This document shows, in pieces, positions 1 to 64,000 of a stretch of DNA of 64,000 bases. Source of the stretch: Verrucomicrobiia bacterium (GTDB lineage: Bacteria; Verrucomicrobiota; Verrucomicrobiia; Limisphaerales; UBA1319). Where the stretch lies: positions 5,056,001 to 5,120,000 of the forward strand of contig OY760937.1 in assembly GCA_963664225.1 (NCBI GenBank), read 5' to 3'. Every line of letters begins with the position of its first letter. Position 1 is the stretch's first letter. Under the pieces are notes generated by a model. That model did no database searches. It was given only the letters and a program-made list of their open reading frames with translations, and was not told the origin of the DNA. A program made the position numbers and the translations under genes.

Positions 1-650
1 TTGACCGCATTACAGGGATCGAGATGGACGCCAAAAGCGGGGCGGTCCACGGCCTTGATCAATTTGAGATACGAGTCCGGATTGTGCGGAATGGCCCATC
101 CCATGATTTCATAGGAGAACTTCGAGCGCTTGGGTTTGACCGCATCAATGATCTTGCGGGCGTTTTCCACCACTTCATCGAAAAACTCCTTCGACAGGTT
201 GGCGGGATGCGGTCCGTACCAGATGTCGGGATTCCTGGACCCGGCGATATCGACACAACAGAGGGCACCGACGGCTTCGGCCAGGGCGAGACCTTCTGTG
301 ACGGTCTTGAGATTCTGCGCCCGTTTTTCCGCGTTGGGATCGGTGAGATTGACCCAGCGGCCGACCTCGGCGATGACGACGTCGTGTTTTGCGAACGCCT
401 CGCGAATGGCCTTGATGCGAGGCGCATCATTCAACGACACGCCGGGACAGTAGGCGGCGCGGTAACCGAGTTTGCGGTGTTCCAGCGCCAGGGCTTCAGG
501 ATCGCCTGTGCTCGCAAACACAGGGCCTCCCAGACGGACTGGTTTTTGCGCGCGCGACGGTTTATCCGCACCCCGCATGGACAGGGGCAAGGCCAGGGCG
601 GCGGTGAGGGTGCCTGTGGATTCGATGAAGCGTCGGCGCGATATATTCAT
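1..650 (-). CDS. Tat-exported sugar phosphate isomerase/epimerase family protein (xylose-isomerase-like TIM barrel), 3' end outside window
   Basis: Not in the ORF track. Manual translation from ATG at 650: MNISRRRFIESTGTLTAALALPLSMRG (twin-Arg signal), then ..VIAEVGRWVNL..ALAEAVGALCCVDIAG..YEIMGW..VDRPAFGVHLDPCN; frame open to base 1. Confidence 0.85.
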   Translation of the reverse strand, partial: MNISRRRFIESTGTLTAALALPLSMRGADKPSRAQKPVRLGGPVFASTGDPEALALEHRKLGYRAAYCPGVSLNDAPRIKAIREAFAKHDVVIAEVGRWVNLTDPNAEKRAQNLKTVTEGLALAEAVGALCCVDIAGSRNPDIWYGPHPANLSKEFFDEVVENARKIIDAVKPKRSKFSYEIMGWAIPHNPDSYLKLIKAVDRPAFGVHLDPCNAV

Positions 651-662
651 GTGGATTGTTTC

Positions 663-1412
663 CTATGATGGTTTTTGCAGGTCTTTGAGGGCATCCCGAT
701 AATGGGCCGCCTTTTCATAGTCTTCACGAGTCACGGCTTCCTTGAGGGCGATTTCGAGCCGCTCCTTTTCCGAGATGGGGCGCTGGGCGCGGATTTCCTC
801 CAGCCAGTCTTCGAGCATTTCGATTTCATCGCAATGCTCGATAAGGTCTTCGCGTCCGTGGATTTGAAAGAATTCACGGATTTGGCTCACCCCGGAAGCG
901 ACTTGTTCCTCGGCTGCGTCGTATTGGAGATCTTTCAAGGCGATGGAGGCCAGAGCGCGCGTCTGGATCATCAAGACCTGTGCGCGAAATTGGAGAATGC
1001 CCCACACGATATCCAATTCGGGAGCGTGGCATTCAACGAAATCCAACAGGGTGAGATTGTGCGCTGCATCCGCCACCACTCCCGCAAAATCATCCAACTG
1101 AAAGAGGCACATGCAACGGTGGTGATATTGGATCGACTCGAGTTGGAGGTGCAGACAGTCGGCGCCATTGAGGGCCGATTCCTCCTCGAGATTGCTTTTG
1201 GCATCGCGCAGGCTTTTGGCGCGATGATAATCCAACAGTGTGGGGTGACCATGCGGCCGCCTGCCGTCGGGCCGTCCTTTGCGGTTCATTTGCAGGAGCC
1301 CCAGGTCCATGCGCAGTTGCAGTTTTTCCTGGCCGTCCTCACCGGTAAATGGACGGACCATGACCTCGCCCGGTCTGTATTCCCATGCGTCAAGTATTGG
1401 CGAAATATCCAT
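663..1412 (-). CDS. UvrB/UvrC-motif (UVR domain) protein, PVC-type hypothetical
   Basis: C-terminal LEIALKEAVTREDYEKAAHYRDAL is a UVR coiled coil. N-terminal KLQLRMDLGLLQM..GRPDG.RPHG block. Start moved from 1631 to ATG 1412 (MDISPIL). Confidence 0.75.
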   Translation of the reverse strand: MDISPILDAWEYRPGEVMVRPFTGEDGQEKLQLRMDLGLLQMNRKGRPDGRRPHGHPTLLDYHRAKSLRDAKSNLEEESALNGADCLHLQLESIQYHHRCMCLFQLDDFAGVVADAAHNLTLLDFVECHAPELDIVWGILQFRAQVLMIQTRALASIALKDLQYDAAEEQVASGVSQIREFFQIHGREDLIEHCDEIEMLEDWLEEIRAQRPISEKERLEIALKEAVTREDYEKAAHYRDALKDLQKPS

Positions 1413-1625
1413 GTTCACGAGGGCAGTTTGAGAAAAATAGGCGATCAAGTCAATGGCAGGGGAATCGATCGGGAACGGAGGCATTTTCAACGAAGGAAGC
1501 TGGGATTGTTTCATCGGGAAATTCTTCCGGGCCTGAATAGGCGCTGAATATCGCAGTTTCCCGCGATTGAAATAATGATGAAATGTTGCTTTATCAAAGG
1601 GGCGTGCCTTTGATAATTTTCCGGC

Positions 1626-4600
1626 ATGCACACAGGATCCCAGTCTGGCATGGATTCCGCAAAACGCCCTGTTTGGTTCAGGGTCGTTGTGTTTTTTGCC
1701 GCCTATTTATGCTGCGCGTTCCTGGGGAGGCTTCTTTCGTCCACGGCAAATCCATTCATCGGTTTCTGGCTGCCGAGCGGCTTATTTGTCGCGGTACTGC
1801 TTCTGGTTGCAACGCGTTCCTGGGGTTGGTTTTTGGCCGCTGGAATAGTGGCCAACATTCTGTATGACGTTTATCACGGCAAGGCTCCGTCAGTGATTGG
1901 CTTGAATGCGGCGACCAACAGTTTTGAGGCTTTCCTGGGGGCGACATTGGTAAGGCGGTTTGTGACAGCGCGACCGTCATTTAGCACTTTAAAGGAAGCA
2001 GTGGGGTTTGTGTCGTTGACTGCGGGGGCGAGCGCCATGATCAGTGCGGCCGCAGGAGCCGGGACGGCAAGATTGGTTCTGGGAGGGCTGCCGTTCGGCG
2101 GCCTGTGGCTAAAATGGTGGTCTGGAGACGCCGTGGGGATTCTGGCCGTTGCTCCATTCGTATTGGCCTGGTCTGGATGGAGATGGAGCGAGTTGCGGGG
2201 AGTCAGTGTGCGGCGTTGGCTGGAGGCGGGTCTGCTGGCCCTCACGCTTGCATTCTTTGTCTGGTTCCTGTTTTTCTTCCGGGGGCAGGTTTTGATAGGA
2301 TTCAAATATCTTCTGTTGCCCCTGGTTATTTGGGCGGCCTTGAGGTTCGGGGTGCGTGGCGCCACGCTCGTTGTACTGCTTGGAGCCGTGTCGATGGCCT
2401 ATCCTTCGATGGGACATGGCGCGGATGCATTCAAGGCATCCAGCAGTCTGATCACACAACCGGCCCTGATGATGCAATGGTTTATCGCTGTTTCGTCAAT
2501 GACGGGATTGGTCGTGGCGGCCGCATGGCACGAAAACAATCAGAACGCCCAGCAATTACGTGAAAATGAGTCGCATTTCCGAATGCTCTACCAGAACGCC
2601 CCGGTGGCCTATCAATCGCTGGATGCGCATGGGAATTTTCTGGAGGTCAACCAGACCTGGCTCGACATGATGGGTTATGAGCGCGAGGAGGTGATTGGCT
2701 ATTGGTTTGGCGATTTTCTGGTCAGAACGCAGAGCGATCTGTTCCGAGAACGGTTTCCGCGATTCAAGGAAATTGGACAGGTTCATAACCTCGAATTTGA
2801 CATGGAGCGCAAGGATGGCCGTGTGGTGACTGTGGCTTTTGAGGGGCGGATAGGGTATGACAATGAGCGCATATTCCGTCAGACCCATTGTGTGATGCGC
2901 AATGTGACGGAAATCAAGCGGGCAGAAAATGCGTTACGCGAGAGCGAGTTGCGATACAGGACGCTTTTCGACGAGGCGGTGGAAGGCATTGTCCTGGCTG
3001 ATCGCGCCTCGGGAATGGTGCGGGATTGCAATCAGGCGTTTCTCGCGCTGACGGGCTGCGAGAAGGGGGAGGTTGCAGGGCGGCATCTGGATGCATTCGT
3101 TGTCACGGCCAATGGGGCGGCAGAATCCAACGGTTTTATCGAGGCTCAAATAAAGGCAAAATCGGGCGAGAGAAAAATAGTGGAGATCAAAACCAAGGAT
3201 TTGGAATTGGATGGCGAAGTTGTGCAGCAATATTTTTTCCGCGATATCACGGCACGCAAACACGCGGAGGACGAGCGCGACCGTTTGTTCAAGCTGTCCA
3301 TGGACATGCTTTGCGTGGGGGGCTTCGATGGATATTTCAAGCAAATCAATCCCGCCTGGAAACTGACGCTGGGTTGGTCGGATCAGGAGATGCAGGCCAT
3401 GTCATGGCTGGATTTGGTGCATCCGGAGGACCGGTCCGCCAGCTTAGAGGCCTGGGAGGATTTGCGGAAGGGGGTCGCCATGCGCGCATTTGAAAACCGG
3501 TTTCGTTGCAAGGACGGGTCTTACCGCTGGCTCTCCTGGAATTCCATCCCGTTGGTTGAAGATGAAGTGGCGTATGCCGTGGTGCGGGACACCACCGATT
3601 TAAGAATGGCGGTGGAAGCCGTAAGGGAGAGTGAAGAGAGGCTGCGGTTTGCAATGGAGGGGGCCAACGACGGTTTGTGGGATGTGCAGATGAAGACCGG
3701 GGCTTTCTTCCTGAGTCCGCGCGGATGCGAGATACTCGGATATCAATCGGATGAGATTGGGGCGGTCGCAAAAGTATGGAAGGATCTGGTGCATCCCGAA
3801 GATCTGGCGGTAACGAATGCAAGGTTGAAGGATCATATTCAAGGCCGTTCGGATGTTTTTGTGGTGGAGCAGCGGTTGCGCATGAAGGATGGCGGCTGGA
3901 AATGGGTTTTATGCCGCGGAAAGATTGTGGAGCGCGAATCTGACTGCACCCCAATTCGCATTACAGGCACACATAGCGACATCACCAAACGGAGACAGGT
4001 CGAGGATGAATTAAGGACGCTGAATGCGGAATTGGAGCGGCGAGTGCTGGAGCGCACGGCACAATTAGAGGCGGCCAACAAGGAGTTGGAGGCCTTCGCC
4101 TATTCGATTTCGCACGACTTGCGTGCGCCATTAAGAGCCATCAATGGATTTTCGAATATTTTGGTCCGCGATCACTCGGAAGGTCTCGATTCGGAGGCGG
4201 CCCGGTTTTTGCAATTGGTGTCGGCCAATGCCCAGAAGATGGGTCGTTTGATCGATGACTTGCTGGCGTTTTCGCGTCTCAGCAGACAACCGTTGCGCAA
4301 GCAAAAGGTCAACACGGCGGAACTAATCCAAACCGTATTGGCAGAGTCGCAGGAAGAGAAGGCCGGGCGCCAGGTTGAAGTGCGGGTGGGAGATTTGCCG
4401 ACGTGCCAGGCGGATCCCGCGCTGATCAAGCAAGTCTGGATCAACATTCTTTCCAATGCATTTAAATACACTCGGCATTGCGAGACCGCGGTGATTGAAG
4501 TGGGCGTTTTGCCCGGGGAAGGGGATTCGATCGCGTTTTTTGTGCGCGATAATGGCGCGGGCTTCGACATGCAGTATGCGGGGAAATTATTCGGTGTTTT

Positions 4601-4748
4601 CCAACGCCTCCATCGTGAGGATGAATTTGAAGGGACGGGCGTCGGTCTGGCGATTGTTCAAAGGATCGTTCAGCGTCATGGCGGGCGAGTCTGGGCTGAG
4701 GGCCGCCTGAAACAAGGAGCCCGCTTTTATTTCACACTCCCAACCTGA
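1626..4748 (+). CDS. Membrane sensor histidine kinase: MASE1 + four PAS/PAC + HisKA + HATPase
   Basis: MASE1-type FWLPSG and WWSGDAVG motifs, repeated PAS (VHPED..), H-box [15 protein letters not shown] boxes [24 protein letters not shown]. Confidence 0.92.
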
Positions 4749-4755
4749 CGAACGT

Positions 4756-5208
4756 ATGATTGAGAATTACGCAGTCGATATCCTTCTTGTTGAGGATAAT
4801 CCGTGCGACCTCGAACTGGCGCTGGACGCACTGCGCCGACATAATCTTGCGAATCACATCCAGGTGGCCAGGGACGGTGTGGAGGCGCTGGATTTCATTT
4901 TTTGCACGGGAGCGTTCAAGGGGCGCGCGATCCCCGTTCAGCCCAAAGTTGTGCTGCTCGATTTGAAACTGCCCCGTGTGGATGGTTTGGAGGTGTTGCG
5001 TCGCATACGAAGCGATCCGCGCACCCACTCGATTCCCGTGGTGGTCCTGACCTCCTCCCGCGAGGATGCCGATATAACCAATAGTTACAACCTGGGAGTG
5101 AATAGTTACATCGTCAAACCGGTCGATTTTGAAAATTTCAGCGAGGCGGTGCGCCAGCTTGGATTTTATTGGTTGCTTGTGAACCAGCCGCCCGGCCCGC
5201 AAAGCTGA
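4756..5208 (+). CDS. Single-domain response regulator (Rcp1/CheY-like)
   Basis: [32 protein letters not shown]; starts 7 bp after the kinase. Confidence 0.93.
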
Positions 5209-5271
5209 TTTAAGAAAATAACGGTCCGGGATGCGTATGGGATTGACAGGAAAACAAAATCCGGGCAAATG

Positions 5272-5290
5272 CTTAATAAAACTTATTAAG
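5272..5290. promoter_or_regulatory. Palindromic operator CTTAATAA-aac-TTATTAAG, candidate ROK-repressor site
   Basis: Perfect 8-3-8 inverted repeat lying between a TTGACA (5243-5248) and the ROK start codon (5296). Confidence 0.7.
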
Positions 5291-5295
5291 TAACC

Positions 5296-6474
5296 ATGGT
5301 TGTCGTTCCATCACATATGCGCCATCTCAACACGCAGGCCCTATTGGGCTGCCTGCGGCGGTTGGGGGTCGCGTCGCGCGCGGAACTGGCCAAGAGCATG
5401 GGCATGAGCCAGCCCACGGCTGGAAAGATTGTCGATGATCTGCTCTCCCTGGGGGTGCTCGAAGAGGTGGGCGGTGAGGAATCCAGCGGCCGTGAAACGG
5501 GCAAGACGGAGAATGCGGGGGGGCGTTTGGGTCGTCCAGGCCGGATGGTGAGGCTGGATCAAAGCCGGCCCCGGTTCATCGGCATTCAACTGGGTGTCGT
5601 GCGGACGCAGTTGGCGGCGCTGACGGTCGGAGGAGTGGATGAGGATCGATGGACGCTGCAAATTCCAACGCCGGACAGCCTTGAGGCCTGGATTCGGAGC
5701 TTGCGCGCGGCGGCCCGAAAACTGCCGCAGGGTGATTTTTGGGGGGTGGTTGTGAGTGTTCCCGGCATTGTGGATGAATCCATCGGGCACATTCTTTTTT
5801 CGCCGAATATACATTGGTCCGAGGCACCAGAATTGCTGCAGATGATTCAGGATGTTTGGGGGGTGCCGGCGTTATTGGTCCAGGAGGAACGGGCATTGGC
5901 GCTGGGTCACTTATCGGCCCAACCGGAAGCCCGTGATTTTCTGCTGGTGGATTTTGGTTACGGCGTGGGCGGGGCGGTGGTGGTGGACGGCAGGCTTTAT
6001 GCAAATCCACTGCCGATCAGCGGAGAACTGGGCCATACCCCGGTGAAAGGCAATTCACGGGTCTGCGGCTGCGGCGCGGTGGGATGTGTGGAAACCCTGA
6101 TCTCGCGGCGCGGCTTGTTGGAATCCTTTGGCGCACATCATCCGAAAGGGGAGATAACCTGGACGGCGCTGGCCCAGGCCATTGAAAAGGATGGGATCGC
6201 TCCGTGGCTGGGGGAGGCGCTGAATGCGGCCGGCAACGTGATCGCGGGAGCGTTGAATGTGCTGGGTCTGCGCAAGGTGGTGCTGACCGGATCCCTTGGA
6301 GAGCTGCCTCCGGCCGTTCTCGATCATTTGTCCGCATCAATTTTATCGGGAGCCATGTGGGCCCGCTTTGGCGAGATGGATTGCCAGGAGGCGCCACGAC
6401 GGCGGACCGCAGGACTTGTGGGCATGGCGATCGACCGACTGGTGATTCCCATGACGGCGCGCGAAGGCTCCTGA
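5296..6474 (+). CDS. ROK family transcriptional regulator (NagC/XylR-like)
   Basis: N-terminal wHTH SRAELAKSMGMSQPT, linker GRP, GELGH and the Zn motif CGCGAVGCVE. Confidence 0.93.
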   Translation: MVVVPSHMRHLNTQALLGCLRRLGVASRAELAKSMGMSQPTAGKIVDDLLSLGVLEEVGGEESSGRETGKTENAGGRLGRPGRMVRLDQSRPRFIGIQLGVVRTQLAALTVGGVDEDRWTLQIPTPDSLEAWIRSLRAAARKLPQGDFWGVVVSVPGIVDESIGHILFSPNIHWSEAPELLQMIQDVWGVPALLVQEERALALGHLSAQPEARDFLLVDFGYGVGGAVVVDGRLYANPLPISGELGHTPVKGNSRVCGCGAVGCVETLISRRGLLESFGAHHPKGEITWTALAQAIEKDGIAPWLGEALNAAGNVIAGALNVLGLRKVVLTGSLGELPPAVLDHLSASILSGAMWARFGEMDCQEAPRRRTAGLVGMAIDRLVIPMTAREGS

Positions 6475-6538
6475 CATGATTTAAACGCTTGCAAACACAG
6501 AAAATATTTAAAATAACAATCAAACAAAACAAAACACC

Positions 6539-7942
6539 ATGGCAACTTTTGGCATCATCATAGGCAATCGCGGATTTTTTCCTGATCATTTGTGCATCAA
6601 AGGCCGCGAGGGTATTCTGGCGGCATTGAAAAAGGGCGGGCACGAGGCGATTCTTCTGCCCGTGGACGCCACCAAGGTGGGAGCGGTGGAAAGTCTGGCG
6701 GACGCGCAAAAATACGCCGATTTATTCAAGGCCAATCGTGAGAAAATCGATGGCGTGATCGTGACCCTGCCCAATTTCGGTGACGAGCGCGCTGTGGCCA
6801 ATACGTTGCGTTGGTCCGAACTGGACGTGCCGGTGCTCATTCAAGCGTCACCCGACGACGGCAAACAAATGACCATCAAAAACCGGCGGGATAGTTTTTG
6901 CGGGAAAATGTCCGCTTGCAACAATTTGCGCCAGTATGGGATTCCTTTTTCCCTGACGCAGTTGCATACCGAGGCGCTGGACAGCGCGGAATTCCAGCAG
7001 GATCTGGAGCAGTTCGCCGCGACCTGCCGGATTGTTCGCAGTCTGCGGCATGCGCGCATCGGGGCCATCGGGGCGCGTCCGGCTGCGTTTAACACGGTGC
7101 GCTACAGCGAGAAACTGCTCGAGGCGTCCGGCATCACGGTGGAGACACTTGATCTCAGCGAGCTTTTGGGCTGGGTCAAAAAACTCACGGATACGGACAG
7201 CGCGGTCAAAGAAAAGCTGGAGGCGATCAAGGCCTACACCAATACCAAGAGCGCCCCGTCTGAGAGTCTTGTCAAGATGGCCAAATTGGGAGTGGCGATC
7301 GATCGTTGGGTGCGGGATAACAAGCTTTCCGCCACGGCCATTCAATGTTGGACGGCGCTCGAGGAGTTTTATGGTGTGGTGCCCTGCACCTTGATGAGCA
7401 TGATGTCGAACAACCTGATGCCCAGCGCCTGCGAAACAGACGTTGCCGGTCTGGTGGGCATGTGCATCCTGCAGGCGGCCTCGGGACAGCCGTCGGCCTT
7501 ATTGGACTGGAATAACAATTACAGCAAAGACCCGAACAAAGGGGTGCTGTTCCATTGCTCCAATCTACCCAAGGCCTTTTTTGCCACGCAGAAAATGGAT
7601 TACCAGGAAATCATTGCGGGCACGGTCGGCAAGGAAAACACCTATGGCACGATTGTTGGACGGATTGCGCCGGGGCCGTTCACCTATTGCCGCATCTCAA
7701 CGGATGATCTGGAGGGGCGGATTACGGCTTACTTTGGCGAGGGAAAATTCACCGATGACAAGCTCGAAACATTCGGCGGTTACGGAGTGTTTGAAATTCC
7801 CCGTTTGCAGGGATTGCTGGAGTTTATCTGCAGAAACGGATTCGAACATCATGTGGCAGCCAACAAAGCGGCCGTGGCTGGGGCCGTCGAGGATGCCCTC
7901 GAGAACTACCTCGGCTGGGATGTCTATCATCACAAAGCCTGA
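6539..7942 (+). CDS. L-fucose/L-arabinose isomerase family protein, probable non-canonical L-arabinose isomerase
   Basis: NRGFFP, NFGDE, RRDSFCGK, AIQCW, ACETD (metal Glu/Asp), LFHCSN and C-terminal GFEHHVA motifs of the FucI/AraA fold. Substrate inferred from context. Confidence 0.8.
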   Translation: MATFGIIIGNRGFFPDHLCIKGREGILAALKKGGHEAILLPVDATKVGAVESLADAQKYADLFKANREKIDGVIVTLPNFGDERAVANTLRWSELDVPVLIQASPDDGKQMTIKNRRDSFCGKMSACNNLRQYGIPFSLTQLHTEALDSAEFQQDLEQFAATCRIVRSLRHARIGAIGARPAAFNTVRYSEKLLEASGITVETLDLSELLGWVKKLTDTDSAVKEKLEAIKAYTNTKSAPSESLVKMAKLGVAIDRWVRDNKLSATAIQCWTALEEFYGVVPCTLMSMMSNNLMPSACETDVAGLVGMCILQAASGQPSALLDWNNNYSKDPNKGVLFHCSNLPKAFFATQKMDYQEIIAGTVGKENTYGTIVGRIAPGPFTYCRISTDDLEGRITAYFGEGKFTDDKLETFGGYGVFEIPRLQGLLEFICRNGFEHHVAANKAAVAGAVEDALENYLGWDVYHHKA

Positions 7943-7996
7943 TTTCCAAAACAGAACGCACAACACACAAACCCATAACTTGATCGACATGGCAAC

Positions 7997-9805
7997 ATGA
8001 ACTCCATGATTCCCTTACTGGCGGTGGCGGGTGCCAAGCCAACATTGACTGGCATCGACTGGCTGATGATCGTGCTCTACTTCGGCATTTTGCTGGGGGT
8101 GGTGACATGGGTCGTGCGCCGGGGCAAAGACACTGCGGACGACTATTTTCTGGCGGGCCGCAATCTCGGTTGGTGGGTGATCGGGGCGTCGATTTTCGCC
8201 TCGAACATCGGTTCGGAACACATCGTTGGCCTGGCCGGATCGGGCGCCAAGGATGGTGTGGCCATGGCCCACTATGAATTGCACGCGTGGTGTTTGCTGG
8301 TGCTGGCGTGGGTCTTTGTGCCCTTTTACGCGCGGTCGCTCGTGTTCACCATGCCGGAGTTTCTGGAGCGCCGGTTCTGCGTCAAATCAAGGTATGTGCT
8401 TTCGGTGGTCTCACTGATCACCTTTGTGGTGTCGAAGATTGCGGTGGGCATTTTCGCGGGCGGCGTGGTGTTTGGCACCCTGCTACCGGAGCTGCAACTG
8501 AACCTGGGCGGTTTCGTGATCGACAGCTTCTGGATTGGTTCGGTGGTGGTGATTGTGCTCACCGGGTTGTACACCACTCTGGGGGGCATGCGCGCAGTGG
8601 CCTACAATGACGCCGTCCAGGTGGTCGTGTTGATCGGCGGTTCGGCCTTGTTGACCATCTATGGTTTGAGCGAACTAGGCGGATGGGGCGAGTTGAGGCG
8701 CATCTGCGGTAGTGAGATGTTCAATCTCTGGAAACCGCTGATTCCGGCGGGCATGGAGGGGTCGTGGGCGCCGGTCAAGGAACCGACACGGATTGCCTGG
8801 TACTTCAATACCAATTTCCCCTGGCTGGGCATGGCCATCTGCGCGCCCGTCATCGGTCTGTGGTATTGGTGCACGGACCAGTACATCGTGCAGCGCGCGC
8901 TGGGTGCACCCAACATGCGCGTGGCGCGGCAGGGCAGCATCTTCGCCGCGTTCCTCAAATTGTTCCCGGTGTATCTGTTCATCATACCCGGTCTGATTTG
9001 TTTTGCGCTCGCCAAGAGTGGAAAGAATCCCGCGCTGGCGGATGTGTTTTACGGGCCGAACGCCAGTCCCACCGCGTCCCAGGGCGCATTTCCGTTGATG
9101 GTTCAGTATCTTCTGCCACCCGGGTTGCGCGGCATAGTCGTGGCAGGATTGCTCTCGGCGCTGATGGGTTCGCTGGCCGGTGTTTTCAATGCGTGCTCCA
9201 CCTTGTTCACGGTGGACTTGTATCAGAAATGGAAACCCAAGGCCACGCAGCACCAGTTGGTTCGCACCGGGCGCATGGCCACCGTGGTGATGGTGTTGAT
9301 CGCGCTGATGTGGATTCCCGTCATCAAAGGCGCGCACGGGCTTTATGAGTACTTGCAGGCGGTTCAGGGTTATCTCGCGCCGCCCATTTTTGTCGTGTTT
9401 TTCTTTGGCGTGTTTTTCAAGCGCCTCAATGCGCCCGGCTGCTTGTGGGCCATGATCGTAGGCTTCATACTGGGCGTGTTCCGCATGGCAGTGGATACCC
9501 CTGTCACGATGAAGCTCGCCGGATTTGAAAATGGTTACACGCAGGGTTCGTTCCTGTGGATTGTTAACAACATCAATTTCCAGTACTTCAGCATTTTAAT
9601 CACGCTGGTCTCCGCCATCGTCATGGTTGCGGTCAGTTACATGACCGCTGCGCCAGACTATAAACACATCAAAGGCCTGACCTTTGGCACTACAACTGAC
9701 GAAAACCGCGCCGAGACGTATGCGAGCTGGGGTTGGCAGGAGGTTGTGGCTTCCGTTGTCGTCCTGGGCTTCATCATTGGGGCCTATGTCTATTTCCGAG
9801 GCTGA
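7997..9805 (+). CDS. Sodium:solute symporter (SGLT-like), probable pentose importer
   Basis: DYFLAGR, ASNIGSEH, TMPEFLERRF, WYWCTDQYIVQR, ALMGSL..FN; highly hydrophobic. Confidence 0.93.
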   Translation: MNSMIPLLAVAGAKPTLTGIDWLMIVLYFGILLGVVTWVVRRGKDTADDYFLAGRNLGWWVIGASIFASNIGSEHIVGLAGSGAKDGVAMAHYELHAWCLLVLAWVFVPFYARSLVFTMPEFLERRFCVKSRYVLSVVSLITFVVSKIAVGIFAGGVVFGTLLPELQLNLGGFVIDSFWIGSVVVIVLTGLYTTLGGMRAVAYNDAVQVVVLIGGSALLTIYGLSELGGWGELRRICGSEMFNLWKPLIPAGMEGSWAPVKEPTRIAWYFNTNFPWLGMAICAPVIGLWYWCTDQYIVQRALGAPNMRVARQGSIFAAFLKLFPVYLFIIPGLICFALAKSGKNPALADVFYGPNASPTASQGAFPLMVQYLLPPGLRGIVVAGLLSALMGSLAGVFNACSTLFTVDLYQKWKPKATQHQLVRTGRMATVVMVLIALMWIPVIKGAHGLYEYLQAVQGYLAPPIFVVFFFGVFFKRLNAPGCLWAMIVGFILGVFRMAVDTPVTMKLAGFENGYTQGSFLWIVNNINFQYFSILITLVSAIVMVAVSYMTAAPDYKHIKGLTFGTTTDENRAETYASWGWQEVVASVVVLGFIIGAYVYFRG

Positions 9806-9830
9806 TTTTTGACTTGGCCTGAATACCTTG

Positions 9831-9858
9831 GGGTCGATAAGGAACCACTTATCGACCC
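9831..9858 (+). terminator. Intra-operon hairpin (attenuator or mRNA stabiliser)
   Basis: Perfect 11-bp stem GGGTCGATAAG/CTTATCGACCC, 6-nt loop, weak tail TTCAACCTTTT. Confidence 0.55.
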
Positions 9859-9904
9859 TTCAACCTTTTGAATTCCGCTTTATACCTTCCATTCGATCAC
9901 GATT

Positions 9905-12316
9905 ATGAACGGCACATCCAGATTTAGATTCGGCGCAGCGGCGTGCGCATTATTGATTGCGGCCTCAACGTTTGCCGCCGACGATGCGCGGATCATCGTG
10001 CAGGCGGATCATCCCGGTCATCGGATTGCGCCCACGTTGTGGGGCATCTTTTTCGAGGACATCAACCACTCCGCCGATGGCGGGATTTATCCGGAGTTGG
10101 TGCGCAACCGTTCGTTTGAAGACTCGGAAAAACCGGAGCGCTGGTCCCTGGAAACGACCGGATCGACGAAGGGCGAAATTGCAATCGACGACACCAAGCC
10201 GTTGAATCCCATGAACCGGCGCAGCCTGCGTTTGAAAATAACGGAGGCCGGTGACGGCAAGGCGTGCCTGATCAACGAAGGTTTTTGGGGGATGAATATT
10301 GAGAAGGGGGCTCAATATCACTTCACGCTTGAGGCTCGATGCGCAGATGGTTTTAAAGGCCCTCTCGTCGTGAAGGTGGAGGGCAAAGAGGGTCAGACAT
10401 TGGCCGAGAAAAACATCGAAGGATTAGACGAAAAATGGAAATCAGAGGCGTTCGATTTCACGGCGTCGGACACGGATCCGAAGGCGCGCCTCGTGATCAG
10501 CGCCATAGGACAAGGCACCGTGTGGTTCGATATGGTTTCATTGATGCCCAAGGCGACATGGAAGAATCACGGATTGCGTCCTGACCTGGCGGAAATGCTG
10601 GTGGGGTTAAAACCCGCCTTTGTGCGATTTCCGGGTGGTTGCTGGGTCGAGGGCAATGAATTGAAAACGTCCTATCGCTGGAAGGAAACCATCGGCTACA
10701 TCTCCCACCGCAAACCGCTTTGGAATATCTGGGCCTACTACGCGACGCATGGTCTGGGCTATCTCGAATATCTGATGATGTGCGAGGACCTGGGGGCCGA
10801 ACCTTTGTTTGTCATCAACTGCGGGATGTCCCATCAGGAAAACGTGCCGATGGATCAGATGGGGCCGCTGGTTCAGGACGCGCTCGATGCCATCGAATAT
10901 GCCAATGGACCCGTGACCAGCGTCTGGGGCGGTCTGCGCGCCAAACATGGTCATCCGGCGCCGTTTAATCTCAAATACATGGAGATTGGCAATGAAAATG
11001 GCGGACCCGCCTATCTTGAACGGTATGCGCTCATGGTCCAGGCCATTCAAAAGTCATATCCGGAGATGCATCTTGTGGCCAATGACTGGGGTGGCATTCC
11101 CACAGGCAGCCCTGTTGAAATCATCGATGAGCATTACTATTCCACACCGGACTTTTTCATCCAGCAGGCCGGAAAATATGATCGCTATGATCGCAAAGGG
11201 CCCAAGGTTTATGTGGGCGAATACGCGGTGACGCAAAACGGGGGGCAGGGGAACCTGCGGGCGGCGGTGGGCGAGGCGGCGTTCATGACCGGCATGGAGC
11301 GCAATTCGGATGTGGTGGTCATGTCCTCCTACGCGCCCCTGTTCGTGAACGTCAATTATAAGAAATGGAATCCGGACTTGATCAACTACGACAGTTCCCG
11401 TGTTTACGGCATTCCCTCCTATTACGTGCAGAAGATGTTTGCGGAAAATCGCGGTGACGTCGTTCTGCCTGCTTCCATTGAATTCACGAGCGAAGCCAGA
11501 CCGGAAGCGCATCCGGGCAGGATCGGCGTGGGTACATGGCTGACGCAGGCGGAATACAAGGACATCAAGGTGACGCATGGCGATCAGGTGCTTTTCGAAA
11601 GTGATTTTGCCAAAGGCGCAGAGGGCTGGAACGCCGTGCGTGGAGATTGGAAGGCGGTGGATGGGGCTTATCGACAATCGTCAGAAAAGGAGAATCTTAT
11701 CGCCACGGCGGGCGACGCCTCCTGGACCGATTACACCTACACACTCAAGGCGCGCAAGTTGAGCGGGGCCGAGGGTTTTCTCGTCATGTTCCAGGTTAAA
11801 GACGACCAGAACTGGGTGTGGTGGAATATCGGCGGTTGGGGGAATCGCCAGCACGGGATTGAGCGCAGTGAGGCAGGAGGGAAATCCGGCATGGGATCAC
11901 AGGTGCCCGGTTCCATCGAGACCGGCAAATGGTATGACGTGCGCGTGGAGATCAAGGGAAACAACGTGAAATGCTTCCTGGATGGAAAACTGATTCACGA
12001 TGTGGCGTATCAAAAATCGCAGTCCCTGCATGTGTCCGCGAGCCAGGCCTTGCAGTCCAATGAGATCATCCTGAAGGTGGTCAATTCCTCAAGTGAAGCG
12101 CAGAGCGTGGGCATTCAATTGAGAGGGGCCTCGAAGCTGGACGCTGAAGGTCAGGTGGTCATGCTCACCTCTGAAAAGCCCGAGGACGAGAACAGCATCG
12201 CAGAACCGACCAAAGTGGCTCCAGTCCAGAAAAAGTTTGCCTGTCCCGGGCCTGATTTCTCCCATGTGTTTCCAGGCAATTCTGTGAGTGTCCTGCGCCT
12301 GAAAATGGATAAGTAG
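9905..12316 (+). CDS. Secreted alpha-L-arabinofuranosidase (GH51) with CBM4/9-like and LamG-like inserts
   Basis: Signal peptide; GIFFEDINH..DGG, RFPGGC, EIGNEN (acid/base), DEHYY, VYVGEYA (nucleophile), GMERNSDVV..SYAPL. Confidence 0.93.
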   Translation: MNGTSRFRFGAAACALLIAASTFAADDARIIVQADHPGHRIAPTLWGIFFEDINHSADGGIYPELVRNRSFEDSEKPERWSLETTGSTKGEIAIDDTKPLNPMNRRSLRLKITEAGDGKACLINEGFWGMNIEKGAQYHFTLEARCADGFKGPLVVKVEGKEGQTLAEKNIEGLDEKWKSEAFDFTASDTDPKARLVISAIGQGTVWFDMVSLMPKATWKNHGLRPDLAEMLVGLKPAFVRFPGGCWVEGNELKTSYRWKETIGYISHRKPLWNIWAYYATHGLGYLEYLMMCEDLGAEPLFVINCGMSHQENVPMDQMGPLVQDALDAIEYANGPVTSVWGGLRAKHGHPAPFNLKYMEIGNENGGPAYLERYALMVQAIQKSYPEMHLVANDWGGIPTGSPVEIIDEHYYSTPDFFIQQAGKYDRYDRKGPKVYVGEYAVTQNGGQGNLRAAVGEAAFMTGMERNSDVVVMSSYAPLFVNVNYKKWNPDLINYDSSRVYGIPSYYVQKMFAENRGDVVLPASIEFTSEARPEAHPGRIGVGTWLTQAEYKDIKVTHGDQVLFESDFAKGAEGWNAVRGDWKAVDGAYRQSSEKENLIATAGDASWTDYTYTLKARKLSGAEGFLVMFQVKDDQNWVWWNIGGWGNRQHGIERSEAGGKSGMGSQVPGSIETGKWYDVRVEIKGNNVKCFLDGKLIHDVAYQKSQSLHVSASQALQSNEIILKVVNSSSEAQSVGIQLRGASKLDAEGQVVMLTSEKPEDENSIAEPTKVAPVQKKFACPGPDFSHVFPGNSVSVLRLKMDK

Positions 12317-12364
12317 GAACCGATCTTTCTGACGATAATTCGCAGGACGACAGTGTTTTGGCAT

Positions 12365-12405
12365 AACAGAGGGTTGTTTCAAAAACAGCCCTCTGTTTTG
12401 TTTTT
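12365..12405 (+). terminator. Rho-independent terminator of the arabinose uptake operon
   Basis: AACAGAGGGTTGTTT-caa-AAACAGCCCTCTGTT followed by TTGTTTTT. Confidence 0.85.
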
Positions 12406-12512
12406 AATAGGGAGCTTTCCAACAACAAGTTGCAGCCTTCTCATTTCTTGTCATGGATACATTTTGGGTGCAACATGGCGCGACAAAATCAACGGGCACT
12501 CCACGACATAAC

Positions 12513-15500
12513 ATGAAAACATTGCGCTATTTGCCATCCGTCATCGTGGCCTTATGGGCCAGTTTCAATCTGTTCGCGCAACAGGGAAACATGATCGGGC
12601 GGCAAAGTCAGAATGTGGGGATGCCGGTGACGCCCGCGCCGGGCAGGATCAACATCGACGGCGATTTGAGCGATTGGGATTGGTCGGGTCGCATCTGGGT
12701 CTTTGCGGACACGGCCGTTAGGAGCCGTTATTCGGTGGAGGCGGCGGCGATGTGGGATGCGGATCATCTCTATCTGGCCGCGAAATGGAAGGATCCCACG
12801 CCGATGTATAACACCATCGATCCGGTGGCGGATCCCAGCATGGGTTGGAAAAGCGATTCGTGGCAAATCCGGGTGCGCTCCGGGGATTTGGTATCGCATT
12901 TCACAACCTGGTTTTATACCCCCAACGAGACGCCCGTTTTACAGATTTCCTATGGAAAGTCTGCGAATGAGGCCTACGGCGGCGCGTCGATGCTGCTTAC
13001 CGGGAGTAAAGGCGTGTCGGCCCTGAAAATATTAAATACGGATGAAAAGCCCGGCCAGAAGCTGCCAAGTCGTCCCGCGCCGGGTGAAGCAGCCATGGCC
13101 TACCGGGCCGACGCGGACGGCAAGGGTTACGTTCAGGAATTGCGGATCCCATGGAAACTCCTGTTTCAGCAGGTTCCAGCCATCAAAGCGGGAATGCACC
13201 TTCAGATCGGCAACGAATTTCTATGGGGCGACCCTTCCGGCAAGACCTGGCCGGTGCATCGTTATGCCGACAACATGCAGGAGGGACAAACCACGCGGCA
13301 GTTTTACTGGGAAGCTTTTCGCGTTTGGGGAAATGCCGATCTGCTCGATCATGGCCATGTCCCAGTGAGAGAGTATGTGGCCCAGGGAGCGCGTCCTGCG
13401 GGCGTGGTTCCAATCCGGGTGGTTCTTCCGAAACAGGCCGCACGGCTCACACTGGCGATTGAGAATGAAAAAGGGACGCGCATTCGCGCGCTCGCGGGCG
13501 ATATCGATCCGCTGGATTTCAAGGTTTCCGAAACGGCGACGAACAGAACGGTGGAAGTGCTGTGGGATTGCCTGGATGATTTTGGGCGCATGGCCGCTCC
13601 GGGCGCCTACCGTGTGCTTGGTTTGTGGCATGAGGGCATTGGGGCCGAGTATGACATGAGCTATTACAGTCCCGGAACGCCACCCTGGGAAACCAAGGAC
13701 GGCACGGGCGGTTGGGGCGCCGACCATAGCGCGCCGTTTGCGGTGGCGGCCTGCGGGGACTGGGTGGCCCTGGGTTGGGCGGGCGCCGAGGGGGGCAGCG
13801 GCATCCTGACCCTGGGGCCGGATGGTAAAAAGAAATGGGGAGACAAACGCGGCAGCACGGCTCTGGCGATGGACGCGCGTTACGTGTATGGCTTTGCGGG
13901 TGATATCTGGACCGGGAAAGCGGGGATTTCGCGGTTTGGAAAAACGGATGGTTCCTACCAGTATTTCGTCGTCGATGGCAAACCGCGTCCGACCTTCGAA
14001 GTGGCGCTGGCGGATATTTTTGGCGGAGTCACAAACGTTCCCGGCAACGTGACCGGTCTGGCTGTGACCGGCAGCCGATTGGTGCTCGCGTTGAGCGGAA
14101 AAGACAAAGGGGCATTGGCGATTCTGGATGCGAATTCCGCGGTGCTGATCAAAACGATTTCCACGTCCAAGGCCACTGGGATTGCCGCGGGCCGCGATGG
14201 CCGTTGTTACGCCATTCTGGATGGGAAGATAGTTGCGGTGAATCTGGATTCGGGCGCTTTTGCGGAAATCCCCACACCGGGACTGGCCCTGGCGCGCGCC
14301 ATCAACGTGGACGAAGCGGGCAACATTGTGGCGCTGGATTGCGGACCGGACTCGCAGGCCAAGGCTTATTCCCCGGAGGGGAAACTGGTTTACACCTGCG
14401 GAAGACGTGGTGGACGCCCGCTCAGCGGTCTGTTCGATGAACAGGCCATGATGCGCATGAGCAGTCTTGCAGTGGACGGACACGGACAGGTGTGGGTGGT
14501 CGAAAACTGGGATTGCCCGCGCCGGGTTTCCGTTTGGGGCCGCGATGGCAAATTGGCAAAGGATTACATTGGCAACACGACTTACGCGGCGGGTGGAAGC
14601 TATTTGCACGATGAGGATCCGACGCTGGCTTACTGGGGGCCGGTGGAACTGAAGCTGGACCGGAAGACTCTTACGTCAAAAGTGACACAAATCCTCTGGG
14701 TGGCCGACGAGTCAAAAGGCGAGGTGTTCAGTCTGACGACCACGGGAGAGCCCAATCCCAAAATCATCACCTCATCGGCGAGTGGCAAGAAGATTACCTA
14801 CCTTTATGCCGTGGGCGATCCTTATAACGAGGGCAAGAAATCCCACGTGGTTTATATGCCGCGCAATGGGCGCTGGCAGCCGGTGGCGGCGGTGTTAAAG
14901 GATCGTTTCTGGAACGACACGAACCATGACGCCCAGATGCAGCCGGGTGAGATTACACCCGGTGGCGGTCCGGTGGGCGGCTGGTGGGGAACGATGATTG
15001 GCAGGGACCTTTCCATCTATACCGATGGCGTCATGCGCTATAAGCCCATTGGATTTACAGACGACGGCGCGCCCATTTACGGTCCGGCAGGCATGAAAAA
15101 ACTGGCCGATGACAAGGGCGAGTTCTTGCCCATCGACGACGCGGGCGAAGTCGTGGTTTCGAGCAGCTCCGGTTACGGGGCATTAAGCTACATTCGGGCT
15201 TTGGATATCCAAACCGGTCGGGAACTCTGGCGGTATCCTGCGCCTTACTACGGTGTGCATGGTTCCCATAACGCGCCGATGCCCAAGCCGGGGGTGATCA
15301 GCGGGGCATTGAAATTATTGGGCGCCGCCAAAGTGAGCGATGAAGTGGGAAGCGTATTCGTCCATCGCAATAACATCGGACAGGACCATTTTTTCACGCA
15401 GGACGGCTTGTATGTGGGCGCGTTGTTCATGGACGCCCGCATGCCCGCCGATCCACTGCCGGAGAAAGAGACACCCGGTTATCCACTGGACAATACGACA

Positions 15501-16400
15501 TTGGGCGAGGAGCCGTTCAATGGGTGGTTCGGAAAGCAGGCGGACGGCAAATACCGGCTGCTGCGCTCCGGGGGCCAGGCTGGAATGATCGTTGTCGTGA
15601 AGGGCTTGGAAACGCTGCACCGGTTTAAAGGGCCGGGATTCACAGTCGATGCCGGCACGCTGGTCAAGGCCGATGCGATGAACAGCGCGCTTGCCGACAA
15701 ACAATCCGCGCGCAAACGCGCCACGGTCAAGCACGTGGCCAAACCGCCCACGCTCGATGGCGGAAACAACGGTTGGGAGGCGGTTGCCGCCAATGGGATT
15801 GAGCGCGACGGTTTTCCTGAACGCGCCAGTGTGCGACTGGCTTACGATGCGACTCATTTGTACGTGGCCTTTGAAGTTAACGAGGCCTCCCCGTGGTTGA
15901 ACGAAGGAAAGGATTTTACGCGGTTGTTCAAGACCGGGGATGCCGTCGATGTGCAATTGAGCACCGATGCGGCGGCGGGAGCAGAGGTCGGACCAAGCCA
16001 TGTTCGCCTTCTGTTTTCCCAGCTCAATGGCCAGCCCGTTTGTGTGCTGATGAGGCCGGTGGACAAAACCGCGCCGAAGGAATTGGCCCATCTCTATCAT
16101 TCGCCCGTGGGGGATAAATCGTTCGATCGCGTGGCGGTTTTAACCAGCGCCGTGGTTCGTGTGAAAGTCGATGCCGACAAATATTTCCTGCAGGCGGCGG
16201 TGCCTTTGGACGCGCTCGGTTTGAATCCCCAATCCGGACTGGTCCTGCGCGGGGATCTCGGTTTTATTTCGTCCGATGCCGCGGGACGCATCAATGCCGC
16301 GCGCACCTATTGGTCCAATCAAGCCACCGGGCTGACCATGGACATGCCCTTGGAATCATGGCTGTATCCTGCGGCGTGGGGCGAGTTTGTCTTTGAATGA
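12513..16400 (+). CDS. Large secreted modular protein: CBM9-like + FlgD-Ig-like + beta-propeller + CBM9-like
   Basis: Signal peptide from ATG 12513 (MKTLRYL..). IDGDLSDW..AMWDADHLYLA and LDGG..W..LAYDATHLYVAFEV sugar-binding-like domains; VLWDCLDDFG...PGAY FlgD-Ig motif; NHL-like repeats. Confidence 0.7.
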   Translation: MKTLRYLPSVIVALWASFNLFAQQGNMIGRQSQNVGMPVTPAPGRINIDGDLSDWDWSGRIWVFADTAVRSRYSVEAAAMWDADHLYLAAKWKDPTPMYNTIDPVADPSMGWKSDSWQIRVRSGDLVSHFTTWFYTPNETPVLQISYGKSANEAYGGASMLLTGSKGVSALKILNTDEKPGQKLPSRPAPGEAAMAYRADADGKGYVQELRIPWKLLFQQVPAIKAGMHLQIGNEFLWGDPSGKTWPVHRYADNMQEGQTTRQFYWEAFRVWGNADLLDHGHVPVREYVAQGARPAGVVPIRVVLPKQAARLTLAIENEKGTRIRALAGDIDPLDFKVSETATNRTVEVLWDCLDDFGRMAAPGAYRVLGLWHEGIGAEYDMSYYSPGTPPWETKDGTGGWGADHSAPFAVAACGDWVALGWAGAEGGSGILTLGPDGKKKWGDKRGSTALAMDARYVYGFAGDIWTGKAGISRFGKTDGSYQYFVVDGKPRPTFEVALADIFGGVTNVPGNVTGLAVTGSRLVLALSGKDKGALAILDANSAVLIKTISTSKATGIAAGRDGRCYAILDGKIVAVNLDSGAFAEIPTPGLALARAINVDEAGNIVALDCGPDSQAKAYSPEGKLVYTCGRRGGRPLSGLFDEQAMMRMSSLAVDGHGQVWVVENWDCPRRVSVWGRDGKLAKDYIGNTTYAAGGSYLHDEDPTLAYWGPVELKLDRKTLTSKVTQILWVADESKGEVFSLTTTGEPNPKIITSSASGKKITYLYAVGDPYNEGKKSHVVYMPRNGRWQPVAAVLKDRFWNDTNHDAQMQPGEITPGGGPVGGWWGTMIGRDLSIYTDGVMRYKPIGFTDDGAPIYGPAGMKKLADDKGEFLPIDDAGEVVVSSSSGYGALSYIRALDIQTGRELWRYPAPYYGVHGSHNAPMPKPGVISGALKLLGAAKVSDEVGSVFVHRNNIGQDHFFTQDGLYVGALFMDARMPADPLPEKETPGYPLDNTTLGEEPFNGWFGKQADGKYRLLRSGGQAGMIVVVKGLETLHRFKGPGFTVDAGTLVKADAMNSALADKQSARKRATVKHVAKPPTLDGGNNGWEAVAANGIERDGFPERASVRLAYDATHLYVAFEVNEASPWLNEGKDFTRLFKTGDAVDVQLSTDAAAGAEVGPSHVRLLFSQLNGQPVCVLMRPVDKTAPKELAHLYHSPVGDKSFDRVAVLTSAVVRVKVDADKYFLQAAVPLDALGLNPQSGLVLRGDLGFISSDAAGRINAARTYWSNQATGLTMDMPLESWLYPAAWGEFVFE

Positions 16401-16437
16401 TCGGCGGCGGGTCGATCTGGATTGGTGGCGCTGTTTA

Positions 16438-17214
16438 TTAGAGAACCATGCCGCGAACGACGTCGATTTCGGGCCTGTGTCGGCCATGGTAGAGGGTGGT
16501 GCCTTCGACGTATTTGGCGGCACCGCATTGGGGCAGGTTGAACGCCTCCACCAGATCGCGATACCAATTGGGAAAGCGCCGTGTGAACTTGAGTTCCAGA
16601 ACCACCACGTCTTCGGTGCAGACAAAGGCGTTTTCGGTCTGGGTCGTATGAACCCACGTGTCCCGGCGCACGCAACGGATATTGCGGTCGAGCGTCAGGC
16701 GGACTTCATTGTTGAAATTGTTGACGTAGGCCTCGCGTTCGTAAGCGACCTGCATTTTGGGTCCGGCGTTTAATTCGAGCATCAAACGCTGAAAATCCTG
16801 GATGGATTGAAAATCCTCCGCGCATGGATTGATGAGTTGTTCGGGCCGCGGCATCTGTCCGGTGAGCAATTCTTCCACGGCGCCAGCCCGGACTCCGGCG
16901 CGCTGCTTGAGAATCACATCCTTCATCCGGCGTTTGATTTCGAAAAATACCGGAACTTTTTTGTTTTCCTTGTAGTAACGAATTCTGAGCTTGAAACGGT
17001 TTTTATCGCCATTGATGGTGCGGCGGTAAATCTTCCAGTCATCGGAATCGAGATAGAGGCTGTGAATGGGATAGGAATCATTGGGCTGGCCAATGGAAAA
17101 CTCATCCAATTCGAGATGCTGATGGACGAAATCGCGTATTTTGAGCGCGATTTTTGATGTGATGAGATATTTCAGCTCATACCGCGACGCCATCAATGTG
17201 TGGTCCTGGCTCAT
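16438..17214 (-). CDS. VTC-domain (polyphosphate polymerase, CYTH-like) protein
   Basis: RYELKY, SLYLDS, RFKLRIRYY, FFEIKR, YEREAY, RLTLD, VLELKF, AKY. Start probably ATG 17214 rather than TTG 17262. Confidence 0.88.
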   Translation of the reverse strand: MSQDHTLMASRYELKYLITSKIALKIRDFVHQHLELDEFSIGQPNDSYPIHSLYLDSDDWKIYRRTINGDKNRFKLRIRYYKENKKVPVFFEIKRRMKDVILKQRAGVRAGAVEELLTGQMPRPEQLINPCAEDFQSIQDFQRLMLELNAGPKMQVAYEREAYVNNFNNEVRLTLDRNIRCVRRDTWVHTTQTENAFVCTEDVVVLELKFTRRFPNWYRDLVEAFNLPQCGAAKYVEGTTLYHGRHRPEIDVVRGMVL

Positions 17215-17423
17215 GCAATAATTGTGGCGCACGATGCTGAGGACACCGTTTTCTGTCAACATGAAGCGCGCCTGAGTTTCGTGATGGCTTCATAAGGGGT
17301 GATCGAAATGGCAGCGACCGGGGATTGTTTCCGCCACTTGGGAATCGCGCCAAAACGCGTTCATTGGACCGGTGGACACGATGCTTGTTTTTTTGCGCAA
17401 GCCGTCTAAAGTAGGGTTGAGAT

Positions 17424-17876
17424 ATGAAAAGAGATGTTGTGCCAGTCGATATAAAGGGCATTTTGCCGTCCAACAGTGGTTGCGCCATCTTCTTAGGAAA
17501 TGCACGGAAAGTATTTGTCATACAGGTTGAGCACAACATGGGCGCGGTGATCGGGATGTTTCTCCGTGACACGCCCAAGGAGCGCCCGTTGACCCACGAT
17601 TTGATCGCCAGCATCTTCACCGGCTTTGGAATTGGCGTGGAACGGGTGATTATCACGGAGCTTAAGAATTCCACTTATTTTGCCCGGCTGATTCTCCAGC
17701 AGCAAAACGAGCTGGGCCGGAAGATTGTCGAGATCGACGCCCGCCCCAGCGACTGCCTGGCGATCGCCACATCCCAAAAGAAACCCATCTTCGTTGCGAC
17801 GAGCTTGTTTGAGCAAGTGGAGGACATGTCCGAGGTGCTGGACCGCATCAATGAGAACGGCGGACAACCCGAATAA
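17424..17876 (+). CDS. Bifunctional nuclease family protein (DUF151)
   Basis: RPLTHDL and EIDARPSDCLAIA motifs. Confidence 0.92.
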   Translation: MKRDVVPVDIKGILPSNSGCAIFLGNARKVFVIQVEHNMGAVIGMFLRDTPKERPLTHDLIASIFTGFGIGVERVIITELKNSTYFARLILQQQNELGRKIVEIDARPSDCLAIATSQKKPIFVATSLFEQVEDMSEVLDRINENGGQPE

Positions 17877-17879
17877 TTC

Positions 17880-19007
17880 ATGGGTGCTTCGACCGTCAAT
17901 ATCGCGGACTCCCTCGCGTTGATCTGGGGCGAGGATGAATTTTCAGTCAAGAGCCGGGCGCGCCAACTATTCGACGAGTGGAAATCCGGGGGAGCGGACA
18001 CTGAAATCATCGATGGCTCCGTGACCAACAGCGGGGATGCGCTGCGTTCGATCGCGCGGTTGCGTGAGGCTCTGCAAACGCTTCCGTTTTTTGGCAGCGG
18101 CGGGAAGGTGGTGTGGTGGCGGCAGTTGAATTTTCTGGGCGAAGAACGGGCGGCGGCCACCAAGGCCGTGACCGATGCCCTGACGGAACTGGGACGCGAA
18201 CTGGCCGCGTTTTCATGGCAGGGTGTGAGGCTGATCATCAGCGCGGGGAAAGTGGACCGGGTGCGGTCTTTTTACAAGACCCTGGACAAGGTGGCCCGAG
18301 TCGAGGGATTCCCCGAGTTAACGACCGAGGACCGGGACTGGGTTCACAAGGCGGAGACCTTTGCCCTCAAAGAATTTAAAACCCTCAATAAAGAGATCGA
18401 ACCCGAGGCCCTCGATCAGTTTATCGCCTGGGTGGGACCCAATATTCGCCAGCTCAGAAACGAAATTGAAAAGTTGGCGCTTTATGCCGCCGACCGTCCA
18501 TCGATTTGCATTGGGGATATCGAGGCCATTGTCACCCGGCAGAAACAAAGTCAGGCGTTCGCGCTCGCCGAGGCCTTGGGGGAGCGGAGGCTGCCGCAAT
18601 TGCTCAAGACACTGGATGAAGCCCTTTGGGAGATGAAGTTCGACAGCCAGAAGTCGGCCATCGGCATTCTCTATGGCCTGATCAGCAAGGTGCGGATTTT
18701 GCTTTTTCTCAAGGAGATGACGCGCCTGGGGTTTCTCAAGCCAACGCAGAGCATGTCTGCGCTGCGCGAGCAGATCGAAAAGGTGCCAACGGATCTTCTG
18801 CCGGCCGACAAGCGTTTCAATCCGCTCTCAATGCATCCCTACATGCTTTTCAAGGCGCTGCCGCAAATCAAGAATTATTCGACGGTGGAGCTGATTCAGG
18901 CGATGGAGCGGTTGCTGGAGTGCAATCAGCGTTTGATTTCGACCAGCACCGACGAAGCAGTGGTGCTGCAGCAAACGTTGATCGCCATCGCGTCGAAGGA
19001 AAGCTGA
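17880..19007 (+). CDS. holA: DNA polymerase III delta subunit
   Basis: LIWGEDEF, TLPFFG, LRNEIEKLALY, FALAEAL, HPY. Confidence 0.85.
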   Translation: MGASTVNIADSLALIWGEDEFSVKSRARQLFDEWKSGGADTEIIDGSVTNSGDALRSIARLREALQTLPFFGSGGKVVWWRQLNFLGEERAAATKAVTDALTELGRELAAFSWQGVRLIISAGKVDRVRSFYKTLDKVARVEGFPELTTEDRDWVHKAETFALKEFKTLNKEIEPEALDQFIAWVGPNIRQLRNEIEKLALYAADRPSICIGDIEAIVTRQKQSQAFALAEALGERRLPQLLKTLDEALWEMKFDSQKSAIGILYGLISKVRILLFLKEMTRLGFLKPTQSMSALREQIEKVPTDLLPADKRFNPLSMHPYMLFKALPQIKNYSTVELIQAMERLLECNQRLISTSTDEAVVLQQTLIAIASKES

Positions 19008-19061
19008 ATTCAAGCAGTATCCGTTTTGACATTGTTGTCGAAGGGGGGCAGCATTTTGCCC

Positions 19062-20030
19062 ATGAACACTCCATTGAAATCGGGCAGTCGCCGCGCGTTT
19101 CTTCGTGATGCCACCTTGCTTGCCGCTTCCGCGTATTCCCTGTCCACATGGGCCGCGGAAGGTATTCCGTCGCCAAAACGCAAAATGACCCTTTGCTTGT
19201 CGCCGGGTTCCATTGGTGTTTCTGGCAATCAGATGCAAACCATCGAGCTGGCAATCCGGCATGGATTCGAATCGATTGAGCCACAAGGGGAATATTTGGC
19301 CGGTTTATCCGCGGACAAATTGGCGGAGGTGCTGGCGGCGATGAAGAAGGGCGGGCTTGTTTTTGGCGCGGCGGGTTTGTCCGTGGAGTTTCGTCAAAGC
19401 GAGGATAAATTCGCCGAAGGCCTGAAGCAATTGCCAGAGCTTGCAGCGGGACTGAAACGGGCCGGAGTCAATCGCGTGGGCACATGGCTGATGTCGGGGC
19501 ATTCCACGCTGACGTATATCGAAAACTTCCGTCAACACGCGCGGCGTCTGCGGTCCGTTGCGCAGGTACTCAAGGACCAGGATATCCGGCTGGGGATGGA
19601 ATACGTGGGCACCAAAACCATCTGGACCCGCCAACGGTATCCCTTCATTCATACCCTGAAGGAAATGCGCGATCTGATGGCGGAGATCGGGACCGGGAAT
19701 ACAGGATTGGTCGTGGATTGCTGGCATTGGTGGCAGGCCGAAGACACCGTGGCGGAATTGCTTGCATTGAAGAACGAGGAGGTCATTTCGGTGGATCTCA
19801 ACGACGCGCCCAGCGGCGTGGCCAAGGACCAGCAAGTGGATGGACGCCGCGAACTGCCATGCGCCACAGGAATCATCGATGTCGGCGCCTTTTTGAAGGC
19901 GTTGAACCAGATCGGCTATGACGGTCCGGTCCGGGTTGAGCCTTTTAATAAACCGCTCAACGATCTGGAGAATGAACCCGCGTGCGCGGCAACCATTGTG
20001 GCTCTGAAGAAGGCGATTGCTTTAATATAA
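19062..20030 (+). CDS. Tat-exported sugar phosphate isomerase/epimerase family protein
   Basis: SRRAFLR twin-Arg signal; LGMEYVG, GLVVDCWHW, VDLNDA, GIID, IGYDGPVRVE. Confidence 0.85.
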   Translation: MNTPLKSGSRRAFLRDATLLAASAYSLSTWAAEGIPSPKRKMTLCLSPGSIGVSGNQMQTIELAIRHGFESIEPQGEYLAGLSADKLAEVLAAMKKGGLVFGAAGLSVEFRQSEDKFAEGLKQLPELAAGLKRAGVNRVGTWLMSGHSTLTYIENFRQHARRLRSVAQVLKDQDIRLGMEYVGTKTIWTRQRYPFIHTLKEMRDLMAEIGTGNTGLVVDCWHWWQAEDTVAELLALKNEEVISVDLNDAPSGVAKDQQVDGRRELPCATGIIDVGAFLKALNQIGYDGPVRVEPFNKPLNDLENEPACAATIVALKKAIALI

Positions 20031-20040
20031 ACCCGGCTTT

Positions 20041-20781
20041 ATGAAAACGCCTATTTGGAAATCCACAGGTCTTGGCACCTGTTTATTGGCCAGTGTTCTC
20101 TTCGCCTTCCATTGCGTGGGGGCGGAATCGGCCCAGGCAACCGCAGTGCAGATCAACCTGGACCCACAGCTCAATGCGCGGGTGGTCATTACCCAGAAAG
20201 AAGGCCGACTGCAATTGGTGGATCATGCCCTGGATTCTAGAGATTCGATCCTTATCACCAAAACAGCGGCTGAGGTTTCGAAGGCGGGCAAGATCAAACC
20301 GCTGCCGGATTCAGGTCTTATCGCCGCCAACGACCGGCATCCCGAGGTCAAACTCCATTATGCGGACGGCGATGCCGGACTTCAGGTTCACAGAATTTCG
20401 GCCAGGACAGAGATCTGCAGCATACCGGTTCCGGCGCATCAATATCGTCAGGTGCAGGCGTTTTTTATTAGCGCCAATGGCCCAACACCCATTTCTGTGA
20501 CGCTGCAATATGCCGATGGCTCCTCGCAGAAACAGATGGCCCAGGTGCCTGACTTCTTCTTTTTACCCGTCCCAACGGACAAGGCGTGGTTTGTCCTGGT
20601 CAACGACTTTGGGAAGGTGGACAAGAACGGAAAAATGACCGAAACAGATCATCATTACATCCACGGTTTCGATCTTAATCCCGATTCAGGCAAGGTGCTT
20701 CAAAAGGTCGAGATTACGAAAGAAAACTCAGGCTCCGTGCTCAATCTCTTCGGACTCACGGGAACACTGGCCATCCCGTAG
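20041..20781 (+). CDS. Secreted hypothetical beta-sandwich protein
   Basis: Signal peptide; IPVPAHQY..LQYADGS..VPDF..KVLQKVEI pattern resembles the outer domain of 49065-51320. Confidence 0.65.
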   Translation: MKTPIWKSTGLGTCLLASVLFAFHCVGAESAQATAVQINLDPQLNARVVITQKEGRLQLVDHALDSRDSILITKTAAEVSKAGKIKPLPDSGLIAANDRHPEVKLHYADGDAGLQVHRISARTEICSIPVPAHQYRQVQAFFISANGPTPISVTLQYADGSSQKQMAQVPDFFFLPVPTDKAWFVLVNDFGKVDKNGKMTETDHHYIHGFDLNPDSGKVLQKVEITKENSGSVLNLFGLTGTLAIP

Positions 20782-20846
20782 GGCTTTTTCAGCGGTGCGC
20801 GGATATTGCCATTCCGGCCAGAGTTGCACTATTCTCCGGGCGAGTC

Positions 20847-21701
20847 ATGCAGGCAATCGCCGCAATGTTGTTTGTCAAAGGTGTCATGGTCGGGAGCATT
20901 TATGCCCTGATTTCGCTGGGCTTTAATGTCATCTACCAGACCACGGGCGTGCTGAATTTCGCGCAGGGCGAGTTTGTCATGCTGGGTGGAGTGATCGCCG
21001 GATGGGCTTTTGCCACCGGATCGGTGCCGCTGGTTCCCGCGCTTTTGCTTGGTGTGGGGGGAGCGGCGGTGGCGGGGTTGCTGGTGGATGCACTGGCCAT
21101 CCGACCGGTTCGACGGGCGAAGCCGGTCATCCCGGTCATCATCACCGTGGGCGTGGCCATTGTTCTAAGGTCGGTGGCCGCGTTGATTTGGGGGACGGAG
21201 CCAATGCACCTTCCGCCGTTAATCCGGGGCGGCACGAAGATTCTTGGCGTGCCGGTGGAATATCAAAACCTGTGCATCCTGGCAACGGCCGCAGTGTGCA
21301 TGGCGGGATTGGCGCTGTTTTTTCGTTACACAACCACAGGCATGGCCATGCGCGCCTGTTCGGAGGATCCGGGGGCGGCGAGGTTGTGTGGTGTGAATCC
21401 GGGCCGCATGTCCGCCTATTCCTTCGGATTGAGCGCCGCGCTGGCCGGGGTGGGGGGCGTATTGCTGACTCCGGTTGTTTCAATGAGTTTCGATCGTGGC
21501 ACGATGCTGGGCCTCAAAGGATTTGCAGCGGCCATTCTGGGCGGGCTGGGGCATCCAGTGGCCGGCGTGCTCTGCGGTCTATTGCTGGGGATTCTGGAGC
21601 AATTCAGCACCTGGTTTTCCTCGGTTTACAAGGAGACCCTGGCGTTTGCAGTGGTGGTGATCGTGTTGCTGGCGCGGCCCAAGGGGTTGTGGGGAAAGTG
21701 A
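20847..21701 (+). CDS. Branched-chain amino acid ABC transporter permease (LivH-like), orphan
   Basis: GSIYALISLG..GVLNFAQGEF, G.AMRA, KGFAAAILGGLG, RPKGLWG. Confidence 0.9.
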   Translation: MQAIAAMLFVKGVMVGSIYALISLGFNVIYQTTGVLNFAQGEFVMLGGVIAGWAFATGSVPLVPALLLGVGGAAVAGLLVDALAIRPVRRAKPVIPVIITVGVAIVLRSVAALIWGTEPMHLPPLIRGGTKILGVPVEYQNLCILATAAVCMAGLALFFRYTTTGMAMRACSEDPGAARLCGVNPGRMSAYSFGLSAALAGVGGVLLTPVVSMSFDRGTMLGLKGFAAAILGGLGHPVAGVLCGLLLGILEQFSTWFSSVYKETLAFAVVVIVLLARPKGLWGK

Positions 21702-21707
21702 TGTAAC

Positions 21708-22211
21708 ATGGCCGACGAAGCAATCATCGATTTAAACACGGACCATTATTTCATGGGCGAGGCACTGCGTCAGGCTGCGCGGGCGTTTAACGCGGAGGAG
21801 GTTCCGGTAGGTGCGGTGATTGTGAGGCAGGGGCGGATCATTGCCCGGGCATTCAACCAGGTCGAATTGCTCAAGGACGCCACGGCTCACGCGGAGATGC
21901 TTGCAATCACGCAGGCGGAGGGGGTGCTTGGGGATTGGCGGCTGACCGACTGCACGCTTTACGTGACCAAGGAGCCATGCCCGATGTGCGCGGGCGCAAT
22001 CGTTCACACGCGGCTGGAGCGGGTGGTGTTCGGGGCTGCGGATATCAAGGGCGGGGCGGCGGGGAGCGCCATGAATCTGCTGCAATTTCCGACGCTCAAC
22101 CACCAATGCGCCATCACGCAGGCTGTGCGCGAGGAAGAGTGCCGATCGCTTTTGAAAACATTCTTTGCACAGCGCCGCGCCGAAAATAACAGCAAGAACC
22201 AGCCGGATTAG
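21708..22211 (+). CDS. tadA: tRNA adenosine(34) deaminase
   Basis: EVPVGAV, TAHAE, LYVTKEPCPMCAGA. Confidence 0.93.
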   Translation: MADEAIIDLNTDHYFMGEALRQAARAFNAEEVPVGAVIVRQGRIIARAFNQVELLKDATAHAEMLAITQAEGVLGDWRLTDCTLYVTKEPCPMCAGAIVHTRLERVVFGAADIKGGAAGSAMNLLQFPTLNHQCAITQAVREEECRSLLKTFFAQRRAENNSKNQPD

Positions 22212-22488
22212 ACTTTGCCAAACCTTTGGTGAAGCAGTTGACGCAGATCAGGCTGCCTCCATCCGCGTGCCGTCCATTCGTGTGATTAGTATTTACGGGG
22301 TTCTGCAACAAGAGTGCAACATTGATGGCCTTCAAAATAGTACATCAATCGCCTCCCATATTAGAACAAGTTCATAAGCTTCCATTATGTAGAATAAGTG
22401 ATGCATAATAAAGTTGACAGTGGAGCGAAATATGACAATATGCAGCCATATTTCGGTTAACTGCCCGCCAAAGAAAGATTAGGAATTA

Positions 22489-25104
22489 ATGAATGCTACT
22501 CGATGGTCGGTTGGAATTATGAGCCTGATCGCCGCATTGGCAACCAGCGCCACAAACTACGCTCAGACCCCCTACGGAGGAACGCCGCACCCGATACCCG
22601 GGGTGATTCAGGCGGAAGACTTCGACGACGGCGGAGAAGGCGTGACCTATCACGCCACAAGCCCCGGAAACGCTGGCGGAGTTTACCGCCAAACGGACAT
22701 CGACATCTACCCCACCACGGATACCAGCGGGGGATATGACGTGGACTTCTTAAGCGGCGAGTGGCTCCGCTATACCGTCGAGGTGGCTCAAAGTGGCGCT
22801 TATCGTGTGGATTTGAGGATGTTCCAGGTGATTGGTCAAATATCCGGGAATATCCAGTTGTTGGTGGACGGGGCTTCAGTTACAGGGCCATTGCCTATTC
22901 CGGCGTATGCCCATGAAACCCAGTATCCTATCTGGCAAGGTGTTACAGCGGAGCCGGTTGTTTTATCGGCAGGTCGCCACATTCTTCAAGTCAGCATGGG
23001 TGCCTTCGAAACCTGGGAGGCTCCGTTCCCAACGGGACGAGGTGTCCTCTTTAATAAATTGACCATCAGTCCTGCTGTGCTGCGTCCGGCAGTGGTTCTG
23101 GCAGGGACGGGTGTCCCAGGCTTTGCAGATGGCCCGGCCAACCAGGCGCAGTTTTCCATGAACATCACCGGTTTGGATGTGGATCAAGCGGGCAATGTCT
23201 ATGTGGCCGATGCCGGGAATCTGCGGGTGCGCAAGGTCAGCCCTGACGGCCAGGTGAGCACGCTGGCCGGAAACGGCACTGTGGGACGCCAGAATGGTCC
23301 CGGCGACCAGGCCCAATTCCTGGCGCTGGATGCCCTGACTGTGGATAGTTCCGGCAATTGCTATGTGGCGGAGCAGGATGTGACGAATAATGTGAACCGC
23401 ATTCGGCTCATCACGAGCCAAGGCGTCGTGAGCACTTTCTATGAAGAATCGACCATGGAACAGCCCTATTTCACTGCTCCGCAGAAGATCGCTGGAATGG
23501 CCCTGGACACCATGGGCAGGATGTATTTTACCACCTATGGCACCAACAAGGAGTTGTCTTTCTGGCAATATGCCACCTTGGTTGCCATTAAAGACGGTAG
23601 CAGATCGGTTTTGGCCTCATCAGGCAGGAGTGGCTCGGGTGGCATACTGATTCTAAGTCCGATTACGACTGGCCATTCGACTAATATTTACTACCTGGAA
23701 AGCACTGGTAGTGAGTATGCCGCAATTAAATCCCTGACACCGAATGGAACTGCAAATGCCATCGTTTTGTCGTCTGGCGGTGATTATTCCTCCTATACAG
23801 GTTTGACGGCGACCCCAGATGGCGCCATTTATGTCGGAACACTTGGAGGCATCAAACAGGTGTCATCAGATGCCTCCAAGCGATTAATTAACAACGGAAC
23901 TAGTTTTGTTGGAGTGCTGGCATCCGATTATTCCGGCAACCTTTATGGCTTTCAGAGCAACCAACTCAACAAGGTGCTTGTCAATTATTCTCCGGTTGGA
24001 TTGTCTTTATTCACCCAGGGCGGCGGGACCGTTTCGGCCAACCCGCCGGGGGCTTACTTGAGCAACACAGTCGTCCAGGTCACGGCCACCCCTTCCGCCG
24101 GTCTCCAGTTCATCGGTTGGCAGGGCGATGTTACAGGTACCAACGCCCAGATCAGCCTGACAATGAATGCGTCCAAGACCCTCCAGGCGGTCTTTGGCGC
24201 GCAAGTTAACGCAACACCCACAACGGGAGGAACGGTGACGCGCAATCCGGACCTGGCCATTTACCCCTACAATACTCAGGTGACCCTCACCGCTCAGCCA
24301 AATATCGGCTTCGAGTTCTTCAAGTGGAGTGATGATAACACCAATAAGGTTCGCACCTCTTCTGTGACGACCGCTGTGAATGTTCAAGCCGTATTCTCCG
24401 CTCTGCCGCAGTTCACGTTGAATGCTCAGGTTTTGGCTGGCACGGGTGGCACGGTGACCGCGATTCCGTCCAATGCCACTTATTACCGCGATACTCTGGT
24501 GACCCTCTACGCACGACCGGCCGCTGGGTACGTCTTTCAAACCTGGTTGGATGGCAATCTGAGTGATCCCCGGGTGATTACCATGGCATCCAACACCACG
24601 GTATTTGCGGTGTTTGCTCCGGGGCAGGGGACAGCTCCAACCATCACGACGTCTCCGAAGAACGTTGAGGTGGTGGCCGGGGATGCCGTCACCTTCAGCG
24701 TGGCCGCCACGGGAAGCGTGCCGCTCGAATATCAATGGAGCCATGACGGCACACCCCTCACCGGCGAGACGGGCCCCACACTGACGCTGCCCACCGTGCA
24801 GGGGGCTGCGGCGGGGACTTACTCCGTGACGGTCAAAAACTCGGTGGACTCGGTCAGTGCCAGCGCGACGCTGAGCCTTATCAGTGGGGTGCGTCCATCC
24901 ATCACTTCATACCAACGGCTTGACGGGCAGTTTCAGTTCACCATCAGCGGCACGGCCGGTCAGCAATACAAGATCGAGTCCACCCCTGACTTGAGCACCT
25001 GGATGACTGTGACCAATCATCTGACCAACATTCTGGGCACGGTTTCCTACAGCGCTGCGTTGGGGAGCACCAACCTGTTTTACCGCGTGTCGGTGGCAGA
25101 GTAG
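22489..25104 (+). CDS. Secreted CBM6-like + NHL repeats + InlB B-type repeats + Ig domain protein
   Basis: Signal peptide; IPGVIQAEDFDDGGEG..GEWLRYTV; VYVADAGNLRVRK..VSTLAG; three V.LTA.P..G..F..W repeats; TFSVAATG..PLEYQW Ig domain; C-terminal ..ESTPDLSTW..FYRV. Confidence 0.85.
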   Translation: MNATRWSVGIMSLIAALATSATNYAQTPYGGTPHPIPGVIQAEDFDDGGEGVTYHATSPGNAGGVYRQTDIDIYPTTDTSGGYDVDFLSGEWLRYTVEVAQSGAYRVDLRMFQVIGQISGNIQLLVDGASVTGPLPIPAYAHETQYPIWQGVTAEPVVLSAGRHILQVSMGAFETWEAPFPTGRGVLFNKLTISPAVLRPAVVLAGTGVPGFADGPANQAQFSMNITGLDVDQAGNVYVADAGNLRVRKVSPDGQVSTLAGNGTVGRQNGPGDQAQFLALDALTVDSSGNCYVAEQDVTNNVNRIRLITSQGVVSTFYEESTMEQPYFTAPQKIAGMALDTMGRMYFTTYGTNKELSFWQYATLVAIKDGSRSVLASSGRSGSGGILILSPITTGHSTNIYYLESTGSEYAAIKSLTPNGTANAIVLSSGGDYSSYTGLTATPDGAIYVGTLGGIKQVSSDASKRLINNGTSFVGVLASDYSGNLYGFQSNQLNKVLVNYSPVGLSLFTQGGGTVSANPPGAYLSNTVVQVTATPSAGLQFIGWQGDVTGTNAQISLTMNASKTLQAVFGAQVNATPTTGGTVTRNPDLAIYPYNTQVTLTAQPNIGFEFFKWSDDNTNKVRTSSVTTAVNVQAVFSALPQFTLNAQVLAGTGGTVTAIPSNATYYRDTLVTLYARPAAGYVFQTWLDGNLSDPRVITMASNTTVFAVFAPGQGTAPTITTSPKNVEVVAGDAVTFSVAATGSVPLEYQWSHDGTPLTGETGPTLTLPTVQGAAAGTYSVTVKNSVDSVSASATLSLISGVRPSITSYQRLDGQFQFTISGTAGQQYKIESTPDLSTWMTVTNHLTNILGTVSYSAALGSTNLFYRVSVAE

Positions 25105-25122
25105 CCCTGGTTTAAGGTTTGG

Positions 25123-25156
25123 GGTGCGAGGGCGGCCACAATGTCGCCCTCGTACC
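25123..25156. terminator. GC-rich hairpin between convergent genes
   Basis: GGTGCGAGGGCGGC-cacaat-GTCGCCCTCGTACC, a 14-bp stem with two G-U pairs; no U tail. Confidence 0.5.
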
Positions 25157-25261
25157 ACAACTGCGGCAGGGGTGAAAATATGGCACGAGCTGCGCCCCTT
25201 ATAAAACAGGGCTCGGACAAATCAGGTAATCAGAAGGTTTCGCTTATGGATTCGCCACGAA

Positions 25262-25948
25262 TCAATGCGCCAGAAGGCGCTGGTAATGATGGCTGGAGGC
25301 CCATTGGCCAAGCTGGGTGAGTTCTTCGAGAATGCGGCGGATGGCGCGCATGGTGATGGGATTGGACACGGGTTTGACGGTCTTCTTTGGACCGGATTCG
25401 CGCATGGGGCTGGAACTGTATTGCACGATTTGAGCTTCTGTGACGGCAGCGATACGCTTCAATAATTCCGCGGGAGACATTTCAAACTGGCCGTTGCGCT
25501 GGGCAAAACCGAGCAGATCGCGCAGGACGACACAGCCGGAGATCAGGGACATGGTCACCTCAGGCGGGCCGCTCAATTTCGTGGGATTCTCGAGAATGGG
25601 GATATGGATCGTGCGAATGGCGAATCCGCGCGGCGCTTTTTCGAGAAGAAATGGGCCGGTTTGGATTTCGAGCTTTTGCAGCGCGGCATGGATGTCACGC
25701 TCAAGAGTGCCTGTTTGCCCCGCGAAAAGGGGCGGCACGGTGAAAATAATGGTTCCGGTGGGGGCAAAAGGGTCGCAGGAAGTGTCGTGCGTGAAGGACT
25801 GGGCAAACCTGGAATCCCATCGGGCGCCATTGCGGGCGCAGAAGGGTGCCAGGACGTTCCAGGTCAGGAATTGGCAGAGATCCATGATGCGATGCGTGTG
25901 CCACGGACATTGGTCGTCCTTGATGGTGAATTTCAGGCTTCTGTTCAT
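25262..25948 (-). CDS. Hypothetical protein
   Basis: 228-aa ORF filling the gap, ATG preceded by AGGAG (minus strand); no recognised motif. Confidence 0.65.
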   Translation of the reverse strand: MNRSLKFTIKDDQCPWHTHRIMDLCQFLTWNVLAPFCARNGARWDSRFAQSFTHDTSCDPFAPTGTIIFTVPPLFAGQTGTLERDIHAALQKLEIQTGPFLLEKAPRGFAIRTIHIPILENPTKLSGPPEVTMSLISGCVVLRDLLGFAQRNGQFEMSPAELLKRIAAVTEAQIVQYSSSPMRESGPKKTVKPVSNPITMRAIRRILEELTQLGQWASSHHYQRLLAH

Positions 25949-26146
25949 GCAAGACTCCTAAAAAATAACGTTACCCCCGATTCTTTTGCCTGCGGCCATC
26001 ATAGCTAAACCAACCGGTTTATCAACGACAATAGATCATGCTTTCCTTGCTAACTGCAGTGGCAAGAAAAGAGGAGGACTTTTGCCATGGCGTGGTTTTT
26101 TCACAAGGAACCACCGGCCTCCAAAGAACCAAACGGGGCGGTTCTC

Positions 26147-27151
26147 TCATCCTTTGAGCCAGCGGGCGGCGTCGGTGGCGGAGTAGGTGATGAGAATGTC
26201 GGCGCCGGCGCGGCGCATGCCCAAGAGGCTTTCCATGACGATGGCCCGTTCATCGATCCATCCCTGCTGGGCTGCGGCTTTCATCATCGAATATTCGCCG
26301 CTGACTGAATAAACCGCTGTCGGATAACCAAAGGTGGATTTGACGCGGTAAACCAGATCGAGATAGGCCAGACCGGGTTTAACCATGACGATGTCGGCGC
26401 CCTCCTGGATGTCCAGGGCCACTTCCCGCAACGCTTCGGAGGCATTGGCGGCATCCATCTGGTAGCTGCGGCGATCCCCAAACCTGGGCGCGGATTCCGC
26501 CGCGTCCCTGAACGGACCGTAAAAGGCGGAGGAAAACTTGGCGGCGTAGGACATGATGGGGGTGTCTTGAAAGCCATCGGTGTCCAAGGCCTTTCGGATG
26601 GCGGCCACGCGGCCATCCATCATGTCGCTGGGGGCGATGATATCAACGCCCGCCTCGGCGTAGCTTAAGGCCGCGCGCGCGAGCAACTTGAGGGAGGAAT
26701 CGTTTTCGATGATCACACCGCTGCGGCCTTTTTTGACGATGCCGCAATGGCCGTGGCTCATGTATTCGCAGAGGCAGACATCGGCAATGACGAGCAACTC
26801 TGGCAGTTCCTTTTTCAGAAGGCGGGTGGTCTGGGCGACGATGCCGTTGCGGGCATAGGCTTCGGAGGCCTTTTCGTCCTTCTTTTCGGGAATACCGAAC
26901 AGCAGGACCGCAGGCACGCCCAGCGCATAGGCTTCCTGCGCGGTTTTTAATATTTCGTCGGGCGAAAGCTGGAAAACGCCGGGCATGGACTTGACTGGGT
27001 TGCGCAACTTGCTACCGCGGCGGGCGAACAAGGGGAGCACCAATTGTTCCGCGCTCAGACGCGTTTCGCGCACCATTTTGCGAATGGCCGGGTTCTGGCG
27101 CAGGCGTCGTGGCCGGTAGTCTGGATGAAGTCCAGTAAACGGAATATTCAT
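26147..27151 (-). CDS. hemB: Porphobilinogen synthase (Zn-type)
   Basis: RPRRLR, DVCLCEYMSHGHCG, APSDMMDGR, SAFYGPFRDA, MVKP, VSGEY. Confidence 0.97.
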   Translation of the reverse strand: MNIPFTGLHPDYRPRRLRQNPAIRKMVRETRLSAEQLVLPLFARRGSKLRNPVKSMPGVFQLSPDEILKTAQEAYALGVPAVLLFGIPEKKDEKASEAYARNGIVAQTTRLLKKELPELLVIADVCLCEYMSHGHCGIVKKGRSGVIIENDSSLKLLARAALSYAEAGVDIIAPSDMMDGRVAAIRKALDTDGFQDTPIMSYAAKFSSAFYGPFRDAAESAPRFGDRRSYQMDAANASEALREVALDIQEGADIVMVKPGLAYLDLVYRVKSTFGYPTAVYSVSGEYSMMKAAAQQGWIDERAIVMESLLGMRRAGADILITYSATDAARWLKG

Positions 27152-27234
27152 GGGGGTATTCTAACTCAGAAGCTTTTGTTGAACAGAATAAATCGGCAGG
27201 GAGCAAACCACGCGGGACGACAAATGCAGGATTG

Positions 27235-28335
27235 TCAGGACTTGGAGCGGACGGCCCAGCGGAGTTTGGCGCTTGAGGAGCGGGGATTGGAGTGGATCTC
27301 CTCCTGGCTGGGACGAATCACGTCGCGGGCAATGTTTTCGTATTCTCCGGATCGCAATCCGGCATCAAACCATTTTTTTACGCGACGGTCTTCACCTGAA
27401 TGAAAGGTGAGAATGGCAACGCGTCCACCGGGCAGCAGGCACGATGGCAGAAAGCGCAGGAAGGTGTCCAAGGCCCCGAACTCGTCGTTGACCTCGATTC
27501 TCAGGGCTTGGAACACCCGTTTCAGGCAGGTATCCATTTCCTCCTTGTTGCGACCCAGGCTGGTCATGGACAGGGCACGGCGCGCGATGTCCGTCAGGGC
27601 GGAGGTTGTTTCGATGGGTTGACGCGCGCGCGCTTCGACAATGGCGGCGGCAATTTTTGCGGCGTTTGGTTCATCCGCATTTTCGGATAAGATCTGCGCG
27701 AGGCGGGACTCGGGCATTGTCTGAATCATCTCGGACACGGGATGGCCCTTGTGCGGATTCATTCGCAAATCCAGCGGCCCTTTTAGTTTGTAGGAAAATC
27801 CGCGTTGGGGATCGTCCAGTTGCATGGAGGAGCAACCCAGGTCGGCGAGCACCATGTCCACACCCTGAATGCCGGCTCCAGCCAATGCCCGGGCCATCCC
27901 TGCAAAATTGGTATGGATGACCGTGAGGGCTTCCAATGGGACCTCGGGCGTGCGCAGTCGGGCCTCGGTTTTGGGCAGTTCCAGAGGGTCCACATCCAGG
28001 CCGATCAATCGGCCACCCGGCAGAAGGCGGTTGAGGATTTCGCGTGCGTGGCCGCCGTAACCCAGGGTGGCGTCCACGGCCGATTCACCGGGTTTTGGAG
28101 CGAGAATTTCGAGAATCTCCTGAACGCAAATCGGGCGGTGCAAACCCGCGGGGGTTTTGCCCGACGACAGCACTTTTTGGACGGTTTCGGGATACTGATC
28201 GGGATTCAGCTCCTTGTATTTTTCTTCAAAGCGCCGGGGATGCGTTCCGCGATAGCGTGGGCGACGGCGATGCGGAACCGCTTCACCGCTGCCGGGCCCG
28301 GGTGTGGAATTGACGGTGTTGGAGTCTGGCGACAT
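27235..28335 (-). CDS. rsmH: 16S rRNA m4C1402 methyltransferase RsmH-family protein with N-terminal extension
   Basis: DATLGYGGH, DLGCSSMQLD..RGFS..PLDLRM, FQALRIEVN, TFHSGEDRRVK, NPRSSSAKLR. Confidence 0.88.
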   Translation of the reverse strand: MSPDSNTVNSTPGPGSGEAVPHRRRPRYRGTHPRRFEEKYKELNPDQYPETVQKVLSSGKTPAGLHRPICVQEILEILAPKPGESAVDATLGYGGHAREILNRLLPGGRLIGLDVDPLELPKTEARLRTPEVPLEALTVIHTNFAGMARALAGAGIQGVDMVLADLGCSSMQLDDPQRGFSYKLKGPLDLRMNPHKGHPVSEMIQTMPESRLAQILSENADEPNAAKIAAAIVEARARQPIETTSALTDIARRALSMTSLGRNKEEMDTCLKRVFQALRIEVNDEFGALDTFLRFLPSCLLPGGRVAILTFHSGEDRRVKKWFDAGLRSGEYENIARDVIRPSQEEIHSNPRSSSAKLRWAVRSKS

Positions 28336-28359
28336 GGGGATTGGGGATTTTGGATGGGC

Positions 28360-29130
28360 CTACATGCCCATGATCTGATATCCGCAATCCGCGTAAATCA
28401 CCTGACCGGTGATGGCTCCGGCGCCGTCACTGGCCAGAAAAGCCCCGGTTGCGCCGAGTTCCTCAGGCGTCACGTTGCGCTTGAGAGGGGCATGGGTTTC
28501 GTAGTGGTTGAACATGTCGTTGAAACCGGCAATGCCGCGGGCGGCAAGGGTGTTGACGGGTCCGGCGCTGATGCAGTTGACCCGGATTTTGCGGGGTCCG
28601 AGGTTGTAGGCGAGATAACGGGTGCAACCTTCGAGGGCGGCTTTGGCCACGCCCATGACGTTGTAATGGGGCACCACTTTTTCGGCGCCGTAATAGGTCA
28701 TGCCGAGAATGCTGCCGCCATTGGTCATCAGGGGGGCGGCCTTGCGGGCCAGCGCGATGAGCGAGTAGGCGCTGATGTCCATGGCGATATGGAACGATTG
28801 GCGGTCGGTATTGATGAACTCGCCTTCGAGGGCGGCGCGAGGGGCGTAAGCGACCGAATGGAGCATCAAATCCAAACGTCCAAAGTGGGATTCCAAAGTC
28901 TTGAATACAAGGTCAATTTCCTCGTCCTTGGTGACATCGCAGGGGAGGAGGAGCGTCTTCTCCCCAAAGTTCTGAACCAGGTCCTCGACGTTTTCCTTCA
29001 AGCGTTCACCCTGGTAGGTGAAGGCCAGTTGCGCTCCTTCGGCGGCCCAGGCTTTTGCAATGGCCCAGGCAATGGACCGTTTATTGGCCACTCCAAATAC
29101 AACCCCAATTTTTCCGTCAAGTATTGGCAT
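28360..29130 (-). CDS. fabI: Enoyl-ACP reductase
   Basis: GVANKRSIAWAIA, ISAYSL, YNVMGVAKAALE, ISAGP..TLAA; start ATG 29130. Confidence 0.96.
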   Translation of the reverse strand: MPILDGKIGVVFGVANKRSIAWAIAKAWAAEGAQLAFTYQGERLKENVEDLVQNFGEKTLLLPCDVTKDEEIDLVFKTLESHFGRLDLMLHSVAYAPRAALEGEFINTDRQSFHIAMDISAYSLIALARKAAPLMTNGGSILGMTYYGAEKVVPHYNVMGVAKAALEGCTRYLAYNLGPRKIRVNCISAGPVNTLAARGIAGFNDMFNHYETHAPLKRNVTPEELGATGAFLASDGAGAITGQVIYADCGYQIMGM

Positions 29131-29252
29131 AATTAACAATAGTATTAGTGTCTTTAATTCAAAATCATGGAAATTGCAATCACGAAAGAATGGAAAATTC
29201 CACCCATCAAGGCAAAGGAGCCAGGTTGGTCAGCAAAAACCCGGCGCAATAG

Positions 29253-31124
29253 TCAACGCACGCCCGCCGGTTGAGAGAGTTTGGGGCGTTTGGGAGTTTC
29301 CTTGAAACTGGCCCATTTATTCAGCGGGATAAGGCCCGCGAGGATTATGAGCACCTGGCTGGCAATGAAGATGATCAACCACTTAAAGGCCTCGTCCATG
29401 AAACCGTAGGAATGCAATCCGATGCCGAGCATGTTAACTCCGAACCAGGAGAAGCTTGTGACGATGTTGCCAAAAATGGCCATGTTCATGAGGCCTCGCG
29501 CCCCGACAAGTTTACCCCAGTGGGCGTGCAGGATGGCCGCATTCCAAATGACGATGATCAGAGCGCCGTTTTCCTTGGGGTCCCAGCCCCAGAAACGGCC
29601 CCAGGATTGGTCAGCCCAGATTCCCCCCAGCACGGTGCCGACAAAGCTGAACAAAAGGGCGAAACATACGACGCCATAGACCATTCCCTCGAGACCTGCG
29701 GCGGTTTTCACGGAGAGCGACCGTGTGAATACACCGCGCAGGATGTAAATCAACGCCAGAAAACCGGCAACAAATGTGGCCGCATATCCGAGGGTTACAG
29801 TGACCACATGGGTCGCGAGCCAGAAATTGGTGTCCAGCACGGCGCGGAGCATTTCCATGGTATCGCCACCGAGGGCGAGGTTATGGGCAATGATTTGTGT
29901 CGTGAATCCGATGGTGGCGGCTGTGACACTGCCGATGCCGTCGCGGTAGGTGCGTTCGAGGAAGATTCCCAACAGTACGGCAGCCCAGCCAATAAAGATG
30001 GCTGAAGAATAAAGATTAGTCACGGGGGGACGGCCTTCAAGAACCATGCGGAAAACCAGTCCAAAAGTGTGCAAGCCAAAGGCCAGAACAATCAAGTATT
30101 GAGCTGAGCGCCGGAGCCATTCCGAGAGGTTAAACCACGAAACGCAGGCGAGGATGAACGCCAGGACATACAGGACCATGGTTTTATAAAAAGGCTGGAA
30201 GTGGCTGAAACCGGCTTCCCTGTCCGCCTTGTTTAATTCCGGGACATAGCGCTGACCGAGCCAGTTGCGATAATTGCCAACAGCTTGATTAAAGGGATCC
30301 GGTTTGCCTTCGCGATAAGCCGAGCCCATCGTAGCATAAAACCGAACGGGTTGGGGGATCCCATTGGTTTTTGCATATTCAAGAACAGCTCCGCCCACAT
30401 TCATCCAATTATCCCTTGGGGTATCGGTCAAAGCTGGTGGAATGGTCAAAGGATAAGCCAGACGCATGACGAGGTCGAAGCGGTTGATCATTCCGACAAA
30501 GTCACTGAAGACGGCCTTATCGTATGGTTTTCCAGCCTGCTGATTCCGGACGGCCACGATACCCTCGGGCAATAATGTTTCAAAATCCTTCAATTCAGTG
30601 GCAAAATCCGTTGCGTTTTCAGGTTGCAAACTGTTTTTAAGACGGCGATAGAGTTGAAGGGACTGCTCCAATTTAAGAGTCTGCTTTTCAAAAGTGGTGC
30701 GCAGAGCGGATTCCTTTGCGTTGACCCGCTCGCTTTGGCGGTCGATTTCCTCGAGATAGGGTTCCAGCTGGGCAAAGGAAAAATGTTTCTCGGTCTCGGG
30801 CAATTTTAGCAGACTTAATAGTTCCGGATGGTCGATGCGAAAGACCTTTCGGGCATCAGCCGCCGGGGCATTAAAAAAGACTTCCAGGAGCCATACTGTG
30901 GCGGTGAGAGTCTGGCCATTCTCGAGGGCGACGGATTGTTTGTTGCGAATTTCGAGCAGGGCGTTGCGGGCGACTGAGTCCATCGGTTGGACGCGGCCGT
31001 TGAGCAGGACGGGGAGTCTGCCAAACTCACGCGTCTGAAAGCCCTTTTCACGTACAGGGAAGAGGGAGGCCAGAATCCATACCGCGCAAAGGCCGGTCAA
31101 TATCCAGGGGAACCACTTTTTCAT
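29253..31124 (-). CDS. ccsA: System II cytochrome c biogenesis protein CcsA with large periplasmic N-terminal domain
   Basis: GRVQPMDS, GRPPVTNLY, WLATHV, GGIWADQSWGRFWGWDPKE (WWD domain), GLHSY. Confidence 0.93.
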   Translation of the reverse strand: MKKWFPWILTGLCAVWILASLFPVREKGFQTREFGRLPVLLNGRVQPMDSVARNALLEIRNKQSVALENGQTLTATVWLLEVFFNAPAADARKVFRIDHPELLSLLKLPETEKHFSFAQLEPYLEEIDRQSERVNAKESALRTTFEKQTLKLEQSLQLYRRLKNSLQPENATDFATELKDFETLLPEGIVAVRNQQAGKPYDKAVFSDFVGMINRFDLVMRLAYPLTIPPALTDTPRDNWMNVGGAVLEYAKTNGIPQPVRFYATMGSAYREGKPDPFNQAVGNYRNWLGQRYVPELNKADREAGFSHFQPFYKTMVLYVLAFILACVSWFNLSEWLRRSAQYLIVLAFGLHTFGLVFRMVLEGRPPVTNLYSSAIFIGWAAVLLGIFLERTYRDGIGSVTAATIGFTTQIIAHNLALGGDTMEMLRAVLDTNFWLATHVVTVTLGYAATFVAGFLALIYILRGVFTRSLSVKTAAGLEGMVYGVVCFALLFSFVGTVLGGIWADQSWGRFWGWDPKENGALIIVIWNAAILHAHWGKLVGARGLMNMAIFGNIVTSFSWFGVNMLGIGLHSYGFMDEAFKWLIIFIASQVLIILAGLIPLNKWASFKETPKRPKLSQPAGVR

Positions 31125-32269
31125 GCGGATTTGCGTTCTTTGATGAATCCCACCAAGTGAGACATGAATTGAATGAGCAATCCCGCGGAGACGAGGGCGC
31201 AGGAAACATAGGGGGTGAGCCAGCCAGGATTGCGGACGACCTGAAGAATGGTGACCTTGGGATTGTTTTCGTCATATCCCGATTGGTAAAAGGTTGCGCC
31301 TCCATAGCGGAGTGGATTGTTCATATAAATCAGGACCTCGCGATCCTCGCCGCTGGATTTATTAAGGAGTCGCACGCGACTGGAGAAGTTCTTTGGAATC
31401 TCGGTGCCCTTATATTTGTCGTGACTGAACTTCAACAGTTCGATGTAGAAGGGATTATAGTAGCGGGCTGGACGCATGACCAAATTGTAGGACCTGCCTG
31501 CGACTTGAAAGGACTGTGGATCCTCAAGCATTGCGGAAGCCAGCCATGTGCCGGCATTGCCTTGGGGAGTAACAGGCTCAATGATGACACTGGGGAGGTT
31601 TCTTTCGTCCATCTTGACCGTGGAGGGGACCTCGCGCACCGCGATCGATTGCCCAAAGCCCTGTGAGGCTTCCGTGGCTCCCGGGGCGTTGGTTTCCAAC
31701 TGGCTCAATCGAGAATTGCGCCAGTAATGGTTGACCTTGAGCGCAAATGGGAGTGAGGGAATCTGAATCTCTTTTTCACGCGCCAGCAGGCTCTCCGGAA
31801 TGGCGACCACTTTTTCGGACTGCCCCTGGGTGGTGTCGATGAGAGCCAATTCGTATTTACTGCTGTCTTCGGAATAATTTTTCACTTCCCCCTCGCTCAG
31901 GCGCATGTGGCTTTCCACTTGCATCCAGTCGGTGGCAAATTGCCCGACGAGAAGCAAGGCGATGCCTCCATGGGTCAGTTGAAGGCCAATGGTATCCCTG
32001 TTGAAGCTGAAACGACGCAGATAGGAGGCGGTGAGGTTGATCAGCAGAACGCCGCCGACCATATAGCCTCCCGGAAATACAGGTATTTTCAGCGGCAGTC
32101 CCGGCGGGGACCAGTAAATGATCATGCTGCGAAAATAGCGGTTTTGAGCAGCGAACAATCCCTCATGCACCTGAGCGATGGTCCCAACAAAGACCAGAAC
32201 CAATGCAGCAACAAGACAGGCGACCGTGAGTTTGAGGGAACTAAAAAAGCTTAAGATGCGTTCAGGCAT
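31121..32269 (-). CDS. ResB/CcsB-like cytochrome c biogenesis protein
   Basis: SSLKLTV..GTIAQ, THGG, NFSSRV, MNNPLRYGG.TFYQS; overlaps the ccsA start (ATGA). Confidence 0.85.
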   Translation of the reverse strand: MPERILSFFSSLKLTVACLVAALVLVFVGTIAQVHEGLFAAQNRYFRSMIIYWSPPGLPLKIPVFPGGYMVGGVLLINLTASYLRRFSFNRDTIGLQLTHGGIALLLVGQFATDWMQVESHMRLSEGEVKNYSEDSSKYELALIDTTQGQSEKVVAIPESLLAREKEIQIPSLPFALKVNHYWRNSRLSQLETNAPGATEASQGFGQSIAVREVPSTVKMDERNLPSVIIEPVTPQGNAGTWLASAMLEDPQSFQVAGRSYNLVMRPARYYNPFYIELLKFSHDKYKGTEIPKNFSSRVRLLNKSSGEDREVLIYMNNPLRYGGATFYQSGYDENNPKVTILQVVRNPGWLTPYVSCALVSAGLLIQFMSHLVGFIKERKSA

Positions 32270-32270
32270 G

Positions 32271-33332
32271 TCATTGGGCGGATTGAACGAATTTCAGGAA
32301 GGCGTCCTTTTCGCGGCCCGCAGTGGAGTCCTGGCCCAGCAGTTTATAAAACCAAGTCTGCCCGGCTTTGGGAACGATCACCGCGATCATTCGAGTTTTC
32401 GTCTGTTCCGAAATCATGTCCAATAAGATGGCCTTGTTTCCGCCAAGGTCAAGGGGCTCAGTAACTTTGCCCAAATCGGCCTCTTGAACGGCGGGCATGC
32501 CGATCTGGCCTCTCCAGCGATTGACATTGGCCAGAGTGCCGCCGACATCGCCAGGAAACACCGCAACTGTGATTTCCGCAGATGCCCCATTCTCAACAGC
32601 GGACTGAAATTTGGCGACCTGCATGGGGCCTGGGCTGAGTTGCTTCCATGACTCGGGAGTTTTCCATGTAGGCTTGGCCGCAGAAGATTCCGTGGCTGGC
32701 GCGGACATGGTTTGTTCAGTTGGGCGTGGCGTGGGGGTGGCGTTGGTCTGTGGGGCTGAGGCAAAAGACAGATTTTTCAGAAAGTCGATAAAGGTCGATT
32801 TTTGGGATGCCACCAGGGCGTCCGGTCCGGTCATTTTGATGAACCATGTCATGCCTTCGCGATTGAGAATGGCGCCGAGAATGCGGGTGGCCTGATTTTG
32901 GTCTGGCGGGGTGCCAGCCATGTCGTAGAGCTGGCCATCCATGCCGGCAATCGTAACGGTCAGCTTTTGTGTGGCCAGAATGCTCGCATTGATCGGTTCC
33001 AAGCCTATCTGTCCCCGCCAGCGATTTACATTTTCCAGATCTTTGCCGGCCAGATTGGGGAGGGGGATGATGCTGGTTTGGGCTTCCTGATTGTCTTTGT
33101 TCTTCACCGAGAAGGAGGCCACGCGCATTTGACCGGCAGGCAATTCGGTCCAGCCGACGGGAGTCTGCCATTTAATCTGCGCAGGGCCGGTTGCGGCAGG
33201 GGATGCCTGCATGGCCGGCATCTCTTTTTCCTTTGGAACATCATAAACCTGCACTTCGTCGCGCTTGCAGCCCACAAAAACCGCCATGGCGAGAACGGCG
33301 ACAACGAGGTTAAGCGAGTTGGAATGGACCAT
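32271..33332 (-). CDS. Lipoprotein with two tandem copies of an uncharacterised NVNRWRGQ domain
   Basis: Lipobox FVGC after ATG 33332; two repeats W.TP..W..L..G.M.VA.F..NVNRWRGQIG..TWF.K..G; ends 1 bp before resB. Confidence 0.8.
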   Translation of the reverse strand: MVHSNSLNLVVAVLAMAVFVGCKRDEVQVYDVPKEKEMPAMQASPAATGPAQIKWQTPVGWTELPAGQMRVASFSVKNKDNQEAQTSIIPLPNLAGKDLENVNRWRGQIGLEPINASILATQKLTVTIAGMDGQLYDMAGTPPDQNQATRILGAILNREGMTWFIKMTGPDALVASQKSTFIDFLKNLSFASAPQTNATPTPRPTEQTMSAPATESSAAKPTWKTPESWKQLSPGPMQVAKFQSAVENGASAEITVAVFPGDVGGTLANVNRWRGQIGMPAVQEADLGKVTEPLDLGGNKAILLDMISEQTKTRMIAVIVPKAGQTWFYKLLGQDSTAGREKDAFLKFVQSAQ

Positions 33333-33518
33333 TGAATAATTTATGGTTGGCGGCAGTTTGCCGCAGGTTTTTGTTGTGCTCATGATTAAAAACAAACCGG
33401 GACGGCTCTTTTTATGCCATTTGGCCCCGGCTTCAGACTATAACACATCCGCAGAGAAAAGCAGCCAGGAAAATTCGATCCTGGCCGCCACCTTTTGCAG
33501 GGCAGGGCCTGCAAAGTG

Positions 33519-35258
33519 CTAACTGGTGCTCACGCTGAGCAGGAACTCGATGTTGCTGCCGGTTTTTTTGAGCTTGCCCAGGAGCAAATCCATGGCTTCG
33601 ACCGGAGGAACTCCGGTGAGCGCCCGGCGCAACAGCACAATGCGATTGTATTCGTCGGGATGATAGAGCAATTCCTCTTTGCGGGTGCCGGACATCTCGA
33701 TGTTGATTGAGGGAAATATGCGGCGCTCGACCAAATGGCGATCCAGGTTGACCTCCATGTTGCCCGTGCCTTTGAATTCCTCGAAAATCACCTCATCCAT
33801 GCGCGAACCCGTGTCGATCAAAGCGGTGGCAATGATGGTCAGGGAACCGCCCTCCTCGATGTTACGCGCCGCGCCAAAGAAGCGTTTGGGCTTGTGCAAT
33901 GCGTTGGCATCCACGCCGCCGGACAGGATCTTGCCCGAATGGGGCTGAACCGTGTTGTAGGCGCGCGCCAGACGGGTGATGGAGTCCAGCAGAATGACGA
34001 CATCCCGCTTGTGCTCGACCATGCGTTTGGCTTTTTCGATGACCATTTCGGCCACCTGAATGTGCCGCTCGGGTGGTTCATCGAATGTGGAGCTAATGAC
34101 CTCTGCAGGTTTGCAGGAGCGCTCCATGTCGGTGACTTCCTCGGGGCGTTCGTCGATGAGGAGGATGAAGCAATAGGCCTCGGGATTATTTTTCAGAATG
34201 GCATTGGCCAATTTTTGCATCAGCACGGTTTTGCCCGTGCGGGGCGGGGCGACGATCAAGCCGCGGGTGCCTTTGCCTATTGGGCAAACCAGATCAAGGA
34301 CGCGAGTGGACAATTCCTCGGGATTGGTTTCCAGAATGAACCGTTTGTTCGGGAACAGAGGCGTCAGGTTGTCGAAATGCGTTTTGTCCTTGGCCTTATC
34401 CGGGTCTTCCTTATCCACCACCTCGATTTTCAAGAGCGCGAAAAAGCGTTCCTTTTCCTTGGGAGGACGGATTTGACCTGCGACCAGATTACCCGTCTGC
34501 AGGTTGAAGCGGCGGATTTGCGATGGGGATACGTAAATATCCTCAGGACAGGGCAGATAATTAAAGCTCTGGGAACGCAGGAATCCAAAGCCGTCAGGCA
34601 GAATTTCCAGAACGCCTTCCGAGAACATGATGCCACTGCGCTCGGCGCTTTTCTGCAGGATTTGGAAAACCAATTCGTGCTTTTTGAGCGTGCCGAAATT
34701 TTCAATGCCGAAATCCTTGGCAATGGTGTTCAGGTCGGGCATGGACATCGCCTGTAATTGGCTGATGTTCAATGCTTTGGCGCGTGCTTCAGGGGTTGGC
34801 GGCGGAGGCAAAGGCTCGTCCTCGTCCTCCGGTTCAGGCTGGGGAGGCGGCTGGGGTTTGCGCGGTTCTTCAATGGCCGGTTTCAGGGCCACGCGCGGGA
34901 CGTAGTCCACCGTTTCACCCGGCTCGAGGCGATCATCAAATTCATTTCGCACGGGGGTTTCCGGGGCCTTGGGCACGGCCAGGCTGGTTTCCTCCGGCTC
35001 AACTTCGGGTTCGGGGAGAACAGCCGCAGGCGCGGACGGTTCCGGTTTCGGCGCCGCCTGAGCCGGTTTTACGGCAGGGCGTCTCACGGTTCGCCGCGGT
35101 TTCGACGCAACTTCAAGGACCTCCGGTGCGGGTGCTTTAATTGGAGCAATAGGGGCCGCCGGGTTGTCGTTCAACGGAAGCTCTTCCGTTTGCAACGCTT
35201 TCTTGGTCTTTGCGCGAGGAACCTTCGGCTTGTCCTCTTTTTTCGGAATTCTAGGCAT
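33519..35258 (-). CDS. rho: Transcription termination factor Rho with ~160-aa Pro/Glu/Lys-rich N-terminal extension
   Basis: [60 protein letters not shown]. Confidence 0.97.
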
Positions 35259-35260
35259 AC

Positions 35261-37432
35261 TTAATAAGGGAGTGGAAATTTTTCGGTTAATGCGCGAACA
35301 CGCTGGCGAACCGCGCGGGCGGCATCGGCATTTTTAATGTCCAATATCACTTCGCTGATCATGTCGGCGATGGCGGCCATTTCGGTTTCTTTCATGCCGC
35401 GCGTTGTGACGGCGGGAGTGCCGATGCGAATACCGCTGGCTTGGAATGGCGAACGGGTTTCGAAAGGAATGGTGTTTTTATTGACGGTGATGCCGGCGGT
35501 GTCCAGAGCGATCTGGCATTCCTTGCCGGTCATGCCGCGCGATCCCACATCGACGAGCATCAAATGGTTGTCCGTGCCGCCGCTGATCAGGCGGAATCCA
35601 TTGCGGAGCATGCCATCCGCCATGACTTTGGCGTTGGCGACGATTTGCGCCTGATAGGTTTTAAACCCGGGTTGCAGCGCCTCGTGGAAACAGACGGCCT
35701 TGGCCGCGATGACGTGTTCGAGAGGGCCGCCCTGCACGCCTGGGAAGGCTTGCGAATCGATTTCCTTCGCGAATTTCTCCGGGCAGAGAATCAAGCCGCC
35801 GCGCGGACCGCGCAGGGTCTTGTGGGTGGTGGTGGTGACAAAATCGGCGTGTCCCATCGGGCTGGGATGGAGCCCCGCCGCAACCAGACCGGCAATGTGG
35901 GCAATGTCCGCCAGCAAGTAAGCGCCCACTTCACGGGCGATCTCCCCCATGCGGGCGAAATCGATGATCCGGGGATAGGCGCTGGCGCCCACGGTGATCA
36001 TGCGCGGCTTATGCAGACGGGCCAGATCGGCCAGTTCATTGTAGTCGATGCGTTCGTCCTGCTGCGATACGCCGTAGTGGACGACCTCGAAAAACCGACC
36101 GGAGAAATTTGCCTTGTTACCATGGGTCAGGTGACCGCCGTGACTTAAATTCATGGTGAGGATTTTGTCCCCCGGCTTGAGCATGGCGAAATAGACGATC
36201 ATGTTGGCCGCGCTGCCGCAATGCGGTTGCACATTGGCATGTTCGGCGCCGAAGAGTTTTTTCGCGCGTTCGATGGCCAATTGCTCGACCACATCCACAT
36301 ACTCGCAACCGCCATACCAACGCTTGCCCGGATAGCCTTCGGCGTATTTGTTGGTGAGCACCGAGCCCTGGGCTTCCATGACCGCCGGGCTGGTGAAATT
36401 TTCGCTGGCGATTAATTCGATGTTTTCCTGCTGGCGCTGCAGCTCCATGCGAATGGCTTCGCTGATTTCACCGTCCACGGACTTGAGGCGGAGGTTCTCC
36501 GGTGTGGTCGCACTTTCGATCTTACTGACACGGCGCTGGTGGCGTCCGGCATCGAAAGTGGCCGACACGAAAGCCTGGGCAATTTTTTTGGCCTCTTCAA
36601 TGGAGGTGGTTTTTGAACTCAGGCAGAGGATGTTGGCGTTGTTATGCTGGCGGGCCAGAGTGGCGGTTTCCTCGTCGTAAACCAGTGCGGCGCGCACTCC
36701 GGGATATTTGTTGGCCGCCATGCTCATGCCCAAACCGGTCATGCAAACCAGGATGCCCAGATCGTTCTGATGGTCGATGATGCTCTCGGCCACGGAGTGG
36801 GCGTAGTCGGGATAATCCGCCGGTTCGCTGGAGTGCGTGCCCGCGTCGGTCACGGTCCAACCGGATTGTTGAAGCCAGGTTTTGAGGGCTTCCTTCATTT
36901 CGAAACCGCGATGATCGGCGCCCAGGACGATTTGTTTGCGTTGAGCAGAGTGGGGCGTGTTTTCGGCGCCCCGGTTGTTTTGTTCTATAAAATTTAACAT
37001 GGAGGGTATGGCTTGTTTAATTTGATCCCGACAGAGGGCATACACATCAAAATTTCCTCCGATGGGATCGGAAATATCTTTTTCGTAGGGTTCGAGGGAA
37101 TCTTCAAATTCCCGCATTAAAAATGTTTTTTCCAGGGATTGGGGATAGAGCAGGTTGATGGCGTCAACGTGGCTGCGGGTCATTCCGAAAATGTAATCGG
37201 CCTGGTCCACCAATGCATTGGTAATTTGGCGGCTGCGCTGGTTCGAGATGTCGATGTTCAATTCCCGCAAAGCCCGGATGGCGAGCGCGCTGGGCGGCTG
37301 GCCGTTCATGGCTCCCACTCCAGCGGACAGGATCCGGTATCCACCACGGCCTTCGACAGCGCGTCGGAACAAGCCTTCAGCCATGGGGCTGCGGCAAATG
37401 TTTCCGGTGCATACAAAAAGGACTGTCTTCAT
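35261..37432 (-). CDS. glyA: Triple fusion: LMW protein phosphatase + ribose-5-phosphate isomerase B + serine hydroxymethyltransferase
   Basis: One 723-aa [16 protein letters not shown] (LMW-PTP); GADHRG..DYPD..ANK..HNNANIL..GRHQRR (RpiB); [30 protein letters not shown] (SHMT). Confidence 0.93.
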
Positions 37433-37727
37433 AATAAAATACGATCCATGCTTTTGGGCTGGATTATCGCTTTAGCTGTCGGATGCCACTCAACATATCG
37501 TAAAGTAAATCATTCGCCAAAACAAACCGTTGGGATCCGGGGCTTGATAAAAGCATGGAGCCTTAGGATTCAAGCACGGAGAAAGGTCTTATCCTGGCAA
37601 GTGCGCGCAATTTGGACCGGCGAGCTTGCTGCGTCAATTAAATAATGACCATTGGCGGGCGGCAAAATGCGCATGATTTTTGCAAAGAACTGATTTCATG
37701 CCGTTTGCGCAAAGTGATCCTGAATTA

Positions 37728-37774
37728 CTTAAGAATGTTTTTTAATTGATTGCGTGCGCAGTGCCTTTTAGACT
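37728..37774 (+). promoter_or_regulatory. sigma70-type araB promoter with abutting operator-like site
   Basis: TTGATT (37746-37751)-17 bp-TAGACT (37769-37774). CTTAAGAA-tgt-TTTTTAAT (37728-37746) matches 13/16 of the 5272-5290 palindrome. Confidence 0.6.
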
Positions 37775-37863
37775 GATGGCGATTTAAAACCCTGGCCGTC
37801 GATTTTTGTGTGGTAATGAATTCCATGACAAGGTGATCGAAAGACCTGGGTGGTTCCGGCACA

Positions 37864-39564
37864 ATGAAATCATTTATGAGCGCTCATTATACCATAGGCT
37901 TGGATTACGGCACTAATTCGGTTCGGGCCCTGATCGTGGATGTCAAAAACGGACGCGAAGTCGGCACTTCGGTTTGGGATTACGAACACGGCACCCAGGG
38001 GATCATTCTGGCGCGCGATCCCCAATTGGCACGGCAGCATCCGGTCGATTACGTTAAAGGAGCGGAGTTAACCATCAAGGGGGCGCTGAAGGAAGCGCAC
38101 AAGACGGTGCGCGGATTCAAGCCCGAGCAAGTCATTGGGATCGGTGTGGACACGACCGGGAGCACCCCGATGCCCGTGGATGCCAAAGGGGAATCCCTGG
38201 CCTTCCAGCGAAAATTTGCGAACAATCCGGCGGCAATGGCCTGGCTTTGGAAGGATCATACCGGAGTCGCTGAAGCGGCCGAGATCACCGAACTGGCGCG
38301 CAAGATGCGTCCGGAATATCTGGCCAAGTGCGGCGGCACCTATTCGAGCGAATGGTTCTTCAGTAAGATTCTGCATTGCCTGCGAACCAGTCCGGCGGTC
38401 TTTGACGCGGCCAACATGTGGGTGGAATTGGCGGATTGGGTGCCTGCGGTGCTTACGGGCACACAAGCGCCGGACAAGATCAAGGTGGGGGTTTGCGCGG
38501 CGGGTCACAAGGCCATGTTCAACAAGGCGTGGGGCGGGTATCCGGACGCGGAATTCCTGGGTAAATTGGATCCGAAAATGGCCGGGTTGCGTTCCCGACT
38601 TTGCAAAGAGGCCGGCACGGTGGACCAGTCTGTAGGCGGTTTGACGGCAGCCTGGGCCAAACGCACCGGATTGCCTGCGGGGATTCCGGTTGCCGTGGGG
38701 GCCTTTGATGCGCATTTGGGTGGAGTGGGTTCGGGCATTGCGCCTGGGACACTCGTCAAGATAATTGGCACCAGCACCTGTGACATGATGGTGGCCCCAG
38801 CGAATGAAAAACTGGCGGATATTCCCGGATTATGCGGAATCGTCAACGGCAGCATTCTGCCGGGCTTTTATGGACTTGAGGCGGGCCAATCGGCCGTGGG
38901 CGACATTTTCAACTGGTTTGTGAACCGGATCCAACCCGGGGGCGAGGTGAAGGGTTCGTTCAAGGAGTTGACGCCTTTGGCTGAAGCCCTGAAACCCGGA
39001 GAAAGCGGATTGCTGGCGCTGGATTGGAATAATGGCAATCGGACCATTCTGGTCGATCAAAGGTTGACCGGACTGCTTTTGGGACAAACGCTTTACACAA
39101 CACCGGCGGAGATTTATCGGACGCTGATCGAAGCCACGGCTTTTGGCGCGCTGACGATCATCAATCGTTTCGAGGAATACGGGGTGCCGGTGCGCCAGAT
39201 TGTCAATTGTGGCGGTATCGCGGCGAAGGATCCGCTGGTGATGCAGATCTATGCCGATGTCACGGGACGTCCCATGAAGGTCTCGCGCTCGTCTCAGACG
39301 TGTGCGTTGGGCGCGGCCATTGCCGGAGCCGTGGTGGCGGGTAAAAAAGCGGGCGGGCATGAAACATTTGCCGCGGCACAAAAGGCGATGACCGGTCTGC
39401 GTCCGCGCGTGTTCAAGTCCAATCCCAAGGCCCATGCCGTTTACAAACGGCTCTATGCGCTCTACCGGAGCTTGCATGACGCTTTTGGAACGAAGGAAGG
39501 CGCAGGCGATTTGCATCGAGTGATGAAAGAACTGATCGAAATTCGCGACAGTGTCCGACGGTAA
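37864..39564 (+). CDS. araB: L-ribulokinase
   Basis: IGLDYGTNSVRA, ARQHP.DY, GVDTTGSTP, LWKDHT, YSSEWF, GTSTC, EAGQSAVGDIF, LDWNNGNR. Confidence 0.93.
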   Translation: MKSFMSAHYTIGLDYGTNSVRALIVDVKNGREVGTSVWDYEHGTQGIILARDPQLARQHPVDYVKGAELTIKGALKEAHKTVRGFKPEQVIGIGVDTTGSTPMPVDAKGESLAFQRKFANNPAAMAWLWKDHTGVAEAAEITELARKMRPEYLAKCGGTYSSEWFFSKILHCLRTSPAVFDAANMWVELADWVPAVLTGTQAPDKIKVGVCAAGHKAMFNKAWGGYPDAEFLGKLDPKMAGLRSRLCKEAGTVDQSVGGLTAAWAKRTGLPAGIPVAVGAFDAHLGGVGSGIAPGTLVKIIGTSTCDMMVAPANEKLADIPGLCGIVNGSILPGFYGLEAGQSAVGDIFNWFVNRIQPGGEVKGSFKELTPLAEALKPGESGLLALDWNNGNRTILVDQRLTGLLLGQTLYTTPAEIYRTLIEATAFGALTIINRFEEYGVPVRQIVNCGGIAAKDPLVMQIYADVTGRPMKVSRSSQTCALGAAIAGAVVAGKKAGGHETFAAAQKAMTGLRPRVFKSNPKAHAVYKRLYALYRSLHDAFGTKEGAGDLHRVMKELIEIRDSVRR

Positions 39565-39577
39565 TCCAAGGCTTGAT

Positions 39578-40276
39578 ATGCTTGAAGCGTTAAAGAAAGA
39601 GGTTTGCGCGGCGAATCTCGAACTCGTGGCCGAGGGCCTGGTGATACAAACCTGGGGAAATGTCAGCGGCATTGACCGCGCTGCGGGTTCTGTTGTGATC
39701 AAACCCTCCGGGGTGCCTTATGGCGACATGAAACCGGAGCACATGGTGGTGGTATCAATGGAAACCGGCAAGGTTCTGGAAGGGGACCTCAAACCCAGTT
39801 CGGACACGGCCACACACCTGGCGTTATACCGGGCGTTCAAAAACATCGGCGGCATCGTTCACACGCACAGCCTCTACGCCACCGCATGGGCGCAAGCCTG
39901 CCGGGACATACCGGCCCTGGGCACCACGCATGCGGATTATTTTCACGGCCCTGTGCCCTGCACGCGACAATTGACCTCGTCGGAGATTCAGGGGGATTAC
40001 GAAGCCAACACCGGCCTGGTCATTGTGGAACGATTTGCCGGACTGGACCCGATGCATCAAGCGGCGGTAATCGTGGCGAGTCACGGGCCATTTGCCTGGG
40101 GAAAATCCGCGCACGAAGCGGTTCATAATGCGGTCATTCTTGAGCACCTGGCCCTGTTGGCGAGCGAAACGGTAAGGATCGCTCCGTTCATTGGCGCCAT
40201 GCAGACCGAATTGTTGGACAAACATTTCCTGCGAAAACACGGCCCCGGCGCCTATTACGGCCAGGGTAAAGGCTGA
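39578..40276 (+). CDS. araD: L-ribulose-5-phosphate 4-epimerase
   Basis: TWGNVS, IKPSGV, PSSDT.TH, VHTHS, GTTHADYF, HGPF.WG, RKHG..AYYGQ; start ATG 39578. Confidence 0.96.
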   Translation: MLEALKKEVCAANLELVAEGLVIQTWGNVSGIDRAAGSVVIKPSGVPYGDMKPEHMVVVSMETGKVLEGDLKPSSDTATHLALYRAFKNIGGIVHTHSLYATAWAQACRDIPALGTTHADYFHGPVPCTRQLTSSEIQGDYEANTGLVIVERFAGLDPMHQAAVIVASHGPFAWGKSAHEAVHNAVILEHLALLASETVRIAPFIGAMQTELLDKHFLRKHGPGAYYGQGKG

Positions 40277-40442
40277 TCAATATTCGTGTTTTCCTATTTC
40301 GTGCCAATAATAGTTTGAAGATTATCCGTAATCGTTCCCGGTGCTTCAATCGGGATCGCGCGGCTGAGAAGGACGCTGTTGAGTTGCGTTGCGAAAAAAT
40401 GGGCTGTTGAGTCCTTCGTTTATTTGATAGACACACCCGCGA

Positions 40443-41519
40443 TTGAAAACGGCTGATTTTGATTATGATTTGCCCGCCGAGTTGATTGCCCAGCAACCGA
40501 CCGCGGAGCGCGACCAATCGCGGTTGTTGGTTTTGGACCGGCGTGACGGCAGTGTGCAACACCATCGGTTTGTCGATTTACCTGGATTTCTCAAGGCTGG
40601 AGACCTGGTCGTATTCAATGATTCCCGCGTCATCCGAGCACGCCTGCGCGGGATTCGTCCGGCATCCGGCGGACGTTTTGAAATACTGTTACTCTCTGAA
40701 AATCAGGTTAACGACTGGTGGGTGATGATGAAGCCTGGGAAGCGTGTGAAGCCTGGAAGCCCGTTGAAGTTTCTCGATTTGTCAGGTCAGATCGATGCCG
40801 TGGAGGCCGTGGTGGAAGAAAAGAATGACGAAGGCCATTGTCGTCTCCGGTTTCTCGGCACGAAGGATCTGCGGAACGATTTGGAGCGGATCGGCGAGGT
40901 GCCGCTGCCTCCATACATTGAGCGCGCTGCGGGTATCCAGACTCCTGAGGATGTCACACGCTATCAGACTGTCTATGCACAGCACGCGGGATCTGTGGCG
41001 GCGCCCACTGCGGGCCTGCATTTCACCACGCGGATGATGGATTCGCTAAGACAGCGTGGGGTGGAAACGGCGTTTGTCACTCTCCATGTCGGACCGGGAA
41101 CCTTTGCGCCTGTGAAAGAAGAGGATTTGTCGCGGCATCCAATGCACGAGGAATCATTCGAGATCAGCGCGAGTTCGGCAGGGCAAATTCTTAAAGCCCG
41201 CGCTGAGAAAAGGCGCGTGATTGCGGTGGGAACGACCAGCATGCGCGTGCTTGAAAGTTCAGCGGCACATAACAGCGGTTGCGTTGCGGCCATGCGCGGG
41301 TCCACTAGGTTGTTCATCCATCCCCCGTATGATTTCAAGGTGGTCGATGTTCTGTTGACCAATTTTCACCTTCCCAAATCGACACTGTTGATGCTGGTTT
41401 GTGCATTTGCATCGCCAGGATCGCTGGTGGGTTGCTCGCATGTGTTGAATGCCTATCAAGAAGCCATCAAGAATCGCTACCGTTTCTTCAGCTACGGGGA
41501 TGCGATGCTGGTATTGTGA
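40443..41519 (+). CDS. queA: S-adenosylmethionine:tRNA ribosyltransferase-isomerase
   Basis: FDYDLPAELIAQ, PLPPYI, YQTVYA..GSVAAPTAGLHF, TNFHLPKSTL, YRFFSYGDAM. Confidence 0.97.
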   Translation: MKTADFDYDLPAELIAQQPTAERDQSRLLVLDRRDGSVQHHRFVDLPGFLKAGDLVVFNDSRVIRARLRGIRPASGGRFEILLLSENQVNDWWVMMKPGKRVKPGSPLKFLDLSGQIDAVEAVVEEKNDEGHCRLRFLGTKDLRNDLERIGEVPLPPYIERAAGIQTPEDVTRYQTVYAQHAGSVAAPTAGLHFTTRMMDSLRQRGVETAFVTLHVGPGTFAPVKEEDLSRHPMHEESFEISASSAGQILKARAEKRRVIAVGTTSMRVLESSAAHNSGCVAAMRGSTRLFIHPPYDFKVVDVLLTNFHLPKSTLLMLVCAFASPGSLVGCSHVLNAYQEAIKNRYRFFSYGDAMLVL

Positions 41520-41530
41520 GCTGACATTGG

Positions 41531-41562
41531 AATAATAAAGGCGCCCCGGTTAAGAGGCGCCT
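41531..41562 (-). terminator. Probable rho-independent terminator for the minus-strand oxidoreductase
   Basis: AGGCGCC/GGCGCCT stem followed on the minus strand by TTATTATT. Confidence 0.55.
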
Positions 41563-41586
41563 GGCGCGAGAGCATTTCGCAATTCT

Positions 41587-42903
41587 TTAGTCAATAAAGC
41601 TGTAGTCGTAAGGCTTGCGCATTTCGCGCGTGAGCCACTTGTCGGCCTCGGGGTCGTTGACAAATGTCTCGGCGTCCGGATTCCACTTCAGAGGCCGGCC
41701 CAAACGCACGGAGAGCACGCCCAAGTGAGCCACGGAGATGGAGCGGTGGCCAATTTCGGCTTCGCAGATGGGCGTTTTGCGGGAGCGGATGCATTCGAAG
41801 AAATTGCCCATGTGATTGTCGCTCTTGTAGAGGCGGATGGCGTTCGATGGCAATGGCTCTTCGATGAGTTCCTTTTTGCTGGCCTCAATTTTGCCACGGC
41901 TGACGAAAATCCAGCCTTCAGGACCCTCGAACCGGATGCCGTTCTCGAGTTTATGCGTGCTGTCGTCGCACACCGTCATGCGCACGCCATTGGCGTATTT
42001 GAACTCGATCTTGTATTTGGCGGCAGCGGTGTAGCCTCCGGGAATCATGTCGGCCAGCGATTTGCCGTTGATCTCGACAGGACCGGTGCGCTCGGTTCCA
42101 TTGGCCCATTGGGCGATGTCGTTATGGTGGGCGCCCCAATCGGTCATCTGGCCGCCGGAGTAATCATACCACCAGCGAAAATTCCAATGGGTGTTGTGGC
42201 CGTTGAAATCGACCTTGGGGGCCTGGCCGAGATAGTAATCGTAGTTGAGTTCAGCCGGCACAGGCAGCGCTTTGAAGGGGCCTTCGATGGGACCGGTGGG
42301 CAGGGCGACGACGATGTGCTCGATTTTGCCCAAACGCCCATTGCGGATCAGTTCACAGGCCAGGCGGAAACGCGGATCGCTGCGCTGCTGACTGCCAGTC
42401 TGGAAAATGGTTTTCTTGTCCTTGACAGCCTGGACCAATCGTTTGCCTTCGCCAATGGTGAGAGTAAGAGGCTTTTCGCTGTAGATGTCCTTGCCCGCCT
42501 TGATGGCGGCCAGGTTGACCAGTGTGTGCCAATGATCCGGTGTGCCCGTGATGACGACGTGAACATCTTCCCGTTCCATGACCTTGCGGAAGTCGTTGTA
42601 GATGACGGGCGTTTTGCCGTCTTTCGTAAATTGCTTTGCAGCCTCTTCAGCGTGTTTTTGATCGACATCGCAGACGGCGACGACGTCTCCGTAATTTTGA
42701 GCCCAGGAACAGTCGCCCCGACCCTGGCCACCACAGCCCACCAAGGCGATACCCGGTTTGTCATTTGGGGAAAGGGGTTTGGGAGTAGCGGCGTAGCTAT
42801 TGGATTCCTCGATGAACCAGAGGGGAAGGGCTGCGCCCGCTCCGGCAAATGCGGTGGCTTTCAAAAAGCTCCGCCGATTGATATGGATTTTAAATGAGTT
42901 CAT
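41587..42903 (-). CDS. Tat-exported Gfo/Idh/MocA family oxidoreductase
   Basis: NRRSFLK signal; VGCGGQG, TPDHWH, SEKPL, GSQQRS, DWGAHHND; start ATG 42903. Confidence 0.93.
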   Translation of the reverse strand: MNSFKIHINRRSFLKATAFAGAGAALPLWFIEESNSYAATPKPLSPNDKPGIALVGCGGQGRGDCSWAQNYGDVVAVCDVDQKHAEEAAKQFTKDGKTPVIYNDFRKVMEREDVHVVITGTPDHWHTLVNLAAIKAGKDIYSEKPLTLTIGEGKRLVQAVKDKKTIFQTGSQQRSDPRFRLACELIRNGRLGKIEHIVVALPTGPIEGPFKALPVPAELNYDYYLGQAPKVDFNGHNTHWNFRWWYDYSGGQMTDWGAHHNDIAQWANGTERTGPVEINGKSLADMIPGGYTAAAKYKIEFKYANGVRMTVCDDSTHKLENGIRFEGPEGWIFVSRGKIEASKKELIEEPLPSNAIRLYKSDNHMGNFFECIRSRKTPICEAEIGHRSISVAHLGVLSVRLGRPLKWNPDAETFVNDPEADKWLTREMRKPYDYSFID

Positions 42904-43060
42904 GAAGTGGATTGGACTCTTAATGCAGAATGGCGTCAATGTGTAAATCGGATGAAAAAAACGCCGCGCATTTTATCAAAAAGGGATGAGTGTCCAAGGA
43001 TCAAAATAGACATGAGCGGACATGCCGTTCAAACCGTGATGCGCACAACTTGATGCGGGG

Positions 43061-44059
43061 TTATCGTTCCAGATTTGGAGTGGTTTTCTGACAGGTGGAT
43101 GGATATTGGATGAGAATATTGGCTGCAGTGATCAAGCTGCCACCGACAATCAAACGCAGTGTGAGGGATTCGTTGGCATAATTCAGGCCGCCGAGCGCCG
43201 AAAACCAGCCGGGCAAAACCAACGCAAAACAACTGGCAAAAAGCGGTTCACTGCAATAGATCAAACCGGCTTCAGTGGCGGAAACGTCTGGCTGCCAGCG
43301 GTTCATGAGCAGATAGGCTGCGAGGGTGCAGAGAAACACGAGCCAGCCAATGAAAAAGAGGACATGCGGAGCACTCAGGGCGACGATCCAATCGGTGGCA
43401 TGCTGAGTGGTGATGAGCGCCGTAGGAAAACAGGATAAGGCCATGATGGCAAACATGATGCAGGTGACCGTTTCGAATCGGTTTTTTCTAAATACAGAAC
43501 GTTCGAGCCAGACGATCTGACCTGTGAACAGAATGGAGCCTAGAAGGGTTTCCACCTCGCCCCGGCCCAATTGCATCGATTGCATCGCATGCCAATCCAA
43601 TTGGGCCAGGACGGCAACTCCGGCCATGACCACAATGCAACTGACGATGATACGCGTTGCGGGCCAGCGCCAATGGCGCAAAGCGACATACAGGGGAATG
43701 GTCACACAGTAGAACTGGGTTATAAAAGCCGAAGTTGAAGCGCTGGTGTAAGCCAGGCCGTCCATTTGAAAAAGAAGACCTGTTCCCCCAAACAAACCCA
43801 GGCCCAAGCCTTGCCAGCATTCCAACCAGGTGCATTGAGCCAGGCGCTTATTCAACCATAGCCCGAGGATAAGGGCCGCCAAACCGAAGCGCGCGCAGAG
43901 AGTCACCGAGGAGCAGAACCAGGTGCTCGCCTCGGGCAATAGCATGTGTTGGGCGGTCAAAATGGATTTGAGTGTTGGGAAACTGGTGCCCCAAAGCACT
44001 GTTGCCACCACCAGCCATTGTATCGCGCGCCATTTTTTCGATTCCGGGGAAACGGACAT
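43061..44059 (-). CDS. DMT/EamA family transporter
   Basis: LWGTSF, RF, GLAYTSAS.SAFI, EPLFA; about 10 hydrophobic segments. Confidence 0.9.
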   Translation of the reverse strand: MSVSPESKKWRAIQWLVVATVLWGTSFPTLKSILTAQHMLLPEASTWFCSSVTLCARFGLAALILGLWLNKRLAQCTWLECWQGLGLGLFGGTGLLFQMDGLAYTSASTSAFITQFYCVTIPLYVALRHWRWPATRIIVSCIVVMAGVAVLAQLDWHAMQSMQLGRGEVETLLGSILFTGQIVWLERSVFRKNRFETVTCIMFAIMALSCFPTALITTQHATDWIVALSAPHVLFFIGWLVFLCTLAAYLLMNRWQPDVSATEAGLIYCSEPLFASCFALVLPGWFSALGGLNYANESLTLRLIVGGSLITAANILIQYPSTCQKTTPNLER

Positions 44060-44385
44060 TGCCCGAGTCGTTTACCAGAAAAACCATCTCAAACAAGCTG
44101 CGAATGAAATTCCCGGCGTTGACGAAAGGTGTTTTCACCATCGAAAAGTTGAAAACAACTTGTGAAACAGAGGATAATGGCTGGTGCCGCGTTCTGTTTA
44201 ATCGAGGTTCCTTCGAACTGTGGATGTTTTTACAAGAGATGGCCGGCAAGCGGTTTATTTGACACGCTCTTGACGCACTTTACCCCCTTAAATTAGCCGC
44301 CAATCGGGCTTATCGCCTTTAAACGCAAGGGATTGAGGGGGAATGTAATAGTTCATATGTAGCCATACATATATCGATATTATAT

Positions 44386-44414
44386 TTGACTATAAAACGC
44401 GCGTAACGTATTAT
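44386..44414 (+). promoter_or_regulatory. sigma70 promoter of the transposase
   Basis: TTGACT-17 bp-TATTAT, ending 9 nt before the in-frame ATG at 44424. Confidence 0.7.
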
Positions 44415-46052
44415 GTGGCCATTATGAAGTCCGGCAAGCGTTTCCACCTCGAAATCCAAAGCCACAGGGCCAATCCCATCGGCCTGATCCGCTCTTCCTA
44501 CCGCGACTCCGACACCCAAGCTGTCAAACACACCCAGCACGGGCGCATCACCGGCGTGTCCCTGGACCAGCTCAAGCTGATCCAGGCCGCCTTTCAGGGC
44601 AAGGTCGTCCCCAAGGAGGATCCCAACGCCTTCCAATGCACCGATTCCAGGGAATACGGGGCCAGCCATGCCGTTGTGGAAACGGCCCGCCAATTGGGTT
44701 TGGACACCATTCTTTACTCCCGCAACGAGCCGTGGGTCCGGGATTGCCTGGCCATGATTGCTGGCCGGGTGGTTTATGCGGGCAGCAAACTGGCCCTGTC
44801 CCACCAGACCAAAAACAGCGCTCTGTGGGAGATCTGCGGGGTCACTGGCGAGGTGGATGTTGAAGACCACTGCTACCGGCCGATGGACCGGTTGCTGGAG
44901 CGCCAGGAGGCCATTCAAAAAGCCCTGGCCAAAAAACATCTGCGCAATGGCCATGTCGTGCTCTACGACATCACCAGCAGCTATTTTGAGGGGGCCTACG
45001 AGCAAAGCGACGTCGTGCTTTTCGGCTACAACCGGGACTGCAAGAGCGGACACGAGCAGGTGGTCCTGGGTTTGCTCTGCGACGAGCGGGGCTGTCCGGT
45101 GGGCATCGAACTCTTTGCGGGCAACACGCAGGATGCCCAGACGGTGATCGATAAAATCCAGGAGCTGCGCCGTGAATACGGTTTGAGCGAGGTGACCTTC
45201 GTGGGCGACCGGGGCATGATCACCCAGGCCAACGCGCAGAAGCTTGAAAAGGTCCAGGGACTGCACACGCTCAGCGCGCTGACCCATCGGCAGATGTTCG
45301 AACTGCTGGAGCGCAAAGTCATCCAACTCGAATTGTTCGACGAAAAGAAGATCGCCGAGGTGACCGACCCGGACAAGCCCGGCCAGCGCTATTGTCTCTG
45401 CCGCAATCCAGACACTCAGGCCCGGGAAACGGCCACCCGCCAACGGTTGCTCGAGCTCACCCGCCAGGGTATGGACAAGCTCGTCGAGCCCAAGAAAAAA
45501 AGGACCCCTGAGAAACTCGGTTCCCAGGTGGGGCGGCTGCTGGAAAAATACAAAATGGGTAAATTCATCCACTGGGAGGTTAAAGAGGGGCGGCTGGAAT
45601 ACCATTTGAAGCAGGAAGCCATCGGGCAGGAACAACTGCTGGACGGCTGTTACATTATTACCACCACCGTGACGGAAAGCCAGATGAAGACGGCCCAAGT
45701 GGTGGCCACCTACAAAAGCCTCACCTTTGTCGAGCAGGCCTTCCGCACCCTCAAGACCGTGGCCCTGGAGATTCGGCCGGTGTATCACAAAAAGGATGAT
45801 CGCATCCGCAGCCATGTGTTTTTATGCATGCTCGCCTATTACGTTTACTGGCACATGAAGCAACGATTGCAGCCGCTCTTTGAAAAGGATGGCAAGGGAA
45901 AGAAACGTCAATGGACCATGGAAAATGTGATTGAGCATTTGCGCGGCATCCGCAAACAACAAGTCAGCGTGGGCGGCGTGCACTTTGAGCAAATCTCTCA
46001 GCCCAACGAACAGCAGCAGGAAATCCTGAATCTGCTCGGAATCAAGCTGTAG
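44415..46052 (+). CDS. IS1634-family DDE transposase
   Basis: LYDITSSYFEG, FGYNRD, FAGNTQD, VGDRGM, YK.L..VEQAFR.LK, IRPVYH..RIRSHVFLCMLAY; start may be ATG 44424. Confidence 0.93.
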   Translation: MAIMKSGKRFHLEIQSHRANPIGLIRSSYRDSDTQAVKHTQHGRITGVSLDQLKLIQAAFQGKVVPKEDPNAFQCTDSREYGASHAVVETARQLGLDTILYSRNEPWVRDCLAMIAGRVVYAGSKLALSHQTKNSALWEICGVTGEVDVEDHCYRPMDRLLERQEAIQKALAKKHLRNGHVVLYDITSSYFEGAYEQSDVVLFGYNRDCKSGHEQVVLGLLCDERGCPVGIELFAGNTQDAQTVIDKIQELRREYGLSEVTFVGDRGMITQANAQKLEKVQGLHTLSALTHRQMFELLERKVIQLELFDEKKIAEVTDPDKPGQRYCLCRNPDTQARETATRQRLLELTRQGMDKLVEPKKKRTPEKLGSQVGRLLEKYKMGKFIHWEVKEGRLEYHLKQEAIGQEQLLDGCYIITTTVTESQMKTAQVVATYKSLTFVEQAFRTLKTVALEIRPVYHKKDDRIRSHVFLCMLAYYVYWHMKQRLQPLFEKDGKGKKRQWTMENVIEHLRGIRKQQVSVGGVHFEQISQPNEQQQEILNLLGIKL

Positions 46053-46202
46053 CCATTTTGTTGAAATTCAAAATGAGTTCCACACCCTTGATTCTATTGG
46101 AGATTTCTTGTTTTTAAGCGGGGTAAAGTGCGTCTTGAACAGGCGCAATCCACTTGAACCAATGACTAAGTTGACATCCAACTCTCCACTTCAGTGTCGA
46201 TT

Positions 46203-47819
46203 TCAAATGGATTTGGATGCAGGATCAGAAGACGCAGGAGTCACGTGGAATGGGAGCGATCCGATGCTCTTTCGAAGGTAGCTCATGATGTCCAGCAGGT
46301 TCAATGTGCCTTCGGTGGAGATGGGGTTATTCCGTGTTTGCTGGAGGGATGAAAGGTTGGTTCCAGTTTGGTAAATCAGGCAAGGGATGTATTCCTTACC
46401 GTCCGAAACATCGGAATGGAAGAGGTCTGATTTGATTGATGCCGTGTGATCCCCATACATGACCAGCGTCGTGCCAGAAGGCAATTGGTGGAAGAAGTCA
46501 GCGAGGCAGTTGTCCAAATAACGCAATGCGTTAATGTAGCGTTCCGCGTCGTTTTGCGGGTTGGAAAAGAGCTGCATATCCCCGGGCAGCAATTGCTGGA
46601 AAGGCGTATGGGTGTCCAGGGTAATGGCAAAGATATAGGCGCGGGATTCGCTTCGCATGCCCTTAAGAAGAGAGCTGAATAGGGCGGCGTCACGAATTCC
46701 AATGCTGCTGGTGGGGAGGTTTTCCCTGACGAGTTGCTCCTTAAAGAAAACATGGTCGAAGCCGAGTTGGTCCATCACTGTTCCCCGGCCGTAAAAAAGG
46801 GCGGTGTTGCCGTGGTAGAAAAAGGAGGCGAATCCGTGCGCTTCCATGAACTGCGGCATGGCGTTCGTATAGACCAGGCCGGGCAACCGGTAGGGAACCA
46901 TGCCGGGATAAGGTTCATAGCCGGTGGTGGCGGCATAATCCATATCGCAACTGCCGCTCGAGTGGAAGGACAGGAGTCGGAAATACATGCTCTCTTCCTT
47001 GAGACTTCGCAGAAACGGCATCACGGACTTGCCATTTACCTCGGCGGCTATCGCATTTCCTCCCACCGACTCCAATTGGAGCACTATTAAATGACCCGGA
47101 ACATGGACGGGGGTTTCCAATGGGGAAAGGCGATCGTAGCGATGGGTCAGGTATTCCTGGGCGCGTTGGGAATGAGCCTTGATGTCCCGATTCGCCAGGA
47201 TGTCGCAAATCCAAGGGAGGGTGTAACCATAGGTGTAAACGGCTCGTCCCATGGCTGCGTTGGGCTTGAGGCTCAGCTTGAATGAAGTCAGTTGGAGCGC
47301 CAGAATTGGAATGGTGATTACCGCTACAAATGCCGCCAGAATGCGCCTGCGGACGGGCGGAGCGATCTTGTGGGAGCCGGATTTCCACAATAACCAGAAC
47401 TGAACTGTCACCGATCCCAGCAGCACTGCCAAGGTGTCCCAGGCGATGAAACTGAAAAGATGAGATCCCATGCTCAAGCCCTCCCGCCACTGGTAGCAGG
47501 CTTGAACCGGCAGCAGCGGCCCATGAAAATAGGCTGAGTAAGTTCCAAGGACGGTCAGGGCCATGAAATTCAAGCCGATCAGCGGCATGAGAAGTCTGCG
47601 GGGGAGTAATAAGACCGCCAGAAGGGTCACGCTCAGATCCAGAAAGAACCGAAAGCCCTGATAGAGCAGTGGGTGCTTCATCCAAGGCACCGTCTCGAAA
47701 GCCTTGCTCTGAATCCAAAACAAAACCATCGCCCAAACCAGCGGGCAGAGAAAACGATATAACACCCAAGTTTTATTGGTTTGCCAGGCATTCCGCCAGA
47801 ATTCGGCCATATTGTTCAT
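46203..47819 (-). CDS. Membrane-anchored sulfatase-like / LTA-synthase-family transferase
   Basis: About 5 N-terminal TM helices; LQLES, HGN..FY.R, ITLDTHTPF, YGDH alkaline-phosphatase-superfamily motifs. Confidence 0.82.
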   Translation of the reverse strand: MNNMAEFWRNAWQTNKTWVLYRFLCPLVWAMVLFWIQSKAFETVPWMKHPLLYQGFRFFLDLSVTLLAVLLLPRRLLMPLIGLNFMALTVLGTYSAYFHGPLLPVQACYQWREGLSMGSHLFSFIAWDTLAVLLGSVTVQFWLLWKSGSHKIAPPVRRRILAAFVAVITIPILALQLTSFKLSLKPNAAMGRAVYTYGYTLPWICDILANRDIKAHSQRAQEYLTHRYDRLSPLETPVHVPGHLIVLQLESVGGNAIAAEVNGKSVMPFLRSLKEESMYFRLLSFHSSGSCDMDYAATTGYEPYPGMVPYRLPGLVYTNAMPQFMEAHGFASFFYHGNTALFYGRGTVMDQLGFDHVFFKEQLVRENLPTSSIGIRDAALFSSLLKGMRSESRAYIFAITLDTHTPFQQLLPGDMQLFSNPQNDAERYINALRYLDNCLADFFHQLPSGTTLVMYGDHTASIKSDLFHSDVSDGKEYIPCLIYQTGTNLSSLQQTRNNPISTEGTLNLLDIMSYLRKSIGSLPFHVTPASSDPASKSI

Positions 47820-47896
47820 TCCGCTTTCAACTCAGGTTGTCGAATAATAAAGACAACCCTTGCATATCAAAACGATTCTTTGAGTTGCAGGAAAAA

Positions 47897-47914
47897 TAGC
47901 AAATTCTGTGCCAG
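47897..47914 (-). promoter_or_regulatory. sigma54 (-24/-12) promoter
   Basis: Minus strand reads CTGGCACAGAATTTGCTA: GG-N10-GC with the TGGCAC..TTGC consensus, about 80 bp upstream of ATG 47819. Confidence 0.75.
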
Positions 47915-48028
47915 GCAATGAGGGGCATCAAACCGAGGAAAAGGAGGGCTGATCCCTGCCGGGGCCGTGGAAGATCTGGGGCGAGATGGGGTGTGTCCGT
48001 CGAGGACGGATGACAGGCTTTCCGGGCC

Positions 48029-48832
48029 CTACTTAAATGTGGTTCGTTGAGCGATCCAGAGGATGTCCCGCTTGTCCGAGTCCACGGCGACAGGAAAGCC
48101 GTCCGTGTTTTTCAGAACCGGTCTTTTTGTGGATGGAGACAGCCATTTCTTAATCTCGGCGTGGCCGTCGGCGAAGGAGAAGCCGCAGGCACCATTGTGA
48201 TAGGAAGCTGGAAGGTCACTCCATGTCCAACGCTCGCTGGGGTCGGCGCTGGTGCACCAAACGTACCAACCGTCGTTAATACTGTCGGGATGCTCGTCCA
48301 GAGTGACAAAGATCATGGAGGGATTCTTGATATCGGTGAGTTTGATGAACTGCCGCCAGGCGGCGTTGATCGCGGAGCCGGAGTCGTCGAAGGGACCGAC
48401 AAACGCGTTCATGGAAATGCTCCTCGTACGCTGTCCAAAGGGGCAGGGGATAAGATCGGCTGGACATTTGAAGACACCGACGTTTTTGGAGACATAACGT
48501 CCCAAGAGCGCTCCTCTGATTAAATCCAGGTTCGTGTTCTGGGGGTCGGCGGTCCAACTCATGACGTTGCCGACCCAGTTGTTGCTGGGATTGTTTACGG
48601 TTCCGGCGGCGGTTTTATTGTAAACCAAACGGTCGGTGTAGTCATCGGCATACATGCGCCAGGCCAGGATGAGCTGTTTGTTGTTGTTCATGCACATGAT
48701 GCCCTGTCCTTTGGCCTTGGCCTTGGAAAGGGCGGGGAGCAGCATGCCAGCCAGAATTGCAATAATGGCAATGACGACGAGCAGTTCAATCAAGGTGAAT
48801 GCTCCATTAACGCGAGGATGAAACCTTTTCAT
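48029..48832 (-). CDS. Prepilin-type N-terminal cleavage/methylation protein with H-X9-DG motif
   Basis: [54 protein letters not shown]; start ATG 48832. Confidence 0.92.
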
Positions 48833-49064
48833 ACTTCGAGGGGATGCTGGAGAATTGTCGAACACCACAAAGGGGATCGCCATATTTGAATGAGTTTCAG
48901 CCTGTCGTTTTTTGCGTGAGCCTGTTGTATCAAGATACGTCGTTCCACAGGGCAATCAACAGGTCAAAAGCAATGGAATTGAATCAAGCGGCGTCTCCAC
49001 CGGCTTTGCTAAAGGCCACAGGGCCTTCGACTCGTGCCGGGGAGACGCCGCCGTTTGAACGGGA

Positions 49065-51320
49065 TTATTTGGCCAGACGATAATACCGGGTGCCAGCCAC
49101 CGGCTGTGTCACTGTGATTTGGTCGCCCACCACTGTGGAACCATCCGTCACCGTTGTCCATTGTGGCGTCATCAGGTTCGTTGTGGATTGCAGACTGTAA
49201 TCGGGGGCGTTCGTCGTCCAGAAAAGGCGCACCTTACTGTCGGGCTGCGAAAGAATGCCCAGAGTCGGGGGCGCCGCGTTGAGGGTCGCCGCGAGCAGAT
49301 ACACGATACTGTTGGTCGTGCTCGCGTCCGTCGGCTTGGCGGGCAGGACGATGCTCGAAAGCGTTTTCGACGGATTGAGCGTGTATTGGCGATCAAGTAA
49401 AACGATGCCGCCGTAAGTGGACGTGGGCTCGGCAGCGGGGGTGTTTTTCAAACCGTCGAAGACCCGATGATCCGTTTGAATCACGATATTACCCGAGTAG
49501 GCGGCCATCCAGAACATGGCGCCACCCCAGCCGTCGCCCGTGCTGGCATCGCCGATTTTCACAAACACCTCTTTTGCCGGGTTGTTGGTCAACGCGGGGG
49601 AAAGGTCGATTGTGTAATAGCCCTTATTCACTTCGTTATGTTCGTCATATCCAATGATGTCCTGAGAATTCAGAACGGGCTCATAGCCCAATTCCTGATG
49701 GTTTATGACCGACATGGCGAAGAGATTGCCGCCCCAACCGTCTTCTGGAGTGGTGTCGCCGATCCAGACCTGGAAGGTGTTTGAAGTGCTTTGGCCCAGA
49801 TATTTCGAAACGTCCACATCCACGTAAGCCTCAGCGGTATGGTTGTAATTGGATAGCTCCATTGACCACTCGCCAGCGTTGCCGGCGCGCATTTGGACCA
49901 GATACCCGTTGCCGAGCTTCATGTGCGCAATGGCGTTGGTGGACTCGGTCGGAAGAGTGAACTGGTAAATGACGTAACTGGTGCCGTCCATAAAACGATG
50001 GCCGGGATCGCTTCCGTTGCTGCTGTCCGCGTCGAACAGGAAATTGGTTTCGCTGTCGGTGGTCGGTATGAAGCTGGCGTATGTAACGACCGGATCCGTC
50101 GAACCATGCATCGACACCAGGAAGTTATTGGCCAGGTCCATGGTCAGTTTGGCGTTGGTCGTGTTGGTGGGGAAGGTGAATTTGTAGGTCACACTGCCGT
50201 TGCCATCCGCAAAGCGGTATCCGCGGCCGGTGGGACCGGACGCGCTGTTGTCATAAAGGTAGGGAGTCTCGTTGGTTGTACCCACATCGAACATGGCGTA
50301 CATCGTGGCCCCGGAGGTGTTTACCACGGGATCAAGCCGCTGCGAGTAATATACGGGGGTGCCGTTGTAGAGGCGGATCTGCTGCATGAATGGGCCCCAG
50401 CCATCGTTGGGCGTCGCGTCAGTGAACAGGATGTAGATCTCGCCGGTGCCCGCGGCCAAGAGCGTGGAAGCGTCAAAGGTGTATTCCTTCAAATTCGCCA
50501 GGTTGTGCTCCGAGTGCCCATAGATCACGGATGAGTTGGCGAGGATGGTCCAGCCGTTGGTGCGGAATTGGAAGTTGGCGGGATCATTGTCAGGTGTAAA
50601 TGACGTTGCCACCGAGACCACGAAATCGTTGCCGACCGTGATTCCGAGTGTGGCTTTTGAGATGCCGGTGGGGACGGGAATTCGATAAACCATGTAGTTA
50701 TTTCCGTCCACAAACCGCCGGGAGGAGTCCACACCGCTCGATTGATCGAAGTAGATAAATGGCGCCTCATCCGCACCTCCCGTGGTCGGGAAATTCGCGT
50801 AGGTCGTGACGTCGCTGTTATCCGTGGCATTCAGGATCGCGTGGTCAAAGGCGTTGGGACTGGCGAGCCAACCCGGCACCGGTCCGAACCGATTCGTGTC
50901 CTTCGATCCATCGGCATAATTGAACACGATTGAATTAAAGGGCCAACCGAAGCCATTTGGGGCGTCCAGCAATGCGAGATCCAGCGAGGAATAGTTACCG
51001 GCCGGGACAGTGATGGTCTGGCCATTGACGGTGGCGCCATCCAGGGTGGACGACCCCTTGAGATTTCCAAACTTGAAGGTTGTGAGCCCATCCTGGGTGG
51101 CTATCGGCACGCCGTCCACGTAGTTCGCCGGCAGAGTGGACGAGTCAACGCGGTTTCCGTTGACGTCCAGGCCGGTCCCCAGACCCAAGCCGCCGCTTTC
51201 CAGGAAGACGTCGGTATCGAAGAGAGTGTCCAGCGCGATGTGAGGCGAAGCTGCGAACAGCGATCCGGTCGCCATTAGTGAAGACAAAACCACAATAATT
51301 CGTTTCATAGTTTTCTTCAT
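49065..51320 (-). CDS. Secreted protein with three internal RFxDG..DGWG repeats nested in a beta-sandwich, plus C-terminal ..LQSTTNL..W..YYRL domain
   Basis: Signal peptide; repeats RFVDG/RFADG/RFMDG and DATPNDGWG/DTTPEDGWG/DASTGDGWG. Confidence 0.8.
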   Translation of the reverse strand: MKKTMKRIIVVLSSLMATGSLFAASPHIALDTLFDTDVFLESGGLGLGTGLDVNGNRVDSSTLPANYVDGVPIATQDGLTTFKFGNLKGSSTLDGATVNGQTITVPAGNYSSLDLALLDAPNGFGWPFNSIVFNYADGSKDTNRFGPVPGWLASPNAFDHAILNATDNSDVTTYANFPTTGGADEAPFIYFDQSSGVDSSRRFVDGNNYMVYRIPVPTGISKATLGITVGNDFVVSVATSFTPDNDPANFQFRTNGWTILANSSVIYGHSEHNLANLKEYTFDASTLLAAGTGEIYILFTDATPNDGWGPFMQQIRLYNGTPVYYSQRLDPVVNTSGATMYAMFDVGTTNETPYLYDNSASGPTGRGYRFADGNGSVTYKFTFPTNTTNAKLTMDLANNFLVSMHGSTDPVVTYASFIPTTDSETNFLFDADSSNGSDPGHRFMDGTSYVIYQFTLPTESTNAIAHMKLGNGYLVQMRAGNAGEWSMELSNYNHTAEAYVDVDVSKYLGQSTSNTFQVWIGDTTPEDGWGGNLFAMSVINHQELGYEPVLNSQDIIGYDEHNEVNKGYYTIDLSPALTNNPAKEVFVKIGDASTGDGWGGAMFWMAAYSGNIVIQTDHRVFDGLKNTPAAEPTSTYGGIVLLDRQYTLNPSKTLSSIVLPAKPTDASTTNSIVYLLAATLNAAPPTLGILSQPDSKVRLFWTTNAPDYSLQSTTNLMTPQWTTVTDGSTVVGDQITVTQPVAGTRYYRLAK

Positions 51321-51652
51321 ACGGACCTTTTTCTGGTTGAGGAAACTGGTTTGAAACTTCTCAGGTCGTATGGATTAACGATAATAATGCCAGTGCTGAA
51401 TCCCGTTTGCAAGCCTTAAATTTATTCTGGGAACAAGCGAACAATCGGGTATGAAATGAGAAATTCAAACGGATGACCCAAACGCATAGGAAGTGGAAAG
51501 GATTAACCACAGACGCACAGGGGCCAGAGGTCCGAGCCAGAAGGCCCGCATTTCCCATTGCCATGGATTTATGAGCGGGTAAGCTGGATATCACAGCAAA
51601 CAACATAACCCCTGAGGGTGTCGTATGACGCCTTCGCAACGATCATGAAACT

Positions 51653-52804
51653 ATGAATAAATGGTACGTATTCGGTCTGGCCGTGCTGACTTGTCTCTGG
51701 GTGGATGCATCCACGGCGCAGGCTCAAGAGCGAGGATTCAGCGGACTTAATCTGAATTTGGGCAACCTGTATCGCACCTCGAGCGCGAAAACCCGCTCGA
51801 TCAGCCCGGAGAATTTCACGGGCGAAAAAGGGAAGGCGGGGATGTCCACCAATGGTCCGGCCGCAGGCGCCGCCCGGGATTTGGGGCAGGGATGGAAAGT
51901 GTCTCCCTTCGTCGTCATCAAGGGAAAGAGCACGTTCACACTGGCCGAGATCGAAGGGCCTGGAGCGATCCAGCAAATCTGGATGACGCCCACAGGCAAC
52001 TGGCGATATTTCATTTTTCGGTGTTACTGGGATGATGAAACCGAGCCATCGGTGGAGTGCCCGGTGGGCGATTTCTTTGCCAGCGGTTGGGGTTCCTATT
52101 CCCAAGTAACCTCGACGCCCGTGTGTGTGAATCCCGGACGGGCTTTCAATTGTTACTGGCAGATGCCCTTTCACAAAAAGGCGCGCATCACGATGGAGAA
52201 TCTGGAGGACAAGGACACGGTTCTTTATTACCAGATCAATTACACGCTCACGGATGTGCCCAAGGACGCGGCCAATTTCCATGCGCAATTCCGCCGGGTG
52301 AATCCCCTGCCTTACAAGGGGGTCTATACCATTCTGGATGGGGTGAAGGGCGTGGGACAATATGTCGGGACGTATCTCGCGTGGGGTGTGCATAACAACG
52401 GCTGGTGGGGCGAGGGTGAAATCAAATTCTTCATGGACGGGGACCAGGAATTTCCGACGATTTGCGGAACGGGAACGGAGGATTATTTCTGCGGATCCTA
52501 TAATTTCGATGTGAACGGGAAGTACCAGGAATTCACGACGCCGTATTCTGGATTGTCGCAGGTCATCCGCCCGGATGGGGCCTACAACAGCCAGCAACGG
52601 TTCGGTCTGTATCGCTGGCACATCATGGATCCCATCCGGTTCGAGCAGGACCTCAAGGTGACGATTCAAGCCTTGGGCTGGCGCGACGGAGGCCGATATC
52701 TGCCATTACAGGATGACATTGCGTCGGTGGCCTATTGGTATCAGATGGAGCCGCACCAGAAATTCCCGGCGTTGCCCAACAAAGACGGGCTTGAAATCAA
52801 ATAG
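51653..52804 (+). CDS. Secreted GH172 (DUF2961) glycoside hydrolase
   Basis: RSISPEN.TGEKG, GPGAIQQIW.T, PSVECPVGDFF, NCYWQMPF, WWGEGEIKF, GTGTEDYF, YRWH..DPI.F, SVAYWYQ. Confidence 0.92.
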   Translation: MNKWYVFGLAVLTCLWVDASTAQAQERGFSGLNLNLGNLYRTSSAKTRSISPENFTGEKGKAGMSTNGPAAGAARDLGQGWKVSPFVVIKGKSTFTLAEIEGPGAIQQIWMTPTGNWRYFIFRCYWDDETEPSVECPVGDFFASGWGSYSQVTSTPVCVNPGRAFNCYWQMPFHKKARITMENLEDKDTVLYYQINYTLTDVPKDAANFHAQFRRVNPLPYKGVYTILDGVKGVGQYVGTYLAWGVHNNGWWGEGEIKFFMDGDQEFPTICGTGTEDYFCGSYNFDVNGKYQEFTTPYSGLSQVIRPDGAYNSQQRFGLYRWHIMDPIRFEQDLKVTIQALGWRDGGRYLPLQDDIASVAYWYQMEPHQKFPALPNKDGLEIK

Positions 52805-52833
52805 GGGTTCGGGATTAGAATGGAATTCCAGCG

Positions 52834-52874
52834 AAATCACCGCCGAACCGATTGCGGTCGGCGGTGGTTTTCTT
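52834..52874 (+). terminator. Rho-independent terminator after GH172
   Basis: AAATCACCGCCGA-ACCG-attg-CGGT-CGGCGGTGGTTT-TCTT. Confidence 0.75.
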
Positions 52875-53044
52875 GAATGGCCGGGCCTGGAGAGGAGTCG
52901 AATATTGCGATCAACCCCCTCAAAAGAAGAGGAGAGATTGGCAAAAACCGTGGAGTGTGCCAGCATGGGCGGTGTTAGCGTACCATATGGAATGTATTAG
53001 TTCGTGGGGTTGATCCCTTTGCGGACAGTCAGGGTGAAATTAAC

Positions 53045-54106
53045 ATGAAAGAACAAAAACCAGGCGCAGACGAGGCCCGAATAGCCACGCGGCGGAAATT
53101 CCTCACCAGCGGATTGTGTGGGATGTCGCTGTTTGGCGTGGGCGGAGCGTTGGGTTTACTGGCGCCGGAGACTCAGGGTCAGAATGCGCGTCCGAGCGGC
53201 CGGAAACTAGGCGCGGAGTTTTCCTATGATGTGAGTGGCTTGGGGAAGATCGATCCCAAATTGATCCAATACGAATTGGCGGCCAAGGTCACTTCGGGTT
53301 TCAAGACCATCGAGGGGATGGCCGTGGATGCCGAGGATCGCATTTGGATTGCGAGCATTGGCGCGGTGAAGGGATTCAATAAAACCGGAACGCTGGAGCG
53401 GGAATTGTCCGTTGCGGGGAAGGTGAGCTGCCTCGAAGATGGACCTGACCACCGACTCTACGTGGGGTATGAGGACCATGTGGAAGTGGTCGGACCTGAG
53501 GGGAAGGTCGAGATGCGCTGGGAAAGTCCCGCGCCCAAAGCGGTGCTGACCTCCATTAGTGCAGGGTCAAAGGATGTCTTTGTGGCCGATGCCGGAAATC
53601 GCGTCGTCTGGCGGTACGATCTTGCCGGAAAATTAACCGGATCGATCGGCAAAAAGGAGTCGGGCAAGAATTTTCATCGTTTTGTCGTGCCCAGCCCATT
53701 CTTCGATGTGCAGTTTGGTCATGAGTGTCTGGTCTGGGTGGTTAATCCGGGCGAGCATTTGGTCGAGGCGTTTACATTGGATGGCGAAAAGGAAACGGGC
53801 TGGGGCGAGACCTCCACGGCAGTTCAGGGATTTTGTGGATGCTGCAATCCGGTGCATTTTGCGTTCCTGCCTGATGGACGTGTCGTGACGAGCGAGAAGG
53901 GGATTCCAAGGGTCAAAGTGTATTCCAGCCAGGGCAAATTTGAATGTGTTGTGGCCGGACCTGAAAGCTTCCCGAGGCATTTTAATAATCCCGGCGCAAA
54001 AGTGGCGGGGCTTGGAGTGGCCACGGATTCACAGGGGCGCGTCGTGGTGGCGGACACCTTGACGGGGGACGTCTTAATATTTATGCATAGCGCCAATAAA
54101 GTATGA
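53045..54106 (+). CDS. Tat-signal NHL/beta-propeller protein with GFCGCCNP motif
   Basis: TRRKFL signal; VFVADAGNRVV, VVNPG, VTSEKGIPRVKVY; CGCC cysteine triad. Confidence 0.82.
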   Translation: MKEQKPGADEARIATRRKFLTSGLCGMSLFGVGGALGLLAPETQGQNARPSGRKLGAEFSYDVSGLGKIDPKLIQYELAAKVTSGFKTIEGMAVDAEDRIWIASIGAVKGFNKTGTLERELSVAGKVSCLEDGPDHRLYVGYEDHVEVVGPEGKVEMRWESPAPKAVLTSISAGSKDVFVADAGNRVVWRYDLAGKLTGSIGKKESGKNFHRFVVPSPFFDVQFGHECLVWVVNPGEHLVEAFTLDGEKETGWGETSTAVQGFCGCCNPVHFAFLPDGRVVTSEKGIPRVKVYSSQGKFECVVAGPESFPRHFNNPGAKVAGLGVATDSQGRVVVADTLTGDVLIFMHSANKV

Positions 54107-54351
54107 AATCGGGCCCGGAAAATTTACTGAACGAGGCGCACAACCGGCGGGAATTCTTCCGCAGGATCATACGGTATCCCGCCGCGATTGCTTTGGTGGC
54201 CATCGGCGGCGGCCTGGAGATGAGGTCGATTAAAATGGCGGGGCAGGGGCAATGCTCCCGAGGATCCTTGTGCGGGGGGTGCCTGCTGCTTACGGATTGC
54301 GAATTGCCGCAGGCGGTTCAAACGCGTGGCACAAACAAAACGGTCCGGTGA
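54103..54351 (+). CDS. Small twin-Arg/TM protein with C-terminal four-Cys motif
   Basis: RREFFR, a hydrophobic helix, CSRGSLCGGCLLLTDC; ATGA overlap with the upstream gene. Confidence 0.75.
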   Translation: MKSGPENLLNEAHNRREFFRRIIRYPAAIALVAIGGGLEMRSIKMAGQGQCSRGSLCGGCLLLTDCELPQAVQTRGTNKTVR

Positions 54352-54355
54352 TATT

Positions 54356-54925
54356 ATGGCTGAAAAAGTAACATCCCCGGCACGGCGGCGTTTCCTAGGT
54401 GATGGATTGCGCGGCGCCCTGTTGTTCTTATTTGGAGCAGCCACAACGCTGGTGGCCCGCCATAGCCGGGTGCAGAAGACCGTCTGGCAAATCGATCCCG
54501 CGAAATGCGTGCAGTGCACCAATTGCGCCACGCAGTGCGTGCTGGATCAATCCGCCGTCAAATGCGTTCAGGTTTATGGGATCTGCGGCTATTGCAAGTT
54601 GTGCACGGGGTACTTCGAGCCGGAACCCAACGGACTGAACACTGCGGCGGAAAATCAACTTTGTCCCACGGGCGCCATCAAGCGCAAGGCTCTCGAAGAT
54701 CCCTATTACGAATACACGATTGATGAGCCGCTTTGCATCGGCTGCGCGAAGTGCGTCAAAGGGTGCGTTCTTTTCGGAAACGGATCGTTTTTCCTTCAAG
54801 TGCGTCATGATCGTTGTTTGAACTGCAACGAATGCTCCATCGCCAGGGTATGTCCCGGCCAGGCGTTCAAGCGGGTGCCAGCGAGCCAGCCATATCTCTT
54901 CAAAGACCGGGAGCATCAGGCATGA
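54356..54925 (+). CDS. Tat-signal polyferredoxin (NapG/MauM-like; up to four 4Fe-4S)
   Basis: RRRFL signal; 17 Cys including CVQCTNCATQC, CGYCKLC..CP, CIGCAKCVKGC, CLNCNEC..CP; start ATG 54356. Confidence 0.87.
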   Translation: MAEKVTSPARRRFLGDGLRGALLFLFGAATTLVARHSRVQKTVWQIDPAKCVQCTNCATQCVLDQSAVKCVQVYGICGYCKLCTGYFEPEPNGLNTAAENQLCPTGAIKRKALEDPYYEYTIDEPLCIGCAKCVKGCVLFGNGSFFLQVRHDRCLNCNECSIARVCPGQAFKRVPASQPYLFKDREHQA

Positions 54926-56283
54926 AATATTTGAGCAGGATCTTTTTTCACCAACAAGACAGGTTTGAAAAAGTGCGACGGTTTGCGCCCATGCTTCTTT
55001 GCCTGGTGACCTTCGGCTGGCTATTAATGGCTGCGGTGAGCGTTTCCGGTGTGGAGCGATTTCCGCCACCGGATTTCGATGCGGGCTATAAGATGCCGAC
55101 CACCACGGCGCCTGTGCCGCGCGCGGCCTGGCTGGAGTATCTGGATGTCCTTGTGCTGATTGGATCCCTGGCGACCGCAGCCTGGTTTGTCCTGGGGAAA
55201 AAGTCCCGAAAACACATTCTTGGGCTGACGATATTTTCCGCGCTCTATTTTGGTTTCTATCGAAAAGGCTGCGTTTGTTCCGTGGGTTCACTTCAAGACG
55301 TCACACTGGCATTATTCAATAATGGATACACAGTGCCATTATCCGTGCTGGCTTTCTTTTTGCTGCCGCTGATGTTTGCGTTGGTGTTCGGACGCGTGTT
55401 TTGCTCGGGCGTTTGCCCACTGGGGGCCATTCAGGATTTGTTTCTCATTCGGGCCATCAAAGTCCCGAAGTGGCTGGAACACGGTTTGAGCGTGATTCCT
55501 TTTGTCTATCTGGGATTGGCCGTGTTGCTGGCCGCCACGGGCAGCGTGTTCATCATCTGCCAATATGACCCTTTCATTGCGTTCTATCGACGCACCGGCA
55601 GTGCGACCATGTTTGGAGCAGGTGCTCTTTTTCTGCTGGTGGGTTTGGTGGTTGGGCGGCCGTATTGCCGGTTTTTGTGTCCCTACGGCGCGTTGCTCAG
55701 TCTGGTATCGCGCGTTTCCAAGTGGAACGTTGTTCTTTCGCCCAACGACTGCCTGCAGTGTCAGATTTGCGAAGTGGCCTGTCCCTACGGAGCGATTGCC
55801 GAGCCTGGAGCCGGGGCGAAGCCGAAAAAGGGAATGGGTCGTTTTGTTGCACTGGCTTTGCTGCCGGTTTGGATCATTGCAGGGGCGTTTGTGGGGCATA
55901 TGTCGGCGGCGCCCCTTTCCAAATTGCATCCAGTGGTGGCTTTGGCCGAACGGGTGACTGCTGAGGATGCGGGCCAATTCAAGGAGCCAACCGATGCCAG
56001 CAAGGCGTTCCGGCAAACAGGGCGCTCGACGGAGGAATTGACGGCCGACGCATTGAGTATTCGCAATAAATTTCTATTGGGCGGCTGGATTTTGGGCGGT
56101 TTTGCAGGGCTTGTTTTTGCGGGGAAATTTGCGTCGCCCTGGTTTCCTTCTGCGCGCACGGTTTATGAGCCGGATCCAAGCGCCTGCGTCTCCTGCGGCC
56201 GGTGCTATAGCTATTGTCCACGAGTCATTTCACAACTGAAGAAAGCGCACTGCAATTGCGCGGTGCCGGAGATGAAGGCCTGA
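54922..56283 (+). CDS. Membrane 4Fe-4S protein (NapH/MauN/NosR-C-like)
   Basis: Multiple TM helices; GCVC, GRVFCSGVCPLG, RPYCRFLCPYG, CLQCQICEVACP, CVSCGRCYSYCP; ATGA overlap at 54922. Confidence 0.87.
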   Translation: MKYLSRIFFHQQDRFEKVRRFAPMLLCLVTFGWLLMAAVSVSGVERFPPPDFDAGYKMPTTTAPVPRAAWLEYLDVLVLIGSLATAAWFVLGKKSRKHILGLTIFSALYFGFYRKGCVCSVGSLQDVTLALFNNGYTVPLSVLAFFLLPLMFALVFGRVFCSGVCPLGAIQDLFLIRAIKVPKWLEHGLSVIPFVYLGLAVLLAATGSVFIICQYDPFIAFYRRTGSATMFGAGALFLLVGLVVGRPYCRFLCPYGALLSLVSRVSKWNVVLSPNDCLQCQICEVACPYGAIAEPGAGAKPKKGMGRFVALALLPVWIIAGAFVGHMSAAPLSKLHPVVALAERVTAEDAGQFKEPTDASKAFRQTGRSTEELTADALSIRNKFLLGGWILGGFAGLVFAGKFASPWFPSARTVYEPDPSACVSCGRCYSYCPRVISQLKKAHCNCAVPEMKA

Positions 56284-56285
56284 TT

Positions 56286-58088
56286 ATGGCAATTCCAAAT
56301 AATTTGAACTCCACGCAACCGTCTTCGCTGGAAATTTCGCCCGAGAAGGAATTGGGAAAGCGGATTGCCGTTGTCTCGTTTGTTTTTTGCCTGGTGCTGA
56401 GCGTGTTTTTGGTCGCGAACCACTTCGCAGGCAAGGCGGCGGATCCGATTCAATCGCCCAAGCTCACCGCGCTGAAAGCCGAGTTGGTCAAGCAGCCTAA
56501 AAACGATGCGCTCAAAAAGGAGATTCGGGCGCTGGACCTGGATTTGCGGCGCAAACTGGACCGGCATCTGGCATTGGAAACCACGGGCGCCTGGATGCTG
56601 GCGGGAGGTTTGGCGTTGTTTCTAATTTCGATCAAGACCGCAGCATTCCGGAAAAAACTGCCACGTCCCCCCAAAAAGGTATCCGGTCTTTCCACTGAGA
56701 GCAGGGCCATGATCCAATCGAGCGTTGCGGCGGGCGCCGTCGGCGTGGTGCTTCTGGGTATTGGATGGATTTGGACCCAACAATCTCCGACTTTGCTGGT
56801 GGCTCAAAAAACCAGCACAAATGCGCTTGCAGCCGTGGTCGCTGCAGCGGTCCCCATGCCAACGACGCCGTTTCCCGACGCGGCGGAACTTAAAGGGCAA
56901 TGGCCTCGTTTTCGCGGGCCCGACGGCTCCGGGATTTCGGCCTTTTCCAACGCGCCGGTGCAATGGAATGGGACCAACGCGGAGGGTGTGCTTTGGAAAG
57001 TGAAGACCCCGATCTCGGGTCCGAACTCGCCCGTGATATGGGGTGACAAACTTTTCTGCACGGGAGCAACGGCACAAAAGCGCGAGGTGTATTGTTATGA
57101 TGCGTTGACCGGAAAACTTCTCTGGCAAAAGGCGGTAACGCCTGCGCCTGGCGCGCCGACGGAGCCGCCAACGGTCATGGAGGACTCGGGTGGTTATGCG
57201 GCTTCCACAGCGGCCACGGATGGACGCCGGGTCTATGCCATTTTTGCCAACGCGGATGTGGCTGCGTTCGATTACCAGGGCAACCAGGTTTGGGGAACGA
57301 ACATGGGCAAAATGGATAATAGTTACGGTTATGCCACCTCCCTGATTCTTTACCAAAACAGGCTGCTCATCCAAAACGACCAGGGAGCTGCCAAGGACGG
57401 TAAATCCAAGCTGATCGCCCTGGATACCGCCACTGGAAAAATGGTTTGGGAAACCCAGCCGCGGCCTGTTCCAAATTCGTGGTCCACGCCGTTGGTCATC
57501 AACGCGGCACAAAAGGACCAGGTCATTACGTGCGGGAATCCCTGGGTCATCTCGTATGATGCGTCGAATGGAACCGAGCTTTGGCGCGCCCAGGCCCTGT
57601 ATGGTGAAGTCACCCCGTCGCCGATCTTTAACGATGGGATTGTCTATACCGCCATGGATGGGGAAAACCTGTCCGCCATCAAGACCGATGGCACCGGCGA
57701 TGTGACCAAGACGCATATTGCATGGAAGGCAGACGAGGGCTTGCCCGATATCGTCAGCCCTTTCTGTGACGGGAAACGGGTTTACGTGGTCAGCTCCGGC
57801 GGCACCGTGACCTGTTACAATGCCAAAGATGGAAAGAAGCTTTGGAACAAGGAGTTTGAAGTTACTTACAAATCGTCACCGGCAATGTCTGGCGACCGGG
57901 TTTACCTGTTTAACGACAAGGGTGAGTGCGTCATCATTCAAGCGGCGGACGAATACAAGGAAATCGCACGACCGGGCCTGGGCGAAGAAATCCTCTCCTC
58001 GCCGTCCTTTGCAGATGGGCGGCTCTATATCCGGGGCAAAACCAATCTATTCTGCCTGGGCACAAAACTGACCGCAGCGGCGAAGTAG
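56286..58088 (+). CDS. Membrane-anchored PQQ-like (BamB-type) beta-propeller protein
   Basis: Three N-terminal TM segments; WPRFRGPDGSG, NSPVIWGDKLF, DALTGKLLW, SWSTP, SSP..ADGRLYIR; start ATG 56286. Confidence 0.85.
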   Translation: MAIPNNLNSTQPSSLEISPEKELGKRIAVVSFVFCLVLSVFLVANHFAGKAADPIQSPKLTALKAELVKQPKNDALKKEIRALDLDLRRKLDRHLALETTGAWMLAGGLALFLISIKTAAFRKKLPRPPKKVSGLSTESRAMIQSSVAAGAVGVVLLGIGWIWTQQSPTLLVAQKTSTNALAAVVAAAVPMPTTPFPDAAELKGQWPRFRGPDGSGISAFSNAPVQWNGTNAEGVLWKVKTPISGPNSPVIWGDKLFCTGATAQKREVYCYDALTGKLLWQKAVTPAPGAPTEPPTVMEDSGGYAASTAATDGRRVYAIFANADVAAFDYQGNQVWGTNMGKMDNSYGYATSLILYQNRLLIQNDQGAAKDGKSKLIALDTATGKMVWETQPRPVPNSWSTPLVINAAQKDQVITCGNPWVISYDASNGTELWRAQALYGEVTPSPIFNDGIVYTAMDGENLSAIKTDGTGDVTKTHIAWKADEGLPDIVSPFCDGKRVYVVSSGGTVTCYNAKDGKKLWNKEFEVTYKSSPAMSGDRVYLFNDKGECVIIQAADEYKEIARPGLGEEILSSPSFADGRLYIRGKTNLFCLGTKLTAAAK

Positions 58089-58110
58089 TGTAGGACAGAA
58101 AAGAATTCGG

Positions 58111-58169
58111 AATTCCGGCCGGGCTGCGTTTCAACGTTTCAACGTCTGGATTGCAACCCAGCCGGAATT
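58111..58169. terminator. Imperfect inverted repeat between convergent genes
   Basis: AATTCCGGCCGGGCTGC ... GCAACCCAGCCGGAATT (15/17); the loop contains GTTTCAAC twice. Confidence 0.45.
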
Positions 58170-58194
58170 GAAAAGCTCAATATCCTTCGGTCGA

Positions 58195-59514
58195 TTACAG
58201 CAATTGCGTCTTGCCTGGAATATAGACCGGATAACTGCCATCAGGGCCGGGCTTGACGGGAGGTTCCATGCCATCGTGACAATCCTCAGGACGCGGAGCG
58301 AAACTGAAGTCCGAGTTGGAAATCTGGTCCCAGGTCACTTCCTTGCCGGTGTAGCAGGATATCTGACCCATGATGCCCATGAGCGTGCTATGCGCCATGT
58401 AATCGCCATTATTGATGGGGTTTCCAGAGCGGATCGCCGCAAAAAGCCGGTCATGCTCGATTTGATAGGGATCGGCCTTGCCTTCCCAGGCCCAGTTTTT
58501 CGCACCCCAGATGCGGGAGCCCATGATCGAGGCCTTGCCTTTGGAGCCCAGGACGATGCTGGAGTATTCGTCGTAGCAGCCGGTGGTGGTCCGGCAAAAG
58601 GCGTATAAACGGACGCCATTGGCAAATTCGTAGATGGCGGAATGGTGGTCGAACACGTTGCCGTATAGATCCTCAGTCATGGTGGAGCGTCCTCCCAGAC
58701 CGTGGCATTTGACGGGCACGGCTTCCTTCATGGCCCATCGTGCGCGATCCAGATTGTGCACGAGCGACTGCACCACATCGTCGCCGGAGAGCCATGTGAA
58801 GTGGTATTGCGTGCTGCATTGGTATTCGAGTTCGCTCAGGCCGGCCTTGCGATCCTGGACGCCGTAGGGCGCGCGAAGGAAGTTCTCCTCGATGGAAATG
58901 ATCTCCCCGATTTCGCCATCCTGAATGCGTTGGACGGTTTCCGCGTAGCCGGGATGATAACGGCTGTGAAGGCCTGACACGATGCAGAGCTTCTTTTGTT
59001 TGGCCAGTTCACAGGCGGCCTTGAGGGTCTTAATGCCCGCCGGGTCGATGCCATGGGGTTTTTCAACAAAAACATGTTTGCCGGCCTCGATGGCGGCTTT
59101 GGCGTGGAATGGATGAAATTTTGCCGCGTTGGCGATCAGGACGACGTCTGATGACTCGATGACTTTCTTGTAACCATCGAAACCGGGGAAACAATGGTCA
59201 TCATCGACTGCCATCTGGCCGGGCTTGTTTTTCTTCACGTTCTCGCGCTGGGCCTGGATGCGGTCCATGAAGATGTCGCACATGGCGACCAGCTTTGCGC
59301 CCGGGTCGGCGGTCAATGCCTGCAGGATCGCGCCGCCATTGCGTCCGCCGCAGCCGATCATCCCCACACGCAGGGTATCGTTGCCGGCGGCATGGGCGTC
59401 CTGGCTGATATCCAGATGGCCGACTGCAGCCGCAGATGCGAGCAGGGCGGAAGTTTTGAGGAAATTGCGGCGAGTCGCCTGCCGCCCAATGGTTGAGTGG
59501 GGTTGGTTGTTCAT
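58195..59514 (-). CDS. Tat-exported Gfo/Idh/MocA family oxidoreductase
   Basis: TRRNFLK signal; IGCGGR, GKHVFVEKP, WLSGD..HNLD; start ATG 59514. Confidence 0.92.
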   Translation of the reverse strand: MNNQPHSTIGRQATRRNFLKTSALLASAAAVGHLDISQDAHAAGNDTLRVGMIGCGGRNGGAILQALTADPGAKLVAMCDIFMDRIQAQRENVKKNKPGQMAVDDDHCFPGFDGYKKVIESSDVVLIANAAKFHPFHAKAAIEAGKHVFVEKPHGIDPAGIKTLKAACELAKQKKLCIVSGLHSRYHPGYAETVQRIQDGEIGEIISIEENFLRAPYGVQDRKAGLSELEYQCSTQYHFTWLSGDDVVQSLVHNLDRARWAMKEAVPVKCHGLGGRSTMTEDLYGNVFDHHSAIYEFANGVRLYAFCRTTTGCYDEYSSIVLGSKGKASIMGSRIWGAKNWAWEGKADPYQIEHDRLFAAIRSGNPINNGDYMAHSTLMGIMGQISCYTGKEVTWDQISNSDFSFAPRPEDCHDGMEPPVKPGPDGSYPVYIPGKTQLL

Positions 59515-59641
59515 AATGCTGGAGACGGGAAAAACTCTGCAAATACGCCGGGCGGGAGTCAAGACATCCGATAGGGAGAATACGCCGTGGAAGATTTCAA
59601 GGATTGAACCCCAATGAAATGATCAGTAGGTTTATTTGCAT

Positions 59642-62600
59642 ATGCACGTTGATTTCCAAAAACACTTCGGAAGAAGTGTCGCTTGTTTGTGCTTCCTTGT
59701 TTGCATGGCCGGGATTGCCGGCACGTCGATGGCGCAAAACGTGACCATCAGCGAGTTCATGGCTCTGAATACTTCCACTTTGAAGGATGAGGATGGGGCC
59801 TACTCCGACTGGCTGGAACTGGCCAACAGCGATTCGCAGTCGATCGATTTGCAGGGCTGGTACCTAACGGATGACAGGGCGGTTCTGACCAAATGGTCGT
59901 TCCCAAAGAGAGTTTTGAAAGCGGGCGAATATTTGGTGGTCTTTGCCTCGGGCAAGGACCGGACGGCGGAGACGGGCAATCTGCACACCAATTTCCGGCT
60001 CAACGGCAGTGGAGGGTATCTGGCGTTGGTGGAACCCGATGGCCGGACCGTGCATAGCGAATATGCGCCTTATCCGGCGCAAAAAGCGGATTATTCGTAT
60101 GGGGCGCGATTTACTCAGAACGTCAATACGCTGATTGGAGAAGGAGCGCTGGCGAACATACTCATTCCGACAAACAGCATCGAGGGTTCGAATTGGACCG
60201 GTGGGCAGGAGCCTTTCAACGATTCTGGATGGATGACGGGCCTGAATGGGATTGGCTATCAAACGAGGGTGGAGGGTTTCAATGTGACCTGCATCAAAGC
60301 CAACAACCTGGTCGAGGATATTGGGATGGCGGAGGAGGTGCTGGCAACGCCAACGCTGCAAGCGAGTGTGGCCACTGAGAGCATTGGGGTCATCGATTAT
60401 ATAAATACAACCGACACGGGCCATTATTCGGTGGACCGTCCGTTCCCTGGAACAATCTCCGGGGTGGAATCCGATGATTTCGTGGTGTTGGCCACGGCTC
60501 AAGTCACCATACCTGCAGCCGGGGATAGGACATTTGGAGTCACAAGCGATGACGGATTTGCCCTTCAAATATCACGAGGCACCAATCAGTTTAATTCCAG
60601 TTATCCAAGCCCGAGAGGGATGACCGACACGCTGGCTACATTCACATTTCCTGAAGCGGGCGAGTATGACTTGCGACTCTCCTTCTATCAGCGGGGTGGG
60701 GGCGCGGGATTGGAATTGTTCGCCGCCGGTGGGGCGTGGGATGCCTGGGATTCCACGAATTTTCACCTGGTGGGAGATGTTGCGGCAGGAGGGCTTACGG
60801 TACGTTCACTGCCCGCTTCGGGCCTGTCGGGTTTGAGCATTTCTGACTTCATCCAGACCGATTTGAGCGCCGCCATGGAGAACCGGGCTCCCGGGGCCTA
60901 TATGAGGATTCCATTCAGCGTCCAGGATTTGGCAACCTTCGGGCCATTGTTTTTGGAAATGCGCTATAACGACGGATTCGTTGCGTATCTCAACGGGACA
61001 GAAATCGCGCGACGGAATGCCCCGGATGCGGTTGCGTTCGATTCCACCGCGGTGACCAATCGCGCAACGAAATTTGTGCTTGAGGCTGAGCGCATCAATA
61101 TCTCCTCGTTCGAAAGCGTGCTGAAGCCTGGCACGAACATCCTGGCGATTCACGGTCTGAATGATCTTGTGAACAGCCCCGATTTCCTGCAAAACGCGGT
61201 CCTGGAGAGTGTGGAGGCGACCTCCAGTGAGGCGGGATTTTTCTATAAGGCGACCCCGGGCGGTCCCAACACGACCAACTTCATGGGCTTCGTGGATGCG
61301 CCTCAATTCAGCGTGTGGCGCGGGTTCTTCCAGTCGCCCTTTGATTTAACGCTGAATTGCGCCACGCCCGACGCAACCATTCGTTACACGACAAATGGGA
61401 GCGCGCCGACGGCGACAAATGGCCTGATTTATGCGAATCCAATTCCGGTCACCCACACGATGGTGGTGCGCGCGGCTGCATTCAAGACGAACTGGAACAC
61501 ATCCCGCATCGAAACGCATACCTACATTTTTCTCGATGACGTCATCAAGCAAACCTACCAAAGTAACATCGCCGCAGGGTTTCCGTCCTCGTGGAATGGC
61601 GTGACGCCCGATTACGGCATGGACCAGCGCGTGGTGGCTCAAAATGGAACGGACCGCTATGGAGGTAAATATGCGCGCGAAATAAAGGACGATTTAAAAG
61701 CAATCCCCACGATGTCCATCGTGATGAATGTGCAGGACATGTTTGGGCCCAATGGAATTTATTCCAATCCATTGAATCGGGGCGCGGCTTGGGAACGCCC
61801 GATTTCGGTCGAACTCATCAATGGCGACGGCGGTGGCGGATTCCAGGAGAACGCCGGTCTGAGTGCTCAAGGCGGGGCGTTCCGCGGATTTAACTTGACG
61901 CCCAAGAAGTCGTTCAGGCTTGTGTTCAAATCCATGTATGGCGCGGGAAAGCTGCACTATCCGTTTTTCGGCCCCAACGCGACGGATCAAATCGACAGCC
62001 TGACCTTGCGGGCTAATAATAACGACGGTTATCAATGGGACTCCGCTGCCGGCAAGGCGCTGTATATCCGGGACGCCTTCGCGCACACGACCGCGGGGGA
62101 AATGGGAATGGTGGCCGCGCACACGACCTACGTGCATCTTTACATCAATGGTTTTTACTGGGGCCTGTACAACCCCGTGGAGCGGCCGGACGCGGCATTT
62201 GCCTCAACTTATATGGGGGGGCAAAAAGAGAACTGGGACGCAATCAACCAGGATTCCGCGCCGGATGGGAATTACGACGCGTGGAACCGGATGCTGGCCA
62301 TTGCGAACAGCGGTCTGCTCAACAAAACGAACTACCAGCGGATTCAAGGAAACAATCCTGATGGCACGCGCAATCCAGCTTACGAAAACCTGTTGAATGT
62401 GGACAACCTGATTGATTACATGATCATCAATTTGTACGGAGGCAACATGGATTGGCCCTGGCGCAACTGGTATGCGGCCCGCGACCGGACCGGCAGCGAA
62501 GGCTTCCGGTTTTTCCCATGGGATACCGAGGCCACAATGGATTTGTTTGGCGCGGACATTAATATCGATCGCACCTCGGTTTCCGGAAACGTTACCACGC

Positions 62601-64000
62601 CGTATGCCGCGGCCAAGACCAATCCTGATTTCCGGATGAAATTTGCGGATCATGTGTACAAGCACTTTTTCAACGGCGGCGTGTATTATGTGGATGCGCA
62701 AAATCCAAATTGGAATCCGGCGTATCCGGAGCGCAACCGGCCTGCGGCGCGCTTTGCCTCCCTGGCGGACAAAGTGGAAAAGGCGATGGTGGGTGAGTCC
62801 GCCCGATGGGGGGATCAACATGTGGGCGCTTCGACACTGCCTTACACCAGGGACGAGCATTGGGCGGTGGAAAAAACAAACCTTCTTAGAAATTGGTTTC
62901 CCCGCCGGTCCGCCATCGTGTTGCAACAGTTTAAGAATGCCGGTTTGTATCCAAGGACCGATCCGCCGGAATTCAACCAGCGCGGTGGCAAGGTGCCAGC
63001 AGGATTTCAGCTCACAATGACCGCGTCCAACGGGGTGGTCTATTACACGACGAACGGACTGGATCCTCGTGGCGCGATGCTCGCCGAGGAGGTTTTTCAC
63101 GTGACGCTGGCCAGCAATAGCGCGCCGAAGAAGGTTTTGGTGCCCTCGCAGGCCAATGGCGGAGCGAGCCTGGGCACGGACTGGCGGGGCGGCATTGAAC
63201 CGTTCGACGATACCCTCTGGACTGCCGGAACCGGCGGGGTGGGGTATGATCGCGACACGACATACCTGAGCTTCATCCAGACGGATATCAAAGCAGCGAT
63301 GGATAACAAAAATGGTTCCGTCTTTATCCGCATTCCGTTTTTCCTGGATGCGACAAATCGGGCGCGGCTTAACACCATGACATTGCGCGTTCGATACGAC
63401 GATGGATTTGTGGCCTTCCTGAATGGGGTCAAAATCATGTCGGCCAATGAGCCGGCATCGTTGACCTGGGACGCGTTTTCATCGGCGCAAAATGCGGATT
63501 CCGCGGCTGTACTTTACGAGGATTTCAAGGTGGACTCCATGACGGCGGCCCTCAAGCCAGGCACGAATATTCTGGCCATTCAAGGGTTGAACCTTGCGCT
63601 GTCCAGCACGGATTTTCTCATCGACGCGGAATTGGTGGCGGGTCAGATCCAATCGCTGCCTGGGACCAATGTTGCCATGGTCTATACGCAGGCGGTCGTT
63701 TTAAGCGACTTTGCGAACATCAAGGCGCGCGTGCTCAATGGCACTGAATGGAGCGCGTTGAATGAAGCCCGGTTTATTGTCGGTTCGCCCGCGCTGACCA
63801 TCAGCGAGATTCATTATCATCCTTCGGATCCCAACGCGGCGGAAATGGCGGCTGGATTCACCAACGCGAACGATTTTGAGTTTGTCGAGTTTAAGAACAC
63901 CGGCACCGAGACGTATGACCTGACGGATGTGGTTCTGGTTTCTGGAATCCAGTTTGCATTTGCGGGATCGGCAGTGACCAATCTTTCGCCGGGCGGTTAT
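59642..64000 (+). CDS. Large secreted lamin-tail-domain / PA14-like / Fn3-associated / CotH kinase protein, 3' end outside window
   Basis: Not in the ORF track. Manual translation from ATG 59642: signal, VTISEFMALN..SDWLEL..LHTNF (LTD); SDDGF (PA14-like); IRYTTNGS.P; HLYINGFYWGLYNPVER..DWPWRNW..FFPWDTE (CotH); second LTD ISEIHYHP near 63800 in the same frame. Confidence 0.88.
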   Translation, partial: MHVDFQKHFGRSVACLCFLVCMAGIAGTSMAQNVTISEFMALNTSTLKDEDGAYSDWLELANSDSQSIDLQGWYLTDDRAVLTKWSFPKRVLKAGEYLVVFASGKDRTAETGNLHTNFRLNGSGGYLALVEPDGRTVHSEYAPYPAQKADYSYGARFTQNVNTLIGEGALANILIPTNSIEGSNWTGGQEPFNDSGWMTGLNGIGYQTRVEGFNVTCIKANNLVEDIGMAEEVLATPTLQASVATESIGVIDYINTTDTGHYSVDRPFPGTISGVESDDFVVLATAQVTIPAAGDRTFGVTSDDGFALQISRGTNQFNSSYPSPRGMTDTLATFTFPEAGEYDLRLSFYQRGGGAGLELFAAGGAWDAWDSTNFHLVGDVAAGGLTVRSLPASGLSGLSISDFIQTDLSAAMENRAPGAYMRIPFSVQDLATFGPLFLEMRYNDGFVAYLNGTEIARRNAPDAVAFDSTAVTNRATKFVLEAERINISSFESVLKPGTNILAIHGLNDLVNSPDFLQNAVLESVEATSSEAGFFYKATPGGPNTTNFMGFVDAPQFSVWRGFFQSPFDLTLNCATPDATIRYTTNGSAPTATNGLIYANPIPVTHTMVVRAAAFKTNWNTSRIETHTYIFLDDVIKQTYQSNIAAGFPSSWNGVTPDYGMDQRVVAQNGTDRYGGKYAREIKDDLKAIPTMSIVMNVQDMFGPNGIYSNPLNRGAAWERPISVELINGDGGGGFQENAGLSAQGGAFRGFNLTPKKSFRLVFKSMYGAGKLHYPFFGPNATDQIDSLTLRANNNDGYQWDSAAGKALYIRDAFAHTTAGEMGMVAAHTTYVHLYINGFYWGLYNPVERPDAAFASTYMGGQKENWDAINQDSAPDGNYDAWNRMLAIANSGLLNKTNYQRIQGNNPDGTRNPAYENLLNVDNLIDYMIINLYGGNMDWPWRNWYAARDRTGSEGFRFFPWDTEATMDLFGADINIDRTSVSGNVTTPYAAAKTNPDFRMKFADHVYKHFFNGGVYYVDAQNPNWNPAYPERNRPAARFASLADKVEKAMVGESARWGDQHVGASTLPYTRDEHWAVEKTNLLRNWFPRRSAIVLQQFKNAGLYPRTDPPEFNQRGGKVPAGFQLTMTASNGVVYYTTNGLDPRGAMLAEEVFHVTLASNSAPKKVLVPSQANGGASLGTDWRGGIEPFDDTLWTAGTGGVGYDRDTTYLSFIQTDIKAAMDNKNGSVFIRIPFFLDATNRARLNTMTLRVRYDDGFVAFLNGVKIMSANEPASLTWDAFSSAQNADSAAVLYEDFKVDSMTAALKPGTNILAIQGLNLALSSTDFLIDAELVAGQIQSLPGTNVAMVYTQAVVLSDFANIKARVLNGTEWSALNEARFIVGSPALTISEIHYHPSDPNAAEMAAGFTNANDFEFVEFKNTGTETYDLTDVVLVSGIQFAFAGSAVTNLSPGGY

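Follow-up and report, generated by a model that had tools for sequence, protein, structure and literature searches.

A Conserved Five-Gene Cluster of Verrucomicrobiota as the Putative Core of a Trans-Membrane Electron-Transfer System with an NHL Propeller at Its Periplasmic End

Five adjacent genes of a Verrucomicrobiia bacterium probably encode the membrane-bound and periplasmic core of a system that is conserved yet uncharacterised and transfers electrons across the membrane, with flow directed outward to a pair of vicinal cysteines in an NHL propeller, a reading to which we give a probability of roughly 0.55. In the proposed mechanism, the NapH-like membrane protein g4 would take up electrons at the cytoplasmic face and pass them to the Tat-exported ferredoxin g3, which has four cluster motifs, and probably also to g2, a Cys4 micro-protein. 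The chain would end at the GCCNP vicinal cysteines of g1, a likely redox-active site for a periplasmic substrate, and g5 would hold the substrate or act as a scaffold. An Nfn-Bfu-type NAD(P)H flavoprotein encoded next to the cluster would supply the electrons in most lineages; the candidate donors in the genome analysed here are ferredoxin, a diaphorase or menaquinol. The sequences show the order of the genes and how far it is conserved, the motifs, and the accessory module of relatives; the direction of flow, the role of the g1 Cys pair and cluster binding by g2 are inferred.

NapH-like Fe-S proteins represent a common and poorly understood electron route across the inner membrane. The system described here gives them different partners, namely an NHL propeller with a Cys pair, a Cys4 micro-protein and BamB-like propellers, in most lineages together with a bifurcating NAD(P)H module. 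If it were a respiratory or detoxifying reductase, it would constitute an unrecognised electron sink and, if the reading is true, an unassigned Bfu clade would gain a partner. The five-gene form of the window, which lacks the NAD(P)H module, can be regarded as a minimal version that is convenient for genetics and structures.

Organization of the Operon

The window, i.e., the whole stretch of 64,000 nucleotides that was analysed (contig OY760937.1 of assembly GCA_963664225.1), contains the following features, in window coordinates:

52833-52871, + strand: upstream hairpin followed by a U run, 3' of a DUF2961 gene; terminator-like (fold versus shuffles)
53045-54106, + strand: g1, Tat-signal NHL six-bladed propeller, 353 aa (ORF, Pfam, AF2 model)
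53831-53851, + strand: codons of the g1 motif, F263-C-G-C-C-N-P269 (31-sequence alignment)
54103-54351, + strand: g2, 82-aa Tat Cys4 micro-protein; ATGA overlap with g1
54356-54925, + strand: g3, Tat-signal ferredoxin, 189 aa; ATG at 54356, 4-bp gap after g2
54922-56283, + strand: g4, NapH-like polytopic Fe-S protein, 453 aa; ATG at 54922, ATGA overlap with g3
56286-58088, + strand: g5, membrane-anchored BamB/PQQ_2-type propeller, 600 aa; ATG at 56286, 2-bp gap after g4
58111-58169, no strand assigned: long hairpin between the operon and a convergent Gfo/Idh/MocA gene (fold versus shuffles)

The arrangement reported by the first-pass annotation, five co-oriented genes joined by ATGA overlaps or gaps of 2-4 bp with a hairpin on each side, was confirmed. 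The upstream hairpin (-27.4 kcal/mol, z -4.71), which none of 200 shuffles equals in folding, separates the operon from transcription arriving from the DUF2961 side. The downstream hairpin (-32.4 kcal/mol, z -3.11) is equalled by 1 of 200 shuffles and has no U tail on the + strand. An Rfam search of positions 52600-58400 with an E limit of 1 returned no riboswitch or leader RNA.

The neighbours of the operon encode DUF2961, a Gfo/Idh/MocA oxidoreductase, a sulfatase and a CotH/LTD protein, and no molybdopterin, flavin or heme protein was found among them. Likewise, Pfam, curated family models and the neighbour check bear out the earlier statement that a recognised terminal reductase or dehydrogenase is absent from the window. 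Apart from generic domain models, none of the five products reaches a curated family cut-off. Three of them, g1, g2 and g3, combine a twin-arginine motif with a hydrophobic N-terminal stretch; the RR is invariant in g2 and g3 and at least 90% conserved across 31 sequences of g1. Since g2 carries its own invariant motif, Tat targeting looks likely for three of the five products, as judged from their N-termini.

The Membrane and Ferredoxin Proteins

The likeness to NapG/NapH resides in the layout of motifs, a Tat ferredoxin with four cluster motifs beside a polytopic protein in which the CX3CP and the 4Fe-4S motif each occur twice. Sister pairs of NapG/NapH are MauM/MauN and NosG/NosH, and NapH itself has a four-helix topology. 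g4 matches Fer4_5 (52.7 bits) and Fer4 in Pfam and aligns with 234 residues of E. coli NapH at 27% identity, both CX3CP motifs included. Its scores against the NapH models (E 1e-15) are 55.6 bits for TIGR02163 (cut-off 213.05) and 57.6 bits for NF007013 (cut-off 234), and it reaches only 34.5 bits, versus 1000, for NosR (NF046105), with no Pfam match to FMN_bind. g3 matches Fer4 families and is weakly similar to E. coli NapG (BLASTP E 5e-4), scoring 16.5 bits for NapG TIGR00397 against a cut-off of 178.85. Thus, the resemblance to NapGH claimed at first holds for the motif layout, but not at the level of the curated families, since both proteins fall under their cut-offs. In addition, NapA, NapB, NapC and methylamine dehydrogenase are absent from the window, and the partners are instead propellers and the Cys4 micro-protein.

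Fifteen cysteines of g4 are invariant in 29 sequences, among them the CX3CP pairs C161/C165 and C249/C253 and the ferredoxin motifs (CxxCxxCxxxCP) C277-C287 and C422-C432. Also among them are C117 and C119, in a GCxC, and C213, which lack a counterpart in E. coli NapH. With 453 aa versus 287 aa for NapH, g4 gains an N-terminal helix pair and a conserved RFPPPDF loop, and two helices are inserted between its ferredoxin motifs. The hydropathy profile contains 7-8 hydrophobic segments; of the eight proposed helices, that at 97-112 lies under the hydropathy threshold and is placed by the alignment to E. coli NapH. We infer a topology in which the CX3CP and ferredoxin motifs would face the cytoplasm.

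Sixteen of the 17 cysteines of g3 are invariant in four cluster motifs, as are R10 and R11 (29 sequences). The small g2 protein, without a family match in the Pfam search, consists of a twin-arginine motif, a hydrophobic stretch and a Cx5Cx2Cx5CxxPxA signature; all 26 sequences compared retain R15, R16, R24, C51, C57, C60, C66, P69 and A71.

Association of the products was addressed by a three-chain fold of g3, g2 and g1, which scored 0.54 (runs 0.57, 0.54 and 0.01), with a best-of-3 value of 0.01 among the controls, in the one with g3 replaced; on calibration, 116 of 157 solved complexes pass the mark, as do 2 of 215 mismatched pairs, and scores up to 0.60 comprise only 18 of the 157 solved complexes, yet both of the passing mismatches. 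The runs share at least 6% of contacts and the partner pLDDT is at least 80, with no interface output. By this calibration, the model weakly suggests that the NHL propeller g1 may be seated on the ferredoxin g3.

The literature provides a framework for such a conduit. In the available portion of Meheust et al. 2021 (PMC8238504), the PF12801 membrane Fe-S protein is described as a module that conducts electrons across the membrane to a range of periplasmic enzymes, and most NapH-like extracytosolic systems are said to carry out unknown reactions. The clusters treated in that portion are defined by an FMN-binding, ApbE-flavinylated domain, whereas g4 lacks such a domain and has a polyferredoxin as its partner; that portion makes no mention of propeller, NHL or Bfu partners. 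A functional description of the five-gene set was not encountered in the article text searched, and database names do not go beyond 'hypothetical', 'NHL repeat' and '4Fe-4S binding protein', in agreement with the earlier view that none was known.

The NHL Propeller and Its Vicinal Cysteines

The assignment of g1 to the NHL fold is based on Pfam (NHL PF01436, 25.3 bits for a cut-off of 20, plus SGL) and on an AF2 model with pLDDT 82 and pTM 0.78, whose best Foldseek matches are NHL domains (TRIM2/3) with E about 1e-17 and TM up to 0.80 on the target. Its solved relatives comprise only generic NHL domains, designer propellers and virginiamycin B lyase, none of them a redox enzyme, and the ESM Atlas clusters for the g1 homologue P0027 are labelled only 'hypothetical' or 'NHL repeat'.

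Across the 31 sequences, G262, F263, G265, C266, C267, N268 and P269 are invariant (31/31) and C264 varies; the vicinal Cys pair is the sole invariant redox-capable feature of g1. CCNP is kept in 119 of 122 aligned g1 segments, metagenome motif counts being biased because these loci were retrieved by the GFCGCCNP motif or a second motif. The loop that carries the pair is modelled with low confidence (pLDDT <50 at 260-263). Replacement of a motif cysteine by selenocysteine was considered and rejected, as no in-frame stop occurs at the motif in the 122 segments, a weak test given that the loci were partly fetched by motif.

In some relatives of g1 (P0112, P0166, P0212) a lipoprotein-type or plain membrane anchor replaces the RR. 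Export without a Tat motif in these lineages argues against a cofactor inserted in the cytoplasm, and a thiol site in g1 would, on these sequences, fit better than a cytoplasm-preloaded cofactor. One of these relatives, P0212, is a natural PQQ_2-TM-NHL fusion.

In insect thioredoxin reductase, MerA and methanol dehydrogenase, vicinal cysteines serve in redox chemistry or metal binding. Moreover, in ferredoxin:thioredoxin reductase and heterodisulfide reductase, Fe-S clusters reduce a disulfide. The present system may perhaps resemble these enzymes in that one-electron Fe-S carriers would serve a dithiol/disulfide, strictly as an analogy; the g1 propeller has no sequence or fold relation to any of them.

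It can be tentatively proposed, in a more specific form that could well prove wrong, that the system is a periplasmic reductase devoid of molybdenum, heme, flavin and copper, in which an NHL vicinal Cys pair would be charged by a trans-membrane Fe-S wire, which in most lineages would draw low-potential electrons from a flavin-based bifurcating NAD(P)H module. Outside the cytoplasm it might act on elemental sulfur or polysulfide, on organic disulfides or on soft metal(loid)s. A possible lead is that, according to the available portion of PMC13608581, sulfur is respired by cultured Limisphaera whose genomes yielded neither a polysulfide nor a thiosulfate reductase.

The Membrane-Anchored Propeller g5

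g5 matches PQQ_2 in Pfam (112 bits) and carries three hydrophobic segments N-terminal to the propeller, without a lipobox. It shares its PQQ_2 propeller fold family with BamB and PQQ-dependent dehydrogenases, but scores 75 bits for BamB TIGR03300 (cut-off 285.2) and has the three-segment anchor in place of a lipobox; for PQQ alcohol dehydrogenase TIGR03075 it scores 40.2 bits (cut-off 480.05). As to PQQ biosynthesis, PqqC (TIGR02111) has no match in the genome, a blank that carries no weight, since the control gave matches in 0 of 14 known genomes. With zero invariant Cys or His in its alignment, g5 seems ill suited to form the catalytic end; of the two propellers proposed as terminal enzyme, g1 is favoured and g5 disfavoured.

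Conservation and the NAD(P)H Module

Gene order was counted in those loci with enough room to show the next gene. There, g3 follows g1 in 17/18 relatives, 7/7 genome contigs and 58/60 metagenome loci, g4 follows g3 in 17/17, 6/6 and 43/43, and g5 follows g4 in 15/15, 6/6 and 33/34, respectively. g2 adjoins g1 in 92 of 108 loci, 78 times after it and 14 times before it. The five families are thus conserved together, as had been anticipated, with the order kept across two phyla and 80 metagenome loci. A further propeller precedes g1 in many loci.

Directly 3' of g5, an Nfn-Bfu NAD(P)H flavoprotein pair is found in 23 of 25 metagenome loci, 5 of 5 genome contigs and 5 of 13 relatives, counted under the same restriction. 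Its two proteins contain 2Fe-2S_thioredx, Complex1_51K, NADH_4Fe-4S and Fer4 on one hand, and Fer2_4, Fer4_20 and Pyr_redox on the other. Their best solved relatives are chains of 9bov, 8oh5 and 9n5u (E values of 1e-216 to 1e-205 for one protein, of 1e-89 to 1e-74 for its partner); the pair matches the StnABC/NfnABC chains best and has the same domains, but its NuoE and NuoF form a single chain and its A subunit is shorter, with 563 aa versus 963-1178 aa. In the available portion of PMC9304861, 17-18 of 57 Bfu clades are unassigned, and a Bfu enzyme coupled to a membrane NapH-like protein does not appear. The position of the pair after g5 makes cytoplasmic NAD(P)H or low-potential electrons look like the usual source, and not (only) the quinone pool.

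The window's family carries the reduced five-gene form. An Nfn-Bfu pair lies neither in nor beside the window, and a search of the genome gave no orthologue of it; the other NuoEF-like genes there are those of complex I and of a Hox-type NiFe hydrogenase. The locus at 327.4-332.4 kb was considered as a dedicated NAD(P)H partner and rejected, as it is this Hox-type NiFe hydrogenase. The respiratory chain of the genome is represented by two COX1-family matches and the complex I nuoEF locus. A split in lifestyle according to the NAD(P)H pair was also rejected: COX1-family oxidases are present in 4 of the 5 genomes that lack the pair (the COX1-blank one being 93% complete) and in 5 of 5 with it, and are not discriminating. 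The first-pass annotation had depicted the system as self-contained and quinol-linked; given the frequency of the pair in metagenomes and genome contigs, it is not self-contained family-wide, and a quinol-fed mode may apply to the five-gene form present here.

Alternative Readings

The quinone pool is the basis of an alternative in which the operon would be a NapGH-type quinol dehydrogenase, g4 oxidising menaquinol and g3 delivering electrons to g1 or g5 as periplasmic terminal reductase. This follows the proposal of the first-pass annotation and would, in this genome, account for the entire system. The alignment of g4 with NapH, the NapG-like architecture of g3, the lack of an NAD(P)H pair after g5 in this genome and in 8 of 13 relatives, and the respiratory chain all favour it. 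We nevertheless consider it unlikely, as both proteins score far under the curated NapG and NapH cut-offs, the four extra helices and the invariant C117, C119 and C213 of g4 lack a counterpart in E. coli NapH, and most other lineages tie the cluster to an NAD(P)H flavoprotein, which points to a cytoplasmic donor for the family. It is quite unlikely that the chain instead serves reductant supply or maturation, holding the cysteines of g1, or else further thiols or metals of the envelope, in the reduced state for the benefit of envelope proteins bound by the propellers, in the way that DsbD/CcdA and the cupric reductase CcoG supply reductant to envelope thiols and metals. Thioredoxin-fold, cytochrome c maturation and copper-enzyme genes are not recurrent in 52 long loci, and a low-potential bifurcating donor would seem too much for thiol upkeep, even if the Cys pair as the only invariant redox-capable feature of g1, the resemblance of g5 and the extra propellers to BamB-type scaffolds without catalytic residues, and the modular use of NapH-like proteins (PMC8238504, available portion) would suit such a role.

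Flow in the reverse direction, with the propellers oxidising a periplasmic donor and g3/g4 feeding quinone or, elsewhere, Bfu confurcation to NAD(P)+, appears very unlikely to us. No substrate-oxidising cofactor (PQQ, heme, Mo or Cu ligands) is evident in g1 or g5, and the Cys pair would seem better suited to reduction or thiol exchange; against this stand the reversibility of Bfu enzymes (PMC9304861) and the occurrence of NapH-like modules with oxidases such as ExaA (PMC8238504), both as stated in the available portions of these papers. Finally, that the five genes are mere neighbours sharing no function is hardly credible, considering that they overlap or nearly abut, that their order is retained over two phyla and 80 metagenome loci, and that the natural PQQ_2-NHL fusion exists.

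Distribution and Further Neighbours

In the 52 loci of at least 12 kb, the recurrent extra neighbours are an ABC ATPase (8), an FtsX-type permease (6), GT4 (4) and a RidA-like protein (4), in an ORF clustering whose greedy picking also made several antisense-artefact 'families'. Of 1.84 billion cluster representatives, 1428 fall into the NHL family with E 1e-30 or better. It is found in Verrucomicrobiota and Planctomycetota, to which automatic Atlas labels add Bacteroidota and Acidobacteriota. No RNA run was found to contain the stretch. Some of the loci come from Thermoguttaceae MAGs, and small shares of the stretch's words are contained in peat, soil and sediment runs.

Organization of the operon

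The operon comprises five genes and is bounded by two hairpins.

Features of the operon in window coordinates, with gene boundaries taken from the ORF listing
52833-52871: upstream hairpin with U run (-27.4 kcal/mol, z -4.7), strong, terminating the preceding DUF2961 gene
53045-54106, + strand: g1, Tat NHL propeller
54103-54351, + strand: g2, 82-aa four-cysteine micro-protein; ATGA overlap with g1
54356-54925, + strand: g3, Tat ferredoxin; 4 bp gap to g2
54922-56283, + strand: g4, NapH-like polytopic Fe-S protein; ATGA overlap with g3
56286-58088, + strand: g5, membrane-anchored PQQ_2-type propeller; 2 bp gap to g4
58111-58169: long downstream hairpin (-32.4 kcal/mol, z -3.1), between g5 and a convergent Gfo/Idh/MocA gene

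The ORF listing and the junction sequences place all five genes in one orientation. Searches against Pfam and NCBIfam assign g1 to the NHL/SGL families, g3 to Fer4 families, g4 to Fer4_5 and Fer4, and g5 to PQQ_2, and return no family match for g2; the NCBIfam models for NapH, NapG, NosR, BamB and PQQ-dehydrogenase score far under their curated cut-offs on g1-g5. The first-pass annotation had described a five-gene redox operon here, and the ORFs, junctions, hairpins and domain searches confirm that description as accurate, the sole addition being that g2 carries a twin-arginine motif of its own.

The database names of these proteins are generic, and term searches of the literature found no description of this gene set. 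In the available text of PMC8238504, NapH-like modular systems are defined and tied to flavinylated proteins, most of them with unknown reactions. We rate the present system as a NapGH-type module with an unprecedented partner set.

Conservation and distribution

In the order, 24 of 41 genomes, counting that of the window itself, encode a match to g1, as do 9/9 other genomes of the family. The distribution of g1 in the phylum is patchy, since 13 of the 201 genomes sampled carry it at E 1e-40 or better. A second phylum is represented by eight loci from Thermoguttaceae/Pirellulales MAGs, and a pattern scan of metagenomes recovered 579 relatives among 598 stretches, 80 of which were kept.

The five proteins were mapped by tblastn on 108 loci, with gene order counted only where a locus held enough sequence. 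The ferredoxin gene g3 follows g1 in 17/18 relatives, 7/7 genome contigs and 58/60 metagenome loci; g4 follows g3 throughout (17/17, 6/6 and 43/43, respectively), and g5 follows g4 in 15/15, 6/6 and 33/34. A g2 profile places g2 beside g1 in 92 of the 108 loci, downstream of it in 78 and upstream in 14; in seven loci g2 occupies another position, and nine yield no match. Together, the order counts and the g2 profile bear out the co-conservation of the five families. The earlier reading was to fall if the genes were not conserved together; because their order is kept across loci, that objection fails. In two MAG contigs (L017 and L018), g1, g4 and g5 each match in two to four pieces with shifted frames, which could reflect broken genes or assembly errors.

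Conserved residues and predicted topology

Among 31 diverse g1 sequences, no variation occurs at G262, F263, G265, C266, C267, N268 or P269, two have Ser in place of C264, and the RR is at least 90% conserved. The CCNP motif is kept in 119 of 122 aligned segments, a set that includes some loci in duplicate and metagenome loci selected in part by this very motif; the remaining three segments, which read GCHNP or GCSNP, belong to second NHL copies arranged in tandem. These paralogues follow g1 in L044 (953-1882), L045 (1890-2900) and L050 (3378-4277), with the cysteine pair changed accordingly and g2 placed after the second copy. The AF2 model of g1 is a six-bladed NHL propeller (pLDDT 82) with an ill-defined CC loop, and its solved look-alikes are generic NHL domains.

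In g2, the RR, R24, four cysteines spaced as Cx5Cx2Cx5C and the P and A that follow are invariant across 26 sequences, while g3 keeps its RR and 16 cysteines. Invariant in g4 are a GCxC (C117, C119), two CX3CP motifs, C213 and two ferredoxin motifs. E. coli NapH is 27% identical to g4 over 234 residues; it lacks the extra helices as well as cysteines matching those of GCxC and C213. From hydropathy and the NapH alignment we infer that g4 has eight helices, with the CX3CP and ferredoxin motifs probably facing the cytoplasm and GCxC/C213 on the outer face. The g5 protein has three hydrophobic segments followed by the propeller, and no invariant Cys or His among the aligned sequences.

The proposal that the products assemble into an electron-transfer complex was addressed for three of the five in a single fold that combined mature g1 and mature g3 with the tail of g2 and scored g1 as the partner. 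The scores were 0.57, 0.54 and 0.01 (median 0.54), and those of the controls 0.00, 0.00 and 0.01, the last with g3 replaced and g2 kept. In the calibration, 116 of 157 solved complexes attained the mark, as did 2 of 215 mismatches; the passing complexes that scored 0.60 or less numbered only 18 of the 157, and both passing mismatches lay in that range. At least 6% of contacts are common to the runs, with a partner pLDDT of at least 80. The verdict of the tool was weak support for g1 with g3/g2, no interface being returned, and the model leans towards a docking of g1 on g3.

Additional modules in related loci

Unsupervised clustering of neighbours revealed two further genes directly after g5 in related loci. 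The first encodes a fused NuoE-NuoF protein of ~800 aa and the second a Fer2_4, Fer4_20 and pyridine-nucleotide oxidoreductase protein. Among solved structures, the closest to these proteins are chains B and A of 9bov, 8oh5 and 9n5u (E 1e-216 to 1e-205 and 1e-89 to 1e-74), named NfnB/NfnA in 9n5u, and the pair is therefore assigned, by this similarity, to the Nfn-Bfu-type bifurcating NAD(P)H enzymes. It follows g5 in 23/25 metagenome loci and 5/5 genome-contig loci, but in only 5/13 of the window's relatives. Within the accessible portion of PMC9304861, 17-18 of 57 Bfu clades are without assignment and the word 'periplasm' does not occur.

Another PQQ_2 propeller is encoded ahead of g1 in 31/45 metagenome loci, 7/7 genome contigs and 4/16 relatives. 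The 816-aa protein P0212 is a natural fusion of a membrane anchor, a PQQ_2 propeller, a second hydrophobic segment and an NHL propeller with the motif GFQPCCNP, and speaks for joint action of the NHL protein and the upstream propeller.

Of 52 long loci, 6 have an FtsX-type (MacB-like) permease of ~1100 aa upstream of the cluster (e.g., L111, 5062-8376), and 8 contain an ABC ATPase of a recurrent family. In another genome (G010), a paralogous cluster at L033 (8778-13335) is devoid of Fe-S genes and encodes a Tat NHL protein with GFSGCCNP, a 524-aa protein with QYGCC and GFAACCNP in its g1-like C-terminal half, and a 757-aa protein with a PQQ_2-like propeller at its C-terminal end. The CCNP-type NHL protein therefore serves other contexts too.

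Proposed electron path and the reduced form

The anatomy of g1-g5 fits an outward electron path, in which a cytoplasmic donor would reduce the g4 clusters, these would pass electrons to the four clusters of g3, with or without g2, and from there to the g1 cysteine pair and the substrate, g5 acting as a scaffold. Since the bifurcating module is linked to the system in most lineages, low-potential electrons are suggested. The existence of Sec-exported g1 variants (P0112 and P0166 use a lipoprotein-type signal or a plain anchor) suggests that g1 offers a thiol site and not a pre-loaded cofactor.

The genome of the window has a reduced form of the system. In whole-genome tblastn, g1-g4 are present in one copy each alongside many PQQ_2 paralogues, the orthologue of the upstream propeller stands alone at 439.6-441.1 kb, and the search recovered no dedicated NAD(P)H pair. 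Besides complex I, NuoEF-like genes occur only at 327.4-332.4 kb, where a HoxU-like protein and the large subunit of a NiFe hydrogenase are also encoded. Outward delivery to a g1 substrate from a cytoplasmic donor has to be set against three rivals, namely a quinol-fed, NapGH-like mode, which would be most plausible in the reduced form, a role in reductant supply or maturation, and a flow of electrons inward. As a lead only, the available text of PMC13608581 reports that Limisphaera respire sulfur without known polysulfide or thiosulfate reductases, a possible pointer for the system.

The hydrogenase locus, outside the window (L129, G000:C1:327001-333000), is of the Hox-type bidirectional NiFe kind and encodes NuoE-like (184 aa), NuoF-like (544 aa), HoxU-like Fer2_4/NADH-G_4Fe-4S_3 (238 aa) and NiFeSe_Hases large-subunit (474 aa) proteins. 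Within the window, a very large open frame (59636-64000, >1450 aa, running off the end) carries Lamin-tail, CHB_HEX_C_1/Fn3_assoc and CotH domains. On the minus strand, 49065-51320 encodes a 751-aa protein that has a signal-like N-terminal segment and gave no Pfam hit at E 1e-5, adjoined by a prepilin-type N_methyl protein (48029-48955).
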